DNA of 64,000 nt, taken from the sequence record OZ346175.1. One strand, given 5' to 3'. Position 1 is the stretch's first letter. Every line of letters begins with the position of its first letter. Made by a program: the position numbers and the translations under genes. The notes under the pieces are model-generated. The model was not told where the DNA came from, did no database searches, and saw only the letters and a program-made list of their open reading frames with translations. Of the stretch, positions 1 through 64,000 are shown piece after piece. The DNA is from a phage.

Positions 1-1602
1 ATGGACTTAAATGCTGTTAAGCAGAAGCGAGTGGAAGATGTTAGGAAAGTCCTAGCTGGAGAGTTGGGGCTTTCTGATGAAGTAAAAGAAATTATCAAAT
101 CATTCGGTAAAGACCCCTCTAAATTCCTTCCAACTCAAATTCTGACTTTATTAAGATACACACCAGACCAAGTTCGCCTTATCTTTAAATTGATGACTGA
201 TAAGAACTATGTAGCCCCTCAACCGGGTTCTCAAGAGGTCTTTTTAAACACTAATGCTGACTTGGTTCTTTATGGTGGTGCTGCTGGTGCTGGTAAAACT
301 GCTGCATTGTTAATGGACTCTTTAAGATTTATTGAAGACCCTAACTATAATGCTGTATATTTCCGTCGAAATACAACACAGTTACAAGGTGGTTTATGGC
401 CTGCTGCAAAGAAACTATTTGGTAAGTTTGGTGGGATTCCTCATGAGCAGAAAATGACTATCACATTCCCTTCTGGGGCGACTATCAAGTTTACCTATCT
501 AGAACTTGAAAAGCACGCTGAAGGCCATCAGGGTATTGAATACTCAGCTATTTACTTTGACGAAGGTACACACTTCTCTGCTTCACAGATTTCATACCTA
601 CAAACCCGTCTACGTTCTGGTGCTGAAGGTGATTCATACATGAAGATTTCCATGAACCCAGATAGAGACCACTTTATTTACGATTGGGTAGAACCATTCT
701 TAGATGAAGAAGGTTACCCAGACCCTGAAAAGTGTGGTCGTATTCGTTGGTATGTAATGAATGATGGTGTGATGGTTTCTGATTGGGAGAGAGACAAGAT
801 TCTTGAAATGTTCCCTCTTGAGATTCCTCAAACATACACCTTCATCTCTGGTACGATTGATGATAACCCAATTCTTGACTTCTTAGAACCAAAGTATCGC
901 GGTAAGCTTGAAAACAACACCCCTGTAAACGTTGCAAGACTTCGTTTCGGTAACTGGAAGGCTCGTGCAGAAGGTTCAAACTACTGGCAAAGACAATGGT
1001 GTGAGATTGTTGATTCACTCCCAGAAGATATATTTGATGTTAGAGCATGGGACTTAGCAGCAACTTTACCATCTGAGGTTAACCCTAATCCAGACTGGAC
1101 AGCAGGTGTTAAGATGGGTAAATCTAAAAAAGACGGTTGCTATTATATCATTGATGTAGTAAGATTTAGAGATAGACCCTCTGGAGTTGAAACACAAATT
1201 AATTTGACTGCTGAAAGTGACGGTAAGCGAACTGGTATTTTTATCCCTCAAGACCCAGGCGCTGCTGGTAAATCCTACGCAACATCCCTCATCAGGAAAC
1301 TTGCCGAGAAAGGCTATCGTGCAAGAGCTAAACCAACAAATAAAGATAAAGTTACCCGATTTGCGGGGTTTTCTGCTGCTTCTGAAGCTGGACTTGTAAA
1401 AGTCTTGAGAGGTAGTTGGAATGAAGCTTACTTCCAAGAGCTTGAAGGCTTTTGTGGTGATGGCAAAACTAAAGATGACCAAGTGGATGCTACCAGTGAT
1501 GCTTTCAACAGTCTTAACGAAGTTAAATTATTCAAGCCACCATCAATGGGTGCTCACACAGACTTAGTGAGAGGAAACCCATATGAGGGGCTTAGACGTT
1601 GA
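1..1602 (+). CDS. terminase large subunit; start may be truncated by window edge
   Basis: Walker A-like VLYGGAAGAGKT ATPase motif, 533 aa, immediately upstream of portal gene. Confidence 0.85.
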   Translation: MDLNAVKQKRVEDVRKVLAGELGLSDEVKEIIKSFGKDPSKFLPTQILTLLRYTPDQVRLIFKLMTDKNYVAPQPGSQEVFLNTNADLVLYGGAAGAGKTAALLMDSLRFIEDPNYNAVYFRRNTTQLQGGLWPAAKKLFGKFGGIPHEQKMTITFPSGATIKFTYLELEKHAEGHQGIEYSAIYFDEGTHFSASQISYLQTRLRSGAEGDSYMKISMNPDRDHFIYDWVEPFLDEEGYPDPEKCGRIRWYVMNDGVMVSDWERDKILEMFPLEIPQTYTFISGTIDDNPILDFLEPKYRGKLENNTPVNVARLRFGNWKARAEGSNYWQRQWCEIVDSLPEDIFDVRAWDLAATLPSEVNPNPDWTAGVKMGKSKKDGCYYIIDVVRFRDRPSGVETQINLTAESDGKRTGIFIPQDPGAAGKSYATSLIRKLAEKGYRARAKPTNKDKVTRFAGFSAASEAGLVKVLRGSWNEAYFQELEGFCGDGKTKDDQVDATSDAFNSLNEVKLFKPPSMGAHTDLVRGNPYEGLRR

Positions 1603-1619
1603 TAGCTAGGTGAAGAAGA

Positions 1620-3086
1620 ATGGCAGATATTACAGAAACACAAGAAAGCTTACCACCATTTAGAATGGGTGAAGTAGGTTCTTTGGGTCTGAAGGTTAAG
1701 AATGGAAGAATCTATGAAGAACCTCGTCAGGCACTAAGGTTCCCTGAAAGTATTAAAACTTTCCAATTAATGATGCGTGACCCTGCTGTAGCAGCATCTG
1801 TAAATATTATTAAGATGTTTGTCAGAAAAGTCAACTGGAGATTCGTACCTCCAAAGGGAAAAGAGCAAGACCCTAAAATGCTTGAAAGAGCAGACTTCTT
1901 TAATTCTTTAATGGATGACATGGAGCATGATTGGGCAGATTTTATTAATTCTGTAATGTCATTCTGCACTTATGGGTTCTGTGTTAATGAAAAAGTTTAT
2001 AAGAAGCGTCAGGGTAAGAAAGGGAAGTACCAATCGAAATTCGATGATGGTTTAATCGGATGGGCTAAATTGCCAATCAGAAACCAGTCAACGCTTGATA
2101 AGTGGTACTTTGACGAAGACTTTAGAAAAGTTACTGGTGTTAGACAGAATCTGAGAAATGTTTCACATATTGCTGGAGCAATTAATCTTGGAGAAAGACC
2201 ACTAACAAGAAAACTTCCACGAGCTAAATTCATGCTGTTCAAGTATGACGATGAATATGGAAACCCAGAAGGTCGTTCACCATTACTTAATGCTTATGTA
2301 CCGTGGAAATATAAAGTACAGATTGAAGAGTATGAAGCTGTTGGTGTTTCAAGAGACTTGGTTGGTATGCCAAAGATTGGTTTACCACCAGATTATTTGG
2401 ATGAAAATGCAGAACCTGAAAAGAAAGCTTTCGTACAATACTGCAAAACTGTTGTTAACGATATGATTGCTAATGATAGAGCGGGTTTAATCTGGCCTAG
2501 ATATATCGACCCAGATACTAAAGAGGATATTTTCGAGTTCTCATTAGTTTCTAGACAGGGTGCTAAAGCATACGATACAGGTTCTATTATTGACAGATAT
2601 TCCAAGCAGATTATGATGGCATTTATGTCAGATGTTCTTGCTATGGGTCAGTCAAAATATGGTTCATTCTCTCTTGCAGATTCTAAGACAAGCTTACTAG
2701 CAATGTCAGTAGATATTCTGCTGAAGCAAATTAAGAACGTAATTAACCGTGATTTGGTTGCACAGACTTATGCTCTTAATATGTGGGATGATGAAGAACA
2801 TGTGCAAATCACATATGATGATATCGAAACTCCAGACCTTGAAGCAATTGGTTCTTATATTCAGAAGACTGTTGCAGTAGGTGCTTTGGAAGTTGACAAA
2901 GAACTATCTAACAAGCTTAGAGAGCATATTGGTCTTCCTCCTGCTGATGAGTCTCAGCCAGTATCTGAAAAGCTTTCTCCAAATAGCCAAAGCCGCTCAG
3001 GAGATGGTTATAAGACCGCTGGAGAAGGTACTGCAAAGACACCTTCAGCGAAAGACCCAAGCACAGCAAATAAGGCAAATAAATAA
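1620..3086 (+). CDS. portal protein (putative)
   Basis: 488 aa ORF directly after terminase and before prohead protease; position and size typical of portal. Confidence 0.65.
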   Translation: MADITETQESLPPFRMGEVGSLGLKVKNGRIYEEPRQALRFPESIKTFQLMMRDPAVAASVNIIKMFVRKVNWRFVPPKGKEQDPKMLERADFFNSLMDDMEHDWADFINSVMSFCTYGFCVNEKVYKKRQGKKGKYQSKFDDGLIGWAKLPIRNQSTLDKWYFDEDFRKVTGVRQNLRNVSHIAGAINLGERPLTRKLPRAKFMLFKYDDEYGNPEGRSPLLNAYVPWKYKVQIEEYEAVGVSRDLVGMPKIGLPPDYLDENAEPEKKAFVQYCKTVVNDMIANDRAGLIWPRYIDPDTKEDIFEFSLVSRQGAKAYDTGSIIDRYSKQIMMAFMSDVLAMGQSKYGSFSLADSKTSLLAMSVDILLKQIKNVINRDLVAQTYALNMWDDEEHVQITYDDIETPDLEAIGSYIQKTVAVGALEVDKELSNKLREHIGLPPADESQPVSEKLSPNSQSRSGDGYKTAGEGTAKTPSAKDPSTANKANK

Positions 3087-3586
3087 TGGCTGAAGTTATC
3101 TCTATTTCAAATGCTACACGAGTGCATTCGTATAGAGGTGTTCTTATTATCACTGACAAATTATCTGTAGGGGCTGGCTCAAGGGTCAGCCTTTCAGGTT
3201 ATGTAAGTGATGGTGGAACCTCTGACGTTTTCACTATTTGCAGGTTACTTGATGCACCAATGAGTGGAAAACCGTTTATTTCAGGAAATTGTAGTGAAAT
3301 TGTTAAAATTCCATTTGACAGTTCATGCCTTTTGGGTGTAAAGTTATATAACTGCGAGAATAAACGTATCAATGTTAATAGCATTGAAGCCGCTTTCATT
3401 ACCCTCGACACTGCATTTCAATCTCCAATGACAGTTAATAAAGAAACAAACAGACTTGAATACATTTTTTCACAAAATGATTACAAAGTACTTGTCAAAG
3501 GCAAAGTATATGATATGATTGTAAATGTGGTAGATGAATCTGGTAACCATTCAACAGTCCTTAAACAAAAAGTAAGGTTTAATTAA
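3086..3586 (+). CDS. hypothetical protein (head module)
   Basis: 166 aa ORF, start overlaps portal stop (ATAATGG), co-directional. Confidence 0.5.
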   Translation: MAEVISISNATRVHSYRGVLIITDKLSVGAGSRVSLSGYVSDGGTSDVFTICRLLDAPMSGKPFISGNCSEIVKIPFDSSCLLGVKLYNCENKRINVNSIEAAFITLDTAFQSPMTVNKETNRLEYIFSQNDYKVLVKGKVYDMIVNVVDESGNHSTVLKQKVRFN

Positions 3587-3918
3587 TGGGAACATTAACT
3601 ATTGATGGTAAGAATAAAATCCTCGCCACGCTAACCCCAACGACTATTATTTTACACAATGTAGACCCAACGGCAGACCCTACAGCAAATAAGGTTACTC
3701 AGCCAGTGGCTATTTATTTTTCTGAACCGGATAATGGCTTAATTGCCTCAGAAGACACAGTTAATATCGCTGTTCCAGCTTCTGCAACGGTCTCACACTA
3801 TAGCTTGTGGGATGCTAACGATAAATGCGTGGCAACTGGTGCTCTTAGCAAACCTCAATTCTTTGCTGAAGAAGGTATCTATGTTATCTCTTCAGTCTCT
3901 GTAGATTTAAACAAATAG
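3586..3918 (+). CDS. hypothetical protein (head module)
   Basis: 110 aa ORF tightly packed between neighbours. Confidence 0.45.
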   Translation: MGTLTIDGKNKILATLTPTTIILHNVDPTADPTANKVTQPVAIYFSEPDNGLIASEDTVNIAVPASATVSHYSLWDANDKCVATGALSKPQFFAEEGIYVISSVSVDLNK

Positions 3919-3929
3919 GGTGAGTAAAA

Positions 3930-5276
3930 ATGAGTTCGAATATCTTCAGACTTGCTGATAGATTATTCAACCAACCTTTACTAGCCACTGAATCGTTAGC
4001 TCACTCAGCAGCAACTTATGTGAATAACAGATTGCTGGGTGATGTCCAAGCAGCAGTAAACTTTGATAAACCCAAAGGTGAAGCAAGAAGTCTTTTAAAA
4101 GTGAAAGATGACATTGCTATTATCCCTATTATGGGTGGTTTAACCCATCGTATGACATTCATTGATGCAATGTGTACAGGTGGATTAAGCTCTTATGAAG
4201 GTTTGCGTAGAGGCTTTGACGAAGCTTTAGCAGATGAGTCAATCAAGACTATTGTTCTGCACATCGATTCTGGTGGTGGTGAAGCTTCAGGTTGCTTTGA
4301 ATTAGCACGTCACATTATGGCTTCAAGAGGCCAAAAGAAAATTATTGCTTATGTAGATGAGTTCGCTTGTTCCGCTGCATACGCTCTTGCATCTTCTGCT
4401 GAAGAAATTATTGCATCACCAGATGCAGATGTTGGTTCTATCGGTGTAATCATGGTTCATCAGGAATTAACTAAGGCATTTGAAAAGAATGGCGTAACAA
4501 TTAACGTCATCAAAGCTGGTGAGTTTAAAGGTATGGGTTCACCATTCCAAGCACTCTCAGAAGAAAGCAAAGAAAGACTTCAAAAGAGAATTAATGATAC
4601 CTACGCAACCTTTACAGGTTTTGTAGCTGAATCTCGTAAACTCTCTGAAGAAGCTGTAAAGAATACTGAGGCGAATGTTTATTCTGCTCAGGAAGCTCTT
4701 GAACTTGGTTTAATTAACTCAATCATGTCTCAAGATGATTTCTTAAATTACTTACAAGGTTCTGAAGAGGCTCCTGTAAGTTTAAACGTTAACAATTCAG
4801 GTGAAGAAATGACTGAACAAGAAAAGCAAGAACTAGAAGCTTTGCGTCTTCAGGTTGCTCAAATGAAAGCTAAAGAACAGGAAGCTGCTTTGTCAGATTT
4901 GACTAATAAGATTTCTGCTTCTGCTGAAGCTTTTGGATTTGATGCAAAAGAAGCTGCAACGACTATTTTAGGTGCTGGTCTTGATAACCCTCTGAGCGTT
5001 CTGTTTATGAATGCTATGGAAGGTGCTAACCAGAAACTTAATGAAACTATCGCGTCCCATGCTTCTGCAATGGAAGAAAAAGAATCAGAAATTACCAAGC
5101 TGAAAGAAACTGCTGGTGCTGTTCTTGAACATTCCAACGCTATGGAAGAAGTGGGTAATGACGGCGAAGCTGATTTGGTTGAAGAAGAAAAAGAACCAGC
5201 TAAGAATGCTTCCGAAGACACCGCTGAACAACGCAAACTGGCTCTCCAGAATGCTCTAAAATCTCTTATCAAATAA
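3930..5276 (+). CDS. prohead protease (S49/ClpP-like) fused to scaffold-like C-terminal region
   Basis: S49-type motifs IVLHIDSGGGEASG and FACSAAYALASSA; acidic/coiled-coil C-terminal half; precedes capsid gene. Confidence 0.8.
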   Translation: MSSNIFRLADRLFNQPLLATESLAHSAATYVNNRLLGDVQAAVNFDKPKGEARSLLKVKDDIAIIPIMGGLTHRMTFIDAMCTGGLSSYEGLRRGFDEALADESIKTIVLHIDSGGGEASGCFELARHIMASRGQKKIIAYVDEFACSAAYALASSAEEIIASPDADVGSIGVIMVHQELTKAFEKNGVTINVIKAGEFKGMGSPFQALSEESKERLQKRINDTYATFTGFVAESRKLSEEAVKNTEANVYSAQEALELGLINSIMSQDDFLNYLQGSEEAPVSLNVNNSGEEMTEQEKQELEALRLQVAQMKAKEQEAALSDLTNKISASAEAFGFDAKEAATTILGAGLDNPLSVLFMNAMEGANQKLNETIASHASAMEEKESEITKLKETAGAVLEHSNAMEEVGNDGEADLVEEEKEPAKNASEDTAEQRKLALQNALKSLIK

Positions 5277-5287
5277 GGAACACAATA

Positions 5288-5665
5288 ATGGCATATCAAG
5301 GTTTTACTAAGTTAGGTAACAGAGAACCTCTGAATGATATCATTCTTTGGGAACAGATTACCCCAACAGGCCACTCTCGTAAAGAGTACACTCCGGTTGC
5401 TTCAACAGAATACCGTGTAGGTGAAGTTCTGAAAGCAGATGGTACTAAGGTACAAGCTGGAGAAGAAGCCCAAGCAGACTCTGTATGTATCGTTAATTTC
5501 TACGCAGACCTGCAACTGTCTTATCATGGTCAGTTGAAAGTGGTAGGTATCCACCGTGATGCAGAACTAAAAGACCTGCTGACTCTTGAATCAAGCGTTA
5601 ATGCTGCTGAAGTCAAGAAAGCTCTGGCTGCTAAAGGTATTGATTTCGTACCAACTGGCCTGTAA
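5288..5665 (+). CDS. hypothetical protein, possible head decoration protein
   Basis: 125 aa ORF between protease/scaffold and major capsid gene. Confidence 0.45.
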   Translation: MAYQGFTKLGNREPLNDIILWEQITPTGHSRKEYTPVASTEYRVGEVLKADGTKVQAGEEAQADSVCIVNFYADLQLSYHGQLKVVGIHRDAELKDLLTLESSVNAAEVKKALAAKGIDFVPTGL

Positions 5666-5698
5666 TAACAATAATAAGACATTCTGGAGAATTTTACA

Positions 5699-6805
5699 AT
5701 GTTGACTAATTCTGAAAAAAGCAGATTTTTACTTGCTGACCTGACTCGTGAAGTCCAGTCTATCCCAAACACTTATGGGTATATTTCCAACTTAGGTCTG
5801 TTCCGTTCAGCACCACAAACTCAGACAACCTTCCTGATGGACTTGACAGATTGGGATATCAGCTTGCTTGATGCTGTAGACCGCACTAGCCGTAAAGCTG
5901 AAACAAGTGCTCCTGAGCGTGTTCGTCAAATCAGCTTCCCAATGATGTACTTCAAGGAAGTTGAAAGCATTACTCCTGATGAGATTCAGGGTGTACGTCA
6001 GCCAGGTACTGCAAATGAACTAACCACTGAAGCTATCGTTCGTGCTAAGAAGCTGATGAAGATTCGCACCAAGTTCGATATTACTCGTGAGTTCTTGTTC
6101 ATGCAAGCTCTGAAGGGTAAAGTTATCGACGCTAATGGTGTTCTGTACGCAGACCTGTACAAACAGTTCGATGTAACTAAGAAGACTATCTACTTCGACC
6201 TTGACAATCCGAACTCTGATATTGATGCTCACATCGAAGACCTACGTATGCACATGGAAGACGAAGCTAAGACTGGTACTGTAATCAACGGTGAAGAGAT
6301 TCACGTAGTTGTTGACAGAGCTTTCTTCAGTAAACTTACCAAGCATCCGAAGATTCGTGACGCATACCTTGCACAGCAGACTCCGCTGGCATGGCAACAG
6401 ATTACTGGCTCTCTGAGAACTGGTGGTTCTGATGGTGTTCAGGCTCATATGAACACGTTCTACTACGGTGGTGTTAAGTTTGTCCAGTACAACGGTAAGT
6501 TCAAAGACAATCGCGGTAAGACCCATACTCTGGTTAGCATCGATGGTGTTACTCAGGATGGAACTGTAGGTGTAGGGCACGCTTTCCCTAACGTTTCTAT
6601 GCTTGGTGAAGCAAACAACATCTTTGAAGTAGCTTACGCTCCATGTCCGAAGATGGGCTACGCAAATACTCTGGGTCAGGAGTTGTACGTATTTGAATAC
6701 GAAAAAGACCGTGATGAAGGTATTGACTTCGAAGCTCACTCTTACATGCTGCCATACTGCACACGTCCTCAACTGCTGGTTGACGTTCGCTCAGACTCTG
6801 AGTAA
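5699..6805 (+). CDS. major capsid protein (putative)
   Basis: 368 aa ORF following protease/scaffold; strong SD; position typical of HK97-fold capsid gene. Confidence 0.7.
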   Translation: MLTNSEKSRFLLADLTREVQSIPNTYGYISNLGLFRSAPQTQTTFLMDLTDWDISLLDAVDRTSRKAETSAPERVRQISFPMMYFKEVESITPDEIQGVRQPGTANELTTEAIVRAKKLMKIRTKFDITREFLFMQALKGKVIDANGVLYADLYKQFDVTKKTIYFDLDNPNSDIDAHIEDLRMHMEDEAKTGTVINGEEIHVVVDRAFFSKLTKHPKIRDAYLAQQTPLAWQQITGSLRTGGSDGVQAHMNTFYYGGVKFVQYNGKFKDNRGKTHTLVSIDGVTQDGTVGVGHAFPNVSMLGEANNIFEVAYAPCPKMGYANTLGQELYVFEYEKDRDEGIDFEAHSYMLPYCTRPQLLVDVRSDSE

Positions 6806-6827
6806 TGATAGGTAAGGAGGGTTATGA

Positions 6828-7277
6828 ATGTGTTATACAGGCGACCCAGCCAATAACCCTCTTGATAGAGTAAGAATCCTCTGCACAGACACTAATAATG
6901 ATGAAATTCTTATTGAGCAGTCTGTGCTAGAGTGGTTCTATCTAGAATCTGGAAAGGATGAAAAGAAAGCAGCCATCAAAGCTCTTAAATATTTACTCTT
7001 TCAAGTAGCCAAGATGGGAGATGAGAAGGTTGGTGGTGTTTATTTACGTAACTCTTCCAGATTCAAGTCTCTGAAAGCTGTTTATGACGACCTTGTTAAA
7101 AGCTCTGTTTCAGGACTACCCTATGCAGGTGGTATTAATCAGTGTGATATTGACATGCGTCGTCAGAATCCTTGCTCTGTCAAGAAATACACAGAATATG
7201 GTGATGCTGCCAGATACGAAGGCAGAGATTACTGCAACCGTGTTAATGGCGTATTTATTATCGAGCGAGATGAATAA
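6828..7277 (+). CDS. hypothetical protein (head-tail joining region)
   Basis: 149 aa ORF, SD AAGGAGGG upstream. Confidence 0.5.
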   Translation: MCYTGDPANNPLDRVRILCTDTNNDEILIEQSVLEWFYLESGKDEKKAAIKALKYLLFQVAKMGDEKVGGVYLRNSSRFKSLKAVYDDLVKSSVSGLPYAGGINQCDIDMRRQNPCSVKKYTEYGDAARYEGRDYCNRVNGVFIIERDE

Positions 7278-7759
7278 TGGTTAAAAGGGTTATTCACCCC
7301 GCTAGAGCAAAATTAGTCGGGGCTATGAAGAACTTGCAAACGGCTAATGCTCAAGTTGGGTATTTTCAAGAACAAGGTCAACATAGCTCTGGTTTTTCTT
7401 ATCCTGCTTTAATGTATTTACAAGAAGTTATTGGGGTTCCTTCAGCTTCTGGTAAAGTATATCGTAGGTTGTTTGAAATCACTATGATGCTAAACAAACA
7501 GACCTTGTTAGAGCAGACTAAGAAGAATCTATATAAGCAACTTAGCAGTCTCAACACAGACCCTTCAAATACCTTAGAAGCATTTGCAAAGAATGCTCAA
7601 AAGGCAATTAAAAGAGGTTTTGGTAATTCTGCTATCCTCCCTCCTAACGCACCTTCCACAGTCAAGAAAAAAGGCTTTAACGCACCTCTTGTTGAGACAG
7701 GTGACTTAAGAGATAACCTTGCTTATAAAATTTCTACTAAGAAGGGTATTAAGAAATGA
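7277..7759 (+). CDS. hypothetical structural protein
   Basis: 160 aa ORF, overlapping start/stop with neighbours. Confidence 0.5.
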   Translation: MVKRVIHPARAKLVGAMKNLQTANAQVGYFQEQGQHSSGFSYPALMYLQEVIGVPSASGKVYRRLFEITMMLNKQTLLEQTKKNLYKQLSSLNTDPSNTLEAFAKNAQKAIKRGFGNSAILPPNAPSTVKKKGFNAPLVETGDLRDNLAYKISTKKGIKK

Positions 7760-8157
7760 GACTCTTAAACAGACACAGCTTTGTAGTAAAGCGTAAAGTC
7801 TCTGAAGACGGTTATTATAATGATGATGGTGATTGGGTAGCTTCACAAGATATTGTAGAGGTTAACTGTAAAGGTAATATCCAACCATATATCAAAGGTT
7901 CTGTAAAGAATGGTACACAGATTGCTTTACCGGAAGGTATCAGGCTTACCGATACAAGAATCCTGTACACCACATATAAACTTAGAACTTCAGATGATGT
8001 AGAGTGGAATGAGTCTGATATTGTTATGATTGATGGTCATGAGTATGAAGTATTTATGACTATGGATTGGTCACAGCAATTAGCCCATACATCCCATTAT
8101 GAATATATCATTATTAGAAGGGATAAAATGAATGCAGTTAGAAACAGCAGAACTTGA
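7756..8157 (+). CDS. hypothetical structural protein
   Basis: 133 aa ORF, translationally coupled. Confidence 0.5.
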   Translation: MRLLNRHSFVVKRKVSEDGYYNDDGDWVASQDIVEVNCKGNIQPYIKGSVKNGTQIALPEGIRLTDTRILYTTYKLRTSDDVEWNESDIVMIDGHEYEVFMTMDWSQQLAHTSHYEYIIIRRDKMNAVRNSRT

Positions 8158-8731
8158 AAAAGGTCTAGTTAGAGCCTTAGTGGGTGTTATTGGTCACAGA
8201 CTAGCTCGTGATAAAAATAATAGACCAAATGTAATTAGAGCTTACCCTTCTGATAACTCAAATGACAAAGGTTTAAAACCTGACCAGCCATTTATTACCG
8301 TATATTGTCAAGATGCTGCAACACCTTATGGTTGGGTTCTTGATAAGTTTGTTGAGGATGATGTAGTTTGCTACAGAATTGCTTTTCAGATTCCAGTATT
8401 AATTACGGTGAATGGTAAAGGTGCTCACAGTATTATGCTTGAGCTTAAACAACGATTAGAGATGAGTTCAGTCAGAGATTTAATCCTTGAAGAAACAGGA
8501 GCTACAGTACTAGACACTGGAGCTATCCCGAATGACTATACTTATCTCAATACAGATTTCGAAAATTCTGCACCTCTTGTTGTAACTCTTGTAAAAAACT
8601 CAGTCCTGAAGGATGAACGTGGAAGTATTATTGAGCGTGTCATTGTTGATGGTGAGTTGGTTTATGAAGAAGGACAAGAGCCACCAGAATATACTATCCA
8701 TCTAGATGTAGACTCCAAAGGGGTAAAATAA
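8132..8731 (+). CDS. hypothetical structural protein (tail completion?)
   Basis: 199 aa ORF immediately upstream of putative sheath. Confidence 0.45.
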   Translation: MQLETAELEKGLVRALVGVIGHRLARDKNNRPNVIRAYPSDNSNDKGLKPDQPFITVYCQDAATPYGWVLDKFVEDDVVCYRIAFQIPVLITVNGKGAHSIMLELKQRLEMSSVRDLILEETGATVLDTGAIPNDYTYLNTDFENSAPLVVTLVKNSVLKDERGSIIERVIVDGELVYEEGQEPPEYTIHLDVDSKGVK

Positions 8732-10084
8732 ATGTGGAATCCAATTGTTAATGTAGATATTACATTGAACACCGCAGGAACTACAAGAGAAGGTTTTGGT
8801 TTGCCACTATTCTTAGCTTCAACAGATAACTTTGAAGAAAGAGTACGTGGTTACACTTCCTTAACTGAAGTTGCTGAAGATTTCGATGAGAATACTGCTG
8901 CATATAAGGCTGCTAAACAACTTTGGAGTCAGACTCCTAAAGTAACTCAGCTTTATATCGGTAGACGCGCTATGCAGTACACTGTATCAATTCCTGATGC
9001 CGTTACCGAAAGTACAGACTACTCAATTACTGTAGCTGTTGGCGGTGGAATTTCTCAACCATACCAGTACACAGCACAAGATTCAGACACTGCTGAGGTA
9101 GTGTTGCAACAGTTTAAAACACAGATTGAAGCTGACCCAACAATCAAAGATAAGGTTTCTGTGAATGTAACTGGTAGCAATGGCTCTGTCACAATGATTA
9201 TTACCAAAGCTGGTGATAATGACTTTGTGAAAGTAACAACCACAGCACAGACTGTATATATTGCAAGTACAACTGCTGATACAGCAGCAACTGCTCTGGC
9301 AGCTATCGAAGCTTACTCTACTGACTGGTATTTCATTGCAGCAGAAGACAGAACTCAACAGTTTGTCTTAGCAATGGCTTCTGAGATTCAGGCTCGTAAG
9401 AAAATCTTCTTTACGGCTAACTCCGATGTAACAGCCCTACAAGGTACAGAATTAGCCAGTGCAAATGATGTTCCAGCACAGCTTGCTAAGAATATGTACA
9501 CTCGTACAGTTTGCTTGTGGCATCACGCAGCAGCAGAAGATTATCCAGAGATGGCATACATTGCTTATGGTGCTCCATATGATGCAGGCTCAATTGCTTG
9601 GGGTAATGCTCAGCTAACTGGCGTAGCAGCTTCTCTACAACCATCTAATCAGAGACCTCTGACAAGTATTCAGAAGTCTGCTTTAGATGTACGTCACTGT
9701 AACTTTATTGACCTTGATGGTGGTGTTCCAGTGGTTCGTAGAGGGATTACTTCTGGTGGGGAATGGATTGATATCGTCCGTGGTGTTGACTGGTTAGAAT
9801 CAGACCTGAAAACTTCTCTGAGAGACTTGCTAATTAACCAGAAGGGTGGTAAGATTACTTATGATGATACTGGTATTACCCGTATTCGTCAAGTCATTGA
9901 AACCTCTCTGCAAAGAGCAGTCAACAGAAACTTCCTGTCATCTTACACAGTTAATGTTCCTAAAGCCTCTCAAGTTGCTTTAGCAGACAAGAAAGCACGT
10001 ATCCTGAAAGATGTTACCTTCGCAGGTATCTTAGCAGGGGCTATCTTGGATGTTGACTTGAAAGGTACAGTGGCTTACGAATAA
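8732..10084 (+). CDS. tail sheath protein (putative)
   Basis: 450 aa ORF followed by ~148 aa tube-like ORF, chaperone pair and tape measure; Mu/P2-like order. Confidence 0.5.
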   Translation: MWNPIVNVDITLNTAGTTREGFGLPLFLASTDNFEERVRGYTSLTEVAEDFDENTAAYKAAKQLWSQTPKVTQLYIGRRAMQYTVSIPDAVTESTDYSITVAVGGGISQPYQYTAQDSDTAEVVLQQFKTQIEADPTIKDKVSVNVTGSNGSVTMIITKAGDNDFVKVTTTAQTVYIASTTADTAATALAAIEAYSTDWYFIAAEDRTQQFVLAMASEIQARKKIFFTANSDVTALQGTELASANDVPAQLAKNMYTRTVCLWHHAAAEDYPEMAYIAYGAPYDAGSIAWGNAQLTGVAASLQPSNQRPLTSIQKSALDVRHCNFIDLDGGVPVVRRGITSGGEWIDIVRGVDWLESDLKTSLRDLLINQKGGKITYDDTGITRIRQVIETSLQRAVNRNFLSSYTVNVPKASQVALADKKARILKDVTFAGILAGAILDVDLKGTVAYE

Positions 10085-10099
10085 TAGAGGTAAATTGGA

Positions 10100-10546
10100 A
10101 TGGCTATGTATCAGCAATATTCCCCTAAAGACGTTGTATGTAGCTGGAACGGCATTGCTATTGAAGGCTTTGCTCCAGACTCATTCTTGCGTCTACAGAG
10201 AACATCACCACTTGTGACACCAGTTGTTGGTGCAGGTGGTCAGGTTGCTCTGACACGAAATGCAGACAAGACAGGTACTATTGAGATTGAGCTAATGCAG
10301 ACTTCTCTCTCTAACCAGATGCTTTCTGCAATTCAAGCTAAACAAGACAATATGGAACTTGAAGAAGATATCTCTTCTAACTTCGTAATCTACGACCCAT
10401 CAGGCTCTGTTCTGGCAACTGGTATTAACGCTTGGTTGCAGGAGTTACCACAGATTGAACTTGGTCGTGACCAGAACTCTAAAACTTGGATTTTTGGTTG
10501 TGAGAAGTTAGACTACACTTCTACAATTCCAGCGTCAAGTGTTTAA
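10100..10546 (+). CDS. tail tube protein (putative)
   Basis: 148 aa ORF after sheath candidate, followed by terminator. Confidence 0.45.
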   Translation: MAMYQQYSPKDVVCSWNGIAIEGFAPDSFLRLQRTSPLVTPVVGAGGQVALTRNADKTGTIEIELMQTSLSNQMLSAIQAKQDNMELEEDISSNFVIYDPSGSVLATGINAWLQELPQIELGRDQNSKTWIFGCEKLDYTSTIPASSV

Positions 10547-10558
10547 TAAATCCTATAA

Positions 10559-10590
10559 GGGGGAGACTTTAAAAGGTCTTCCCCTTTTTT
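10559..10590 (+). terminator. rho-independent terminator
   Basis: GGGGGAGAC-loop-GTCTTCCCC hairpin followed by TTTTTT. Confidence 0.6.
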
Positions 10591-10618
10591 GTTTCTTTTA
10601 AAGTATTAAGGAATCACA

Positions 10619-11017
10619 ATGAAAACAGAATCTAGAGTAATTAATGGTAAGAAAGTAAATATCGTTCTGCTTGGGGCAAGAGATGGTATTAAGATGTCTA
10701 TGAAGTTGGGTAAGATTGTTGTCCCAACCTTTGCACAGATGCTATCAAGTCTGACTGACAAGGGTAAGAAAGAAGCTCCAATGGTTCCATTTAAAGAACT
10801 TGTTGAAGCTTGTTTTGACAGAATTGAAGAAATTAACCTTGAAGAGATGGCTACCCTGCTGTTTCAAGGGGCAACTGTTGATGACTTCCCACTTAATATT
10901 GATACGTACTTCCAAGCAAACTACGGTGAGTTTATTGATTACTTAGCATTTGCGCTGGAGGCAAACTTCGGAAGTTTTTTCGAAGCAAGCATTTTCAAAA
11001 GCCTAACTTCTCAGTAA
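10619..11017 (+). CDS. tail assembly chaperone (putative)
   Basis: 132 aa acidic ORF immediately upstream of tape measure. Confidence 0.4.
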   Translation: MKTESRVINGKKVNIVLLGARDGIKMSMKLGKIVVPTFAQMLSSLTDKGKKEAPMVPFKELVEACFDRIEEINLEEMATLLFQGATVDDFPLNIDTYFQANYGEFIDYLAFALEANFGSFFEASIFKSLTSQ

Positions 11018-11019
11018 AC

Positions 11020-11258
11020 ATGGGTAACACTCTACAGACACCACTAACTGATGCTGCTGTAGAGGCAACCTATGAAGAAGCAGACGAGATGAAATTTGTG
11101 CTTGCTATTTATGGTATGGAAGGGTGTAAAGAAACACTTGACCAACTCTTTGCTATGACATTCTCTGATTTATTATCATTGAGACAATTTCTTGAGATTC
11201 AGAGGTCGTATAAAGAGGAAATTGCTTACAACGAACTTAGAAGAGCAGGAAAAATGTA

Positions 11259-11259
<1 letters not shown>
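11020..11259 (+). CDS. tail assembly chaperone (putative)
   Basis: 79 aa ORF between chaperone candidate and tape measure. Confidence 0.4.
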
Positions 11260-19275
<8,016 letters not shown>

Positions 19276-19277
19276 TA

Positions 19278-20426
19278 ATGGCAGTAGGTGAAATTCAAAT
19301 TAGTGCCTTGCCTCAAGCAGCCTTACCAATTGACCTTAGTGATATCTTCCATCTTAAACAGGGTATCGAGGATAAGAGATGCACTCTTGAGCAATTACTT
19401 GCTCCACACTCAAGCCTAAGAAATAACCCTCATGGTGTTACTAAGACACAAATTGGTTTAGATAACGTTATTAATGCTCTCCAGTTAGTTGCTGAAAATA
19501 ACTTATCAGACATTGTTAATGTAGCTGAGGCAAGAGCAAATCTACAGATTATGTCTTCAGAAGAGGTTAATAATCTTATTCAACAACATATTGATGATAA
19601 GAGCAACCCACACAATACCACTAAGGCACAGGTTGGGTTAAGTAATGTTCAGAACTGGGTGACATCTAACCTTTATAACGAGGATGCAGATAAGTATGCT
19701 ACAGCAAGAGCAGTAAATAACTTGTACAAGGCTGTTCAGGCTTCTTATCCAGTAGGTACTATCCATCTCTCTATGAATCCTGCAAACCCTTCTACATATT
19801 TAATTTGTGGAGGTACTTGGGAGTTAGTTTCAAAAGGAAGAGCACTTGTAGGTTATGATAGTGCTTCTAGGCCAGTTGGTTCAACGTTTGGTTCGCAGAC
19901 TACTGCACTGACAGTTAACAACATTCCTGCACATACTCACTCAGTATACGTCACTGGTGGTGGTCACACACACGGTGCAACGGCCTCTATCAGTGCTTTT
20001 GACTACGGTACTAAAGGGACTACAACGTTTGACTATGGAACAAAGACTGTATCTACTTATGACTATGGTAACAGAACAACCAGTGCTGCTGGTTTAACAC
20101 AAACAACATTCATTAATCGTGGTTATGCTGATGGTGGTTGGAGAGGTTTATCAGTTGAGGGGGCAAGCTATGACCCAAGAGCTACGCTGACAACAGCTAA
20201 CAACCACACTCACTCTGTAGCAATTGGCGCGCATAATCACACAGTTGGGATTGGTGCTCACAACCATTCTGTTGCAATTGGTTCCCACAACCACTCAGCA
20301 ACAGTAACAGTAACCGGAGCAGGTGAGCATTCGCACTCTGGCACAACTGGCACAACTGGTTCTGGTCAAGCATTTAGCGTTGAACAGCCATCCTTCGTAT
20401 TGTATGTATGGCAGAGAACAGCTTAA
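19278..20426 (+). CDS. tail fiber / receptor-binding protein with His-x-His metal-binding repeats
   Basis: Collar-like segment (VGTIHLSMNPANPSTYLICGGTWELV) then six HxH motifs (HTHS, HTHG, HNHT, HNHS, HNHS, HSHS) and C-terminal ...GSGQAFSVEQPSFVLYVWQRTA. Confidence 0.8.
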   Translation: MAVGEIQISALPQAALPIDLSDIFHLKQGIEDKRCTLEQLLAPHSSLRNNPHGVTKTQIGLDNVINALQLVAENNLSDIVNVAEARANLQIMSSEEVNNLIQQHIDDKSNPHNTTKAQVGLSNVQNWVTSNLYNEDADKYATARAVNNLYKAVQASYPVGTIHLSMNPANPSTYLICGGTWELVSKGRALVGYDSASRPVGSTFGSQTTALTVNNIPAHTHSVYVTGGGHTHGATASISAFDYGTKGTTTFDYGTKTVSTYDYGNRTTSAAGLTQTTFINRGYADGGWRGLSVEGASYDPRATLTTANNHTHSVAIGAHNHTVGIGAHNHSVAIGSHNHSATVTVTGAGEHSHSGTTGTTGSGQAFSVEQPSFVLYVWQRTA

Positions 20427-20436
20427 TTTCTTTACA

Positions 20437-20456
20437 GGGGCTGTATAGCCCCTTTT
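20437..20456 (+). terminator. rho-independent terminator (weak, intercistronic)
   Basis: GGGGCT-GTAT-AGCCCC hairpin followed by TTTT. Confidence 0.5.
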
Positions 20457-20472
20457 AAGAGGAAAATTTATA

Positions 20473-22818
20473 ATGGCAGATTACAAGTTGAGTGAATTAA
20501 ATTCAATTGATACAATTTGTTCAGACGACCTCCTTCATATCAGGGTTAAAAAGAGACCTGAAATGCTGGGTGATGAAGACCGTCGAATGACCTATCAAGA
20601 TTTCTTAGCATCTTTTAAACTTGAAAGATTTGTTCAGATTGCTGGCAGCACTATGACTGGTGACTTAGGGATTGTTAAGTTACTTTATGGTGGTAAGGCA
20701 GTCTTTGACCCAACAGGCTCTTCTGAGATTACTATTGGGGATGTTTTAAAGACTTTTAAAATTAACGCAAATGGTCTTAAACTAACTATTGCAGATGCTT
20801 CAAGGTCGGCAACTGTTTATCATACTCTGAATAAGCCAAGCCCTAATGAGCTTGGGATGAGAACTAATGAAGAGAATGATGCAAGATATGCAAGGTTGGC
20901 TGTTACAAACACATTTAACTCTAAACAGACCATTGTAGCAAATGGGGAACAGTTAACACTAAGGTCTCCTGTGAGTGGGGATAGTGCATACTCTGCTATT
21001 GTAGGTAGGGATGCAAGTAATGAAAAAACTTGGGCTATTGGGAACCTGATTAGGGGTAGTCTTGATGTTCAAATCGAGAGTAAATTAGGTTCCATCCTCA
21101 CTCTAGGCACGGCTGCTTCTTTTAATAGGTCTTTATCAATCAATGGTCAAGTGCAACCCTCTGACTTCTCTAACTTAGATGCTAGATATTTTACTCAGAC
21201 AGCAGCTAATCGGAGATTTGCACAGTTAACTGGTAATAATACCTTTAGTGGTGCAAATGTGTTTAATGGCTTTAACACAATTAAACGTAATGGTGAAGTG
21301 TTAAGGTTGCAAAATTCATCAGTTAGCCAGCCATTGTACATCAAGGCTATTGACTCTTCTGGTGCTAACAGGTGGTATGTTGGATGCGCCAACGGCGGTG
21401 ATGATGTATCACTAGAGAATTACAAAACTGGTGGTAAACTCACTATTGGTTCAAATGCCGCTATCAATACAACACTAAAAATCACTGGTCAAGTTCAACC
21501 TACAGATTGGACTAACATTGACTCTAGATACATTCCAGCAGCAACATTAAGTACAATTGCAAGAACTAATGCAAGTAACACGTTCACTGCAAAGCAGGTT
21601 ATTAAAACTGATGGTGAAGCTCTTATGTTACAAGGAAAGACAACCGCAGCACTTTACATTAGAGGTAAGGACTATGATGGAACGAATAGGTGGTATGTTG
21701 GTAATAACAGTGAGAGTGACACTCTTAATGTATATAACTATAAAACTGGTAAAACCCTAAGCATTGGTTCCCAAGTAGAAATTAATGCAACACTAAAAAT
21801 CACTGGTCAAGTACAACCTAGCAACTGGTCTAACTTAGATGCTAGATACTTCACTCAGGCAGCAGCTAATCGGAGATTTATGTATGCAGGTTCTACAGGA
21901 GAAGCTACAGAGCAGAATGCAGATGGTGTGGCATGGAACGCTAAAACAGGCTTATATAATGTAACCTCAACAAATGCTGGTTACACAGCACTTGTGTTTC
22001 AAATGTATCAGGGGGTGACCTCTTCTACTGCCTGTGCGCAATTAAAGTTCCAGTATAAAAACGGTGGAATGTGGTACAGAACATCTGTAGATAGTAAAGG
22101 TTTTGAAGCTAAGTGGTCTAAGGTTTACACAGAGGCTCAGAAACCAACCCCTTCAGAGCTTGGTGCATACACTAAAGCAGAAACTAACCAGAAGATTGCA
22201 CAGGCAGTAAGTGACTCTACAGACCTTAACAAAATCTATCCAGTAGGCATTGTAACGTGGTTTAACAGTAATGTTAACCCTAATACAGTACTGCCTGGTC
22301 TAACTTGGACGTACCTCAACAATGGTGTTGGTAGAACTATCAGAATTGCAGCAGCAAATGGTTCAGATGTTGCTACAACTGGTGGTTCAGACTCTGTGAC
22401 GTTAGCTGTTGGTAACTTACCTTCGCACACGCACAGTTTTTCTGCGACTACCTCATCGTTTAACTACGGAACAAAAAACACTAACACGACTGGTGCTCAC
22501 GCTCACTCTGTAAGTGGCTCTACTTCATCTGCTGGTAACCACAACCATTCCATTTCGTGGATTGGTCAGAACTCTACACACTACTCTGGTGGTGGTGGTG
22601 GTAGAATTGGTGTGGGGCCGGGGTACACTGATGCAGGTGGTGCTCACACCCACACAATCTCTGGTACTGCTGCTTCTGCTGGTAACCATGCTCACAGTGT
22701 AGGTATCGGTGCTCACACTCATACAGTTAGTGGTAACACTGGTGGTACAGGTTCTGGTTCAGCATTTAGTGTTACTAACCAGTTCTACAAGTTAATGGCT
22801 TGGGTAAGAACTGCTTAA
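20473..22818 (+). CDS. long tail fiber protein with internal tandem repeats and His-x-His C-terminal domain
   Basis: 781 aa; three ~110 aa repeats; collar-like segment; six HxH motifs; C-terminus ...[22 protein letters not shown] paralogous to upstream fiber. Confidence 0.8.
20908..21900 (+). repeat. intragenic tandem repeats (3 units of ~330 bp) within tail fiber gene
   Basis: Near-identical 49-mer TAACTTAGATGCTAGATA(T/C)TT(T/C)ACTCAG(A/G)CAGCAGCTAATCGGAGATTT at 21171-21219 and 21831-21879; AAAAATCACTGGTCAAGT(T/A)CAACCT at 21476 and 21795. Confidence 0.7.
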
Positions 22819-22825
22819 TCCCTTG

Positions 22826-22854
22826 TTGACTGATTGTTAAGATGGTGTTAATAT
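22826..22854 (+). promoter_or_regulatory. sigma70-like promoter TTGACT-N17-TAATAT
   Basis: -35 TTGACT 22826-22831, 17-nt spacer, -10 TAATAT 22849-22854; upstream of 22898 ORF. Confidence 0.5.
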
Positions 22855-22897
22855 TCTTTATGGGTATTCTCACCATCTTGGCTGATGAGGTGATTAA

Positions 22898-23092
22898 ATG
22901 CCTACAATCCTAGCAATTCTTCTAAAAAATCTAGGTAGCTTCTTCTGGAAACTCATTTTATCCCTTCTAAGTGAATACATGATTGAGAAAGTGTTCTTTA
23001 AGCTTGCAAGATACCTTGCGAGTAAAACAGACACACCTATTGATGATGAGTTCGTAGATAACTTAGAAAAAGCTTTTAAGGGGGAGAAATAA
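22898..23092 (+). CDS. small membrane protein (holin-like?)
   Basis: 64 aa, hydrophobic N-terminal helix, SD GAGGTGA 7 nt upstream. Confidence 0.5.
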   Translation: MPTILAILLKNLGSFFWKLILSLLSEYMIEKVFFKLARYLASKTDTPIDDEFVDNLEKAFKGEK

Positions 23093-23464
23093 ATGAAGTG
23101 GCTAGAGGAAGCTTTTAAAAATAATATTGGTGCAATTGTAGTTGGTATTTTTAGTGTTATTGGGATGTATACCACGATGCAAGTTTCGGATGGTAAACAA
23201 GAAGTGTCTATCACAACAAAGTTACAGCAGCTAGATAATTATTCCAAAAGTAATTATTCAGCTATTCGTGATTTACAGTCTGATATGAGGCTGCTTCAGC
23301 TAGGGATGGAGAACCAGAAAGTCCAGTTAGAGAATGTTAAGGGAGAGAACGCAAAACTTACTAAGACTCTTGATAAATTCTCTGATAGTGTGAACAATCT
23401 GGCTCAATCAGTATCAGCCCTCCAAGCTATTACTGAGAAGAACACAAAGAATACTGAAAAATAA
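23093..23464 (+). CDS. membrane-anchored coiled-coil protein
   Basis: 123 aa, N-terminal TM segment IGAIVVGIFSVIGMY then heptad-rich helical domain; SD AAGGGGGAG. Confidence 0.5.
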   Translation: MKWLEEAFKNNIGAIVVGIFSVIGMYTTMQVSDGKQEVSITTKLQQLDNYSKSNYSAIRDLQSDMRLLQLGMENQKVQLENVKGENAKLTKTLDKFSDSVNNLAQSVSALQAITEKNTKNTEK

Positions 23465-23471
23465 AATTTTA

Positions 23472-23498
23472 AGGCTCCTTTTTACGGGAGCCTTTTTT
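23472..23498. terminator. bidirectional rho-independent terminator at convergent junction
   Basis: AGGCTCC-loop-GGGAGCCT hairpin with TTTTTT on + strand and A/T run on - side, between convergent gene blocks. Confidence 0.65.
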
Positions 23499-23502
23499 GT
23501 TT

Positions 23503-24402
23503 TTACTTACCTACTGATAAAGGTGCTTCAATCTTCCCTGCATGTTGGTAGTTGTTAATGCCACCAATAAAATCACTTGCAGTAAGGTGTTTTAGGTCAC
23601 TTAAAGTATTAAGTTGTAGACCAATCTCAAAAGTTGGTGCATGGAACTCTTCATTGTTCATCAGTTCATAAACCTGCTTCATATGATTCTGATAAATCTG
23701 AGTATCTCCAAAGACACCTATCAAGTACCGTGGAGTGTATCCAGTCATCTTACAAAGAACTTCCAGAATAAAACCATAAGATGCAATATTAAACGGAAGT
23801 CCTAAAAAGGTGTCTACTGAACGCTGATACCACTGTAAGTCAACTTCACCCTCGTTAGTAATATAAATCTGAAACAGAACATGGCAAGGTGCTAGAGCCA
23901 TTGAGTTTGCTGCAATATCTGCTGCATTCCAAGCATTCACAAGCATGTAACGGTCTGTGATATCACCCTTCATCTTCGTTACTAAGGTCTCTAGCTGGTC
24001 TACAACACAACCGTTATGACCTTCAAAGTTTCTCCACTGAACTCCGTAGATTCTTCCACCTGCATCTTCTAACCAATCTTGTTCAGAGGAATAGTTAGAG
24101 CTTAACCAACGTTTAAAATCATCTGACCAGATAGTCCAGCGTTCCCCATCATTTTCACCCCAAGTACGGTAACGGAGTTCGCCAAGTTTATTCTCACCAT
24201 TCAGGAACCATAAAGCTTCCCCAATAACTTGCCGCGTAAACACCTGTTTAGAGGTTAAGAGTGGGAAACCAGTTCTCATATCAAAACGAAACTGTGGTGG
24301 AGCAAATGCAGAGATAACATCCCCAGTTCGTGTAGTACGCAGTTCACCAACAGATAGAACATGGTTCAGGATATTTTTGTAACTCAAATCAGCTTGTGAC
24401 AT
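23503..24402 (-). CDS. thyA: thymidylate synthase
   Basis: ThyA signatures: FPLLTSK, GVQWR, APCH active-site Cys, YQRSVDTFLGLPFNIASY, GDTQIYQNH. Confidence 0.9.
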   Translation of the reverse strand: MSQADLSYKNILNHVLSVGELRTTRTGDVISAFAPPQFRFDMRTGFPLLTSKQVFTRQVIGEALWFLNGENKLGELRYRTWGENDGERWTIWSDDFKRWLSSNYSSEQDWLEDAGGRIYGVQWRNFEGHNGCVVDQLETLVTKMKGDITDRYMLVNAWNAADIAANSMALAPCHVLFQIYITNEGEVDLQWYQRSVDTFLGLPFNIASYGFILEVLCKMTGYTPRYLIGVFGDTQIYQNHMKQVYELMNNEEFHAPTFEIGLQLNTLSDLKHLTASDFIGGINNYQHAGKIEAPLSVGK

Positions 24403-24403
24403 A

Positions 24404-24949
24404 TCAAAAGTGTCCTTTTACTTGTGGAACATAAATCTCAAAGGTTGCTTTACCATCATCTGAGGGTCTTGACTGCACCTTTGCAAATACACGGTTATCA
24501 TACAGTTTATCGAAGAAGTTTTCAAAAGGTAAATACACAGTGGCCTCTTCAGTGACTTTATGGAAAACTGTATGGAAAACTACACCAGCATACGGTAAAG
24601 CATTGACAAGGACACCTGCACCACCAATTACAAAGACATCTTCATCAATAGAGCTATCAAGATACTTCAAAAATGCTCCAAATGACTCTTTACTGGCTTT
24701 AGCATACATTACATCATCTTTGCCAAAGTCTATGCCTAAGTATGGTACAGAATTTGTTAAGATGAGGTTTGCACGTTCTGGTAAAGGTTTACTACCCAGA
24801 GTCTTAAAAGTCTCATTACCCATGACTACTAAGTTATTTTTAGTGAGTCTCTTAAACTCTTGCATGTCCTGTTTATGTCGAGGCCACGGCATACCAGTTG
24901 GAGTACCAAATTCACCGTTTTCACCACTTGCAAATATTAGCTTAATCAT
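24404..24949 (-). CDS. folA: dihydrofolate reductase
   Basis: DHFR motifs GMPWPRH, VVMGNETFKTL, LPERANLILT; adjacent to thyA. Confidence 0.85.
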   Translation of the reverse strand: MIKLIFASGENGEFGTPTGMPWPRHKQDMQEFKRLTKNNLVVMGNETFKTLGSKPLPERANLILTNSVPYLGIDFGKDDVMYAKASKESFGAFLKYLDSSIDEDVFVIGGAGVLVNALPYAGVVFHTVFHKVTEEATVYLPFENFFDKLYDNRVFAKVQSRPSDDGKATFEIYVPQVKGHF

Positions 24950-25206
24950 TTTGTAAACCCTCTCTTAATGAACCAGTTGATGACACTCTTCACAACTTTA
25001 CTACGATGGTAGATAAAATGTGGAGAGTGTTGGTATGAACCATAAGCCCAGAAAGCGATAATTTCATTACACCCTGTGCATCGGGTACTTTCTTCAGCAA
25101 TATGACCGTTGACTATTTCACTTACTTCACCTTGTAAGTCTGTACACCCACAATGTGGACATCGGATAGGTGTTCCATCAGACTCATAGCAGTGTTCAAT
25201 TTTCAT
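24946..25206 (-). CDS. small zinc-ribbon protein
   Basis: 86 aa with CPHCGC...CTGC cysteine pairs. Confidence 0.5.
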   Translation of the reverse strand: MKIEHCYESDGTPIRCPHCGCTDLQGEVSEIVNGHIAEESTRCTGCNEIIAFWAYGSYQHSPHFIYHRSKVVKSVINWFIKRGFTK

Positions 25207-25659
25207 CTATTTAACCTCAAAAACTGGTTCAAGAACCAATATAAAGTCTACACAGTAATCTTCTTCATCCAGAATACCATCAAAGTTCTTAGGAACGAAG
25301 TCGAAGAGGCTCATAACAAAACAGTCAGAAGTGACCTTGATAGTTCCTCCCATGTTTTCTACAGTTAATATTGTACGGCTTTCTGTTACCTCCCTCAGAA
25401 GATTACCCACAAAGTCATCTAAGAAGTACTTCATTAGCGACTTGAAACCTTTAGGGTAATCTGTACCAGAGTATGTTTCAATCTGTGGTACAAGTTTAAC
25501 ATTTATACTAGTCTTTGTTAAGAACGTTTTAGAGAACATACTATCAGGTAGCTTACAAACAGTCTTTCCAGTACCTTCATGCTCAATCTCAACAAAACCA
25601 GCTTCATCGCCACATGTAACTATTTTAAAAGATGCTTCATTCTCATACTGTGAAGCCAT
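25207..25659 (-). CDS. hypothetical protein
   Basis: 150 aa ORF in leftward early block. Confidence 0.5.
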   Translation of the reverse strand: MASQYENEASFKIVTCGDEAGFVEIEHEGTGKTVCKLPDSMFSKTFLTKTSINVKLVPQIETYSGTDYPKGFKSLMKYFLDDFVGNLLREVTESRTILTVENMGGTIKVTSDCFVMSLFDFVPKNFDGILDEEDYCVDFILVLEPVFEVK

Positions 25660-25721
25660 AAACTTTTAAGCATTTCTTTAAGGAAGTCTGCATGAGCATC
25701 TTGTAAGAAGATATCAATCAT
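25620..25721 (-). CDS. possible small ORF (33 aa)
   Basis: ATG preceded by AGGTGA SD at 6 nt spacing; overlaps downstream gene start; below ORF-track size cutoff. Confidence 0.25.
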   Translation of the reverse strand: MIDIFLQDAHADFLKEMLKSLWLHSMRMKHLLK

Positions 25722-25734
25722 AGTTAATCACCTA

Positions 25735-26094
25735 TTATGGGAACAAACACTTAATGTCATCGTTTTTGAAAACAAAACTTGTGTAATTATGACCATCAAC
25801 ATCCAGCCAAACAGCCTGAACATCTACACCATCAAGATTTTGGTAAAGCTCTTTGATGAAGTGGTCTTTCACAATCTGACTGCTAGTTGTTTCCAGCTTA
25901 ATGTTCGAGATTGCTGAACCTACAGCCATATAGCCCATGACACGTTTCTTCTCAGTATGCTTAATCTTACCATCTTTGTAAGCCATAATGAGATTGGAAA
26001 GAATCTTTACACCATAATACTTTTCAAGGTGAGTAGGTACACCATAAAAGCCTAATGCGAAGTTTTCAGAGTGGATAATGTTTTCACGTTTCAT
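25735..26094 (-). CDS. hypothetical protein
   Basis: 119 aa ORF, tightly packed. Confidence 0.5.
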   Translation of the reverse strand: MKRENIIHSENFALGFYGVPTHLEKYYGVKILSNLIMAYKDGKIKHTEKKRVMGYMAVGSAISNIKLETTSSQIVKDHFIKELYQNLDGVDVQAVWLDVDGHNYTSFVFKNDDIKCLFP

Positions 26095-26095
26095 A

Positions 26096-26395
26096 TTAGT
26101 CTGCCAACCTTAAATTGAAATTAACACCAAATTTTTCACATACTTCCAACATATACTCAAGTGAAACATTCCCAGTGAGGTGGATTATGTTGGATACACG
26201 AGCTTGAGAGATACCACAAATTTTAGCAACTTGCTCTTGAGAAAGACCTCTGGATTTAATCTCTCTCTTAAAACGATGTGCAACGAAGTCTCTCATTTCG
26301 TCTACATCCATTGGACAAATATAACTCTCCATTTCAGCCTCTCTATCAGCCTCCCAATCATCTTGTGGGGCATAAGGGTCAAAAACCTCATTCAT
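26096..26395 (-). CDS. XRE-family helix-turn-helix DNA-binding protein
   Basis: HTH segment LSQEQVAKICGISQARVSNI; start set at internal ATG 26395 (track start 26425 is TTG). Confidence 0.6.
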   Translation of the reverse strand: MNEVFDPYAPQDDWEADREAEMESYICPMDVDEMRDFVAHRFKREIKSRGLSQEQVAKICGISQARVSNIIHLTGNVSLEYMLEVCEKFGVNFNLRLAD

Positions 26396-26600
26396 CTTTC
26401 TTCTTCCGTTTGCGTGAAGTGTCAATCAATGAATCTATGTTTGTAGCTCTAACCTTTTCACGTTCATCGTTAAGATAATCATCAAGAGCCTTTTCAATCT
26501 GTGAATCATCTTGACAGATGACTGTAAAGACTGTAAAGCCATCTGTATCATCAATTATCTTACCATAACCGCTTCTGGGATGTAACTTTTTAAGAGCCAT
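26388..26600 (-). CDS. hypothetical protein
   Basis: 70 aa ORF, co-directional. Confidence 0.4.
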   Translation of the reverse strand: MALKKLHPRSGYGKIIDDTDGFTVFTVICQDDSQIEKALDDYLNDEREKVRATNIDSLIDTSRKRKKKDE

Positions 26601-26985
26601 ACCAAATACCTGTGCAGCTTCTGTTTTCTAAGAAATACTCAACACCGTACATAGCTTTTTGCATCAAATCTTCTTTAAACTGGATACGATGATTTAGCAT
26701 AGCCTGTACATCAATATCTTCATGGTGCTTCTCTTTAATGTTTGCAGATTGCAGGAAATACTCTGCAAGAACACGATACTGATAGTCAGTTACTTTATCA
26801 GTCATCTCTGTCAAAGACTCTTCAGAGATTGGTTTAAGTAGCTCACCATTAGCTAGAGCAACACCTTTAACAATCTGGCAAGTGTCTTCTGGAACACCTG
26901 ATAAGTCCACATTTGGAAGTTCTGTTGCATTAACTGGTAAATTCATTGCCATAACCATTGCAGCAGCTAATAAAACCTTTTTCAT
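26590..26985 (-). CDS. secreted/periplasmic protein with signal peptide
   Basis: N-terminal MKKVLLAAAMVMAMNLPVNA signal-peptide-like sequence; SD AGGTT upstream. Confidence 0.55.
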   Translation of the reverse strand: MKKVLLAAAMVMAMNLPVNATELPNVDLSGVPEDTCQIVKGVALANGELLKPISEESLTEMTDKVTDYQYRVLAEYFLQSANIKEKHHEDIDVQAMLNHRIQFKEDLMQKAMYGVEYFLENRSCTGIWYGS

Positions 26986-27385
26986 AATAACCTCAAAGTT
27001 ATATTAAATTTTGTATTACATTGAGTATAAAAATAAGCTATAACACCTGACTTGTCAACAGATTTTATAGCTTATTTGGCAGATTTTTTATAAGGCTACT
27101 GCCATCCTTCCATACCCTACCTTACCACACCCAACCATACCTAACCAAACTACACCATACAATACCTTATTAAAAGACCCTCTTAAAGACCTTTTAAAAA
27201 GGTAAGTCTCATTTTAATGTAGATGAGACTAACTACCCATACCAAACAGCACCGCACTATGCCTTACCCCACCTCACCGAGCCTCGCCCCACATCACTTA
27301 AAAAACCCTTTTCAAAGACTCTTAAGTGATGTTGGTGAGTACCCGTTGGTTTATGCTGCTCAGTATACTCACCAAATTTTCTATG
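26986..27385. other. ~400-bp non-coding island with hairpins and CA-rich degenerate repeats
   Basis: 11-bp inverted repeat ATAAGCTATAA/TTATAGCTTAT (27033-27075); palindrome CCTTTTAAAAAGG; inverted repeat CATCACTTAA/TTAAGTGATG (27289-27334); CA-rich tracts 27103-27172 and 27230-27290. Confidence 0.5.
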
Positions 27386-27574
27386 TCAACAACTTTCTAA
27401 TAAAGTTTTATGAAGATTTTGCTTAACAACCCGCCTCACATGCCTGTGCTCTTTCTTAATAAAGAGTGACCTCTTCTTGACAGAGCGCCTATTCTTGTAA
27501 GTATTACTAGGATACTTATCATGAACCGGACAACAGCTACCCGGATTGGTAAACTTGATAATCTCTCTTTTCAC
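27386..27574 (-). CDS. small basic protein
   Basis: 62 aa, K/R-rich, start overlaps ligase stop. Confidence 0.4.
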   Translation of the reverse strand: MKREIIKFTNPGSCCPVHDKYPSNTYKNRRSVKKRSLFIKKEHRHVRRVVKQNLHKTLLESC

Positions 27575-28707
27575 TATTCATAATCCCTAATAACTAGCCC
27601 AACAGGGAACTGTAAAGACCCCTTACGAGTCATCTTCTGGAACTGAACCGTTAAAGGCTTCCCGATAAACTCTTCAGGGTGTTCAGCAAGATACTGTTTC
27701 TTCTCATGAGTAGTCTTCCATGAGACATCTACAAAGACGTTAGGAAGAGTCTCTACAACGAACTTACCATGACCACGCTTATCGGTCTTTACACCAGTCA
27801 CTTTAAACTCTTCAGTGTGCATCTTCTTGTGCTTAATCAAGAAGTATGAACGGTGACAACACTCATAGAAGGAGTCTTCAGAGATTGAACGGTACATTGC
27901 ACCTTCAAACTTAGCTTCAACCCACTTATCATGGGCTTCATCAAACTCTTCCCAAGAATTTACACGGATAGTCTGTACAGGAACAACTCTACAGGTATCC
28001 CCAAGCTCAACAATAGGTGAGTTATCAATAACTTCACGACGTTCAGGCCAAGATTTTGAATTGTCGCAGATATCATACCAGTAGAATTTAAGAAGGTGAC
28101 GGTCTGGATTGTCAGCATTCTTAATCATAGATACAATATCTTCTAAGTCCCAACCATGAGCATAAATCTCTCCATCAAAGTCTTCAACTTGCGGATGTAA
28201 TTTAAGCAACAAAAGCAAATCTGGAATTAGTTCTGCTGGAACGTTGTAAACAGTATTCTCACGAGAATAAGCTGTGAAACCGACTGAATCAGCATCTCTT
28301 GAAATTCTACAACGGACACCATCAAGCTTTGGTTGAGCATCAGCAGGGAACTTCAGATACTTTGCATGGCTAACCTTTGCAGCATCATGAGCAAGCTGTA
28401 CACCTACTTTCTCAGTATTCTTTGCAGACTCTTTTGTGTAAGCGTAGCCTTTACGGTCAACTTGCTTTTTATACTTAGCAGCAACTTCAAAGAGAGCTTG
28501 CTGTTCAGCGTTACGCTCATTCTTTTTACCGATGTTTTTCGGTTCTGCTGTGTACTCTTCAAACATCATCTTGCCATTTTCTTTACCATAGGTTGTAATA
28601 ACTTTGTCACCTACAGCAACGCATGACCAGACGTTGAAAGAGCCATCTTTATTTTGTTTGTATAGGATTGTCATTTTTATTCCTCTGAGTGATACCAAGT
28701 ATTGCAA
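27574..28707 (-). CDS. ATP-dependent DNA ligase
   Basis: Adenylation motif I KLDGVRC (KxDGxR); 377 aa. Confidence 0.85.
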   Translation of the reverse strand: MQYLVSLRGIKMTILYKQNKDGSFNVWSCVAVGDKVITTYGKENGKMMFEEYTAEPKNIGKKNERNAEQQALFEVAAKYKKQVDRKGYAYTKESAKNTEKVGVQLAHDAAKVSHAKYLKFPADAQPKLDGVRCRISRDADSVGFTAYSRENTVYNVPAELIPDLLLLLKLHPQVEDFDGEIYAHGWDLEDIVSMIKNADNPDRHLLKFYWYDICDNSKSWPERREVIDNSPIVELGDTCRVVPVQTIRVNSWEEFDEAHDKWVEAKFEGAMYRSISEDSFYECCHRSYFLIKHKKMHTEEFKVTGVKTDKRGHGKFVVETLPNVFVDVSWKTTHEKKQYLAEHPEEFIGKPLTVQFQKMTRKGSLQFPVGLVIRDYE

Positions 28708-28868
28708 GCATTACATGCGTAAAGCTCTAAGTCATTTTTATCTGGTTTATGAAAACAGTTTGCTCCGCAGTGGCAACGAAATGGCTTTCCACCAACTGTC
28801 AGGACGAAGGACTGAATCTTTCCATCAGGAGTCCGTACAGCATTTTTATGCTTATCTTCTTTGTTCAT
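28677..28868 (-). CDS. small zinc-ribbon protein
   Basis: 63 aa with CHCGANC...CNACN cysteine clusters. Confidence 0.45.
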   Translation of the reverse strand: MNKEDKHKNAVRTPDGKIQSFVLTVGGKPFRCHCGANCFHKPDKNDLELYACNACNTWYHSEE

Positions 28869-29071
28869 TTCCTCTTGCCACCAATTTCTACGTCAATAAC
28901 TTGAACATCACCAGCAACATCAAACTTATGAATGATGCTTTCCACAGTGTAAGTCCAACCATCAATGCGAACCAACTCACCTTCTCGTGGGACGATTGGG
29001 TTACGTTGAGCTACCGTTGTAGTAGAGTGAACAACATCATAACAATAGATATAGTTTACTAGGACTTCCAT
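28865..29071 (-). CDS. hypothetical protein
   Basis: Start set at internal ATG 29071 (SD GAGGG 8 nt upstream), avoiding overlap with upstream gene; track start 29170. Confidence 0.4.
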   Translation of the reverse strand: MEVLVNYIYCYDVVHSTTTVAQRNPIVPREGELVRIDGWTYTVESIIHKFDVAGDVQVIDVEIGGKRK

Positions 29072-29081
29072 CGTGAAACCC

Positions 29082-29342
29082 TCACTCAATAACCGTAGTG
29101 TGTGATTGACCATTTTTGCCATAGCTATAAGATGTTGTTGTTTGGGAGTTTGGACATCTGACAACAACAATATCTCTGCTTATAGCATCACCATGTAACT
29201 TGTATACTCTGCAATCTTGCATCTCTGGTGGGAGGCTGTAAGAAGCATTTTTATCTTCATAAGAAGGGTTGCAGCCAGATAGAAAAATAACACCAAGCGC
29301 AATTACTGATTTCCACATAATACACCCCTGTTTACTGTTCAC
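29082..29342 (-). CDS. putative lipoprotein
   Basis: Signal peptide with lipobox-like VIFLSGC. Confidence 0.5.
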   Translation of the reverse strand: MNSKQGCIMWKSVIALGVIFLSGCNPSYEDKNASYSLPPEMQDCRVYKLHGDAISRDIVVVRCPNSQTTTSYSYGKNGQSHTTVIE

Positions 29343-29487
29343 GATGCTCTACTTCTCTGTATGTACGTCGATAATGAATGATAAGTGGTGCTAATTCATT
29401 GCTTTTAACATTTGAGCGTAACAGTTGCCAGTCAAAACCTTTACCAACTCTTCCATATAAATTAAAAAACTTAACTTTGCGTTTCAT
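29332..29487 (-). CDS. possible small basic protein (51 aa)
   Basis: ATG with GGAGA SD 9 nt upstream; fills gap between flanking leftward genes; below ORF-track cutoff. Confidence 0.3.
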   Translation of the reverse strand: MKRKVKFFNLYGRVGKGFDWQLLRSNVKSNELAPLIIHYRRTYREVEHREQ

Positions 29488-29505
29488 TTTCGGTATCTCC
29501 AATAT

Positions 29506-29733
29506 TCAGAGGTTAATATTAATACGTTCGCCCTTAAGGACTCCAGTACGGTCCCTTGCAATCTTACCATCAACAATAAGGATATGCGCAGACCTTAAAG
29601 AGTCATTATTAAAACCTTTTACGAACTTACTAGGCATCACTACAATAAGCATCTCCTGAATCAACTCTGGAGTATAGCAGTTATCATGAAGTTGTTGGAT
29701 AACGTCTGCAAGTGTCATTTTTGATGTCTCCAA
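29506..29733 (-). CDS. hypothetical protein
   Basis: 75 aa ORF, co-directional. Confidence 0.45.
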   Translation of the reverse strand: METSKMTLADVIQQLHDNCYTPELIQEMLIVVMPSKFVKGFNNDSLRSAHILIVDGKIARDRTGVLKGERININL

Positions 29734-29924
29734 TACTCAATGTCAATAAGTTCTTGTGCAATGCTTTTCAGATTACCTTTCAAGAAAACCTTCTCAGAAC
29801 CTGAAAGAGATGAATTGTCAATTAACCTGTTCATTCTCTCAAACAACTTCTGCTTACGGTTCTTGATAGTTTCCTTTGAAGCGCCTTTCATCATCGCTGC
29901 ATGGGTTCTTCCACGATGGCTCAT
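29715..29924 (-). CDS. hypothetical protein
   Basis: 69 aa ORF with AGGAGG SD; TTGACAAGGTG motif ~50 nt upstream. Confidence 0.5.
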   Translation of the reverse strand: MSHRGRTHAAMMKGASKETIKNRKQKLFERMNRLIDNSSLSGSEKVFLKGNLKSIAQELIDIEYWRHQK

Positions 29925-29975
29925 AAGTCCTCCTATACAAGATATTGTATAAGGTACTCTTCCCTGAGCACCTTG

Positions 29976-30503
29976 TCAACTTAGTTTTGCAAACTCTCCG
30001 TGGAGTTTAATAGCAGCTTCACAGTAAGCTTTATGGGCTTCTTCAGGTGTGTCATGGTAACCTAAAAACATCTTCTTACCTTTATAACTTATCTGTGCGA
30101 CCCACTTACCAGACTTCTTCTTCAGGCTTACACCCTTATAGCCTGATTTATTGGTGGATAGTTTGCTTTTATTCCAAGCACTTTGGTAGTCATCTGCTTC
30201 TCTTAAGTTTACAATCCTGTTATCAAGGGAGTCTCCATTAATATGGTCAATAACACCTTTCGGCAACCTACCATACATGTACAGCCATGCGAGTCTGTGT
30301 GCTTTATGTGCTTTCTTGTCAAAATAGATAGTAATCTGCTTATGACCAGTTGAGTCAATCTGGATGCTCCCCGCTACCTGTCCTGCGTACTGACTATTAA
30401 AAACTTTAACAGCCTTTGAGTCGCCCTCTCTACGAAGCCAAGTAAAGACCCCTGTTTCGGGGTCATAGTGTAGTAGTTCCTTTAAACGTTCTTTTGTAAT
30501 CAT
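29976..30503 (-). CDS. HNH homing endonuclease with AP2-like DNA-binding domain
   Basis: HNH segment VIDHINGDSLDNRIVNLREA; AP2-like SGYKGVSLKKKSGKWVAQISYKGKKMFLGYHDTPEEAHKAY; start set at ATG 30503 by conservation with paralog at 40374. Confidence 0.8.
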   Translation of the reverse strand: MITKERLKELLHYDPETGVFTWLRREGDSKAVKVFNSQYAGQVAGSIQIDSTGHKQITIYFDKKAHKAHRLAWLYMYGRLPKGVIDHINGDSLDNRIVNLREADDYQSAWNKSKLSTNKSGYKGVSLKKKSGKWVAQISYKGKKMFLGYHDTPEEAHKAYCEAAIKLHGEFAKLS

Positions 30504-30513
30504 TTTGTCACCA

Positions 30514-31070
30514 TTAATGCACTTCCAACCACGATTTACCAACCTTTGCTGTACCAGTTACAAGTGTTTCTTTCCTCAAACCTAAGTTTTTTGAAGCTTG
30601 TCCATACATCCAGTCAGCAATTGCTTTCATATCATGTGTCATACCCTCTGGACATTCCCAACTATTTTCATCGTGATATGCCAGAAGTAACCTTGCTCCG
30701 ATAGCTGGTTTTCGAGCATTCAGTTTTGTCAGGCCATCTTCACAGGCTTTTCTTGCTGCTAGGTTGATGGCCTCATTCTGAATCTGTGCTTCCGAACTCA
30801 TCAGGAGGTAGTTCAGTAGTTTATGTGGAGATTTGCACCATATCCATGCTCCAGCGACCCTGATATAACCACCTTTAGCAATTGAAGAATTCTTCCCAAA
30901 AACCTCTTCCAGAGCCTTTTTAGACGCCTTAAAATCGGCTTCTAAGCTATCAAGTAACTTCTTAATCTTTGGCAGACGCATATAGTAAGTTTGTTTAGTT
31001 AATGCACCTTCCTCTGTAGAAGCTGCCTTAATGGTTTTGGCAAACTTCTCATCACCTGCACCGAACAATA
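30514..31070 (-). CDS. DNA polymerase (family A) exon 2, C-terminal portion
   Basis: Begins LLFGAGDEK (motif B continuation, cf. T7 YGFLYGAGDEK) and contains motif C LLAYHDENSWECP; in-frame TGA 3 codons upstream of first sense codon. Confidence 0.8.
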
Positions 31071-31338
31071 CATCTGGTCAATACACTCGCAAGGTGTACC
31101 AGTTCTCTTATGAACTTCTCCGCATTTCTACGGAGTGTCGGACTATATCACGTAGTAGTAATACTACCGTTGCACTTGGGAATGGTCATTGGCTTACCAC
31201 CCTACTCTACTCAGTTCATACGTTAAGTATGCTTTTCGATAGTCTCTGAACGTTCCTCTTAAGAGGCTTCGCTGCTGATTACCATATCTTTACAGACTTA
31301 GGCTTCCAGCAATTCACAACGTTTTACATGCGCCACTG
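31071..31338 (-). ncRNA. group I self-splicing intron (ORF-less) within DNA polymerase gene
   Basis: On - strand RNA: 5' exon ends ...AUGCGU pairing with IGS GCGCAU (U.G at splice site); core elements P-like UUGCUGGAAG, Q AAUCAGCAGCG, R GUUCAGAGACUA, S GAUAUAGUCC; terminal G; splicing restores ...AKNGIYA-LLFGAGDEK. Confidence 0.75.
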
Positions 31339-33481
31339 ACGCATAAATGCCATTTTTGGCTTTCTTACGACCTTTTGTAATCTCGTGGAGAAGTTCCTCA
31401 TCCTGTGTCTCCCTACAACGAACAATATCTTCTTCCTTGTTCAGACCAAAGTAAATACTGTTCAGTGTATGCGCATCAGTCCCTGTGTAGACTTCATAGA
31501 GGTCGTTCTCAGCATCATAACGAAGATACTTGTCAGTTTCTGGATTAAGGTGCTTATCAAGATGTTTGCAATAATATCTCCCATCTTCTTGCTTGGTAAA
31601 TTCTACTGACTCTTTACCTTCAGTTACTGCTTTAGTGAACTCTTTATCACCCATAAAGTTACACAGTAAAACAAGCTGTGCAGAGTTCTGGTCAACAGAA
31701 ACAATGTTAGTCCCCTCTTCACAAATCCACACTGCCCTCATAGGTGCTCCATAGACAGCAGCACCAGACGGTACGTTTACAATACCATATTGTGTCATAC
31801 GTCCAGTTGAAGTACCAAACACCATTGCACCAGCACTAAGGCGACCATCAGGACGAATCTGGTTCAACCAACCTTTTTCATCATCCTTTGAGTTCTCAAT
31901 AGTTCTGCGTCGGTGCATCAAAGTATAGTACTTAGCAATCTTCTGTCCAAGCTCACCTTCAATCGTATCATAAGATGATTCAGTAAGTTTTGGTGAAGTA
32001 CGGATTAAGCAAGGCTCAAGCAAATCTGTGTACTTCTTCACAGACCAGTTATGCTCAATGTACTGTACACCTTCATGTTCAACATAACTCAAACCACACC
32101 GCTCAACCATTTCCTGCCACTTAGGATGTTTTGTAATCATCTTTTTATTGTCTTTGAAACGACAAACTTTGACAGGGCGACCATCTGAATCTTTCTTGTA
32201 GTTCCAGTCATCTGGAATCCAACCAACTGATTTCAAGTAGTCTTTAACAACTGCTACCTGAGTCATATGAGAAACTTCAAACTCAATTGGTGTATATGGT
32301 GCATCAATCAAACCTGTGTAGCGACTTGACTCAAGTTCAAAGTGATTGACAACGTGACTGTTATAGTACTTCACAGTCTTGACTGTTTTTACTGGTTTCC
32401 AGTCTTTGCATTTTTTGCCAATCTTTGCATTCAACTCGTTGCAGATTGCACGAGCATCCTTCATCGCTACAAAACCCTCTTTGTACTCTTCACCAGTTAC
32501 AGAGTTGGTTGGTGTATAGCAATTTCTCTTTTCAATGTTAAAAATCTTTGTAGTTGGCTTACCAAATGGCTTGATTTCATATGTCTGCATCTCACCATTA
32601 CGTACCTGCTGACGATACTTTGTCTTAGGGTACTTGGTAATTCTTTTCAGTCCATCTGCATGACCAAATGCTTCAACATACTCATTCCAAGCTTTTGCAA
32701 ACTCTTCTCCAGTGACTTTACCTTTGGTCTTAATAGTTGGAGGTAGATGTGGTTCAACCTCTGAAGCAAGCTCATTAGTCAACTTGTCAAGCTCCTTTAC
32801 ATGGAACTCCATAAGCTCTTTATCAGCTTTCCAACCATTGATAGCTTGTTGACTCATCCAGAAAGATGTTTCTTTAGCTCGCATGTAAGTTTCATAAGTG
32901 TCTATGCCACACTTCTTAAGCTTGAGATACTCGTTATCAAGTGCCCGTTTAGTTTTGGCGTTAATACGGATATCTTCTACAACACGAGTGAAGATTTCTG
33001 CATTCCACACACCCCAATGCTCAATCTCTGGCTTACGAACACCAACACGAGCACCCCATGCAGCCAAGCCATGAGCACCTTTATAACCCTTTGGAGTTGG
33101 TCTATCCATCCACTGAACACGAGACTGGATAAGAGAATCCTGAAAGAAATTACTCCACGGCTTACACTTTGGATTATCAAAGTTCCATAAATCAGGTGCA
33201 ATGTGATTAAAAACCCACCAGTCATAACCGAGACCGTTATGGATGCAAAGACGTTTTGCCTTTAACGCAAATTCAACACCTTCACGTAAGCCACCCTTAA
33301 TGTACTTGGTATACTTGTGACCGAGGATAGGTTCATCCGTAAAGACCCATACAGGTGGCTCTTCATCGTCAGATTTATAGTCTGCGAAAGCCATTACGTG
33401 CACTTTAGTGAACTCAAGGAGTAAACCATCAGTTTCTGTATCACCAACTAAATGTAAGTTTTTAAAATCTACGTTTTCCAT
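31339..33481 (-). CDS. DNA polymerase (family A) exon 1, 3'-5' exonuclease and N-terminal polymerase domains
   Basis: Exo I motif LVGDTETDGL; ends in motif B start GRKKAKNGIYA; start set at ATG 33481 with GAGGGAG SD (track start 33511). Confidence 0.85.
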
Positions 33482-33738
33482 TTTTACTCCCTCTAAAATC
33501 ATTAACCTCATACATTACTGCAAAAAATTATAAAAAGCAAGTTGACAATGCACTTGACAAGGTGTTAATCTTTGCGAAGTGGGTTTTTACTTAAAAGGTT
33601 ACTTAACAGTTTAACTATACAGATACTTTAAAACTCTTAAAAGATTATTTAATAGCTTTTAAAAAGCTTTAAAGTATAACGTATAGAATACGTTAAGATA
33701 AAAGATTAAAACTTAATAGTTACTTAAAAGAGGCTTAC

Positions 33739-34161
33739 ATGCAGAAAATGTTTGTTCACCCAGACATAGCTGACTTTGTTAGAGCTTTGCAGAAGTTGGA
33801 AGAACTTGACATTGCTGCTCAACGGGAATATGCTCACCATCACAGGAGAATGGTTGATATACAACATGAAATAGAGTTATCTGAAAACTATGAAGATGAC
33901 TTAAAATGCTCTGTGTTTGAGCATATGAAAGATGTTGCTACAGCGAGACGTAAAGCTAAAGACACAGTTGCTTTACTAGACTCTCTTAAAAAGAGGTTGC
34001 AAAGTGGTACAGACCTGTGTAATCTAGCGTCACTGATTAACGATGTTGAAACTTCTTGGGATAGGCACTATTATCCACGTTCTGAAAAGACACTTGACTT
34101 TTCTTCATCCGAAAACTTAAAATGTTCTAGAAAGAAACTTAACCAACTGAGAGAGAAATAA
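33739..34161 (+). CDS. hypothetical protein
   Basis: 140 aa ORF, SD AAAAGAGG, first gene of rightward block. Confidence 0.55.
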   Translation: MQKMFVHPDIADFVRALQKLEELDIAAQREYAHHHRRMVDIQHEIELSENYEDDLKCSVFEHMKDVATARRKAKDTVALLDSLKKRLQSGTDLCNLASLINDVETSWDRHYYPRSEKTLDFSSSENLKCSRKKLNQLREK

Positions 34162-34162
34162 T

Positions 34163-34963
34163 ATGAATATCAATGTAGAAAAGATGCTTGAAGAAAAAGG
34201 TATTGACGAAGCATTTTTAATCAATGCCGTAGAAAGCATGGCTATGATTCTTCGTGGGAACAACTACACAGAACAGTTTATGCCTTCAAGCTATAACTTG
34301 CCTGAAGACAAGTCTGATAATGGTGCTTTTGCAGAACAGGTTAACATGATGTTGACAGACACTACACTTGCTTTAGCATCTATAGTCGTAGGTGTTGATG
34401 CTCTTGCAGAGTTCATTTTTAAGGAGATGCAGAAAAATGACTATATCTCCCTTAACTCTGAAGAAAAGGACTTATTACTGTCATTAGGTAATAATGAGTT
34501 AATTTCCATGATAATTTCATCAACAAGTGCTGTTATGGCTGCTCTTGAGAAGCGAATGGGAGAGAAGCTGTCACGATATGAAAAACTTGATTGGGGGGTA
34601 GAAGAACTAAACCCACGAATCCAAGAAATTATCCAGCAAACCAAAGATTCTTTGGAAGAAGCTGTTGAAAATGACTCTGTAGCTGATATAGAACCACTTC
34701 AGGTGAAAGTTGCACTGATGATTCCAGCTATCTCTACAATGATGAATATCGTTGCACTAATCCAACTTTCACAGATGATGGGTGTAAGTATTGAGTTCAT
34801 TGAGGAGATGACTGGTGGCGTTAGTATGCAAGCAATCAATGATGTTTTGGTGAATATTGGTGCTTCAATCATTGAAGAGAAACTACGCATTAACTTCGGT
34901 GATGATTTTGTGAAGCAAATCTCAGCTATGGCTGAAAAAGAGTCTGCTGAGCAACTGCACTAA
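34163..34963 (+). CDS. hypothetical protein
   Basis: 266 aa acidic ORF. Confidence 0.55.
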   Translation: MNINVEKMLEEKGIDEAFLINAVESMAMILRGNNYTEQFMPSSYNLPEDKSDNGAFAEQVNMMLTDTTLALASIVVGVDALAEFIFKEMQKNDYISLNSEEKDLLLSLGNNELISMIISSTSAVMAALEKRMGEKLSRYEKLDWGVEELNPRIQEIIQQTKDSLEEAVENDSVADIEPLQVKVALMIPAISTMMNIVALIQLSQMMGVSIEFIEEMTGGVSMQAINDVLVNIGASIIEEKLRINFGDDFVKQISAMAEKESAEQLH

Positions 34964-34980
34964 GTCTTTATAAATCTTAC

Positions 34981-35005
34981 AAGCCTCCTTAGTTGGGGGC
35001 TTTTT
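34981..35005 (+). terminator. rho-independent terminator
   Basis: AAGCCTCC-TTAGTT-GGGGGCTT hairpin plus TTTTT. Confidence 0.6.
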
Positions 35006-35024
35006 AGTAATTAAGGGAGATAAA

Positions 35025-35768
35025 ATGAGTAATATTATCGCATTTACTGGAAAGGCACGTTCTGGAAAAGACACCTCATGTTCTATTGTGAAGAACATCT
35101 TAGAGGATGAGTACGGCTACAATGTTGCTGTAATGGCCTTTGCAGACAACCTTAAACTGTCTGCATCAAAGATATTTGACCTGACTTGGAATGACCTGTA
35201 TGGTGAAACTAAAGAGACTCCACGGGTATTTAACTTATCATATCCTGAACTGATGTTTAAAGTTACGGAAGCCATGAAGTTCACCTTCAGAGATGAACGT
35301 TACCATATGGACTTCAAGCTTATGTCAGAGTTAACCGGACGATTAATCATGGAGCTTAAGAAGGTTGCTAAACCGACTCTATTGACACGTCTGGGGTTTA
35401 GCAAAAAGTATAAATTCTCATCAAGACAAATTCAACAGGTTTGGGGCACTGAAGTTGTCCGTAAAGTAATGGGCGACAAGTTCTGGTCTAAAGACCTTGA
35501 AAAAAGAATGGTTAGATTCCATGAAATGTGCTCACTTAGAAATCAATATGGTTTTGTATTAATCAGTGATTTAAGATTTGACTCTGAAGCTGAATGGCTG
35601 AGTAGATTTGCACACCAAACTATTGAAGTAAAAAGAGACAATGTGGACAAAGTTTCATCACATGTTTCAGAAAATGGGATTTCTACAAAATATGAGCGTG
35701 ACATTATTCATAATAATGGTACTCTTGCAGACCTTGAGAACAAGCTAAGAGCCATCATTAAAGTTTAA
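35025..35768 (+). CDS. deoxynucleoside monophosphate kinase
   Basis: N-terminal P-loop IIAFTGKARSGKDT resembling T4 gp1 (LSGVKRSGKDT); ISDLRF segment. Confidence 0.7.
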   Translation: MSNIIAFTGKARSGKDTSCSIVKNILEDEYGYNVAVMAFADNLKLSASKIFDLTWNDLYGETKETPRVFNLSYPELMFKVTEAMKFTFRDERYHMDFKLMSELTGRLIMELKKVAKPTLLTRLGFSKKYKFSSRQIQQVWGTEVVRKVMGDKFWSKDLEKRMVRFHEMCSLRNQYGFVLISDLRFDSEAEWLSRFAHQTIEVKRDNVDKVSSHVSENGISTKYERDIIHNNGTLADLENKLRAIIKV

Positions 35769-35776
35769 AAGAGAGA

Positions 35777-35977
35777 ATGAAGATGAGAGTAAAAGACAAT
35801 TTTAAAGTTATTGACCACCGTTTAGTGGAACTCTCATCTCTTTCCAGTGAGGTAATGATTGAACGTCTTAAGAGAGTTGAATCACGAAGGAAAGAGATTG
35901 CAGATGAAATTCATGAACTGGACAAGATTGAAAATGGATTGAAGGCAGAACTACAACGAAGAGGTGCTAATGTCTAA
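35777..35977 (+). CDS. hypothetical coiled-coil protein
   Basis: 66 aa ORF. Confidence 0.45.
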   Translation: MKMRVKDNFKVIDHRLVELSSLSSEVMIERLKRVESRRKEIADEIHELDKIENGLKAELQRRGANV

Positions 35978-37955
35978 AGGTCGTAAATTGAAAGAGGCTG
36001 GTCAGTTTGTTGGTCATTGCGCATGTCCACGTTGTGGTTCATCAGATGCTGGTTCAATCTATCACCATGACGATGATTCTTATTCAATGACTTGCTTTAG
36101 TTGTAACAAAGGTTTCCCAGAGTGGGATTTTGATAAAGGACAAATCGTGAGCACTTATTCTACTGGTTCAGACAATAAAAACCGTACTTTCCGTGGAATG
36201 GATTTAGACGATGTAAAAGAAAACCTAGAAGCAATGGACTTGAAAGATAGGAAGATTCCTGCAAAAGTTCTTGAGCGTTTGGGTATTAAGGTTGACATTG
36301 ACAGTGATGGTGAAATTGACGCACATTTCTACCCAACTTACAAACGTAATGAAGATGGTAAGCTAGAACATGTTGGCTACCGTGTTCGTCACCGTTACCC
36401 AGAAGACCATCCAAAAGAGCACCTACGTGGTAAGCTAAAAGACTTTTCTGGTGGTGTTGGAGACATTAAAGGTGAACTGGCAATGTTTGGTTCATGGATT
36501 GCTCCAGAAGGTGGTAACCGTCTATTCATCTGGGAAGGTGAGATGGAATGTGCGACAGCAATCTACATGACCTCTTTGGCGATTAAAGATAAGTCTCGTC
36601 GTAAGAATTACTGTCACGTATCTGTCCCATCGGGTGCAAACATTAAGTCTATCAAAGACAACTATCAGTACATCACATCATTTGATGAGATTTACTTGTG
36701 CTTTGATAATGATGAAGCAGGTGCTAAAGCTACCAAAGAGGCTGCTGGCATTCTCCCTATCGAGAAGGTTCGTTTATTCCAGTATCCAGAAGGTGTAAAA
36801 GACCTTAACGAATGGTGGACAAAGTTCTATAAAGAGAAAGATACAGTTCTGGAAGGATTTAAGCAGCGTATCTACAATGCACCTCGTTACTGTCCTGCTG
36901 GTATCAAGAACTTCGCAGATGGTTTTGAGGCAATGAAGAATCGTGGTCAGATTCCATTGATTCCTTTCCCAGAATCATTCGGAGATTTGAACAGACTGAC
37001 TTATGGTGGTTATGGACTAGGTGAGATTACAACTCTGGCAGCACCATCTTCAGTGGGTAAATCAGCATACACTCGTGAAATGATTTACACAGCTTGGAAA
37101 GAAACCGATTACAATATTGGTGTAATTCCTGTAGAAGATACCTATGAAGAGTTGATGGAGATGCTCTGTGCAATCCACCTGAGCAAGCAGATTTCTGAGA
37201 TTCCTTATGACGAACGTGATTGGGATGAATTGAAGGGAGCGCACGCAGAACTATCTAAAGGTCGTCGTATCCACATCGTAGACCATCAAGGGGCAATTGA
37301 CCAAGATAACTTACTGGAGTTTGTTGACTATCTTGTTAATAGCTTAGACTGTAAGATTATTATTCTTGACCCTATTACGTTGGCTCTGTCACGTTCAGAT
37401 ACGGATGAAGAGGAAGTTTTGTCTGAGCTATTGCGTCGTTGCAAACGCTACCAGTATGCACAAGTGAACGTCTGTCACGTTCGTAAGAGTGCAGGTGGTC
37501 AGAAGGCTAACTCTGAAGGTGGAGATATCTCTGAAGAGGATATTAAAGGCTCTGGTGCGTATTTCCAGATTTCTATGAACAACATTCTGTTAATGCGTAA
37601 CAAGGTTGACCCAGACCCTGTTAAGAAAAACTTGACAAAAATCAAGCTAACTAAATGTCGTCGTCACGGTAAGTCAACGGGTATTGCTGGTCATACTTGG
37701 TACAATCCAGATACAGGACGCCTCATCAAAGCATCTGGTTGCGGAGTTGACATTGATGGTGCAGCAGAAAATATTCGCCAACAGTTTGGTATTGGTGAAG
37801 CTGAAGACCATTACGATGACTCTTTGCCACATTATGAGGATGAAGTGTTTGACCGTGAGACTGGTGAAGTCTATACTGAAGAGCAGCGTCAAAGCTCAAC
37901 GATTCCACCTGTATTAAGTGAGGATGCAGATGACTGCCCATTCGAAACTGAGTGA
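35964..37955 (+). CDS. DNA primase/helicase (T7 gp4-like)
   Basis: N-terminal zinc ribbon CPRCGSSD...CFSCN, central primase region, C-terminal helicase Walker A AAPSSVGKSAYT. Confidence 0.85.
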   Translation: MLMSKGRKLKEAGQFVGHCACPRCGSSDAGSIYHHDDDSYSMTCFSCNKGFPEWDFDKGQIVSTYSTGSDNKNRTFRGMDLDDVKENLEAMDLKDRKIPAKVLERLGIKVDIDSDGEIDAHFYPTYKRNEDGKLEHVGYRVRHRYPEDHPKEHLRGKLKDFSGGVGDIKGELAMFGSWIAPEGGNRLFIWEGEMECATAIYMTSLAIKDKSRRKNYCHVSVPSGANIKSIKDNYQYITSFDEIYLCFDNDEAGAKATKEAAGILPIEKVRLFQYPEGVKDLNEWWTKFYKEKDTVLEGFKQRIYNAPRYCPAGIKNFADGFEAMKNRGQIPLIPFPESFGDLNRLTYGGYGLGEITTLAAPSSVGKSAYTREMIYTAWKETDYNIGVIPVEDTYEELMEMLCAIHLSKQISEIPYDERDWDELKGAHAELSKGRRIHIVDHQGAIDQDNLLEFVDYLVNSLDCKIIILDPITLALSRSDTDEEEVLSELLRRCKRYQYAQVNVCHVRKSAGGQKANSEGGDISEEDIKGSGAYFQISMNNILLMRNKVDPDPVKKNLTKIKLTKCRRHGKSTGIAGHTWYNPDTGRLIKASGCGVDIDGAAENIRQQFGIGEAEDHYDDSLPHYEDEVFDRETGEVYTEEQRQSSTIPPVLSEDADDCPFETE

Positions 37956-38211
37956 TAGTTATAAAAGAGAGGGGTTCACACCCTTCTTTGAAGAAAAAAG
38001 TTTAAATAAATTTCAGGAAGAGTGTTTGACAAAGATTGATAGATTCTATAGAATGCTCCTCATGAAATGCGATGGAGAGGTTGAGATAAAAGAAGATTTT
38101 CACCAGAGCATGATTACAGTCATCATTGCGCTGCCTCAGCATAATATTAGTTGGCTGTTTATAATTAAAGAAAATGTGTTTGAATATCAAGTATATCGGA
38201 GAATATCATGA
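37918..38211 (+). CDS. hypothetical ORF (uncertain)
   Basis: 97 aa ORF overlapping primase 3' end; contains an internal promoter-like element, so coding status doubtful. Confidence 0.25.
   Translation: MRMQMTAHSKLSDSYKREGFTPFFEEKSLNKFQEECLTKIDRFYRMLLMKCDGEVEIKEDFHQSMITVIIALPQHNISWLFIIKENVFEYQVYRRIS
38026..38054 (+). promoter_or_regulatory. sigma70-like promoter TTGACA-N17-TAGAAT
   Basis: -35 TTGACA 38026-38031, -10 TAGAAT 38049-38054. Confidence 0.5.
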
Positions 38212-38357
38212 AACACTCTAAAGCATTTGAAAAAGTTTTTGGGGATTCCTTAAAAGCCACTGCTGGAAAACCAGCAAAATACTATGAAGAAAAACGTGTA
38301 AGAACTGGAAAAACTGCACGTAAAGCAGCTTCTAAAGATAAGCACAACTTCCAGTAA
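38208..38357 (+). CDS. possible small basic protein (49 aa)
   Basis: ATG with GGAGA SD; K/R-rich; below ORF-track cutoff. Confidence 0.35.
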   Translation: MKHSKAFEKVFGDSLKATAGKPAKYYEEKRVRTGKTARKAASKDKHNFQ

Positions 38358-38364
38358 TTAGTAT

Positions 38365-38393
38365 TTGACAATAGAGTATCAACAAATTAGAAT
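38365..38393 (+). promoter_or_regulatory. sigma70-like promoter TTGACA-N17-TAGAAT
   Basis: -35 TTGACA 38365-38370, -10 TAGAAT 38388-38393, ~35 nt upstream of SSB gene. Confidence 0.55.
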
Positions 38394-38429
38394 TGGTACT
38401 CTTCATAAATTGAGATAGAGGTTTAAATA

Positions 38430-39287
38430 ATGTCTAAAGTTGTTAAAATGAAAGCTCCGGTAGAGAAGTACAACGGTACTGAACGTCAAACTCTGCGTTA
38501 CCTGCTGAAAGATGTCTGGTTTTATTACCTGAACACTTCACCACGTCCGGGAAAAGGTAAGTCTATTGATAAAAAATTCCCAGGAAAAGATTGTAACTAC
38601 AGCGTATCAATTCTGGCAGAAGACGGTAACAAACTCTTTAAAGAGTTTACTAAGTCTAAGAAAAATCCAGAAGGCTGGGATAAAGTTACTACTGAAGCAG
38701 TTGACGCAGATGACTTTGAAGAGAAGTTTGGTTGTAAGCCACCTTTTGAAGCAGACACTTACTACATCTTGAAAGTAAGTCGTGCAGCAGCTTATAAAGA
38801 TGGTGCTGTATGGACAGCTAAACAGTCATTCCCTGTAATGCTGATTGAAGAAGTGAATGGTAAGCGTGTAGCTGTTAAGCAGCCGATGAAGAAAATCAAA
38901 GCTCAAGCATCTGATAAACATGAAGATGACAAGAACTATGATGTAATTCATCCAGATATCGCAGTTGGTAACGGTTCTTTTGGTAGTGTGATTCTTTCTA
39001 CTCACTTCTACACTTTTGAGAACAATGTTCTGACAAAACCTATTCAGGAACAGTTTATCATCGATACCCTTGTACCTTACACTGGTGGTAACGGTGCTAA
39101 TGGTGAACCTGAACTGGATGAAGATGAACTGGCTATGCTTGGTCTTGATGGTGTCGAAGATAACGGTGAAATCACTGAAGAAGACGCAACAGACCATAAA
39201 TCTTCGAATGATTCTGATGATGGTGATGATGAAGATTTGCCAGACCCAGATGACGAAGAAGATGAAGACTTCGATACAGAAGACTAA
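38430..39287 (+). CDS. single-stranded DNA-binding protein (T7 gp2.5-like) with acidic C-terminal tail
   Basis: 285 aa; highly acidic C-terminus DEDLPDPDDEEDEDFDTED; position between primase-helicase and 5'-3' exonuclease. Confidence 0.55.
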   Translation: MSKVVKMKAPVEKYNGTERQTLRYLLKDVWFYYLNTSPRPGKGKSIDKKFPGKDCNYSVSILAEDGNKLFKEFTKSKKNPEGWDKVTTEAVDADDFEEKFGCKPPFEADTYYILKVSRAAAYKDGAVWTAKQSFPVMLIEEVNGKRVAVKQPMKKIKAQASDKHEDDKNYDVIHPDIAVGNGSFGSVILSTHFYTFENNVLTKPIQEQFIIDTLVPYTGGNGANGEPELDEDELAMLGLDGVEDNGEITEEDATDHKSSNDSDDGDDEDLPDPDDEEDEDFDTED

Positions 39288-39305
39288 TCTCTAAAAGTTA
39301 CTTTA

Positions 39306-39333
39306 AAGCCCTGTACTTAGTATGGGGCTTTTT
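39306..39333 (+). terminator. rho-independent terminator
   Basis: AAGCCC-loop-GGGGCTT hairpin plus TTTTT. Confidence 0.55.
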
Positions 39334-39349
39334 CATATGGAGAGCCATA

Positions 39350-40396
39350 ATGGAGAAGTACACATTAACAAAGCTTCCCGATTCAGTTACACATGTCTTT
39401 ATTGACTCTGACAGTATTGCCTATAAAGGTGCTTGTGTAGTTGAGAAAGCAAAATATAAATATGTCAATAAACTCACAGCAGAAGAATCTGATTCGTTTG
39501 ATAATGCGAAAGATGCTGCAAGATGGTTAGCAGACCAGAGAATCCTTGTGGAAGAACTTGGCCTGACATTTGATGAAGATGAATGGGAAAGACAGACTTG
39601 GAAAGAAGCTAAGAGTGAAAAAGAAGCTATCATGGCTACTCAACAGGTTCTTCAGGAATGGCTTAAGGTTGTTGGTAAAGAGAGAACTTGGGTAGGCTAT
39701 TTAACAGAGAAAGGTGTGCATAAGCATAAAGACATTAAAGGTCTTGAGCACCAATATCAAGGTAACCGTAAAGATGCTGTCACACCAACACACTTAGTTG
39801 CTTGTCGTGAGTATCTTCTGTCAAGACCAGAGTTCAAACTAATTCTTGATGGATTTGAAGCCGACTCTATCGTTATTGCTAAAGCTGAAAAGATGGGTAA
39901 AAAGGCTGCCTTAATGAGTATTGATAAAGACCTTCGCCAAGCTGAAGGGACTTACTGCATTGATATGACCTATGAAAAGTCACCTTTGATTTTCATTGCT
40001 GATAACAACGTTGGTGAAATTTGGGATTGCCCAATAAAATCGACACCAAAAGCTAAGAAGACAGTTGGGGTAGGTTTTAAATTTCTTTGTTACCAAGCTG
40101 TGGCTGGTGATAATGCTGATAATTATTTTGGTTTAAAGGGCGTTGGTAAGGCTACTGTAATGAAAGCTCTTGAAGGTAAAACCACCTACAAAGAGTGTCT
40201 TGATGCAATTTATGAGCTTTATGCTAAGAAAGAGTCATACACTTATGTCTCGTGGGATGGTCAAACAATTACCAGAACACCTTTAGAGTTAATGCAGCAA
40301 CACTTTTTCTTAGCTTATCAGGAAAGAAACAAGAAAGACGATTTTACTTTTGATAAGTATGGGTGGACACCAAATGTTAACTCAACAAACTCTTAA
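39350..40396 (+). CDS. 5'-3' exonuclease / flap endonuclease
   Basis: PIN-like N-terminus (VFIDSDSIAYKGA), H3TH-like GLKGVGKATVMKAL. Confidence 0.7.
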   Translation: MEKYTLTKLPDSVTHVFIDSDSIAYKGACVVEKAKYKYVNKLTAEESDSFDNAKDAARWLADQRILVEELGLTFDEDEWERQTWKEAKSEKEAIMATQQVLQEWLKVVGKERTWVGYLTEKGVHKHKDIKGLEHQYQGNRKDAVTPTHLVACREYLLSRPEFKLILDGFEADSIVIAKAEKMGKKAALMSIDKDLRQAEGTYCIDMTYEKSPLIFIADNNVGEIWDCPIKSTPKAKKTVGVGFKFLCYQAVAGDNADNYFGLKGVGKATVMKALEGKTTYKECLDAIYELYAKKESYTYVSWDGQTITRTPLELMQQHFFLAYQERNKKDDFTFDKYGWTPNVNSTNS

Positions 40397-40865
40397 AGAG
40401 TACCTACATTATGACCCCGAAACAGGGGTCTTTACTTGGATTAAGAAATCTGCTAGACACACAAAAATTGGCTCTGTTGCAGGTACAAACTTAAGAGGGT
40501 ATACCAGAATTTATTTGTTTGGTAAGGGCTATTATGCACATACCCTAGCCGTTCTGTATATGGATGGATACCTACCTGAGTGTGTTGACCATAAAAATCA
40601 TGTAACACTAGACAATCGCTGGGTAAATCTTAGGGCATGTACGTTATCAGAGAACCAATGTAATAGGTTGCTCAATAAGAACAATAAATCAGGTGTTAAA
40701 GGTGTGTACTACAAAAAACAGTATGGTAAGTGGTCTACACAGATAACTTTTAAGAAGAGGGTCTACTTCTTCGGCAACTATGACACTATTGATGAAGCAG
40801 CAGAGGTTGTAAATAGGGAACGTCAACGTTTACACAAAGAGTTTGCTAATAAAGGTGATGAATGA
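40374..40865 (+). CDS. HNH homing endonuclease with AP2-like domain (paralog of 29976-30503)
   Basis: Shared N-terminus with paralog (LKEYLHYDPETGVFTW), HNH segment VDHKNHVTLDNRWVNLR, AP2-like SGVKGVYYKKQYGKWSTQI. Confidence 0.8.
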   Translation: MLTQQTLKEYLHYDPETGVFTWIKKSARHTKIGSVAGTNLRGYTRIYLFGKGYYAHTLAVLYMDGYLPECVDHKNHVTLDNRWVNLRACTLSENQCNRLLNKNNKSGVKGVYYKKQYGKWSTQITFKKRVYFFGNYDTIDEAAEVVNRERQRLHKEFANKGDE

Positions 40866-41362
40866 GAAAAATAAAAGGTTTTGGCAATTGCCCTGAATAT
40901 GGACATTGGGTTTCACTATGTGGTGAAGTTGACCCAGCAAAGCACTTTGGTTTTGTCTACCTAGTGTACTGCAAAAAGACTGGACAGTACTATTTGGGTA
41001 AGAAACAGTTTAACAGTGTGACCAAAAGAAAAGTTGCTGGGAAGACTCGGAAGAAGATAGTCACTAAGGAAAGTGATTGGATGACTTATGAGACTTCTTC
41101 TGAGTATATTAAAAAAGATATTGAGAGTTTTGGAAAAGAATTTTTTGACTTTTACATTATTCAGACCTACTACACAAAAGGTGGCCTAGCCTATGGTGAA
41201 GCAAACCTTCAACATAAATTCGATGTAATGACAAAAAGGATTGACTCTAAGCTCAGACTCTTCTACAATGCCAATATTGCAGCAATTAAGTTTATCACTA
41301 AAGAAACTTATGAAGATGCTGAAAAAAGAATCCATAAGGTCATGAAAGCAAATTGTGCTTGA
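40862..41362 (+). CDS. GIY-YIG domain protein (putative nuclease)
   Basis: GFVYLVYCKKTGQYYLGKK resembles GIY-(X10)-YIG motif. Confidence 0.45.
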   Translation: MRKIKGFGNCPEYGHWVSLCGEVDPAKHFGFVYLVYCKKTGQYYLGKKQFNSVTKRKVAGKTRKKIVTKESDWMTYETSSEYIKKDIESFGKEFFDFYIIQTYYTKGGLAYGEANLQHKFDVMTKRIDSKLRLFYNANIAAIKFITKETYEDAEKRIHKVMKANCA

Positions 41363-41368
41363 TAACTA

Positions 41369-41632
41369 TTGAGAGAGAATAAAATGTTTAACAAAAGTAA
41401 AGCTGTGAGTCATGTAGCAAAAGTTGACAGCAAGATTGAAGAACTTGAGCGCGTTCTTACAAATGCCAGAGAGTCAATAATTAAAGAGGTTGAAGCTGTT
41501 GAATCTCAAATGCAGCACCTAATGCTTAAACGTCAAGAGCTACGTGAGCATCTAGAATATATTGAAACACGAGAGCTAAAGGTTAACAAATATTTTAAGG
41601 AGTCCGAATGTTTAACTCAAGAGAATCAGTAA
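41369..41632 (+). CDS. hypothetical coiled-coil protein
   Basis: 87 aa ORF. Confidence 0.45.
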   Translation: MRENKMFNKSKAVSHVAKVDSKIEELERVLTNARESIIKEVEAVESQMQHLMLKRQELREHLEYIETRELKVNKYFKESECLTQENQ

Positions 41633-42363
41633 AAAACTGGAACCTTCGTTGTGGAAACACTCAAAAGCAACCTTACAGTGATGAGTATTGGGAATCTTTA
41701 AAATCTCAATCTCTGTGTATGCTTGAAGAAGCAAAAGAGCTTGTAAAAGCAATTGAAGAGAAAGACCCCATTGAGACACTGGATGCTCAGGCAGATTTGC
41801 AATATGTTCTTGACGGTTTGATTTACCTGTCACAACATGACCATAACGGTGCTATGAAAGCTGTTTGCCATAATAATGACCTGAAATACACAGATGACTA
41901 TGAAGAGGCTTTAAAACGTCTTGCAGACATTGAAAAGCGTACTGGTCAAGAGTGTATTATCAGAATGTCAGTAGTTGATGGTAAAGAGTGGTATGCGATT
42001 GTTCGTGCAGCCGATGGGAAGATTATGAAGCAATCAAATCTCCCTAAAGTACAGCTTGGTGAATACATTGTAGAACTTGAAAGCCAAGAACTTTTTGTGG
42101 TAGTATCTGAGACATGCGTTATCTGCAAAGGTATTGTAGGTAGCTTAAAGGATTTGGGTGTAGATGGTTTTGTAGAAGTTAATCCAATTACCTCTAAAGC
42201 AGATAAAGACTTCTGTAAAGAGAACGGACTATGGATTGCAGATATTGTCTACTATGATGGTGAGCAGTTCCATGTAACCTCATACCCGAAACTGAATTAT
42301 GATGCTAATAACCTGAAGTGCTGGTTAAAAGGGGTTGGTTATAATGGATTCACAGAACATTAA
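41608..42363 (+). CDS. MazG-like nucleotide pyrophosphohydrolase domain protein (putative)
   Basis: LEEAKELVKAIEEKDPIETLDAQADLQYVLDG resembles MazG EExxE...D motif; SD TAAGGAG. Confidence 0.4.
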   Translation: MFNSRESVKNWNLRCGNTQKQPYSDEYWESLKSQSLCMLEEAKELVKAIEEKDPIETLDAQADLQYVLDGLIYLSQHDHNGAMKAVCHNNDLKYTDDYEEALKRLADIEKRTGQECIIRMSVVDGKEWYAIVRAADGKIMKQSNLPKVQLGEYIVELESQELFVVVSETCVICKGIVGSLKDLGVDGFVEVNPITSKADKDFCKENGLWIADIVYYDGEQFHVTSYPKLNYDANNLKCWLKGVGYNGFTEH

Positions 42364-42667
42364 TAAAGAAGGCGTGGCTCAAAAGAGCCACTTCTCAAAC
42401 TACAATATCTCTATGACGGTGTTTATGAATGACCCGTTACTTGAGAAGTATGGTGAGACTCCAGATACACTTCTGGATAATGAACAAGTTTTAAAAGCAG
42501 TTCTGTACAAATACGGGATTGATATTGAGAAAGAGTATTCTTTTGAAATCTGCCAACACAGAAATACTTTCGGTAAAGTTGTGATGGCTCCGCTCTTTAT
42601 GGGTGTAGAAAGGACTGACTATGGTTGGTTGTATCTGAAAAGAAACTTGGAGAAATACCGTGTCTAA
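42344..42667 (+). CDS. hypothetical protein
   Basis: Start set at ATG 42344 (track uses TTG 42335). Confidence 0.45.
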   Translation: MDSQNINKEGVAQKSHFSNYNISMTVFMNDPLLEKYGETPDTLLDNEQVLKAVLYKYGIDIEKEYSFEICQHRNTFGKVVMAPLFMGVERTDYGWLYLKRNLEKYRV

Positions 42668-42995
42668 AGCAAAAAAGCTATCTTATGATGACATTATCTC
42701 AGGTGCTAAGTTAGGTGTTGATAGTATCGGACAAGATGTTAAGCACGGAGACACAGTCATGTACTGTGATGACCGAAGAGGTAGAAGTGCAATCTTGTTT
42801 GGAAGAATTGTTTGCAAGATGAGAGGTAATTACGTTGTTGCAGACATGGATGTGAACGTTACACAAAAACTTGAAGCAATTATGGATGCTAGCGCACCAT
42901 CATGGTTCCTAAATTGTATGCACACCTCGTCAGTCACAAAAGTAAGTGATAAGTTTTACGATATGTGGCAGAATGAGCAAATTTTCAAGATTTAA
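42660..42995 (+). CDS. hypothetical protein
   Basis: 111 aa ORF. Confidence 0.45.
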   Translation: MSKAKKLSYDDIISGAKLGVDSIGQDVKHGDTVMYCDDRRGRSAILFGRIVCKMRGNYVVADMDVNVTQKLEAIMDASAPSWFLNCMHTSSVTKVSDKFYDMWQNEQIFKI

Positions 42996-43000
42996 ACTAG

Positions 43001-43024
43001 GGAGCCTCTTCGGAGGCTCTTTTC
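43001..43024 (+). terminator. rho-independent terminator
   Basis: GAGCCTC-TTCG-GAGGCTC hairpin plus TTTT. Confidence 0.65.
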
Positions 43025-43041
43025 ATCTGTAGGATTCAAAA

Positions 43042-45276
43042 ATGATTAAGACAATTAAAAAATCAAACGGTACAGTAGTAAACTTTGACCCAGAAAGACT
43101 GAATAAGTGGGCATCATGGGCAGATAAGCGTGGGATTATCTGGTCAGAAGTCACTATGGAAGCTATGAAACGTGTCTATGAAGGTTGCACTACAAAAGAG
43201 ATGCACCAAGCCATGATTGATGTTTGTGTTGATAAACAAACTCAAGAGTACTCAGACATGGCTGGACGGCTACTTCTGGGGATTATCTACAAAGAAGCCT
43301 TTGGAGGCTTTACTAAGGTTCCTATGCTGGTTACCTTCGTTAAAAATATGGAGAGAGCAGGACTTTGGGAGAAGATGGATTATTCACAGGAAGAGCTTGA
43401 ATACCTGCAAGGTTACATCGTACACTCAAAAGATATCTCTTACGGTTATGCAGTCTTGAAACAGTTCAGAGACAAGTATGGTATCCGTGATATTAAAACG
43501 GGAAGACTTTTTGAGTCACCACAATTTATGTTTATGGGTATGGCTATGAAAGCTTTTGAGAAGCAACCAAAGCACCGTAGACTGCAAGATGTTATCAAGC
43601 TGTACACTTATCTATCTGACCTGAAGATTAATGCTCCCACACCTTATTTAAACGGTTTAAGAGCTACTAAATCAGGTTATGCGTCATGCTGTTTGATTAA
43701 GGCGAACGATACTGCTGAATCTCTAGGTATTGCTGCAAAGGTTGCCTATGACATGACCACAAAGCAAGCTGGTATTGGGATGCTGATGGAGACTCGCACT
43801 ATTGGTGATGGCATCCGTCAAAATACTATTGAACACATGGGTAAGCTGCCTTATTATAAGCTTGTACGTTCATCTGTAGAGGCAAACAAACAGAAGAGTC
43901 GTGGTGGTTCAGCTAATAACTTCTACACTGCTCTAGACCCGCAGATTGAAGATTTACTGCGTTTGAAGCACCCTACAACGGTTCCTTCTAAACGTATTAA
44001 TGAGATGGACTACTCATTCGGCACAAACGATTATTTCTGGCAGTGTGTTCAGTATGATACAGATTGGTTGCTATTCTCTTACAAAGATGCACCAAAACTC
44101 TATGACATGTTCTACACAGCATCTGCTGATGAGTTTGCTATGGCAGTTGGTCACGCAGTACATACAGGAGTTAAGCACAGACGAGTAAAGGCTCGTGAAA
44201 TTGCTAAGCTGTTTATTCAACAGCGTTATGCTACAGGTCGTGTGTATCCATTCTTCACTAACAATGCAAACACACATACACCATTTAAAGAACCATTGAA
44301 GATGTCAAATCTTTGTATGGAAATTGTATTGCCAGTGTATGGTTTTGAGAAAGAGACAGACCTTTACAGAGACGATGCTGTGAAAGAGGATGGTGAGGTG
44401 GCTCTTTGCTTCCTAGCTAGTTTGGTTGCAGGGAGAATTTCAGAAGATGAATACGCTGACGTTGCTTATTATGCTCTTGCAATGGTTGACTCCGTTATTG
44501 ACCTTATGGATTATCCGTATCCGTCGATGTGTAACCATGTTCAGAAGCGTCGTTCTGTTGGGATTGGCCTTACAAATGTGGCTCATTACCTTGCGAAGAA
44601 CTACGTGAACTACTCTTCACGAGCAGGTAAAACGAAACTTCATGAACTTGCAGAGATGCACTCTTACTATCTGCATGAAGCCTCTCTGAGACTTGCTAAA
44701 GAGCGTGGCGTTCCAGAGTACATGAAGTTCACTAAGTATCCTGAAGGCTGGGTTCCTCCAAAGACAGCTAACAAGAAGATTGATGAAAAGCATGATGCAA
44801 AACTACGATATGATTGGGATGACTTAGCACAACGTATCAAAGAAAATGGTGGAATCCGAAACTCTGTATTAGAAGCTTACATGCCTAATGAGAGTTCTTC
44901 ACTAGCAACTAATACGACAAACGGCTTGTACCCAATTCGTGACTTTATTTTAACTAAAAAGTCTGCAACCGGTAACGTACTGTTTATTGTTCCAGATTAT
45001 GAAGAACTGAAGTATGTCTATGAAATTGCTTGGGATATTGACACCTTTGATATGATTGATTGTTATGCAATTGTTCAAAAGTTCACTGGTCAGGCTATCT
45101 CTTCAGACTTCTATGTTGACTATGCAAAGTCTAAGAAGGTATCATTGGCTCAAGCTTTGAAGTACATGATTTATGCCAACTCGGTAGGTATGAAAACCAT
45201 GTACTACCTTAACAGTCGCATTGGTGTAGGTAAATCTGCACTGCAAGATGCTTATTGCGAGGGTTGTGGTGTTTAG
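43042..45276 (+). CDS. nrdA: ribonucleoside-diphosphate reductase alpha subunit (class I)
   Basis: N-terminal ATP-cone-like region, active-site NLCMEIVLP, C-terminal cysteine pair YCEGCGV. Confidence 0.9.
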   Translation: MIKTIKKSNGTVVNFDPERLNKWASWADKRGIIWSEVTMEAMKRVYEGCTTKEMHQAMIDVCVDKQTQEYSDMAGRLLLGIIYKEAFGGFTKVPMLVTFVKNMERAGLWEKMDYSQEELEYLQGYIVHSKDISYGYAVLKQFRDKYGIRDIKTGRLFESPQFMFMGMAMKAFEKQPKHRRLQDVIKLYTYLSDLKINAPTPYLNGLRATKSGYASCCLIKANDTAESLGIAAKVAYDMTTKQAGIGMLMETRTIGDGIRQNTIEHMGKLPYYKLVRSSVEANKQKSRGGSANNFYTALDPQIEDLLRLKHPTTVPSKRINEMDYSFGTNDYFWQCVQYDTDWLLFSYKDAPKLYDMFYTASADEFAMAVGHAVHTGVKHRRVKAREIAKLFIQQRYATGRVYPFFTNNANTHTPFKEPLKMSNLCMEIVLPVYGFEKETDLYRDDAVKEDGEVALCFLASLVAGRISEDEYADVAYYALAMVDSVIDLMDYPYPSMCNHVQKRRSVGIGLTNVAHYLAKNYVNYSSRAGKTKLHELAEMHSYYLHEASLRLAKERGVPEYMKFTKYPEGWVPPKTANKKIDEKHDAKLRYDWDDLAQRIKENGGIRNSVLEAYMPNESSSLATNTTNGLYPIRDFILTKKSATGNVLFIVPDYEELKYVYEIAWDIDTFDMIDCYAIVQKFTGQAISSDFYVDYAKSKKVSLAQALKYMIYANSVGMKTMYYLNSRIGVGKSALQDAYCEGCGV

Positions 45277-45289
45277 TTTTAATAACTAT

Positions 45290-45309
45290 GAGGGTCGTAA
45301 AAGACCCTC
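45290..45309 (+). other. stem-loop without U-tract between nrdA and downstream ORF
   Basis: GAGGGTC-GTAAAA-GACCCTC inverted repeat. Confidence 0.4.
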
Positions 45310-45331
45310 TAAAAATAACTTTGGAGAGACC

Positions 45332-45589
45332 ATGAAAGATTTAATAGAAAAACATGAGCGACCTATATACTTGCTCCACAAGCCTCGGAAAACGATGTAC
45401 TATGTGAGTAGCACAGACATGATGATAAAACAAAAGGATGACTCATGGGTTGCTGGTATATCTTACATCTCTACAGCAGATGGTAAAATCTACGCAAGAC
45501 CTTATGAGATGTTCAATGAAGAAAATTGGGAAGTTTTAGACAGAAAACAAGCCTTAGAAATGATAAAGAAAGGAGAAATCACACTATGA
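45332..45589 (+). CDS. hypothetical protein
   Basis: Start set at ATG 45332; stop overlaps nrdB start (ATGA). Confidence 0.45.
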   Translation: MKDLIEKHERPIYLLHKPRKTMYYVSSTDMMIKQKDDSWVAGISYISTADGKIYARPYEMFNEENWEVLDRKQALEMIKKGEITL

Positions 45590-46659
45590 TTAACCAGTAC
45601 CCAATCTTTTTAGGCGGTGAGAGAAAAACTTTTGACTCACTTAATAAGCACTACCCAAAAATCTTTGAACTTTATAAACAACAAAAAGCACAAGACTGGT
45701 CAGAAGATGAGTTCCCTTTTGAGCAATCACGTCTTGATTTTGAGAGTGTGCCAGCATCAATGTCAGGTGTAATGCTTGAGATTCTTAAGTGGCAGTGGGA
45801 AGCAGATACCCAAGTTGCTAAGAGCTTGGCATTCGCCTTTGCACCATTCATCTCTGATGATATTTATGCAACTGCAATTATGAAGCAGTCTGAGATTGAA
45901 AACCTACATGCTCTAACTTACTCGGAGATTGTAAGGCAATGTATTAAAAATCCTGAAACAATCTTAGATGAGATTAACCAGAACGTTGCTGTACAAGACC
46001 GATTAAAAACTGTGAATCGTGTTCTTGAAGAATTACTAGATGAAGGTATAAACTACCGACTGAGTTATGTCCGTGGCTCACTTCTGGACAAAGACCCTTT
46101 ACACTTCCATAAAGTGATTCTGAAAGGTCTATTTGCAGTGACTGCACTGGAAGGTATATCTTTTATGGCATCCTTTGCATGTACTTTTGCACTTGATGCT
46201 CAAGATAAATTTCAGGGTATTGCTCAAGCGGTACAGAAAATTATGCTTGACGAAATCCTTCACACTAAAATTGATATTGAAGTTTTAAAAGAAACTTTAA
46301 GAGATGATGAGTGGCAGAAAGCTTTTCAACAAATTCTTCCAGAGATTAAAGTAATCTTAGATGAAGTAGTTGAAAGTGAAGAGAAATGGTCGTATTATAT
46401 CTTCTCCGAAGGACGTGCTGTAGTTGGCTTAAATACAAAGCTTCTTCATGAGTGGGTTTACTATAATGCTGCCCCGCTGTATGACATGTTTGGCATTCAA
46501 AGAGATTTTGTAGCTCCTAAAGAACCACCTTTGAAGTACATGATTAAGAAGATGGAAATTGATAAAGAGCAGAATGCTAATCAGGAGCAACAGAACGGTG
46601 CGTACCTGTTGAATACTGTTGTAGACGATTTGAATAGTGGATTTTTAGAGGTTCCTTAA
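45586..46659 (+). CDS. nrdB: ribonucleoside-diphosphate reductase beta subunit (class I)
   Basis: Ferritin-like diiron segment LEGISFMASFA; start set at ATG 45586 with AAGGAG SD (track start 45526). Confidence 0.8.
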   Translation: MINQYPIFLGGERKTFDSLNKHYPKIFELYKQQKAQDWSEDEFPFEQSRLDFESVPASMSGVMLEILKWQWEADTQVAKSLAFAFAPFISDDIYATAIMKQSEIENLHALTYSEIVRQCIKNPETILDEINQNVAVQDRLKTVNRVLEELLDEGINYRLSYVRGSLLDKDPLHFHKVILKGLFAVTALEGISFMASFACTFALDAQDKFQGIAQAVQKIMLDEILHTKIDIEVLKETLRDDEWQKAFQQILPEIKVILDEVVESEEKWSYYIFSEGRAVVGLNTKLLHEWVYYNAAPLYDMFGIQRDFVAPKEPPLKYMIKKMEIDKEQNANQEQQNGAYLLNTVVDDLNSGFLEVP

Positions 46660-46901
46660 TGACTTATGTAATTTACTCCAAAACTGGATGCCCTCAGTGT
46701 GAGACTGCAAAGAATTTTGCAAAAGTTCGTGGTATTGACCACGTTGTGAGAATGTTAGGGCAGGATTATGAGCTATCAGACCTGATGGATATTGCACAGA
46801 TGCCAGTTCGTCAGATGCCATTCATCATGAAAACTGATGGACAAAACCTAAAACCTGTTGGTACGCTACAGAATTTTATGGCAGAGGTGAATAATGCTTA
46901 A
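46659..46901 (+). CDS. glutaredoxin/NrdH-like redoxin
   Basis: CPQC active site in SKTGCPQCETAK; 80 aa; adjacent to nrdAB. Confidence 0.7.
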   Translation: MTYVIYSKTGCPQCETAKNFAKVRGIDHVVRMLGQDYELSDLMDIAQMPVRQMPFIMKTDGQNLKPVGTLQNFMAEVNNA

Positions 46902-47100
46902 ACGCCTTTGGGAAGGTTTGGTTGTTGATGCACCAGCTATTGTGATTGGTATGCTTATTGTTAACCTATTTACTGACTTTGAACAAGGTTCATTGTTTGG
47001 AGCCATGTTACTATGGGTTATCTTTGAAATATTAGAGATACAGTTAGGTATCACTGAAAAACTAAGAGAACTCTTTGCGAAGTTTTCTAAAAAGATTTAA
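46894..47100 (+). CDS. small membrane protein
   Basis: 68 aa with hydrophobic helices. Confidence 0.4.
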   Translation: MLKRLWEGLVVDAPAIVIGMLIVNLFTDFEQGSLFGAMLLWVIFEILEIQLGITEKLRELFAKFSKKI

Positions 47101-47106
47101 AATGAA

Positions 47107-47129
47107 AGGGTCTCTTCGGAGACCTTTTT
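47107..47129 (+). terminator. rho-independent terminator
   Basis: GGGTCTC-TTCG-GAGACC hairpin plus TTTTT. Confidence 0.65.
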
Positions 47130-47148
47130 AGCATGTAAAGGGGCAATA

Positions 47149-49293
47149 ATGAACAAAGTACAGATTATTAAAAAGAATGGCTCACTCGAAGAACCTGATA
47201 TCAAAAAAGTTTTAGCAGCAGTCACAAAGTCAGCTAATAGGGTTGGGTATAAAGAACTTCCACCAGATGTTACCCAAGCTCTTGAGTCAGCATTTATGAG
47301 GATTCTGGTAAAATCTACTAAGCAGAATAATTTACTCATTTCAGTAAATGATATTCACAGTATTGTTGAGGGTGCTTTGGCAGAAGTCAATCACGAGATT
47401 TATGAGTCTTACTCAACATATAGAAATTACCGTAAAGAGGTTGCTCAAAATTGGGACGAGCTTTACCAAAAGACTAGGGATACACTCTTCTTAGGTGACC
47501 GTGAAAATGCTAACTTTGACAGTAGTTTAATTTCTACAAAAGGCTCAATTATTCGTGGTTACTTGACTAAAGAAATCTTTAAACAGTACCATTTAACACC
47601 AGAGGAACTTGAAGCCATTGAAAAAGGGTTTATCTACATCCATGACTTAAGAGACCTAATTTTTGGTGGTATCAACTGTTGCCTGTTTGACATCGGCAAA
47701 GTACTGAAAGGTGGCTTTGAAATGTCTGGTATCGAATATTGTGAACCAAAGTCTGTGCTGTCAGCCTTACAGGTTATTGGTGATGTAGTTCTTTCAGCAA
47801 CTGCACAGCAATTTGGTGGCTTTACTTTAGCAGAGATTGATAAGGTACTTGTGCCGTATGCTAAAAAATCTTTAGTGTACCACTCAGAGAAAGCTGAAGA
47901 GTACGGAATCCCTAAAGAGCAACACTATAATTACGTAATGGAGCAATTACAGAATGAGTTAACACAAGGTTTCCAATCTCTTGAAATGAAACTCAACACT
48001 GTTCCTTGCAGTCGCGGTGATTTTGCATTTACTACTCTGACATTTGGCCTGTTGGAACCAGATATGCACAATGAAGATAACCGTCTTCAGTTTATGATTG
48101 CTAATACAATCCTTAATGTAAGGATGAACGGGCAAGGGAAAAGCAAAAAACCTGTTGTTTTTCCTAAACTTGTGTATATCTATGAAGAGACAAGACATAA
48201 ACTTGATGTATGCCAAGCAAGGTTGTTTGAAAAAGCTATTGAGTGTTGCTCTAAAGCGATGTATCCAGATTTCTTAAGTGTATCTGGTCATGGTGCTGTA
48301 GCAGATGCTTTTGAGCGTTCTGGTAAGGTGATTTCACCGATGGGTTGCAGAGCTTTCTTGTCTCCATATCTTAACGAGAATGGGGAAGAGTTCTATGTAG
48401 GTCGTGCTAACATTGGTGCTGTATCTTTGAACTTGCCAATGATTTACCAGTATTCTAAAGAGAATGGTTTAGATTTCTGGAAAGAGCTTGATAAGTACCT
48501 AGAGATGATTCGCAGCTTCCACAAGAAACGCTACGAAATGATTGCTAATATGCCAGCAAGCTCTAACCCTCTTGCATTCACACAAGGTGGCCTGTACAAA
48601 GGGACTAAGAAATCTACCGACAAGGTTGGCTGGGATATCGTGAAGTCCTTCACAGCTTCTTTTGGAGTTACTGCGCTTGATGAGCTATCTGTTCTTGCTG
48701 AAGGTAAACGACTTCATGAAGTTGGGAGCTATAGTTTTGCATACGATGTTCTGGCATACATCAACATGAAGACTGAAGAGTTTAAAAATGAAGATGGCTT
48801 CTTATATGCAGTCTATGGCACTCCAGCAGAATCACTTTGTGGAACTCAGCTAAAACAGTTCAGAGATATGTTTGGCGTTATCAAAGGCGTTTCTGACAAG
48901 GAATACTTTACAAACAGTTTCCATATGAATGTTGCAGCAGATATTACACCATTTGAGAAGCAGGACTTAGAAGAGCCATTCTTCCATATCTGTAGAGGTG
49001 GCAGAATCCAGTATGTCAGGGTAGCTAACCCAGAAAACTTAACAGCACTTAAGAGTTGTATTACAAGAGGGATGTTGAAAGGTTTTTATCAGGGACTTAA
49101 CTTTGACCTAGCAATTTGTGAGCATTGTGGTAGCAGACCAAAGGCTGATGTTGAAGAATGTGAGGTTTGCCATTCACATGATATCTCTGTGATTAACAGG
49201 GTGTGTGGGTATCTTGGGTGGACTAAGATTAAAGGTGAATCACGAATGAACGATGCAAAAATTGCTGAGATTCGTGATAGAGTCTCTATGTAA
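47149..49293 (+). CDS. nrdD: anaerobic ribonucleoside-triphosphate reductase (class III)
   Basis: C-terminal glycyl-radical motif RVCGYLGW and zinc-ribbon-like CEHCG...CEVCH; 714 aa. Confidence 0.9.
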   Translation: MNKVQIIKKNGSLEEPDIKKVLAAVTKSANRVGYKELPPDVTQALESAFMRILVKSTKQNNLLISVNDIHSIVEGALAEVNHEIYESYSTYRNYRKEVAQNWDELYQKTRDTLFLGDRENANFDSSLISTKGSIIRGYLTKEIFKQYHLTPEELEAIEKGFIYIHDLRDLIFGGINCCLFDIGKVLKGGFEMSGIEYCEPKSVLSALQVIGDVVLSATAQQFGGFTLAEIDKVLVPYAKKSLVYHSEKAEEYGIPKEQHYNYVMEQLQNELTQGFQSLEMKLNTVPCSRGDFAFTTLTFGLLEPDMHNEDNRLQFMIANTILNVRMNGQGKSKKPVVFPKLVYIYEETRHKLDVCQARLFEKAIECCSKAMYPDFLSVSGHGAVADAFERSGKVISPMGCRAFLSPYLNENGEEFYVGRANIGAVSLNLPMIYQYSKENGLDFWKELDKYLEMIRSFHKKRYEMIANMPASSNPLAFTQGGLYKGTKKSTDKVGWDIVKSFTASFGVTALDELSVLAEGKRLHEVGSYSFAYDVLAYINMKTEEFKNEDGFLYAVYGTPAESLCGTQLKQFRDMFGVIKGVSDKEYFTNSFHMNVAADITPFEKQDLEEPFFHICRGGRIQYVRVANPENLTALKSCITRGMLKGFYQGLNFDLAICEHCGSRPKADVEECEVCHSHDISVINRVCGYLGWTKIKGESRMNDAKIAEIRDRVSM

Positions 49294-49301
49294 AACTTGA
49301 C

Positions 49302-49342
49302 AAGGTGGTGTGGGTCTTGGTAGGCTTACATCACCTTTTTAT
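49302..49342 (+). terminator. putative terminator / stem-loop after nrdD
   Basis: AAGGTG...CACCTT inverted repeat followed by TTTTTATT. Confidence 0.4.
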
Positions 49343-49446
49343 TGGGTGTTAGATATGGCAGATAGTATTGTTGGGTTGTTCATAGGTTCTGTCTTACTAG
49401 GGTTCTTTTTAGGACTCTCCTATTGTGAGTTGAGAGATAAGTTAAA

Positions 49447-49647
49447 ATGTTTAAAATACCAAAAACGTTGATACACATACTCCACATACTAATCTTCTTC
49501 TTTGGGGTTAGTGTTATGGTATGGGGTTTTTCAGACCCACAATGGAGTTTCGCATATCATGGTCAGATGGATTTATGGTCATGCTTCAAACCATTTTTAG
49601 GGTTAGCTATAGCATTCAGTGCATTGCCAACTAAGGTGAAATTATGA
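49447..49647 (+). CDS. small membrane protein
   Basis: 66 aa with hydrophobic segment ILHILIFFFGVSVMVWGF. Confidence 0.45.
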   Translation: MFKIPKTLIHILHILIFFFGVSVMVWGFSDPQWSFAYHGQMDLWSCFKPFLGLAIAFSALPTKVKL

Positions 49648-50039
49648 TTAAGTTGAACAAAAAACAGTTAGAGTGGATTAAAGATTACGCCTCAGAGTGT
49701 GGCTCTTGCGAAAAGAGTCACGTAAGATATTCAATATTCCATACAACCTTCACATTGTATATCAGTGACAACGTTCTAAGTGATTCCGTAGAAGACGGTG
49801 TAGCATTAACTAATGAGTTACTTGATAAACTAGCTGTAGTCACTGGAACTTGGTCTGAAGAAGACGGTCATGAATTATCTGACAATGTTGTCTTCTACAC
49901 CATTGAAAACATTATGAACCCAGAGTATATTGCACTCATGACTTGTGCACAAGACTGTGTGCTCTTACAAGACTTCATTAAAGAGCACTGTGAAGAGTTT
50001 ATTACTAAATATGTTCCTTGTCAGGTGGTGTTTGAATGA
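49644..50039 (+). CDS. hypothetical protein
   Basis: 131 aa ORF. Confidence 0.5.
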   Translation: MIKLNKKQLEWIKDYASECGSCEKSHVRYSIFHTTFTLYISDNVLSDSVEDGVALTNELLDKLAVVTGTWSEEDGHELSDNVVFYTIENIMNPEYIALMTCAQDCVLLQDFIKEHCEEFITKYVPCQVVFE

Positions 50040-50335
50040 GTAAAACAATTCGAAGAAAAGGTTTAAAGAACGTTCACGGACTCTATGAGTGGAGAAATGA
50101 GGTACGTAACAGAGAAAATGCTTCAGATGTCTACTTCCATTCTGATATGATGTCCAGAAAAGGTGGCTCTTATGACTTTACAAGTCAGCCTTGTAGAGAG
50201 ATTAAGAAGGTTACTAAACGTCTTACAAGAACACAAATCAGGCAGCTTTCTAAGACATCCTTCTTAGATGAGGACTTTGACATTGACAGCAAGTCTCCAA
50301 AGAAAGCTGCTCAGAACACTTATATGTATTGGTGA
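50036..50335 (+). CDS. hypothetical protein
   Basis: 99 aa ORF. Confidence 0.5.
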   Translation: MSKTIRRKGLKNVHGLYEWRNEVRNRENASDVYFHSDMMSRKGGSYDFTSQPCREIKKVTKRLTRTQIRQLSKTSFLDEDFDIDSKSPKKAAQNTYMYW

Positions 50336-50344
50336 GGTAACTAG

Positions 50345-50830
50345 ATGAATTACATGGAGATTAGGCCATTTGACACAGCTAATGGTGAAGGGGTTCGTGT
50401 AAGCCTCTTTGTAGCTGGTTGTAAGCATCACTGTGAAGGCTGCTTCAACAGGGAGTCTTGGAAGTTTAATGCTGGTAAAGAGTTTACTTATGCAAACCTC
50501 TACGGCATCATTAAGTTAATGGATGATGAGGCCATAAGTGGATTATCAATACTCGGTGGAGAACCTCTGGATGATAGAAATATTCGAGAGGTCACCAACA
50601 TTTGTAAACGTATTAAAACTGTTTACCCAGAAAAGTCTATCTGGCTCTGGACAGGTTTTCAGTTACACGAAAAAATTCACTTAGATGTGATGAAATATGT
50701 TGACGTAGTGATTGATGGTAAGTATGATTCATCTAAACCAACAGTTAAACCTTATCGTGGTTCTGATAACCAAACCCTCTGGAGAAAAGAGTATGGGTGG
50801 CAAGGTGATTGTCAATGGCGAGCAGAATGA
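50345..50830 (+). CDS. nrdG: anaerobic ribonucleotide reductase activating protein (radical SAM)
   Basis: CKHHCEGC (CX3CX2C) radical-SAM cluster motif; 161 aa; near nrdD. Confidence 0.8.
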   Translation: MNYMEIRPFDTANGEGVRVSLFVAGCKHHCEGCFNRESWKFNAGKEFTYANLYGIIKLMDDEAISGLSILGGEPLDDRNIREVTNICKRIKTVYPEKSIWLWTGFQLHEKIHLDVMKYVDVVIDGKYDSSKPTVKPYRGSDNQTLWRKEYGWQGDCQWRAE

Positions 50831-51068
50831 TTATTCTGGCAAGTGGACTTACGACATCAACAAGTTAGATGCTTGGATGATTTATACAAGAGAAAAATTT
50901 GGCGAACGTTCATTATGTGCTCTTGCAACAATGGTGAAGAACGTTACCTTTGTCATTCATGAATCAGATAAGTTTGGAGACTTCTACAGGATTCAAAACA
51001 TTAGAGAAGGTATAACTCCAATCGGTATCACTGAAGAAGAACTCCATAAGTTCTGTATTAAACTTTAA
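50793..51068 (+). CDS. hypothetical protein
   Basis: Start set at ATG 50793 with GGAGAA SD (track start 50712 overlaps nrdG). Confidence 0.45.
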   Translation: MGGKVIVNGEQNDYSGKWTYDINKLDAWMIYTREKFGERSLCALATMVKNVTFVIHESDKFGDFYRIQNIREGITPIGITEEELHKFCIKL

Positions 51069-51083
51069 TGAGAGAGACTAAAA

Positions 51084-51350
51084 ATGGGAATTTTAGGTAA
51101 TATGAAAGCTGGCTTCTTGAAGGCACTGGCAAAAGCAGCAGCAATCATTTCTATGACTGGAAAGCAGGTTGGTGTAGATGCTTCAGCAATTGCACAGGTT
51201 CTTGCAAGCCAAATTGAACAGCAGCCTTACATCCACGTTGGACGTGGCAAAGGTGGTAAGAAACAAGCACATCGACCAACTGGTGCAGCAGCAATTAAAC
51301 GTGCAGCTAAAAAAGCTCGTAACCGTAAACGTAATAAGAAGGCTAAATAA
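51084..51350 (+). CDS. hypothetical protein with basic C-terminal tail
   Basis: 88 aa; C-terminus KRAAKKARNRKRNKKAK. Confidence 0.5.
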   Translation: MGILGNMKAGFLKALAKAAAIISMTGKQVGVDASAIAQVLASQIEQQPYIHVGRGKGGKKQAHRPTGAAAIKRAAKKARNRKRNKKAK

Positions 51351-51352
51351 TC

Positions 51353-51673
51353 ATGAGCAAAGTTTATAACACTCGTAAATTACAGATTTTCGTACTGTGC
51401 CAGTTTATGGCTAAAGAGTATAACTACTACTACTGTGGTACAGGGTTCATCAGCGATGATGACGGTTCATACCTACCATTTAAAGAAGCTGTGAAGCTCT
51501 TTAATGAAGAGAAAAACTCTAAGAAAGATATTGAAAAGGTTAAGCTAACCTACAGCAAGAAAGATAAGAAGATTATCTGCCTAGATAACTTTGTAAAAGT
51601 TACTGGAGAAGCAAAAGAGTTTATGGATGAGAGTGAGATTTCATTCACAAGCATCTTGAAAGTAGCTCAGTAA
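51353..51673 (+). CDS. hypothetical protein
   Basis: 106 aa ORF. Confidence 0.5.
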   Translation: MSKVYNTRKLQIFVLCQFMAKEYNYYYCGTGFISDDDGSYLPFKEAVKLFNEEKNSKKDIEKVKLTYSKKDKKIICLDNFVKVTGEAKEFMDESEISFTSILKVAQ

Positions 51674-51685
51674 ACAGATACTATA

Positions 51686-51710
51686 AGGGAACTGTAAAGG
51701 TTCCCTTTTT
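51686..51710 (+). terminator. rho-independent terminator
   Basis: AGGGAAC-TGTAAA-GGTTCCCT hairpin plus TTTTT. Confidence 0.65.
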
Positions 51711-51724
51711 ATTTTGGAGATAAT

Positions 51725-52240
51725 ATGTACCTGTCAAATCTGAAACGTTCTGCTGCAATGTCAGTGTTAAGACTCAGTTTTGAGGAACGTCAAGAGTTCA
51801 TTGACTCCCACCAATACGACCCTTCTAACTCCAATCACATGATTCTCTGGAATCGTGACAGTACTCGTGAAAGAGCACTATTCCGTTACTACCCACATTA
51901 CACCATAGACAAATTGTATGAATGTTTTGTTGTGAAGAACACCATTACAGTACTCAATAAACTTTGCAGATACACAGGTAGTCAATCCTTCACATTAGGC
52001 CACCACAAACCCGTTACAAAGGGTGGTGAGCATCACTGTGCAAACTGGTTTATCCAGACTAAACTTGATAACCAGAAGCAAGGGGATAACCTCCTAAGCA
52101 CACCTAAGATGACCTATGAAGAGCAAGAGAAATATATCAAAAATAATATGCCAGATGTGCTTGACAACAACTATACAGATTTGGCAATATCTCTCCTGTT
52201 GAAGTTCGAGACAGTTTATAGGGCAACTTACAATGGCTAA
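51725..52240 (+). CDS. HNH-like nuclease domain protein (putative)
   Basis: LGHHKPVTKGGEHHCANWFIQTKLDNQ resembles HNH core. Confidence 0.45.
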   Translation: MYLSNLKRSAAMSVLRLSFEERQEFIDSHQYDPSNSNHMILWNRDSTRERALFRYYPHYTIDKLYECFVVKNTITVLNKLCRYTGSQSFTLGHHKPVTKGGEHHCANWFIQTKLDNQKQGDNLLSTPKMTYEEQEKYIKNNMPDVLDNNYTDLAISLLLKFETVYRATYNG

Positions 52241-52511
52241 AGAGAAGTGGGAGATTTTACCATTAGTCAGTGAAGGCGGTAATGGTTGTGAAATGTACAT
52301 GATACGTGGGCATGTTCCAGAACCAATTGCACTTGAGATGGTAAACAACTTTACAGATGGCTCTTACAAAGACTTAGGGGAGCCAAATATAAAGCAGCAA
52401 TGGGTAAAGCCTGTACCAGACAGCACAGGTAACTGTAGTGTACTTTATCACGTTGTAGACCCTGCAAAATGCAAATCTGCAATGGCAGTAACAAACGTAA
52501 CTTTTGATTGA
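52233..52511 (+). CDS. hypothetical protein
   Basis: 92 aa ORF translationally coupled to downstream PRS-like gene. Confidence 0.5.
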   Translation: MAKEKWEILPLVSEGGNGCEMYMIRGHVPEPIALEMVNNFTDGSYKDLGEPNIKQQWVKPVPDSTGNCSVLYHVVDPAKCKSAMAVTNVTFD

Positions 52512-53404
52512 GAGAGAAAACTATGAAAACTGTTATTGAAGCCGTCGTCACCGCTCAAGAGAAATTCTTCCACACAGAAAAATTTAATATCATTCAATTC
52601 CCATCTGGAGAGATTGGTGGAAACTTCTCTGAAGATTTTGTTAAGTTTACTGAGCGTAATGCTGGTAAGATTGATAATGTTATAATTACTGTACAGGGAT
52701 ATGACAAAGATACACTGTTTGCATTAGCTTTGGCTAAGGATGCCGTTGACAGTCTTGTTCCCCAGAAATCAGCGATGAAAACCGTTGTTTTCGGGTTCTT
52801 ACCAAATGCTCGATATGACCGCCACATGTTCAAAGGTGATGCAGCAGCACTGAAAGTCTTTGCCAACCTAGTTAATGCAATGGGTTTTGATGCAGTATGT
52901 GCTCTTGACCCTCACAGTAATGTTGCAGAAAACTTATTTAAGTGCTTTCAAAGCATGAAGCAAAAAGATGTGGCAGTACACTTTGCAAGTGACCCACGCA
53001 TTGATTTCTTGGTAGCCCCAGATGCAGGTGCAGCTAAGAAGACTGAAGATACCGCTAAAGAGGTGGATAAACCGTATATCACAATGTCTAAGGTGCGCAA
53101 TCTTAAGACTGGAGAAATCACTGGTATGCGAATCCTTGACGATGTTGATTTGACCGATAAAACTGTCATGATTCTTGATGATATCTGTGATGGTGGTCGA
53201 ACCTTCGTAGAGGCAGCTAAACACCTACGTGAAGCAGGTGCAAAACGTGTGGAACTCTATGTAACTCATGGTATTTTCTCTAAAGGTGTTGAAAACTTGC
53301 TTGACAACGGTATTGACCATATCTACACTACAAACACTTTAGGTGAAGCTAAAGACCGTGGCTTAACACATTACGCCCAAGTTACTGTAGCAACCATTGA
53401 TTGA
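52508..53404 (+). CDS. PRPP synthetase-family protein (ribose-phosphate pyrophosphokinase-like; candidate ADPR-PP synthetase Adps)
   Basis: Phosphoribosyltransferase-type motif VMILDDICDGGRT; 298 aa; adjacent to NAMPT-family gene. Confidence 0.8.
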   Translation: MREKTMKTVIEAVVTAQEKFFHTEKFNIIQFPSGEIGGNFSEDFVKFTERNAGKIDNVIITVQGYDKDTLFALALAKDAVDSLVPQKSAMKTVVFGFLPNARYDRHMFKGDAAALKVFANLVNAMGFDAVCALDPHSNVAENLFKCFQSMKQKDVAVHFASDPRIDFLVAPDAGAAKKTEDTAKEVDKPYITMSKVRNLKTGEITGMRILDDVDLTDKTVMILDDICDGGRTFVEAAKHLREAGAKRVELYVTHGIFSKGVENLLDNGIDHIYTTNTLGEAKDRGLTHYAQVTVATID

Positions 53405-53413
53405 AACTTTATA

Positions 53414-53434
53414 GGGGCTTGAAAGCCCCATTTT
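53414..53434 (+). terminator. weak terminator/attenuator hairpin
   Basis: GGGGCT-TGAA-AGCCCC hairpin followed by ATTTT. Confidence 0.45.
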
Positions 53435-53449
53435 GAGAGAGATTAAAAG

Positions 53450-55231
53450 ATGACTAAATCGCTTTACGCAGTACCAGCAGGTTTAAACGCAGATGCTTAC
53501 AAATCTGGTCATGTTTACCAGTACCCTAGTGCAACAGAATACTTGATGTTCAACCTGACACCACGTAGTGACAAATGGTTTAACAGCCCCTTAGCAATTG
53601 ATGGTGTAGTAGCTTTTGGTATTCAACGTTTCGTTAAAGATTACCTGATAGACCACTGGAACGCCACTTTCTTTGAACGTGATAAAAAAGAAGCAGTTGA
53701 CGAAATCTTAGAAGTCATGAATGGTGTTCTGGGTAAAGATGCTATTGGTCGAGAGCATTGGGAAGCACTTCACGATTTAGGCTATCTACCAGTTGAAGTA
53801 TACGCTGTAGAAGAAGGTACAGTTGTTCCTATGCGTGTTCCAATGATTGTCTTCCAGAACACTGTTTCAGGTTTCCATTGGGTAGCAGGTTATCTGGAAG
53901 ATGCTTTCTCTGCTGAGATTTGGAAGACTTGCACCATTGCAACTATTGCATTGCACTACAAACGTATCTGTAAGAAGTGGGCTGACCTTACTTGCGACAA
54001 TGACTTACATTTACCTTATCAGTGCCATGACTTTGCTATGCGTGGTATGTCCGGCTTTACCGATGACGCATTTAATGCTGTAGGTCACTTAACCAGCTTT
54101 AAAGGAACTGATAGCTTCCCTGCTGTATACACGGCTAAACGCATCTATGGACAGTCTTACCCAATTTCTGATATTGGTAGTTCTGTACCAGCCACTGAAC
54201 ACTCTGTAATGTGTGCAAACATTGCTTGGGAAGGTGGTAATGAATTGATTGAAGAGGAAAGACGCTTTAAAGGTGAGTTGCAAACCTTCCGTCGTTTCTT
54301 AACAGAAACTTACCCAACTGGTATTGCAAGTATTGTTTCAGATACTTATAACTTCTGGAGAACTGTGTCAGAAATCTTACCAGCACTTCGTAAAGAAATT
54401 ATGGAACGTGATGGTAAGCTGGTAATTCGCCCTGACTCTGGAGACCCTGTACATATTGTCACAGGCTATAAAGCAATCCACTTAGAGTGTGCTAAGAAGG
54501 CTTATTATGAGCACATAAGCAAGCTGGAAGCTAGTGACACAATGTTGAATGCTGTTCTGAACATGAAGCTTGAAAACATCAACTATGGTATTGCTGGATG
54601 GCTACTGTCAGAAGGCTACGAAATGGTTGTTGACAGAGAAGACTTTGAAGTTGCTGATACAGTGATGTTGAAAAATGCTTATATGGTTGGCTCTGCAAAC
54701 GTTGTAACACGTCCTGTAGCAGAGATTGATGGAGCTATTAAGACCCTGTACAACATCTTCGGAGGGACTATTAACTCTAAAGGGTTTAAGGTACTGGATG
54801 AGCACATCGGCCTTATCTATGGTGACTCTATCACGCTGGAACGTGCAAACGAAATCCTGAAGCGTCTGTATGAAATGGGTTTTGCAAGCTCTAACGTAGT
54901 GTTTGGTGTAGGCTCTTACACTTACCAGTACATGACTCGTGACACCTTTGCATTTGCTGTCAAAGCAACTCTTGCAAGCATTGGTGGTAAAGAGATTATG
55001 CTTGCAAAAGACCCTAAAACAGATAGTGGTGTTAAGAAATCTGCCTTTGGTGGTGTAGCACCTATGTGGGATGGTGATAAGCTGAAAGCTGTAGATGGCT
55101 ATGGATTCCAGAGTTTTGCAGATGTACTTGACCACCAAGCTTGTGCTTTACGTTTAGTCTTTAGCGACTCTGAGCAGTTCGGTTATACAACTCTTGGAGA
55201 TATTCGAAATAATATTGACAAGCAGCTTTAA
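53450..55231 (+). CDS. nicotinamide phosphoribosyltransferase-family protein (NAMPT-like; candidate Namat)
   Basis: N-terminal DAYKSGH (cf. NAMPT DSYKVTH); 593 aa. Confidence 0.8.
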   Translation: MTKSLYAVPAGLNADAYKSGHVYQYPSATEYLMFNLTPRSDKWFNSPLAIDGVVAFGIQRFVKDYLIDHWNATFFERDKKEAVDEILEVMNGVLGKDAIGREHWEALHDLGYLPVEVYAVEEGTVVPMRVPMIVFQNTVSGFHWVAGYLEDAFSAEIWKTCTIATIALHYKRICKKWADLTCDNDLHLPYQCHDFAMRGMSGFTDDAFNAVGHLTSFKGTDSFPAVYTAKRIYGQSYPISDIGSSVPATEHSVMCANIAWEGGNELIEEERRFKGELQTFRRFLTETYPTGIASIVSDTYNFWRTVSEILPALRKEIMERDGKLVIRPDSGDPVHIVTGYKAIHLECAKKAYYEHISKLEASDTMLNAVLNMKLENINYGIAGWLLSEGYEMVVDREDFEVADTVMLKNAYMVGSANVVTRPVAEIDGAIKTLYNIFGGTINSKGFKVLDEHIGLIYGDSITLERANEILKRLYEMGFASSNVVFGVGSYTYQYMTRDTFAFAVKATLASIGGKEIMLAKDPKTDSGVKKSAFGGVAPMWDGDKLKAVDGYGFQSFADVLDHQACALRLVFSDSEQFGYTTLGDIRNNIDKQL

Positions 55232-55245
55232 AAGTATATGATAAG

Positions 55246-55267
55246 AGGCTCCTACGGGAGCCTTTTT
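55246..55267 (+). terminator. rho-independent terminator
   Basis: AGGCTCC-TACG-GGAGCCT hairpin plus TTTTT. Confidence 0.7.
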
Positions 55268-55284
55268 AATTTCTGGAGAAGATT

Positions 55285-55620
55285 ATGAAAATCAAAGAAA
55301 TGAACATTAACGTTGTCCTAGAAGAACGTTGGGAGAACATTAAGAAACCTGAAGATGGTAAAAAGTTCCTTAACAAAATTTTAGTAGCAGCTAAAGAAGA
55401 ACTGACTGGCAAGATTGCAGCAGCAATCACAATAAAAATCTGTGTAAAAGGTCTTCCACAACATCACCAATTTGCACTTGACGAGTTTAAAGGAAGCTTC
55501 TACAATCCAAACAAACAGATGCTTGAAAGTAACTTTGCAGTGTCTACAAGTATCGTTCATGACAGAAGCTTTATCCTTTACAAGAATATGAGAGGTGAGT
55601 CATGCAAGCATATTGGATAG
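55285..55620 (+). CDS. hypothetical protein
   Basis: 111 aa ORF. Confidence 0.5.
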   Translation: MKIKEMNINVVLEERWENIKKPEDGKKFLNKILVAAKEELTGKIAAAITIKICVKGLPQHHQFALDEFKGSFYNPNKQMLESNFAVSTSIVHDRSFILYKNMRGESCKHIG

Positions 55621-55778
55621 AAATTTTACTGTCACTCGGTAGTGTAGCAGTCCTTGTTTATCTTCTTTGTAAGTACTTTGCAGAACACAAGAAGTGTGAC
55701 TACTGTAACGGAGAAGGGTATACAAGAGCAGGTTGTTGCCCTATGTGTGGTGGTTCTGGTAAAATGTTTAATAAGTAA
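55602..55778 (+). CDS. small membrane protein with DnaJ-type zinc-finger repeats (58 aa)
   Basis: SD GAGGTGA; hydrophobic N-terminus ILLSLGSVAVLVYLL then two CxxCxGxG motifs (CDYCNGEG, CPMCGGSG); below ORF-track cutoff. Confidence 0.45.
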   Translation: MQAYWIEILLSLGSVAVLVYLLCKYFAEHKKCDYCNGEGYTRAGCCPMCGGSGKMFNK

Positions 55779-55806
55779 TTTAACAGTAAACTAAGAGGAA
55801 AGTATT

Positions 55807-56553
55807 ATGCGCATGGTAAATGACCACGCAGAAGTGATTAAGAGTTCAACTTCTTTAGAGACGTCTCAAGCACAGATTACAATGACACCTGAGATGTTCA
55901 GCCTTTTGAGTTCTGGTGTATACACCTTTAAAGAAAGGGCAGTGATTCGTGAACTGTCATGTAACGCAGTAGATGCTCAGAAAGAAGCTGGAAAAGAGAA
56001 CATCCCATTCCATGTGCATTTACCTACTCGTTTTGAGCCTTACTTCGAAGTTCGTGATTTTGGAACTGGATTGACTCATGATAAAGTAATGAGTTTGTAT
56101 CTGAACTATGGGGCTTCTACGAAGAATGACTCCAATGATTACATTGGTGCAATGGGTATCGGCTCAAAATCCCCATTTGCAATTGCTCAGTCATTCACAG
56201 TATCTAGCTATGTTGATGGTGTTGTTAATAAGTACTCTGTTTACCTTGAGAATGGTATCCCTCAAGTAACTAAGCTTACTACCAACCCAACAAATGAACC
56301 CAATGGTTTAGCTGTACGTGTGGCAGTTGCTGACCATCGTATTTCAAAGTTCTTTGAAGAGGCTGGTCACGTATACTCATACTTTGCTGTAAAACCAGAA
56401 AGTAACATTGTATATGATGATGTATTAGCAGATATGAATGTCATTGCCCGTGAAGAGGGTGTTTATGATGCTATGATTCATAAGCAAAGCTGGCGTTCTA
56501 GTGGCAACAGGACAGAGTTTAATGTGGTGATGGGTAATATTGCCACCCAGTGA
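55807..56553 (+). CDS. rIIA: rIIA-like protein, N-terminal GHKL ATPase part
   Basis: Bergerat-fold motifs: N-box ELSCNAVDAQ, G1 VRDFGTGL, G2 GAMGIGSKSPF; 248 aa ending in TGA. Confidence 0.5.
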   Translation: MRMVNDHAEVIKSSTSLETSQAQITMTPEMFSLLSSGVYTFKERAVIRELSCNAVDAQKEAGKENIPFHVHLPTRFEPYFEVRDFGTGLTHDKVMSLYLNYGASTKNDSNDYIGAMGIGSKSPFAIAQSFTVSSYVDGVVNKYSVYLENGIPQVTKLTTNPTNEPNGLAVRVAVADHRISKFFEEAGHVYSYFAVKPESNIVYDDVLADMNVIAREEGVYDAMIHKQSWRSSGNRTEFNVVMGNIATQ

Positions 56554-58172
56554 ACATGGAAGCATTACTTGGTGATGATTTCTTCAAAGTCTTGCCAGAG
56601 TTTTTCCGTAGGAGCGTAGACCTTGTAAACATCTACATGCCTATTGGTTCAGTTGCTATTGCAGCTTCTCGTGAAGCATTGCAGATGAATGACACGACAA
56701 AAAATGTTATCATTGAGGCTACTAAAAAGATAACTGAAGCCATTACAAAGGATGTTATCAAGAAAGTTAATAGCCAACCTACACTCATGGATGCTGCACA
56801 GGCTTATGCTGAGTTACGTTTGAACTCACGAGAGATGTTTAATGCTGTGTGTCCAAAGCTAGAGTGGGGTGGCGTTAAGCTTGATTCTCTGGAAGAAGAA
56901 TTGCTAAACATTCGTCGTGGAATTATCTACGCAGAAGACGGCTCAGTCATTTACGAACGTGACGGTAAAGGTAATATTAAGGTTGATAGGAACGGGAACA
57001 ATATCCCTAAAGTAGATTATCTTTATGACCCAGTTGCTTATGTCAAGTTTAACTCTTTAGAGAGTAAGATTCGTGCAACAGCACTATCCTACACTCAAGA
57101 GGCGAGCATGTTCAACATCTTTGGTGCAATGCGCAAAAGCCAGATTGGACAGTTTTTGTTCGTGATTAATGACCGTCGAAATAAAAATGGCACTGAGAAG
57201 ACTGTTGGGCGTAACCAAATCTTGCGTGGTGCATGTCGAGACTATGCAAGTGAGTCTAGTCTGTTTCACAGATACAATGGTATTGTCTTTGTATTCTCGA
57301 CTGAAAAAGAGTTAGATGACTTAATCAATCTGCACAAACTTGATAAAAGCTTGCTAAAGATTGTGAAAATGTCTGATAAGGAACACCATTACCAGCGTAA
57401 AGAAGCTGTAAGAGGTGTTGTAAAACTCTGGAAAGCTGTTCCAGCAGAAGGTGTAGCCTCCTACAAAGAGGTGTCAGAGGACTTAGACACAATTGAAGAA
57501 CCTCAGCTTTACATTAAGGCAATTGGTGACACAGTTGATGGCGAATGTTTTTGCTCATCTCCAGAAGATGTAGCTAAGTCAGTTGCCAATGTCATTGAAA
57601 AGACAGTCTATGTTTTCCGAAAAGCAAATTGGAAAAAGATACCAGAAGACTGGATTGAAGTAGATGAGAAGCTCTTGAGCAACAGCTTAACTAATGTTCA
57701 CTGGATTAATCATAACAGGTATATGACACGTATCTATATGAATGGTGTCCTAGACCTGACAAGCAGTTGGATTATTGCCAGAAACTTTACGTTCAATAAC
57801 AGGAAGATTTCTCGTGGCTATTGCTATTCACGGGATACAAACAAAACTATCTTCCTAGAAGGTAATGAAGAGGCTGTAGAGGCAATGTTTGGTAAAATCC
57901 AGTATGTTGCTGCACCATTTGCATACACTTACACTATTAGTGTGTTGAAAACTTTGAAAGATTGTCTTGACAACGATACAAAGCTTTACAAGAAAATTAA
58001 GAAAGCTGGTGACCGTATGGTTATTAAGGTGACAAACTACCTTTCAAAAAGAAAACAAGAAAACTTCTTGCTTTCCCATTTAGATTGGAATAAAGTGTCA
58101 CCCATCGAAGTGAGTAAGTTCTTAGGTTTTGATGTGAAGTGTGTTCCAGAAGGAACTACAGTTTACGATTAA
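56550..58172 (+). CDS. rIIA-like protein, C-terminal part (separate ORF in -1 frame)
   Basis: 540 aa ORF starting GTG 56550 / ATG 56556, immediately after stop of GHKL ORF. Confidence 0.45.
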   Translation: MNMEALLGDDFFKVLPEFFRRSVDLVNIYMPIGSVAIAASREALQMNDTTKNVIIEATKKITEAITKDVIKKVNSQPTLMDAAQAYAELRLNSREMFNAVCPKLEWGGVKLDSLEEELLNIRRGIIYAEDGSVIYERDGKGNIKVDRNGNNIPKVDYLYDPVAYVKFNSLESKIRATALSYTQEASMFNIFGAMRKSQIGQFLFVINDRRNKNGTEKTVGRNQILRGACRDYASESSLFHRYNGIVFVFSTEKELDDLINLHKLDKSLLKIVKMSDKEHHYQRKEAVRGVVKLWKAVPAEGVASYKEVSEDLDTIEEPQLYIKAIGDTVDGECFCSSPEDVAKSVANVIEKTVYVFRKANWKKIPEDWIEVDEKLLSNSLTNVHWINHNRYMTRIYMNGVLDLTSSWIIARNFTFNNRKISRGYCYSRDTNKTIFLEGNEEAVEAMFGKIQYVAAPFAYTYTISVLKTLKDCLDNDTKLYKKIKKAGDRMVIKVTNYLSKRKQENFLLSHLDWNKVSPIEVSKFLGFDVKCVPEGTTVYD

Positions 58173-58177
58173 AGTGT

Positions 58178-58207
58178 TTGACAAGGGGCTTCAAAGCCCC
58201 TTAGAAT
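58178..58207 (+). promoter_or_regulatory. sigma70-like promoter TTGACA-N18-TAGAAT with palindrome in spacer
   Basis: -35 TTGACA 58178-58183, spacer AGGGGCTTCAAAGCCCCT (inverted repeat), -10 TAGAAT 58202-58207. Confidence 0.5.
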
Positions 58208-58251
58208 ATCCTCAAAAAATGATTTATTAACTAACAAGAGAGAGTAATAAG

Positions 58252-59334
58252 ATGACTACTAAAACTAAAGCACAGATTGACGCAGAAATTTACAAACTGG
58301 TTAAAGAAGGTAAGCTGACTAAAACAGCTATTGCACAGAAATTTAATACTTCAACCCGTTCAGTCGGTCGTGCTGTAGAGCGTCATGAAGCAATATTAAA
58401 AGGGAATAAGAAGGTAACTTCTACACCAGCTACGAAGACTTTGAAGCAAGTTGCTAAGACCTTTAAAAAGAAAGCTGACAAACCAGTTGAAAAGGTTGTT
58501 AAAGATTCTGTACAGAAAGCTCCAGTAAATAAACTGCACGAAGCTATGCAGAAAGATGACAAGATTGAGTACATGATTACTGGTGACTCTGTAATTATGA
58601 CTTACGGTTCAGAATCTGAAATTGTTGAGTCTACTCATCCGAACTATCAAGAGATTGTAGTTCATGTTGTGAAAGGTGAGTTCAAGAAAGCCTTTGAACT
58701 GATGAACATTCGTAAGTCTATCGAAAACTTCACGCAGGGAGCTATCACAATCAAAGGTGATAAGCTATTCTACGGTGCTGTTGAGATGCGTTCTACTCTG
58801 GTTGACCGTATACTTCACATGATGAAAACTGGTGATAAAGGTTTTGAACGACTTGTAATGTTCTTCGAAAAACTGATGGAAAACCCATCTAAAGATTCTG
58901 TAGAACAACTTTGGGGATTCATATCTCACCTTGATGTTGAAATTGATGAAGAAGGCTACATCATTGGTTGGAAGAAAGTCTCTACTCGTGAAGGCAAGCT
59001 GGTTGACTCCCGCACCTGCAAAGTACCTAATGATTTGGGTAACATTGTAGAAATGCCACGTTGGATGGTTGATAATAACCGTAACGTGACTTGCTCTCAA
59101 GGTCTTCACGTTGGTGCTTGGGATTATGTTCGTTACTTCTCAGGTGATACAATTCTGAAGGTTCGTGTCCATCCACGAGACGTTGTATCCGTACCAACTG
59201 ATTACAACGATATGAAGATGCGTTCGTCTCGTTATGAAGTTGCAGCAATCGTTGATAATCAACGTAAAGTGCTGAAAGAATGGGATGGCAAGACTGAAGC
59301 TTTGCATGACGTAAACGTGAAATCTAATAAGTAA
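58252..59334 (+). CDS. hypothetical protein, possibly rIIB-like
   Basis: 360 aa with HTH-like N-terminus; position after rIIA-like ORFs; assignment from synteny only. Confidence 0.35.
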   Translation: MTTKTKAQIDAEIYKLVKEGKLTKTAIAQKFNTSTRSVGRAVERHEAILKGNKKVTSTPATKTLKQVAKTFKKKADKPVEKVVKDSVQKAPVNKLHEAMQKDDKIEYMITGDSVIMTYGSESEIVESTHPNYQEIVVHVVKGEFKKAFELMNIRKSIENFTQGAITIKGDKLFYGAVEMRSTLVDRILHMMKTGDKGFERLVMFFEKLMENPSKDSVEQLWGFISHLDVEIDEEGYIIGWKKVSTREGKLVDSRTCKVPNDLGNIVEMPRWMVDNNRNVTCSQGLHVGAWDYVRYFSGDTILKVRVHPRDVVSVPTDYNDMKMRSSRYEVAAIVDNQRKVLKEWDGKTEALHDVNVKSNK

Positions 59335-59343
59335 TTTCTTAAA

Positions 59344-59366
59344 AGGCTGCTTCGGCGGCCTTTTTT
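59344..59366 (+). terminator. rho-independent terminator
   Basis: GGCTGC-TTCG-GCGGCC hairpin plus TTTTTT. Confidence 0.7.
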
Positions 59367-59368
59367 AT

Positions 59369-59396
59369 TTGTATTTTGTGCAGAGTGCTGTATAAT
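59369..59396 (+). promoter_or_regulatory. sigma70-like promoter TTGTAT-N16-TATAAT
   Basis: Perfect -10 TATAAT 59391-59396, -35-like TTGTAT 59369-59374. Confidence 0.45.
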
Positions 59397-59427
59397 TGTT
59401 GTCACGATAAACTAAACAGGAGAACCA

Positions 59428-59976
59428 ATGAAGAAATTGATTCTAGGTTTGTGCTTAATGTTTACAGCACACTTATCTTATGCAGTTGACTGCCCAGAGC
59501 TATCAATTAGCCAAAAAGTAAACATGTTAAAAGCTTACCAGTATGGTGAGAATAACATGGGTAAAGGTTGGGGTATCACTCTAGCTGCTATAGCCTTACA
59601 AGAGTCAGAGTTAGGTCTGAAGGTAGAGAATAAAAAGACACATGATTATGGTATCTTCCAGAATCACTTGAAGACTGTTGTAAAGCGTAACAAAATCAGT
59701 CCTAATGTGGCTAAAAAGAAACTCTTAAAAGACTTTGACTATGCTGCTAAGGAAACTCACAAAGAGCTTGAGTTTTGGACAAAGGTGCATGGTCAGCCAA
59801 AGTCAAAGAAGACTTTACAAAAAGTCTTAGCATCATATAATGCTGGGTATTCGTACAGAATCCCTAAAGCTAAGAAATATTCTCAAGATGTTTATAACAA
59901 TATGAAAGTAATTGCTCAATGTGAATTTGCAACAAACATTTCTAAGGTAAACCATGAAAAAATTAAGAAAGTCTGA
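59428..59976 (+). CDS. lytic transglycosylase (SLT domain) with signal peptide; candidate endolysin
   Basis: Signal peptide MKKLILGLCLMFTAHLSYA; SLT-like catalytic region AAIALQESELG. Confidence 0.55.
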   Translation: MKKLILGLCLMFTAHLSYAVDCPELSISQKVNMLKAYQYGENNMGKGWGITLAAIALQESELGLKVENKKTHDYGIFQNHLKTVVKRNKISPNVAKKKLLKDFDYAAKETHKELEFWTKVHGQPKSKKTLQKVLASYNAGYSYRIPKAKKYSQDVYNNMKVIAQCEFATNISKVNHEKIKKV

Positions 59977-60649
59977 TGAAGTATTGTGCCATGCTTATGA
60001 CTTACATCCTCATGAGTTAGTTCTTGATTCCTGTGTATGGACTCCAGAACAGTGCAGGGATTTTGAAGACACCGCAAGAGAAGTTGTATGTTCACTTGAA
60101 GAGTTCCACACATCAGAGCCAATTGTGAATGTTGTAGATAAAGAGACTGGACAAACTATAGGTGTAAGTCGTGATAGCTTAGTCATAGTCAATAAAGACC
60201 TTGTAGAAAAAGGTAACCTCATCTTAGCAGATATTGATGGTGTTCTTACAAATTTTAATCACGAAGATTGCTCAACGGAATTGACTGATGGGTCATTCTC
60301 ACAGTACACTAATCTTCTTGACTCTGTAAGAGCAAAACCAACGTATGTCTTTAGTATTATTGATGCAATTACTAATCATGCTGCCATTGGACTCTTGACA
60401 GCGAGAGGTGAATCTCAGAGAATACCTACTGAGATGTTTTTAAGGCACAATATAGAGCATGATTACTTGCTTTTTATGCGTGGTTTTGGAACTAACTCTA
60501 TAAGTGCAGAAAGTTTGAAAGTGAGGATGATTCAATCTTGCATTCTTCCTTACTTTAATATAGTATGTTTTATAGAAGATACAGAGAAGAATGTTCAGAA
60601 GGTAAACAGAATACTTCCACACATCAAAACCATGTTAGTTAAACATTGA
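59954..60649 (+). CDS. HAD-superfamily hydrolase, 5'(3')-deoxyribonucleotidase-like (putative)
   Basis: HAD motif I ILADIDGVLTNF. Confidence 0.45.
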   Translation: MKKLRKSDEVLCHAYDLHPHELVLDSCVWTPEQCRDFEDTAREVVCSLEEFHTSEPIVNVVDKETGQTIGVSRDSLVIVNKDLVEKGNLILADIDGVLTNFNHEDCSTELTDGSFSQYTNLLDSVRAKPTYVFSIIDAITNHAAIGLLTARGESQRIPTEMFLRHNIEHDYLLFMRGFGTNSISAESLKVRMIQSCILPYFNIVCFIEDTEKNVQKVNRILPHIKTMLVKH

Positions 60650-60659
60650 GAGAAAACTT

Positions 60660-61124
60660 ATGAACAATATCATTACGGTAGCACTGGATGTTACGGCAAA
60701 CAAATCTGAAGTAGTTCGTAACATTATCAAGAGCAACTTTGAGGGTAAAATTTTCCGTGCTGTCAACGTAAAAGCAGACGGTAACATCCGAGAGTATCGT
60801 GCTCTTTTGAATGTTAAGAAACACGTAAAAGGTTCTGGCTCAACCACAGCACACAAAGAAAACCTGATGACTATCTATGATATGGGGATGGCTTCAGAAT
60901 TAGGTGCTGAAGGTATCGTTAAAGAAGGTGCTCCGTATCGCTCTTTCAATCTGGAAACTGCTCTTATGCTTTCCTTTACAAGTGGTTCTAAAACAACTAC
61001 TTATCTCTTTACTGATGCTGCAACGGTATCTGCTATCAAGGATAGCACTGTCAAAGCTGGGGTAGCTGCTGCTGCAAAAGCTTCTTCGATGGCTGCAAAT
61101 GTCCTTGCTAAAGTCCTCGGTTAA
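60660..61124 (+). CDS. hypothetical protein
   Basis: 154 aa ORF, Ala-rich C-terminus. Confidence 0.5.
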   Translation: MNNIITVALDVTANKSEVVRNIIKSNFEGKIFRAVNVKADGNIREYRALLNVKKHVKGSGSTTAHKENLMTIYDMGMASELGAEGIVKEGAPYRSFNLETALMLSFTSGSKTTTYLFTDAATVSAIKDSTVKAGVAAAAKASSMAANVLAKVLG

Positions 61125-61135
61125 GGTTAAGATAC

Positions 61136-61157
61136 AGGCTCCTTCGGGAGCCTTTTT
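61136..61157 (+). terminator. rho-independent terminator
   Basis: AGGCTCC-TTCG-GGAGCCT perfect hairpin plus TTTTT. Confidence 0.75.
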
Positions 61158-61176
61158 CATTTCAGGAGATTGTTAA

Positions 61177-61524
61177 ATGACATTTAAAGAGTTCTGTCAA
61201 GCTACTTTCATAATTGTTTTCTTAGTTGGGGCAGGTGTCTGGGGAGGATACTCTTACAGAGACTATCAAGTTGCTGAAGCTGAGCTAAATAATGAGAAAC
61301 TAATAAGTGTTGCCAAAGATGCTTATCAGGAAGGTTTAGCCACACTGAGCACCAATTACAAAAATGATTTGAAAGATGTGCTTGCTAAGAATAAGCATAC
61401 AAAAGAGGTACTAACGTATGAAAAGACTAAGCCAGAGTTTTATAATGTTTGTGTTACTGATAATTATGTCAGGGTGTTCAACGAACAAAGTGAGCAGTAC
61501 ATTCAAAAACTCCCAAGTAAGTGA
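61177..61524 (+). CDS. i-spanin-like protein (N-terminal TM plus periplasmic helical domain)
   Basis: TM segment FIIVFLVGAGVWGGY followed by charged helical region; overlapping lipoprotein ORF at 3' end. Confidence 0.45.
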   Translation: MTFKEFCQATFIIVFLVGAGVWGGYSYRDYQVAEAELNNEKLISVAKDAYQEGLATLSTNYKNDLKDVLAKNKHTKEVLTYEKTKPEFYNVCVTDNYVRVFNEQSEQYIQKLPSK

Positions 61525-61687
61525 GAGTGATAAGTACACTCAAGAAGAATCACGGTATAGCATCAAAGGCAACACAGGTAGTGATGTAGCAGCAGCACTT
61601 GAGTTCTACCGTGACGGATTTTACCAGTGTACAATCAAAGCTAATAACCTTATTGACATGATTTTATTAGGGAATAAGCAGCAATGA
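61418..61687 (+). CDS. o-spanin-like lipoprotein, overlapping i-spanin in alternate frame
   Basis: Signal peptide with lipobox-like IIMSGC; starts inside upstream ORF in different frame. Confidence 0.45.
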   Translation: MKRLSQSFIMFVLLIIMSGCSTNKVSSTFKNSQVSESDKYTQEESRYSIKGNTGSDVAAALEFYRDGFYQCTIKANNLIDMILLGNKQQ

Positions 61688-61953
61688 CAGAGAACGAAGA
61701 TACTTTCTATGTAGAAGGGTACTTACTGCTACCACGACCAAAAGAAACTTATATGCGGGTTGATTTCTCACCAACCATTATGGATAACGTGATGTGTCAT
61801 ATCTTTATGCAAGGTGTCACAGCACAACTTAAGCATGTTGGTAAAGAGTGCAAAATAAAGGTTGACACTCATCCAGAAATCAAAGAGAATCACTACACAT
61901 GGTTCTTACCAGACTCTAAAGAAATCTTAGCAGTTCTTAAAACGAGGAAGTAG
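61684..61953 (+). CDS. hypothetical protein
   Basis: 89 aa ORF. Confidence 0.45.
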   Translation: MTENEDTFYVEGYLLLPRPKETYMRVDFSPTIMDNVMCHIFMQGVTAQLKHVGKECKIKVDTHPEIKENHYTWFLPDSKEILAVLKTRK

Positions 61954-61955
61954 CT

Positions 61956-62210
61956 ATGCAGATTAATGGAAGAGACTTTGTAGCCGTTTACTATGATAAC
62001 GATAAAGAAGTTGGTGTAGCACAGGTAACCTATGGCAATGGTAAGTGGCTATATGGAACAATCGCAGTAGTAGGAACAAGAAGTGATACAAAAACTTTTA
62101 AAGATTGTGTTGACCTTCTTGAAGAATCCATCCACAATCATTGGTGTCTGATATGGATGACTGACAATGAAGTGATGGAACGTTTCAAAAAAAAATTGAT
62201 ATCAACATAG
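61956..62210 (+). CDS. hypothetical protein
   Basis: 84 aa ORF. Confidence 0.45.
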   Translation: MQINGRDFVAVYYDNDKEVGVAQVTYGNGKWLYGTIAVVGTRSDTKTFKDCVDLLEESIHNHWCLIWMTDNEVMERFKKKLIST

Positions 62211-62258
62211 ACAGCATTGAGCATGTTGACTTGTATGAACTGACTGAGAAGGTAAATT

Positions 62259-62486
62259 ATGAAAGTAATTCTAGCCAGAGATAAAAAGACACGGAAAATT
62301 ATCCGGTCAGCAGTATTTATTGGAAGAAATGAAGTGATTCCTTTTACAGCAAATGATGCGATAGTCTACAGGAAAAAATTAGCATTCAGTTATTGCTTAC
62401 GTGGCTTTATCTCCCAGCCATTGGAAGACTTTAAAAGTCGTTGTGGTAAAGGTATCATCATTCAAGAGGCAATTATCAATGGCTGA
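62259..62486 (+). CDS. hypothetical protein
   Basis: 75 aa ORF. Confidence 0.4.
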   Translation: MKVILARDKKTRKIIRSAVFIGRNEVIPFTANDAIVYRKKLAFSYCLRGFISQPLEDFKSRCGKGIIIQEAIING

Positions 62487-62679
62487 CTTCTGCAAAGACT
62501 GTTCTATCGAAATGTTTGGACGTGATACAGGTGACTTAAAAGGTCTTATCACTGAAGACGACTTTAAAGCTGGTTATGCAATGCCAGTAATCTGTGAAGG
62601 TTGTGGGTGTATCTGGGTAGACCACGAAGGGCAACGTGTAAAACCTTCAGAGGATAAAGAATCTTGGGAGAGATGTTAA
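62479..62679 (+). CDS. small cysteine-rich (zinc-binding?) protein
   Basis: Start set at ATG 62479 with SD; CKDC...CEGCGC cysteine clusters. Confidence 0.4.
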   Translation: MADFCKDCSIEMFGRDTGDLKGLITEDDFKAGYAMPVICEGCGCIWVDHEGQRVKPSEDKESWERC

Positions 62680-63465
62680 ATGGGTATTGTAAAAATCATC
62701 AATGGGGATATCTTCTCAGCATTTGATAAAGGTAAGTTTGATATTATTGGTCACGGTTGTAACTGTATGAACTTAATGGGTGCAGGTATCGCTGATAAGA
62801 TTTCTAAACTTTACCCAAAAGCATATGAGACCGATACAGAAGTTTATCTGTATGCAGGTGGTATAAGTCACAAACCCTGTGAAAATTTGCTAGGCAATTT
62901 CTCTGTAGCACGTTTAAAACAAGGCCGTATAGCCAATCTTTACACTCAGCTTAAGACTGGTAAAGATGCCCGATACAGTGATTTAGAGTCATCTTTGAAG
63001 CAACTTAACAGATACTGTGAAGTTAATCAGTTGAAGAAAGTTGGCTTACCTATGATTGGTGCAGGTATCGGCGGACTAGACCCTCAAGCCGTCACAGTTA
63101 TCATTAATCAGGTGATGAAGAGTGTAGATGTTTATCTGTATGTCTACGAAGGAGAGATGTACCACAAGTTACGCTCAGGTTGGAAGAATTACTGTGAACC
63201 AGAATACTTTGCAGGTGTAGTAGTGTTCATAGACGACACAGTTACCCTCTTCAGACGAAGAAAAGGTAAGGTACATCAAAGTAACCCTCCGGTTGAAAAG
63301 ATGTCTCTAAGTAACGCTCTAGTTACCCACCTGTCGAAGAGCAATCACAGGATTGCAGTAACATTTGGCAGTGATGCAGATACATATATCTATGCAAGAA
63401 CTGATGAGGATATCGAGTTAATCTTCTCTTCACCAGAGCTTACCTTCTTAGACGCAAAGAACTAA
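62680..63465 (+). CDS. macro-domain protein (ADP-ribose binding/processing) with C-terminal extension
   Basis: N-terminal GDIFSAFDKGKFDIIGHGCNCMNLMGAGIA and LPMIGAGIGGLDP resemble macro-domain binding loops. Confidence 0.55.
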   Translation: MGIVKIINGDIFSAFDKGKFDIIGHGCNCMNLMGAGIADKISKLYPKAYETDTEVYLYAGGISHKPCENLLGNFSVARLKQGRIANLYTQLKTGKDARYSDLESSLKQLNRYCEVNQLKKVGLPMIGAGIGGLDPQAVTVIINQVMKSVDVYLYVYEGEMYHKLRSGWKNYCEPEYFAGVVVFIDDTVTLFRRRKGKVHQSNPPVEKMSLSNALVTHLSKSNHRIAVTFGSDADTYIYARTDEDIELIFSSPELTFLDAKN

Positions 63466-63495
63466 GAAACTTCGTAGTAAATTCACAATAGACTA

Positions 63496-63539
63496 AGCCT
63501 TTCTTATCTGGTAAATTTTTCAGGTAAGGAGGGCTTTTT
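63496..63539 (+). terminator. terminator-like hairpin with G.U pairs
   Basis: AAGCCTTTCTTATCTG / CAGGTAAGGAGGGCTT arms followed by TTTTT. Confidence 0.4.
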
Positions 63540-63735
63540 CATTTCAGATTTGTGCAGGTAGAGTTCTGTAGAGAAATCTATAGAGAAAATTTTGAACTCC
63601 AAAGAGAAAATTCATTCTCAAACTGTGCAGGTAATCTCCAAAGAGCTTTTTCATTTTCAAAACGTGCAGACCCCGCTCAGGTCGGGCAAGAAAAATCATT
63701 TTAGAATTGTGCAGGTAGGTGGGTGCAGGTGGGGA
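63537..63735 (+). repeat. array of four direct repeats sharing TGTGCAGGTA core
   Basis: Exact TGTGCAGGTA at 63551, 63624, 63708; degenerate copies at 63663 and 63723; flanking TTCATTYTCARA conserved; spacing 73-84 bp. Confidence 0.6.
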
Positions 63736-63893
63736 TGTCGCCATTTCTCACAAGGCTACCACATCTGGAAATAAAAGTCAACAGAAAAATTTGTAGCGGA
63801 TTGAAAAATAATTCTTGATTGTAGTTCTGTTTTGTGGTAGTCGTGCGCGCCCGTTTCATTCCATTTTTGCCAAAAATATTTTAAAAATTTTTA

Positions 63894-63922
63894 TTGACTC
63901 TTTGAACGGGTTTTTATAGTAT
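63894..63922 (+). promoter_or_regulatory. sigma70-like promoter with AT-rich UP-like element
   Basis: -35 TTGACT 63894-63899, -10 TATAGT/TAGTAT ~63915-63922, upstream A/T tract; precedes SD AGGAGAA and ATG 63976. Confidence 0.45.
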
Positions 63923-63975
63923 TTGCATCAGACGGGGCGACAAGCTCACTACCTTAAACTAGGAGAATCTAAAAA

Positions 63976-64000
63976 ATGCTTTACAGTCGTGAATTGATGG
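63976..64000 (+). CDS. 5' end of ORF truncated by window edge
   Basis: ATG 63976 preceded by AGGAGAA SD; reads MLYSRELM to window end. Confidence 0.4.

Follow-up and report, generated by a model that had tools for sequence, protein, structure and literature searches.

A conserved array of direct repeats at a single locus of Felix-O1-like phage genomes, predicted to bind a protein

Introduction

Why should a phage keep, in a stretch of its genome that codes for nothing, several copies of the same short motif, all pointing in the same direction, and what could they be for? The window that raises this question, by which we mean the whole stretch of DNA analysed (64,000 nucleotides of record OZ346175.1), belongs to a Felixounavirus genome (subfamily Ounavirinae, Felix-O1-like). 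The region is 94-96% identical to that of Escherichia phages skuden, dune and JN01, and 226 phage records match it. A preliminary description, made from the letters of the sequence, had noticed an array of direct repeats within a non-coding region of about 500 bp, followed by a promoter-like element at 63894 and by a GC-rich patch. These landmarks are all present: the gap between genes measures 510 bp (63466-63975), the promoter scan finds TTGACT at the expected place, and the patch lies at about 63840-63852. What follows deals first with the anatomy of the locus, then with the various functions that such an array might have.

The locus and its flanking elements

The features that surround the repeats are the following:

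62680-63465, plus strand: macro-domain gene ('phosphatase'/Tk.4-like; Felix O1 ORF13), Pfam Macro E=6.5e-8
63495-63541, plus strand: intrinsic terminator, t13 homologue, with a 17-pair stem and then a T-tract (terminator scan)
63719-63772, no strand assigned: variable G/C-rich segment with a half-site duplicate GGTGCAGGTG at 63723-63732 (alignments, conservation profile, G4 scan)
63773-63820, no strand assigned: conserved non-coding block AAAAGTCAACAGAAAAATTTGTAG..TTGAAAAATAATTCTTGATT, with almost no variation among 22 sequences, its pattern being present in 28 IMG/VR stretches
63866-63922, plus strand: AT-rich UP-like stretch and sigma-70 promoter (promoter scan; conserved across genera)
63976-64000, plus strand: first small gene of the terminal block, homologue of Felix O1 ORF15 (Barry and Felix O1 annotations); the window ends inside this gene

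The T-tract of the terminator overlaps the first repeat copy, of which it makes the 5' end. Its Felix O1 counterpart, t13, has a stability of -21.8 kcal/mol and is the most stable terminator of Table 2 in the genome paper of that phage (PMC3185647). At the other side of the gap, the promoter consists of TTGACT (63894-63899) followed either by 17 nt and TAGTAT or by 15 nt and TATAGT. This promoter comes first in a terminal block of about 15 small genes without assigned function, a block which is rich in sigma-70-like promoters. In all five lineages considered below the macro-domain gene comes ahead of the array, and in every one of them the array sits between t13 and this first promoter.

Two further elements of the gap should be mentioned. 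The variable segment has another allele: in many relatives it is C-rich, and its minus strand then carries a canonical G-quadruplex motif of four runs, while the G4 scan found no canonical motif of this kind anywhere in this window. On the minus strand of the conserved block, at about 63781-63747, inspection reveals a weak promoter-like TTGACT-17 nt-TAGCCT with a TG extension, below the threshold of the scan.

The repeat unit

The decamer TGTGCAGGTA, which had first drawn attention to the locus, is indeed found as an exact match at 63551, 63624 and 63708, always on the plus strand, and nowhere else in the 64-kb window. Dinucleotide-preserving shuffles contain it 0.21 times on average, and a single one of 100 shuffles had at least three matches. 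If one mismatch is permitted the count becomes unremarkable (8 matches for 4.8 expected), so that the signal of TGTGCAGGTA resides in its exact, clustered copies.

This decamer is part of something longer. A repeat search of the window returned families of 28-34 nt, and the unit can be written as a bipartite motif of about 29 bp, G-W5-TCATTTT-N6-YGTGCA(GG)TAG, set within a period of 34-45 nt. Its half-elements, TCATTTT and YGTGCA, start 13 bp apart, with a G and an A/T pentamer ahead of them. The preliminary description had counted at least four copies of a motif of about 24 bp: the four copies stand, the length has to be replaced by that of a conserved core of about 29 nt. The simplified pattern TCATT-N8-GTGCA is found four times, at 63539, 63612, 63651 and 63696, where 0.21 occurrences are expected (0 of 100 shuffles reached four), which makes the copy at 63663 a full, fourth member of the array. 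This is copy 3 below (CGTGCAGACC, 35 bits); it had been correctly located, and mistaken for a degenerate version. The second copy deemed degenerate, GGTGCAGGTG at 63723, has to be dropped from the list: it is only a duplicated GTGCAGGT half-site, without the TCATT half, scoring less than 8 bits and missing from the relatives that have the other allele of this segment. The array itself is composed as follows:

63533-63561, plus strand: repeat copy 1, GCTTTTTCATTTCAGATTTGTGCAGGTAG, 40.4 bits with the PWM, pattern match; kept in all relatives
63561-63605, plus strand: spacer between copies 1 and 2, with sub-repeats TCTNTAGAGAAA and GAACTCCAAAGAG, no full copy and no PWM match above 8 bits
63606-63634, plus strand: repeat copy 2, GAAAATTCATTCTCAAACTGTGCAGGTAA, 34.2 bits, pattern match
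63645-63673, plus strand: repeat copy 3, GCTTTTTCATTTTCAAAACGTGCAGACCC, 35.2 bits, pattern match
63690-63718, plus strand: repeat copy 4, GAAAAATCATTTTAGAATTGTGCAGGTAG, 37.4 bits, pattern match

From start to start the copies are 73, 39 and 45 bp apart, they span about 190 bp altogether, and their mutual identity is 64-79%. The PWM was built from 52 distinct instances of the motif, the consensus of which is GCTTTTTCATTTTCAAATTGTGCAGGTAG, the most informative positions being the first G, TCATTT and GTGCA; both strands were scanned. A CRISPR array, already discarded in the preliminary description, is ruled out: there are four copies only, with this level of divergence between them, their spacers (10-44 nt) are unequal and conserved across genera, and there are no cas genes.

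A single locus, proper to the Ounavirinae

A scan of the whole genome for the motif had been put forward as the test that could refute the significance of the array. When the window is completed by the remaining 23 kb, taken from skuden, the four copies score between 34 and 40 bits on this ~87-kb genome (both strands), and the next best site scores 10.8 bits. The motif thus stands far above background and at one locus only, and with no other site above 10.8 bits the array is a single-locus element, not a dispersed phage-specific promoter or operator motif.

The search was extended to other genomes. A host chromosomal counterpart, sought as two adjacent copies in 185,579 bacterial and archaeal species (one genome each), is discarded: the hits were in unrelated taxa, in tandem or coding repeats, with none from the Enterobacterales. 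Nor is the same array found in other phage groups, the IMG/VR collection yielding, beyond the Ounavirinae, unrelated repeats only. A general linkage to macro genes is excluded as well, as the array is absent from unrelated phages which have a macro gene 40% identical to this one. We note in passing an AT-rich phage of 177-208 kb where TCATTAGAAAWATGTGCA occurs more than 12 times; this is treated as a coincidence driven by the pattern.

Could a familiar protein of the host recognize the motif? Consensus strings for DnaA, IHF, CRP, Fur, FNR, ArcA, LexA, NtrC, MarA/SoxS, Tus, sigma-54 and sigma-E were compared with it, and none fits all three lineages tested. DnaA boxes are discarded, with 7 of the 8 specified positions present only in Kolesnikvirus cores (CTATGCACA), while the Felixounavirus cores are not among the best 6/8 matches to the box. 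A sigma-E promoter fares no better: it matches at 9 of 11 positions only in copy 2 of the phage of this window, because of one C at 63617. As for the searchable full-text literature, no description of the motif was found in it, the strings of the motif matching unrelated primers only. The Felix O1 genome paper lists t13 and other direct repeats, without the array, a part of which it treats as ORF14 (PMC3185647).

Within the subfamily, by contrast with this absence elsewhere, three to five copies are found at the same locus and in the same orientation in Felixounavirus, Suspvirus, Mooglevirus, Kolesnikvirus and a deeper, uncultured lineage of 88 kb. The survey covered 26 IMG/VR loci together with the GenBank loci of Salmonella phage VSe11, Suspvirus SUSP2, Michonne and phiEa21-4, with the same place and orientation throughout; the four named phages also share gene order and a gap of 460-700 bp. 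Spacings are 73-77, 39-41 and 45 bp in Felixounavirus, Suspvirus and Mooglevirus (75/41/45 in Mooglevirus Michonne). Erwinia phage phiEa21-4 (Kolesnikvirus) has four copies at 37/37/39 bp, with the core TGTGCATAG, and the uncultured 88-kb lineage, where the macro gene is shorter (148 aa), has four to five copies of AAAWTCATTTTAAAAAYGTGCATAGG. In Salmonella phage BPS17L1 copy 2 and the spacer between copies 1 and 2 are replaced, leaving three copies at 83/45.

The array is kept although the flanking macro protein falls to 64-70% identity or below. BLAST comparison with the Erwinia phages aligns 63647-63713 (77.6% identity), the rest of the gap being too diverged, and what can be aligned with phiEa21-4 is precisely copies 3 and 4 with their linker. 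In an alignment of 22 sequences, 65% of the 72 core columns are invariant, as against 20% of third and 69% of second codon positions in the macro gene: the core is conserved about as well as second codon positions, or non-synonymous sites. To judge from these alignments, the array is under strong purifying selection in five lineages of the Ounavirinae. The distance between the last copy and the promoter, about 185-226 bp, is also retained across lineages, despite replacement of the sequence in between.

A probable array of binding sites, and what a bound complex might do

Repetition, presence at one locus, common orientation and conservation, in a region devoid of coding or RNA signal (see below), lead us to infer that the array is a set of cis-acting binding sites for one sequence-specific protein. 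We give this interpretation a probability of roughly 0.8. The candidate protein would load side by side on the four sites of about 29 bp, and a nucleoprotein complex would be built over some 190 bp, in the interval that separates t13 from the first promoter of the terminal block. The purpose of such a complex is a matter on which anatomy and precedent allow a ranking: a replication origin would come first, regulation or delimitation of the early block second, and a role in DNA entry comparable to that known in T5 third.

The first of these functions would be to start replication, the array acting as an iteron-type origin or as a site auxiliary to an origin. Non-palindromic direct repeats gathered at one locus are the usual anatomy of iterons (lambda, P1, SPP1, T4 oriE), and at least three direct repeats of the same orientation are indeed present at one locus here, four in the window and three to five in its relatives. 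Several observations may be counted on the same side: the gap that houses the array is one of the few long conserved non-coding gaps of the genome, RT-PCR of Felix O1 ORF14 indicates transcription over copies 2-4, and the Felix O1 genome paper makes no mention of a replication origin. That the complex serves the initiation of replication is on these grounds a tentative proposal, and one that we would hold as possible rather than probable.

The replisome itself speaks against it. With an A-family DNA polymerase, a Toprim/DnaB_C primase-helicase, an exonuclease and a ligase, it is T7-like, and origins of the T7 type rely on promoters and AT-rich DNA rather than on iterons. Pfam and PHROGs recognized no domain of an initiator or origin-binding type in the proteins of the replication module or of the early block, where many ORFs are without assigned function; the annotation of Bas63 does not list an initiator, and the neighbouring early proteins showed no DNA-binding domain. 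The earlier suggestion of iterons or of a binding-site array is partly supported, with the array, its uniqueness and the purifying selection in its favour; the features more specific to iterons were looked for and not found. Spacing is neither of about 22 bp nor in helical phase, with distances of 37-45 and 73-83 bp which are not multiples of 10.5. An AT-rich unwinding element does not adjoin the repeats either, the DNA directly 3' of them being G/C-rich or made of the C-rich G-quadruplex allele; the only AT-rich stretch (63866-63893) is about 150 bp away, abuts the -35 of the promoter and is explained as an UP element. GC and AT skews, a weak test, do not change across the array. Finally, an origin might just as plausibly be located in the 1.7-kb terminal region, rich in repeats, or in a divergent gap of 620 bp.

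The same complex might instead control or bound the terminal block of small early genes, whether the protein bound comes from the phage or from the host. It would activate, or later silence, the first promoter, some 185-225 bp downstream, or else it would be a starting point for spreading across the block, or shield the block from read-through. The situation of the array is well suited to such a role, as every lineage has it between the strongest terminator listed and the first promoter of some 15 genes, and at a distance from this promoter that is held while the intervening sequence is not. The Felix O1 authors also state that how transcription is timed in their phage is not known. The motif, however, is missing from all other early promoters, the sites are located 175-360 bp upstream of the one that they would govern, and they are direct repeats, whereas repressor sites are typically palindromes. 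Transcription in Felix O1 does not follow the array either: the RT-PCR maximum is at 5 min for ORF13, upstream, as for ORFs 16 and 20-22, downstream, and at 25 min for ORFs 14, 17, 19 and 23 (PMC3185647). With ORF13 peaking as early as genes located on the other side, a clean temporal boundary at the array, between early and middle genes, is unsupported. Control or delimitation of the block is held as slightly less likely than replication, after which it comes in our ranking.

A checkpoint for DNA entry?

A more unusual possibility is suggested by phage T5. In that phage the segment transferred in the first step amounts to 7.9% of the genome, and a conserved region of untranslated repeats lies at its border (10.1101/866236). 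By analogy, the array might be a checkpoint for DNA entry, similar to the injection-stop region of T5, and mark the inner edge of a terminal stretch, some 8% of the genome, which would be delivered and expressed first. Positions agree with this view. Hafnia phage SPARTY, the record of which was opened at ends defined by PhageTerm (PMC8928762), has an exact direct terminal repeat (DTR) of 439 bp, and its array is 7.7 kb from the end of a genome of 85.5 kb (9%). Escherichia coli phage I14.1 (PMC11737134) has an exact DTR of 581 bp, with the array 7.3 kb from the right end out of 89.4 kb (8.2%). In these two phages the array is the inner limit of a terminal segment making 8-9% of the genome, and the interval between the array and the end contains small genes of unassigned function only.

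There is some likeness in the repeats as well. The DRD repeats of T5 (AY587007) are nine copies of wTGTGCAAATCCGACA, in the same orientation and irregularly spaced, with which the TGTGCA core is shared, and the DRC repeats contain TTTTTAAAT..AATCATT. This common use of TGTGCA and of an A/T-tract followed by TCATT is suggestive, but the match is of 6-7 nt only and was noticed post hoc; the chance of sharing the hexamer, in a rough estimate that is itself post hoc, is about 1-5%.

Other features of T5 do not have their equivalent here. The DTR of the Ounavirinae, 0.4-0.6 kb long, excludes both the block and the array, whereas the long terminal repeat of T5 has 10 kb: the array is not embedded in a terminal repeat of 8-13 kb, since the DTRs have 439, 581 and 608 bp. 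Instead of large inverted repeats with paired DnaA boxes and palindromes, weak scattered inverted repeats only are found, and the likeness to DnaA boxes (7/8) is restricted to Kolesnikvirus. The DRD repeats themselves lie beyond the shear point of T5 and have no proven role. Moreover, we found no report in the literature consulted of a two-step DNA transfer in Ounavirinae or Felix-O1-like myoviruses. A DNA-entry checkpoint is accordingly rated as quite unlikely on the strength of the analogy, and it is slightly less likely still that the Ounavirinae, with their contractile tails, resemble T5 in a two-stage delivery or activation of the genome, with the array as the stop or boundary of a first-step segment of about 8%. 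Were this true, T5 and the Ounavirinae would both use direct repeats of the TGTGCA type, possibly read by one conserved host factor, and the first-step segment would be made of small genes for host takeover.

Readings at the level of RNA, of coding sequence and of packaging

The repeats might also act once transcribed, as linear motifs in read-through from t13 or in an antisense transcript of the minus strand, which would be a sponge for a protein or an sRNA, or a site for antitermination. The region of the array is transcribed: an RT-PCR assay that did not distinguish the strands gave, in Felix O1, an ORF14 product with its maximum at 25 min (PMC3185647). The TTGACT-17-TAGCCT pair of hexamers noticed by inspection across the conserved block could furnish the minus-strand transcript. 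This pair, however, scores below threshold and its -10 is not kept in the C-rich allele, and a very strong terminator precedes copies 2-4. RNAalifold, applied to eight diverse sequences (217 columns), gives -10.5 and -7.1 kcal/mol with covariation of about zero on both strands, and the best Rfam hit (E=0.19) is far below the gathering score. A structured RNA is ruled out by these two results, and a function of the linear motifs in RNA is improbable.

Coding sequences have been proposed at this very place. In most relatives open frames of 54-110 codons run across the array on both strands, and some have been annotated: Felix O1 ORF14 on the plus strand and, on the minus strand, CDSs in the records of Michonne, BPS17L1 and others. 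ORF14 (8042-8254, 70 aa) would correspond to about 63592-63804 of the window and overlaps copies 2-4, and the search made by the Felix O1 authors left it without homologue (PMC3185647). The pattern of variation is not that of a gene: variable columns are spread evenly over codon positions (33/31/34 in the plus frame, 35/33/37 in the minus frame), as compared with 108/82/209 in the macro gene. Spacings of 37, 41, 73 and 75 nt place the copies in different frames in different genera, 2-nt indels between genera disrupt the frames that cross the array, and a convincing ribosome-binding site is absent ahead of these ORFs. Codon-position and frame tests lead us to reject coding ORFs on either strand, and a small protein gene, be it ORF14 or the minus-strand ORF of 63-66 aa, is a most improbable explanation.

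A terminase recognition site or a genome end at the array is just as improbable. What could support it is that four IMG/VR contigs, all from one metagenome, break inside the gap just 3' of the array, two of them starting and one ending with a Nextera adapter, and that these phages have no known small terminase subunit. Yet the breaks coincide with the C-rich, minus-strand G-quadruplex allele 3' of the array, the fourth contig has a 55-bp overlap of its end k-mers, typical of a circular assembly, and an artefact of assembly or of Tn5 tagmentation is the more likely cause. Exact terminal repeats are situated 6.7-7.7 kb away, in another non-coding region, a separate stretch of 1.7 kb with its own TTAACA/TGTTAAG repeats; besides those of SPARTY and I14.1, a DTR of 608 bp was established in UAB_Phi87 by Bal31 digestion and run-off sequencing (PMC4837284), although the GenBank record of this phage does not open at the ends so mapped. 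With breaks falling in the G-quadruplex allele and DTRs of 439, 581 and 608 bp elsewhere, none being at the array, a terminus or pac site at this place is rejected.

Significance

Felix O1 and its relatives are among the phages most used for diagnosis and therapy against Salmonella and E. coli, and Bas63 is emerging as a genetic model. In kind, the array is an ordinary array of binding sites; as a member of that kind it is undescribed within the searchable literature. A compact cis element that is conserved in the whole subfamily provides a concrete handle for finding the protein predicted to bind it, and for mapping an origin or an early/late switch. It also helps to decide what minimized or engineered genomes must retain. 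For annotators, a word of caution is in order: the 'hypothetical proteins' annotated across the gap are probably not genes.

Comparison with known systems

It remains to set the array against the systems that it resembles. With CRISPR it shares the alternation of repeats with short non-repeated segments. The R sites of lambda cosB, the pac boxes of SPP1 and P1, and the TTAACA/TGTTAAG repeats of the Ounavirinae themselves are likewise short direct repeats clustered in non-coding DNA. Arrays of the terminase type are bound cooperatively by a protein that handles DNA, and comparable binding is predicted here; as regards the terminal-repeat region of the Ounavirinae, the motif of the array is absent from it and the array is 6.7-7.7 kb away.

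The 'Repeat Region 3' of T5 is closer in its situation. Both it and the array are conserved untranslated repeats which border a terminal block of small early genes making about 8% of the genome, and the repeat region of T5 is better conserved than many of the neighbouring ORFs (Davison, bioRxiv 10.1101/866236). The A/T-tract and AATCATT of DRC resemble the A/T pentamer and TCATT element of the array. They differ in that the T5 region occupies 1.2 kb inside a terminal repeat of 10 kb and comprises large inverted repeats, palindromes, paired DnaA boxes and a site-specific nick.

Iterons, finally, offer the comparison that the preferred reading, an array of sites for one protein, most readily calls to mind. 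Typical iterons have 17-22 bp and follow one another at intervals of about 22 bp, whereas the unit here is of about 29 bp, with a period of 37-45 bp, or of 73-83 bp where a copy is missing, and iteron origins further differ from the array in that the latter has no adjacent AT-rich unwinding element, no Rep gene that could be found, and a replisome of the T7 type. The arrays of plasmids P1, F and R6K, of lambda ori, SPP1 oriL and T4 oriE nevertheless share with it non-palindromic copies of the same orientation, and iteron origins, as is generally known of them, resemble it in being placed at a single non-coding locus by a promoter and in being strongly conserved.

The segment 3' of the array

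Directly 3' of the array, that is, of the four same-strand copies of a ~29-bp motif that follow the macro gene, the genomes carry one of two unrelated alleles of similar length. In many relatives the minus strand has a canonical G-quadruplex motif (GGGGAGAGGGGGAGTAAGAGGGGGAGAGGGG) there, immediately after the array. The alternative allele is that of window 63719-63772, and no G3+ x4 motif was found across the entire 64-kb window.

~300-310 nt past the macro gene, minus strand: G-quadruplex motif, in L005 (SUSP2), L004 (Michonne), L028, L012 and L022
Equivalent of window ~63735-63790: contig breaks 3' of the array, in L018, L020, L042, L045, L051 and L063
Window 63592-63774 (+) and 63544-63744 (-): ORFs crossing the array

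The contig breaks form a common start or end point, just 3' of the array, of near-full-length Felixounavirus and Mooglevirus contigs (87-90 kb) from IMG/VR metagenome 3300045988. Two of the contigs begin with a Nextera i7 adapter, one terminates in CTGTCTCTTATACACATCT, and one displays a 55-bp end overlap. An artefact of Tn5 or of assembly is one possible cause of the breaks, a genuine DNA discontinuity another.

In many GenBank records the ORFs that cross the array are named as hypothetical proteins, Felix O1 ORF14, Michonne gp131 and BPS17L1 gp012 among them. No coding signature was found in these array-crossing ORFs; the proteins called over the array are probably mis-annotations. Record PP892526.1 is labelled Tequintavirus, but its sequence is that of a Felixounavirus. 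The 147-kb record of 'Staphylococcus phage SA1' (GU169904.1) contains the array's Felix-O1-type region (87.5% identity), a sign that the record may be chimeric or contaminated.

Other repeats and a deeper lineage

A second repeat system, different from the array, is present in these genomes: a non-coding region of 1-1.7 kb, dense with repeats of TCTTAACA, CTTGTTAG and CTGTTAAG, often at an 11-bp spacing.

L007 16430-18180 (skuden), L163 1-581 (I14.1 direct terminal repeat) and L064 1-439 (SPARTY direct terminal repeat): terminal-repeat region, outside the window
L007 18000-24700 (skuden): early small-gene block, downstream of the window
L161 9440-9860: array region of the deeper lineage (L080/L161, IMG/VR 3300045988_063805, 88,375 bp)

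In Felixounavirus, TTAACA-type repeats occur near the genome ends only; in a deeper Ounavirinae-like lineage a stretch of them separates the array from the next promoter. The array has 4-5 copies in that lineage, one of them CGTGGATAGG. Its macro gene encodes 148 aa, and lacks the C-terminal extension of the window 'phosphatase' (62680-63465), a protein of 261 aa in which the Macro domain match is confined to residues 25-141 and the C-terminal ~110 residues gave no Pfam match.

In skuden, downstream of the window, TTTACA-17-TAAAGT promoter-like sites recur ahead of many genes of the early block (34 sites vs 21 expected). Terminator/promoter cassettes of 57 bp and 39 bp are repeated between these genes, according to the Felix O1 genome paper (PMC3185647).

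Likenesses in other phages

In an unrelated, very AT-rich large phage, TCATTAGAAAWATGTGCA recurs more than 12 times inside an 800-bp non-coding region, with copies in both orientations and half-sites identical to those of the array.

L088 7300-8070, and L072: IMG/VR contigs of 177 and 208 kb, ~25% GC

This likeness is probably a coincidence arising from the search pattern. In T5 (AY587007; L165, record coordinates 9468-10409), the DRC repeats and palindromes (GAATCATTATCATTC) look like a Fur box, and the nine DRD repeats (wTGTGCAAATCCGACA) have a TGTGCA core in common with the array.
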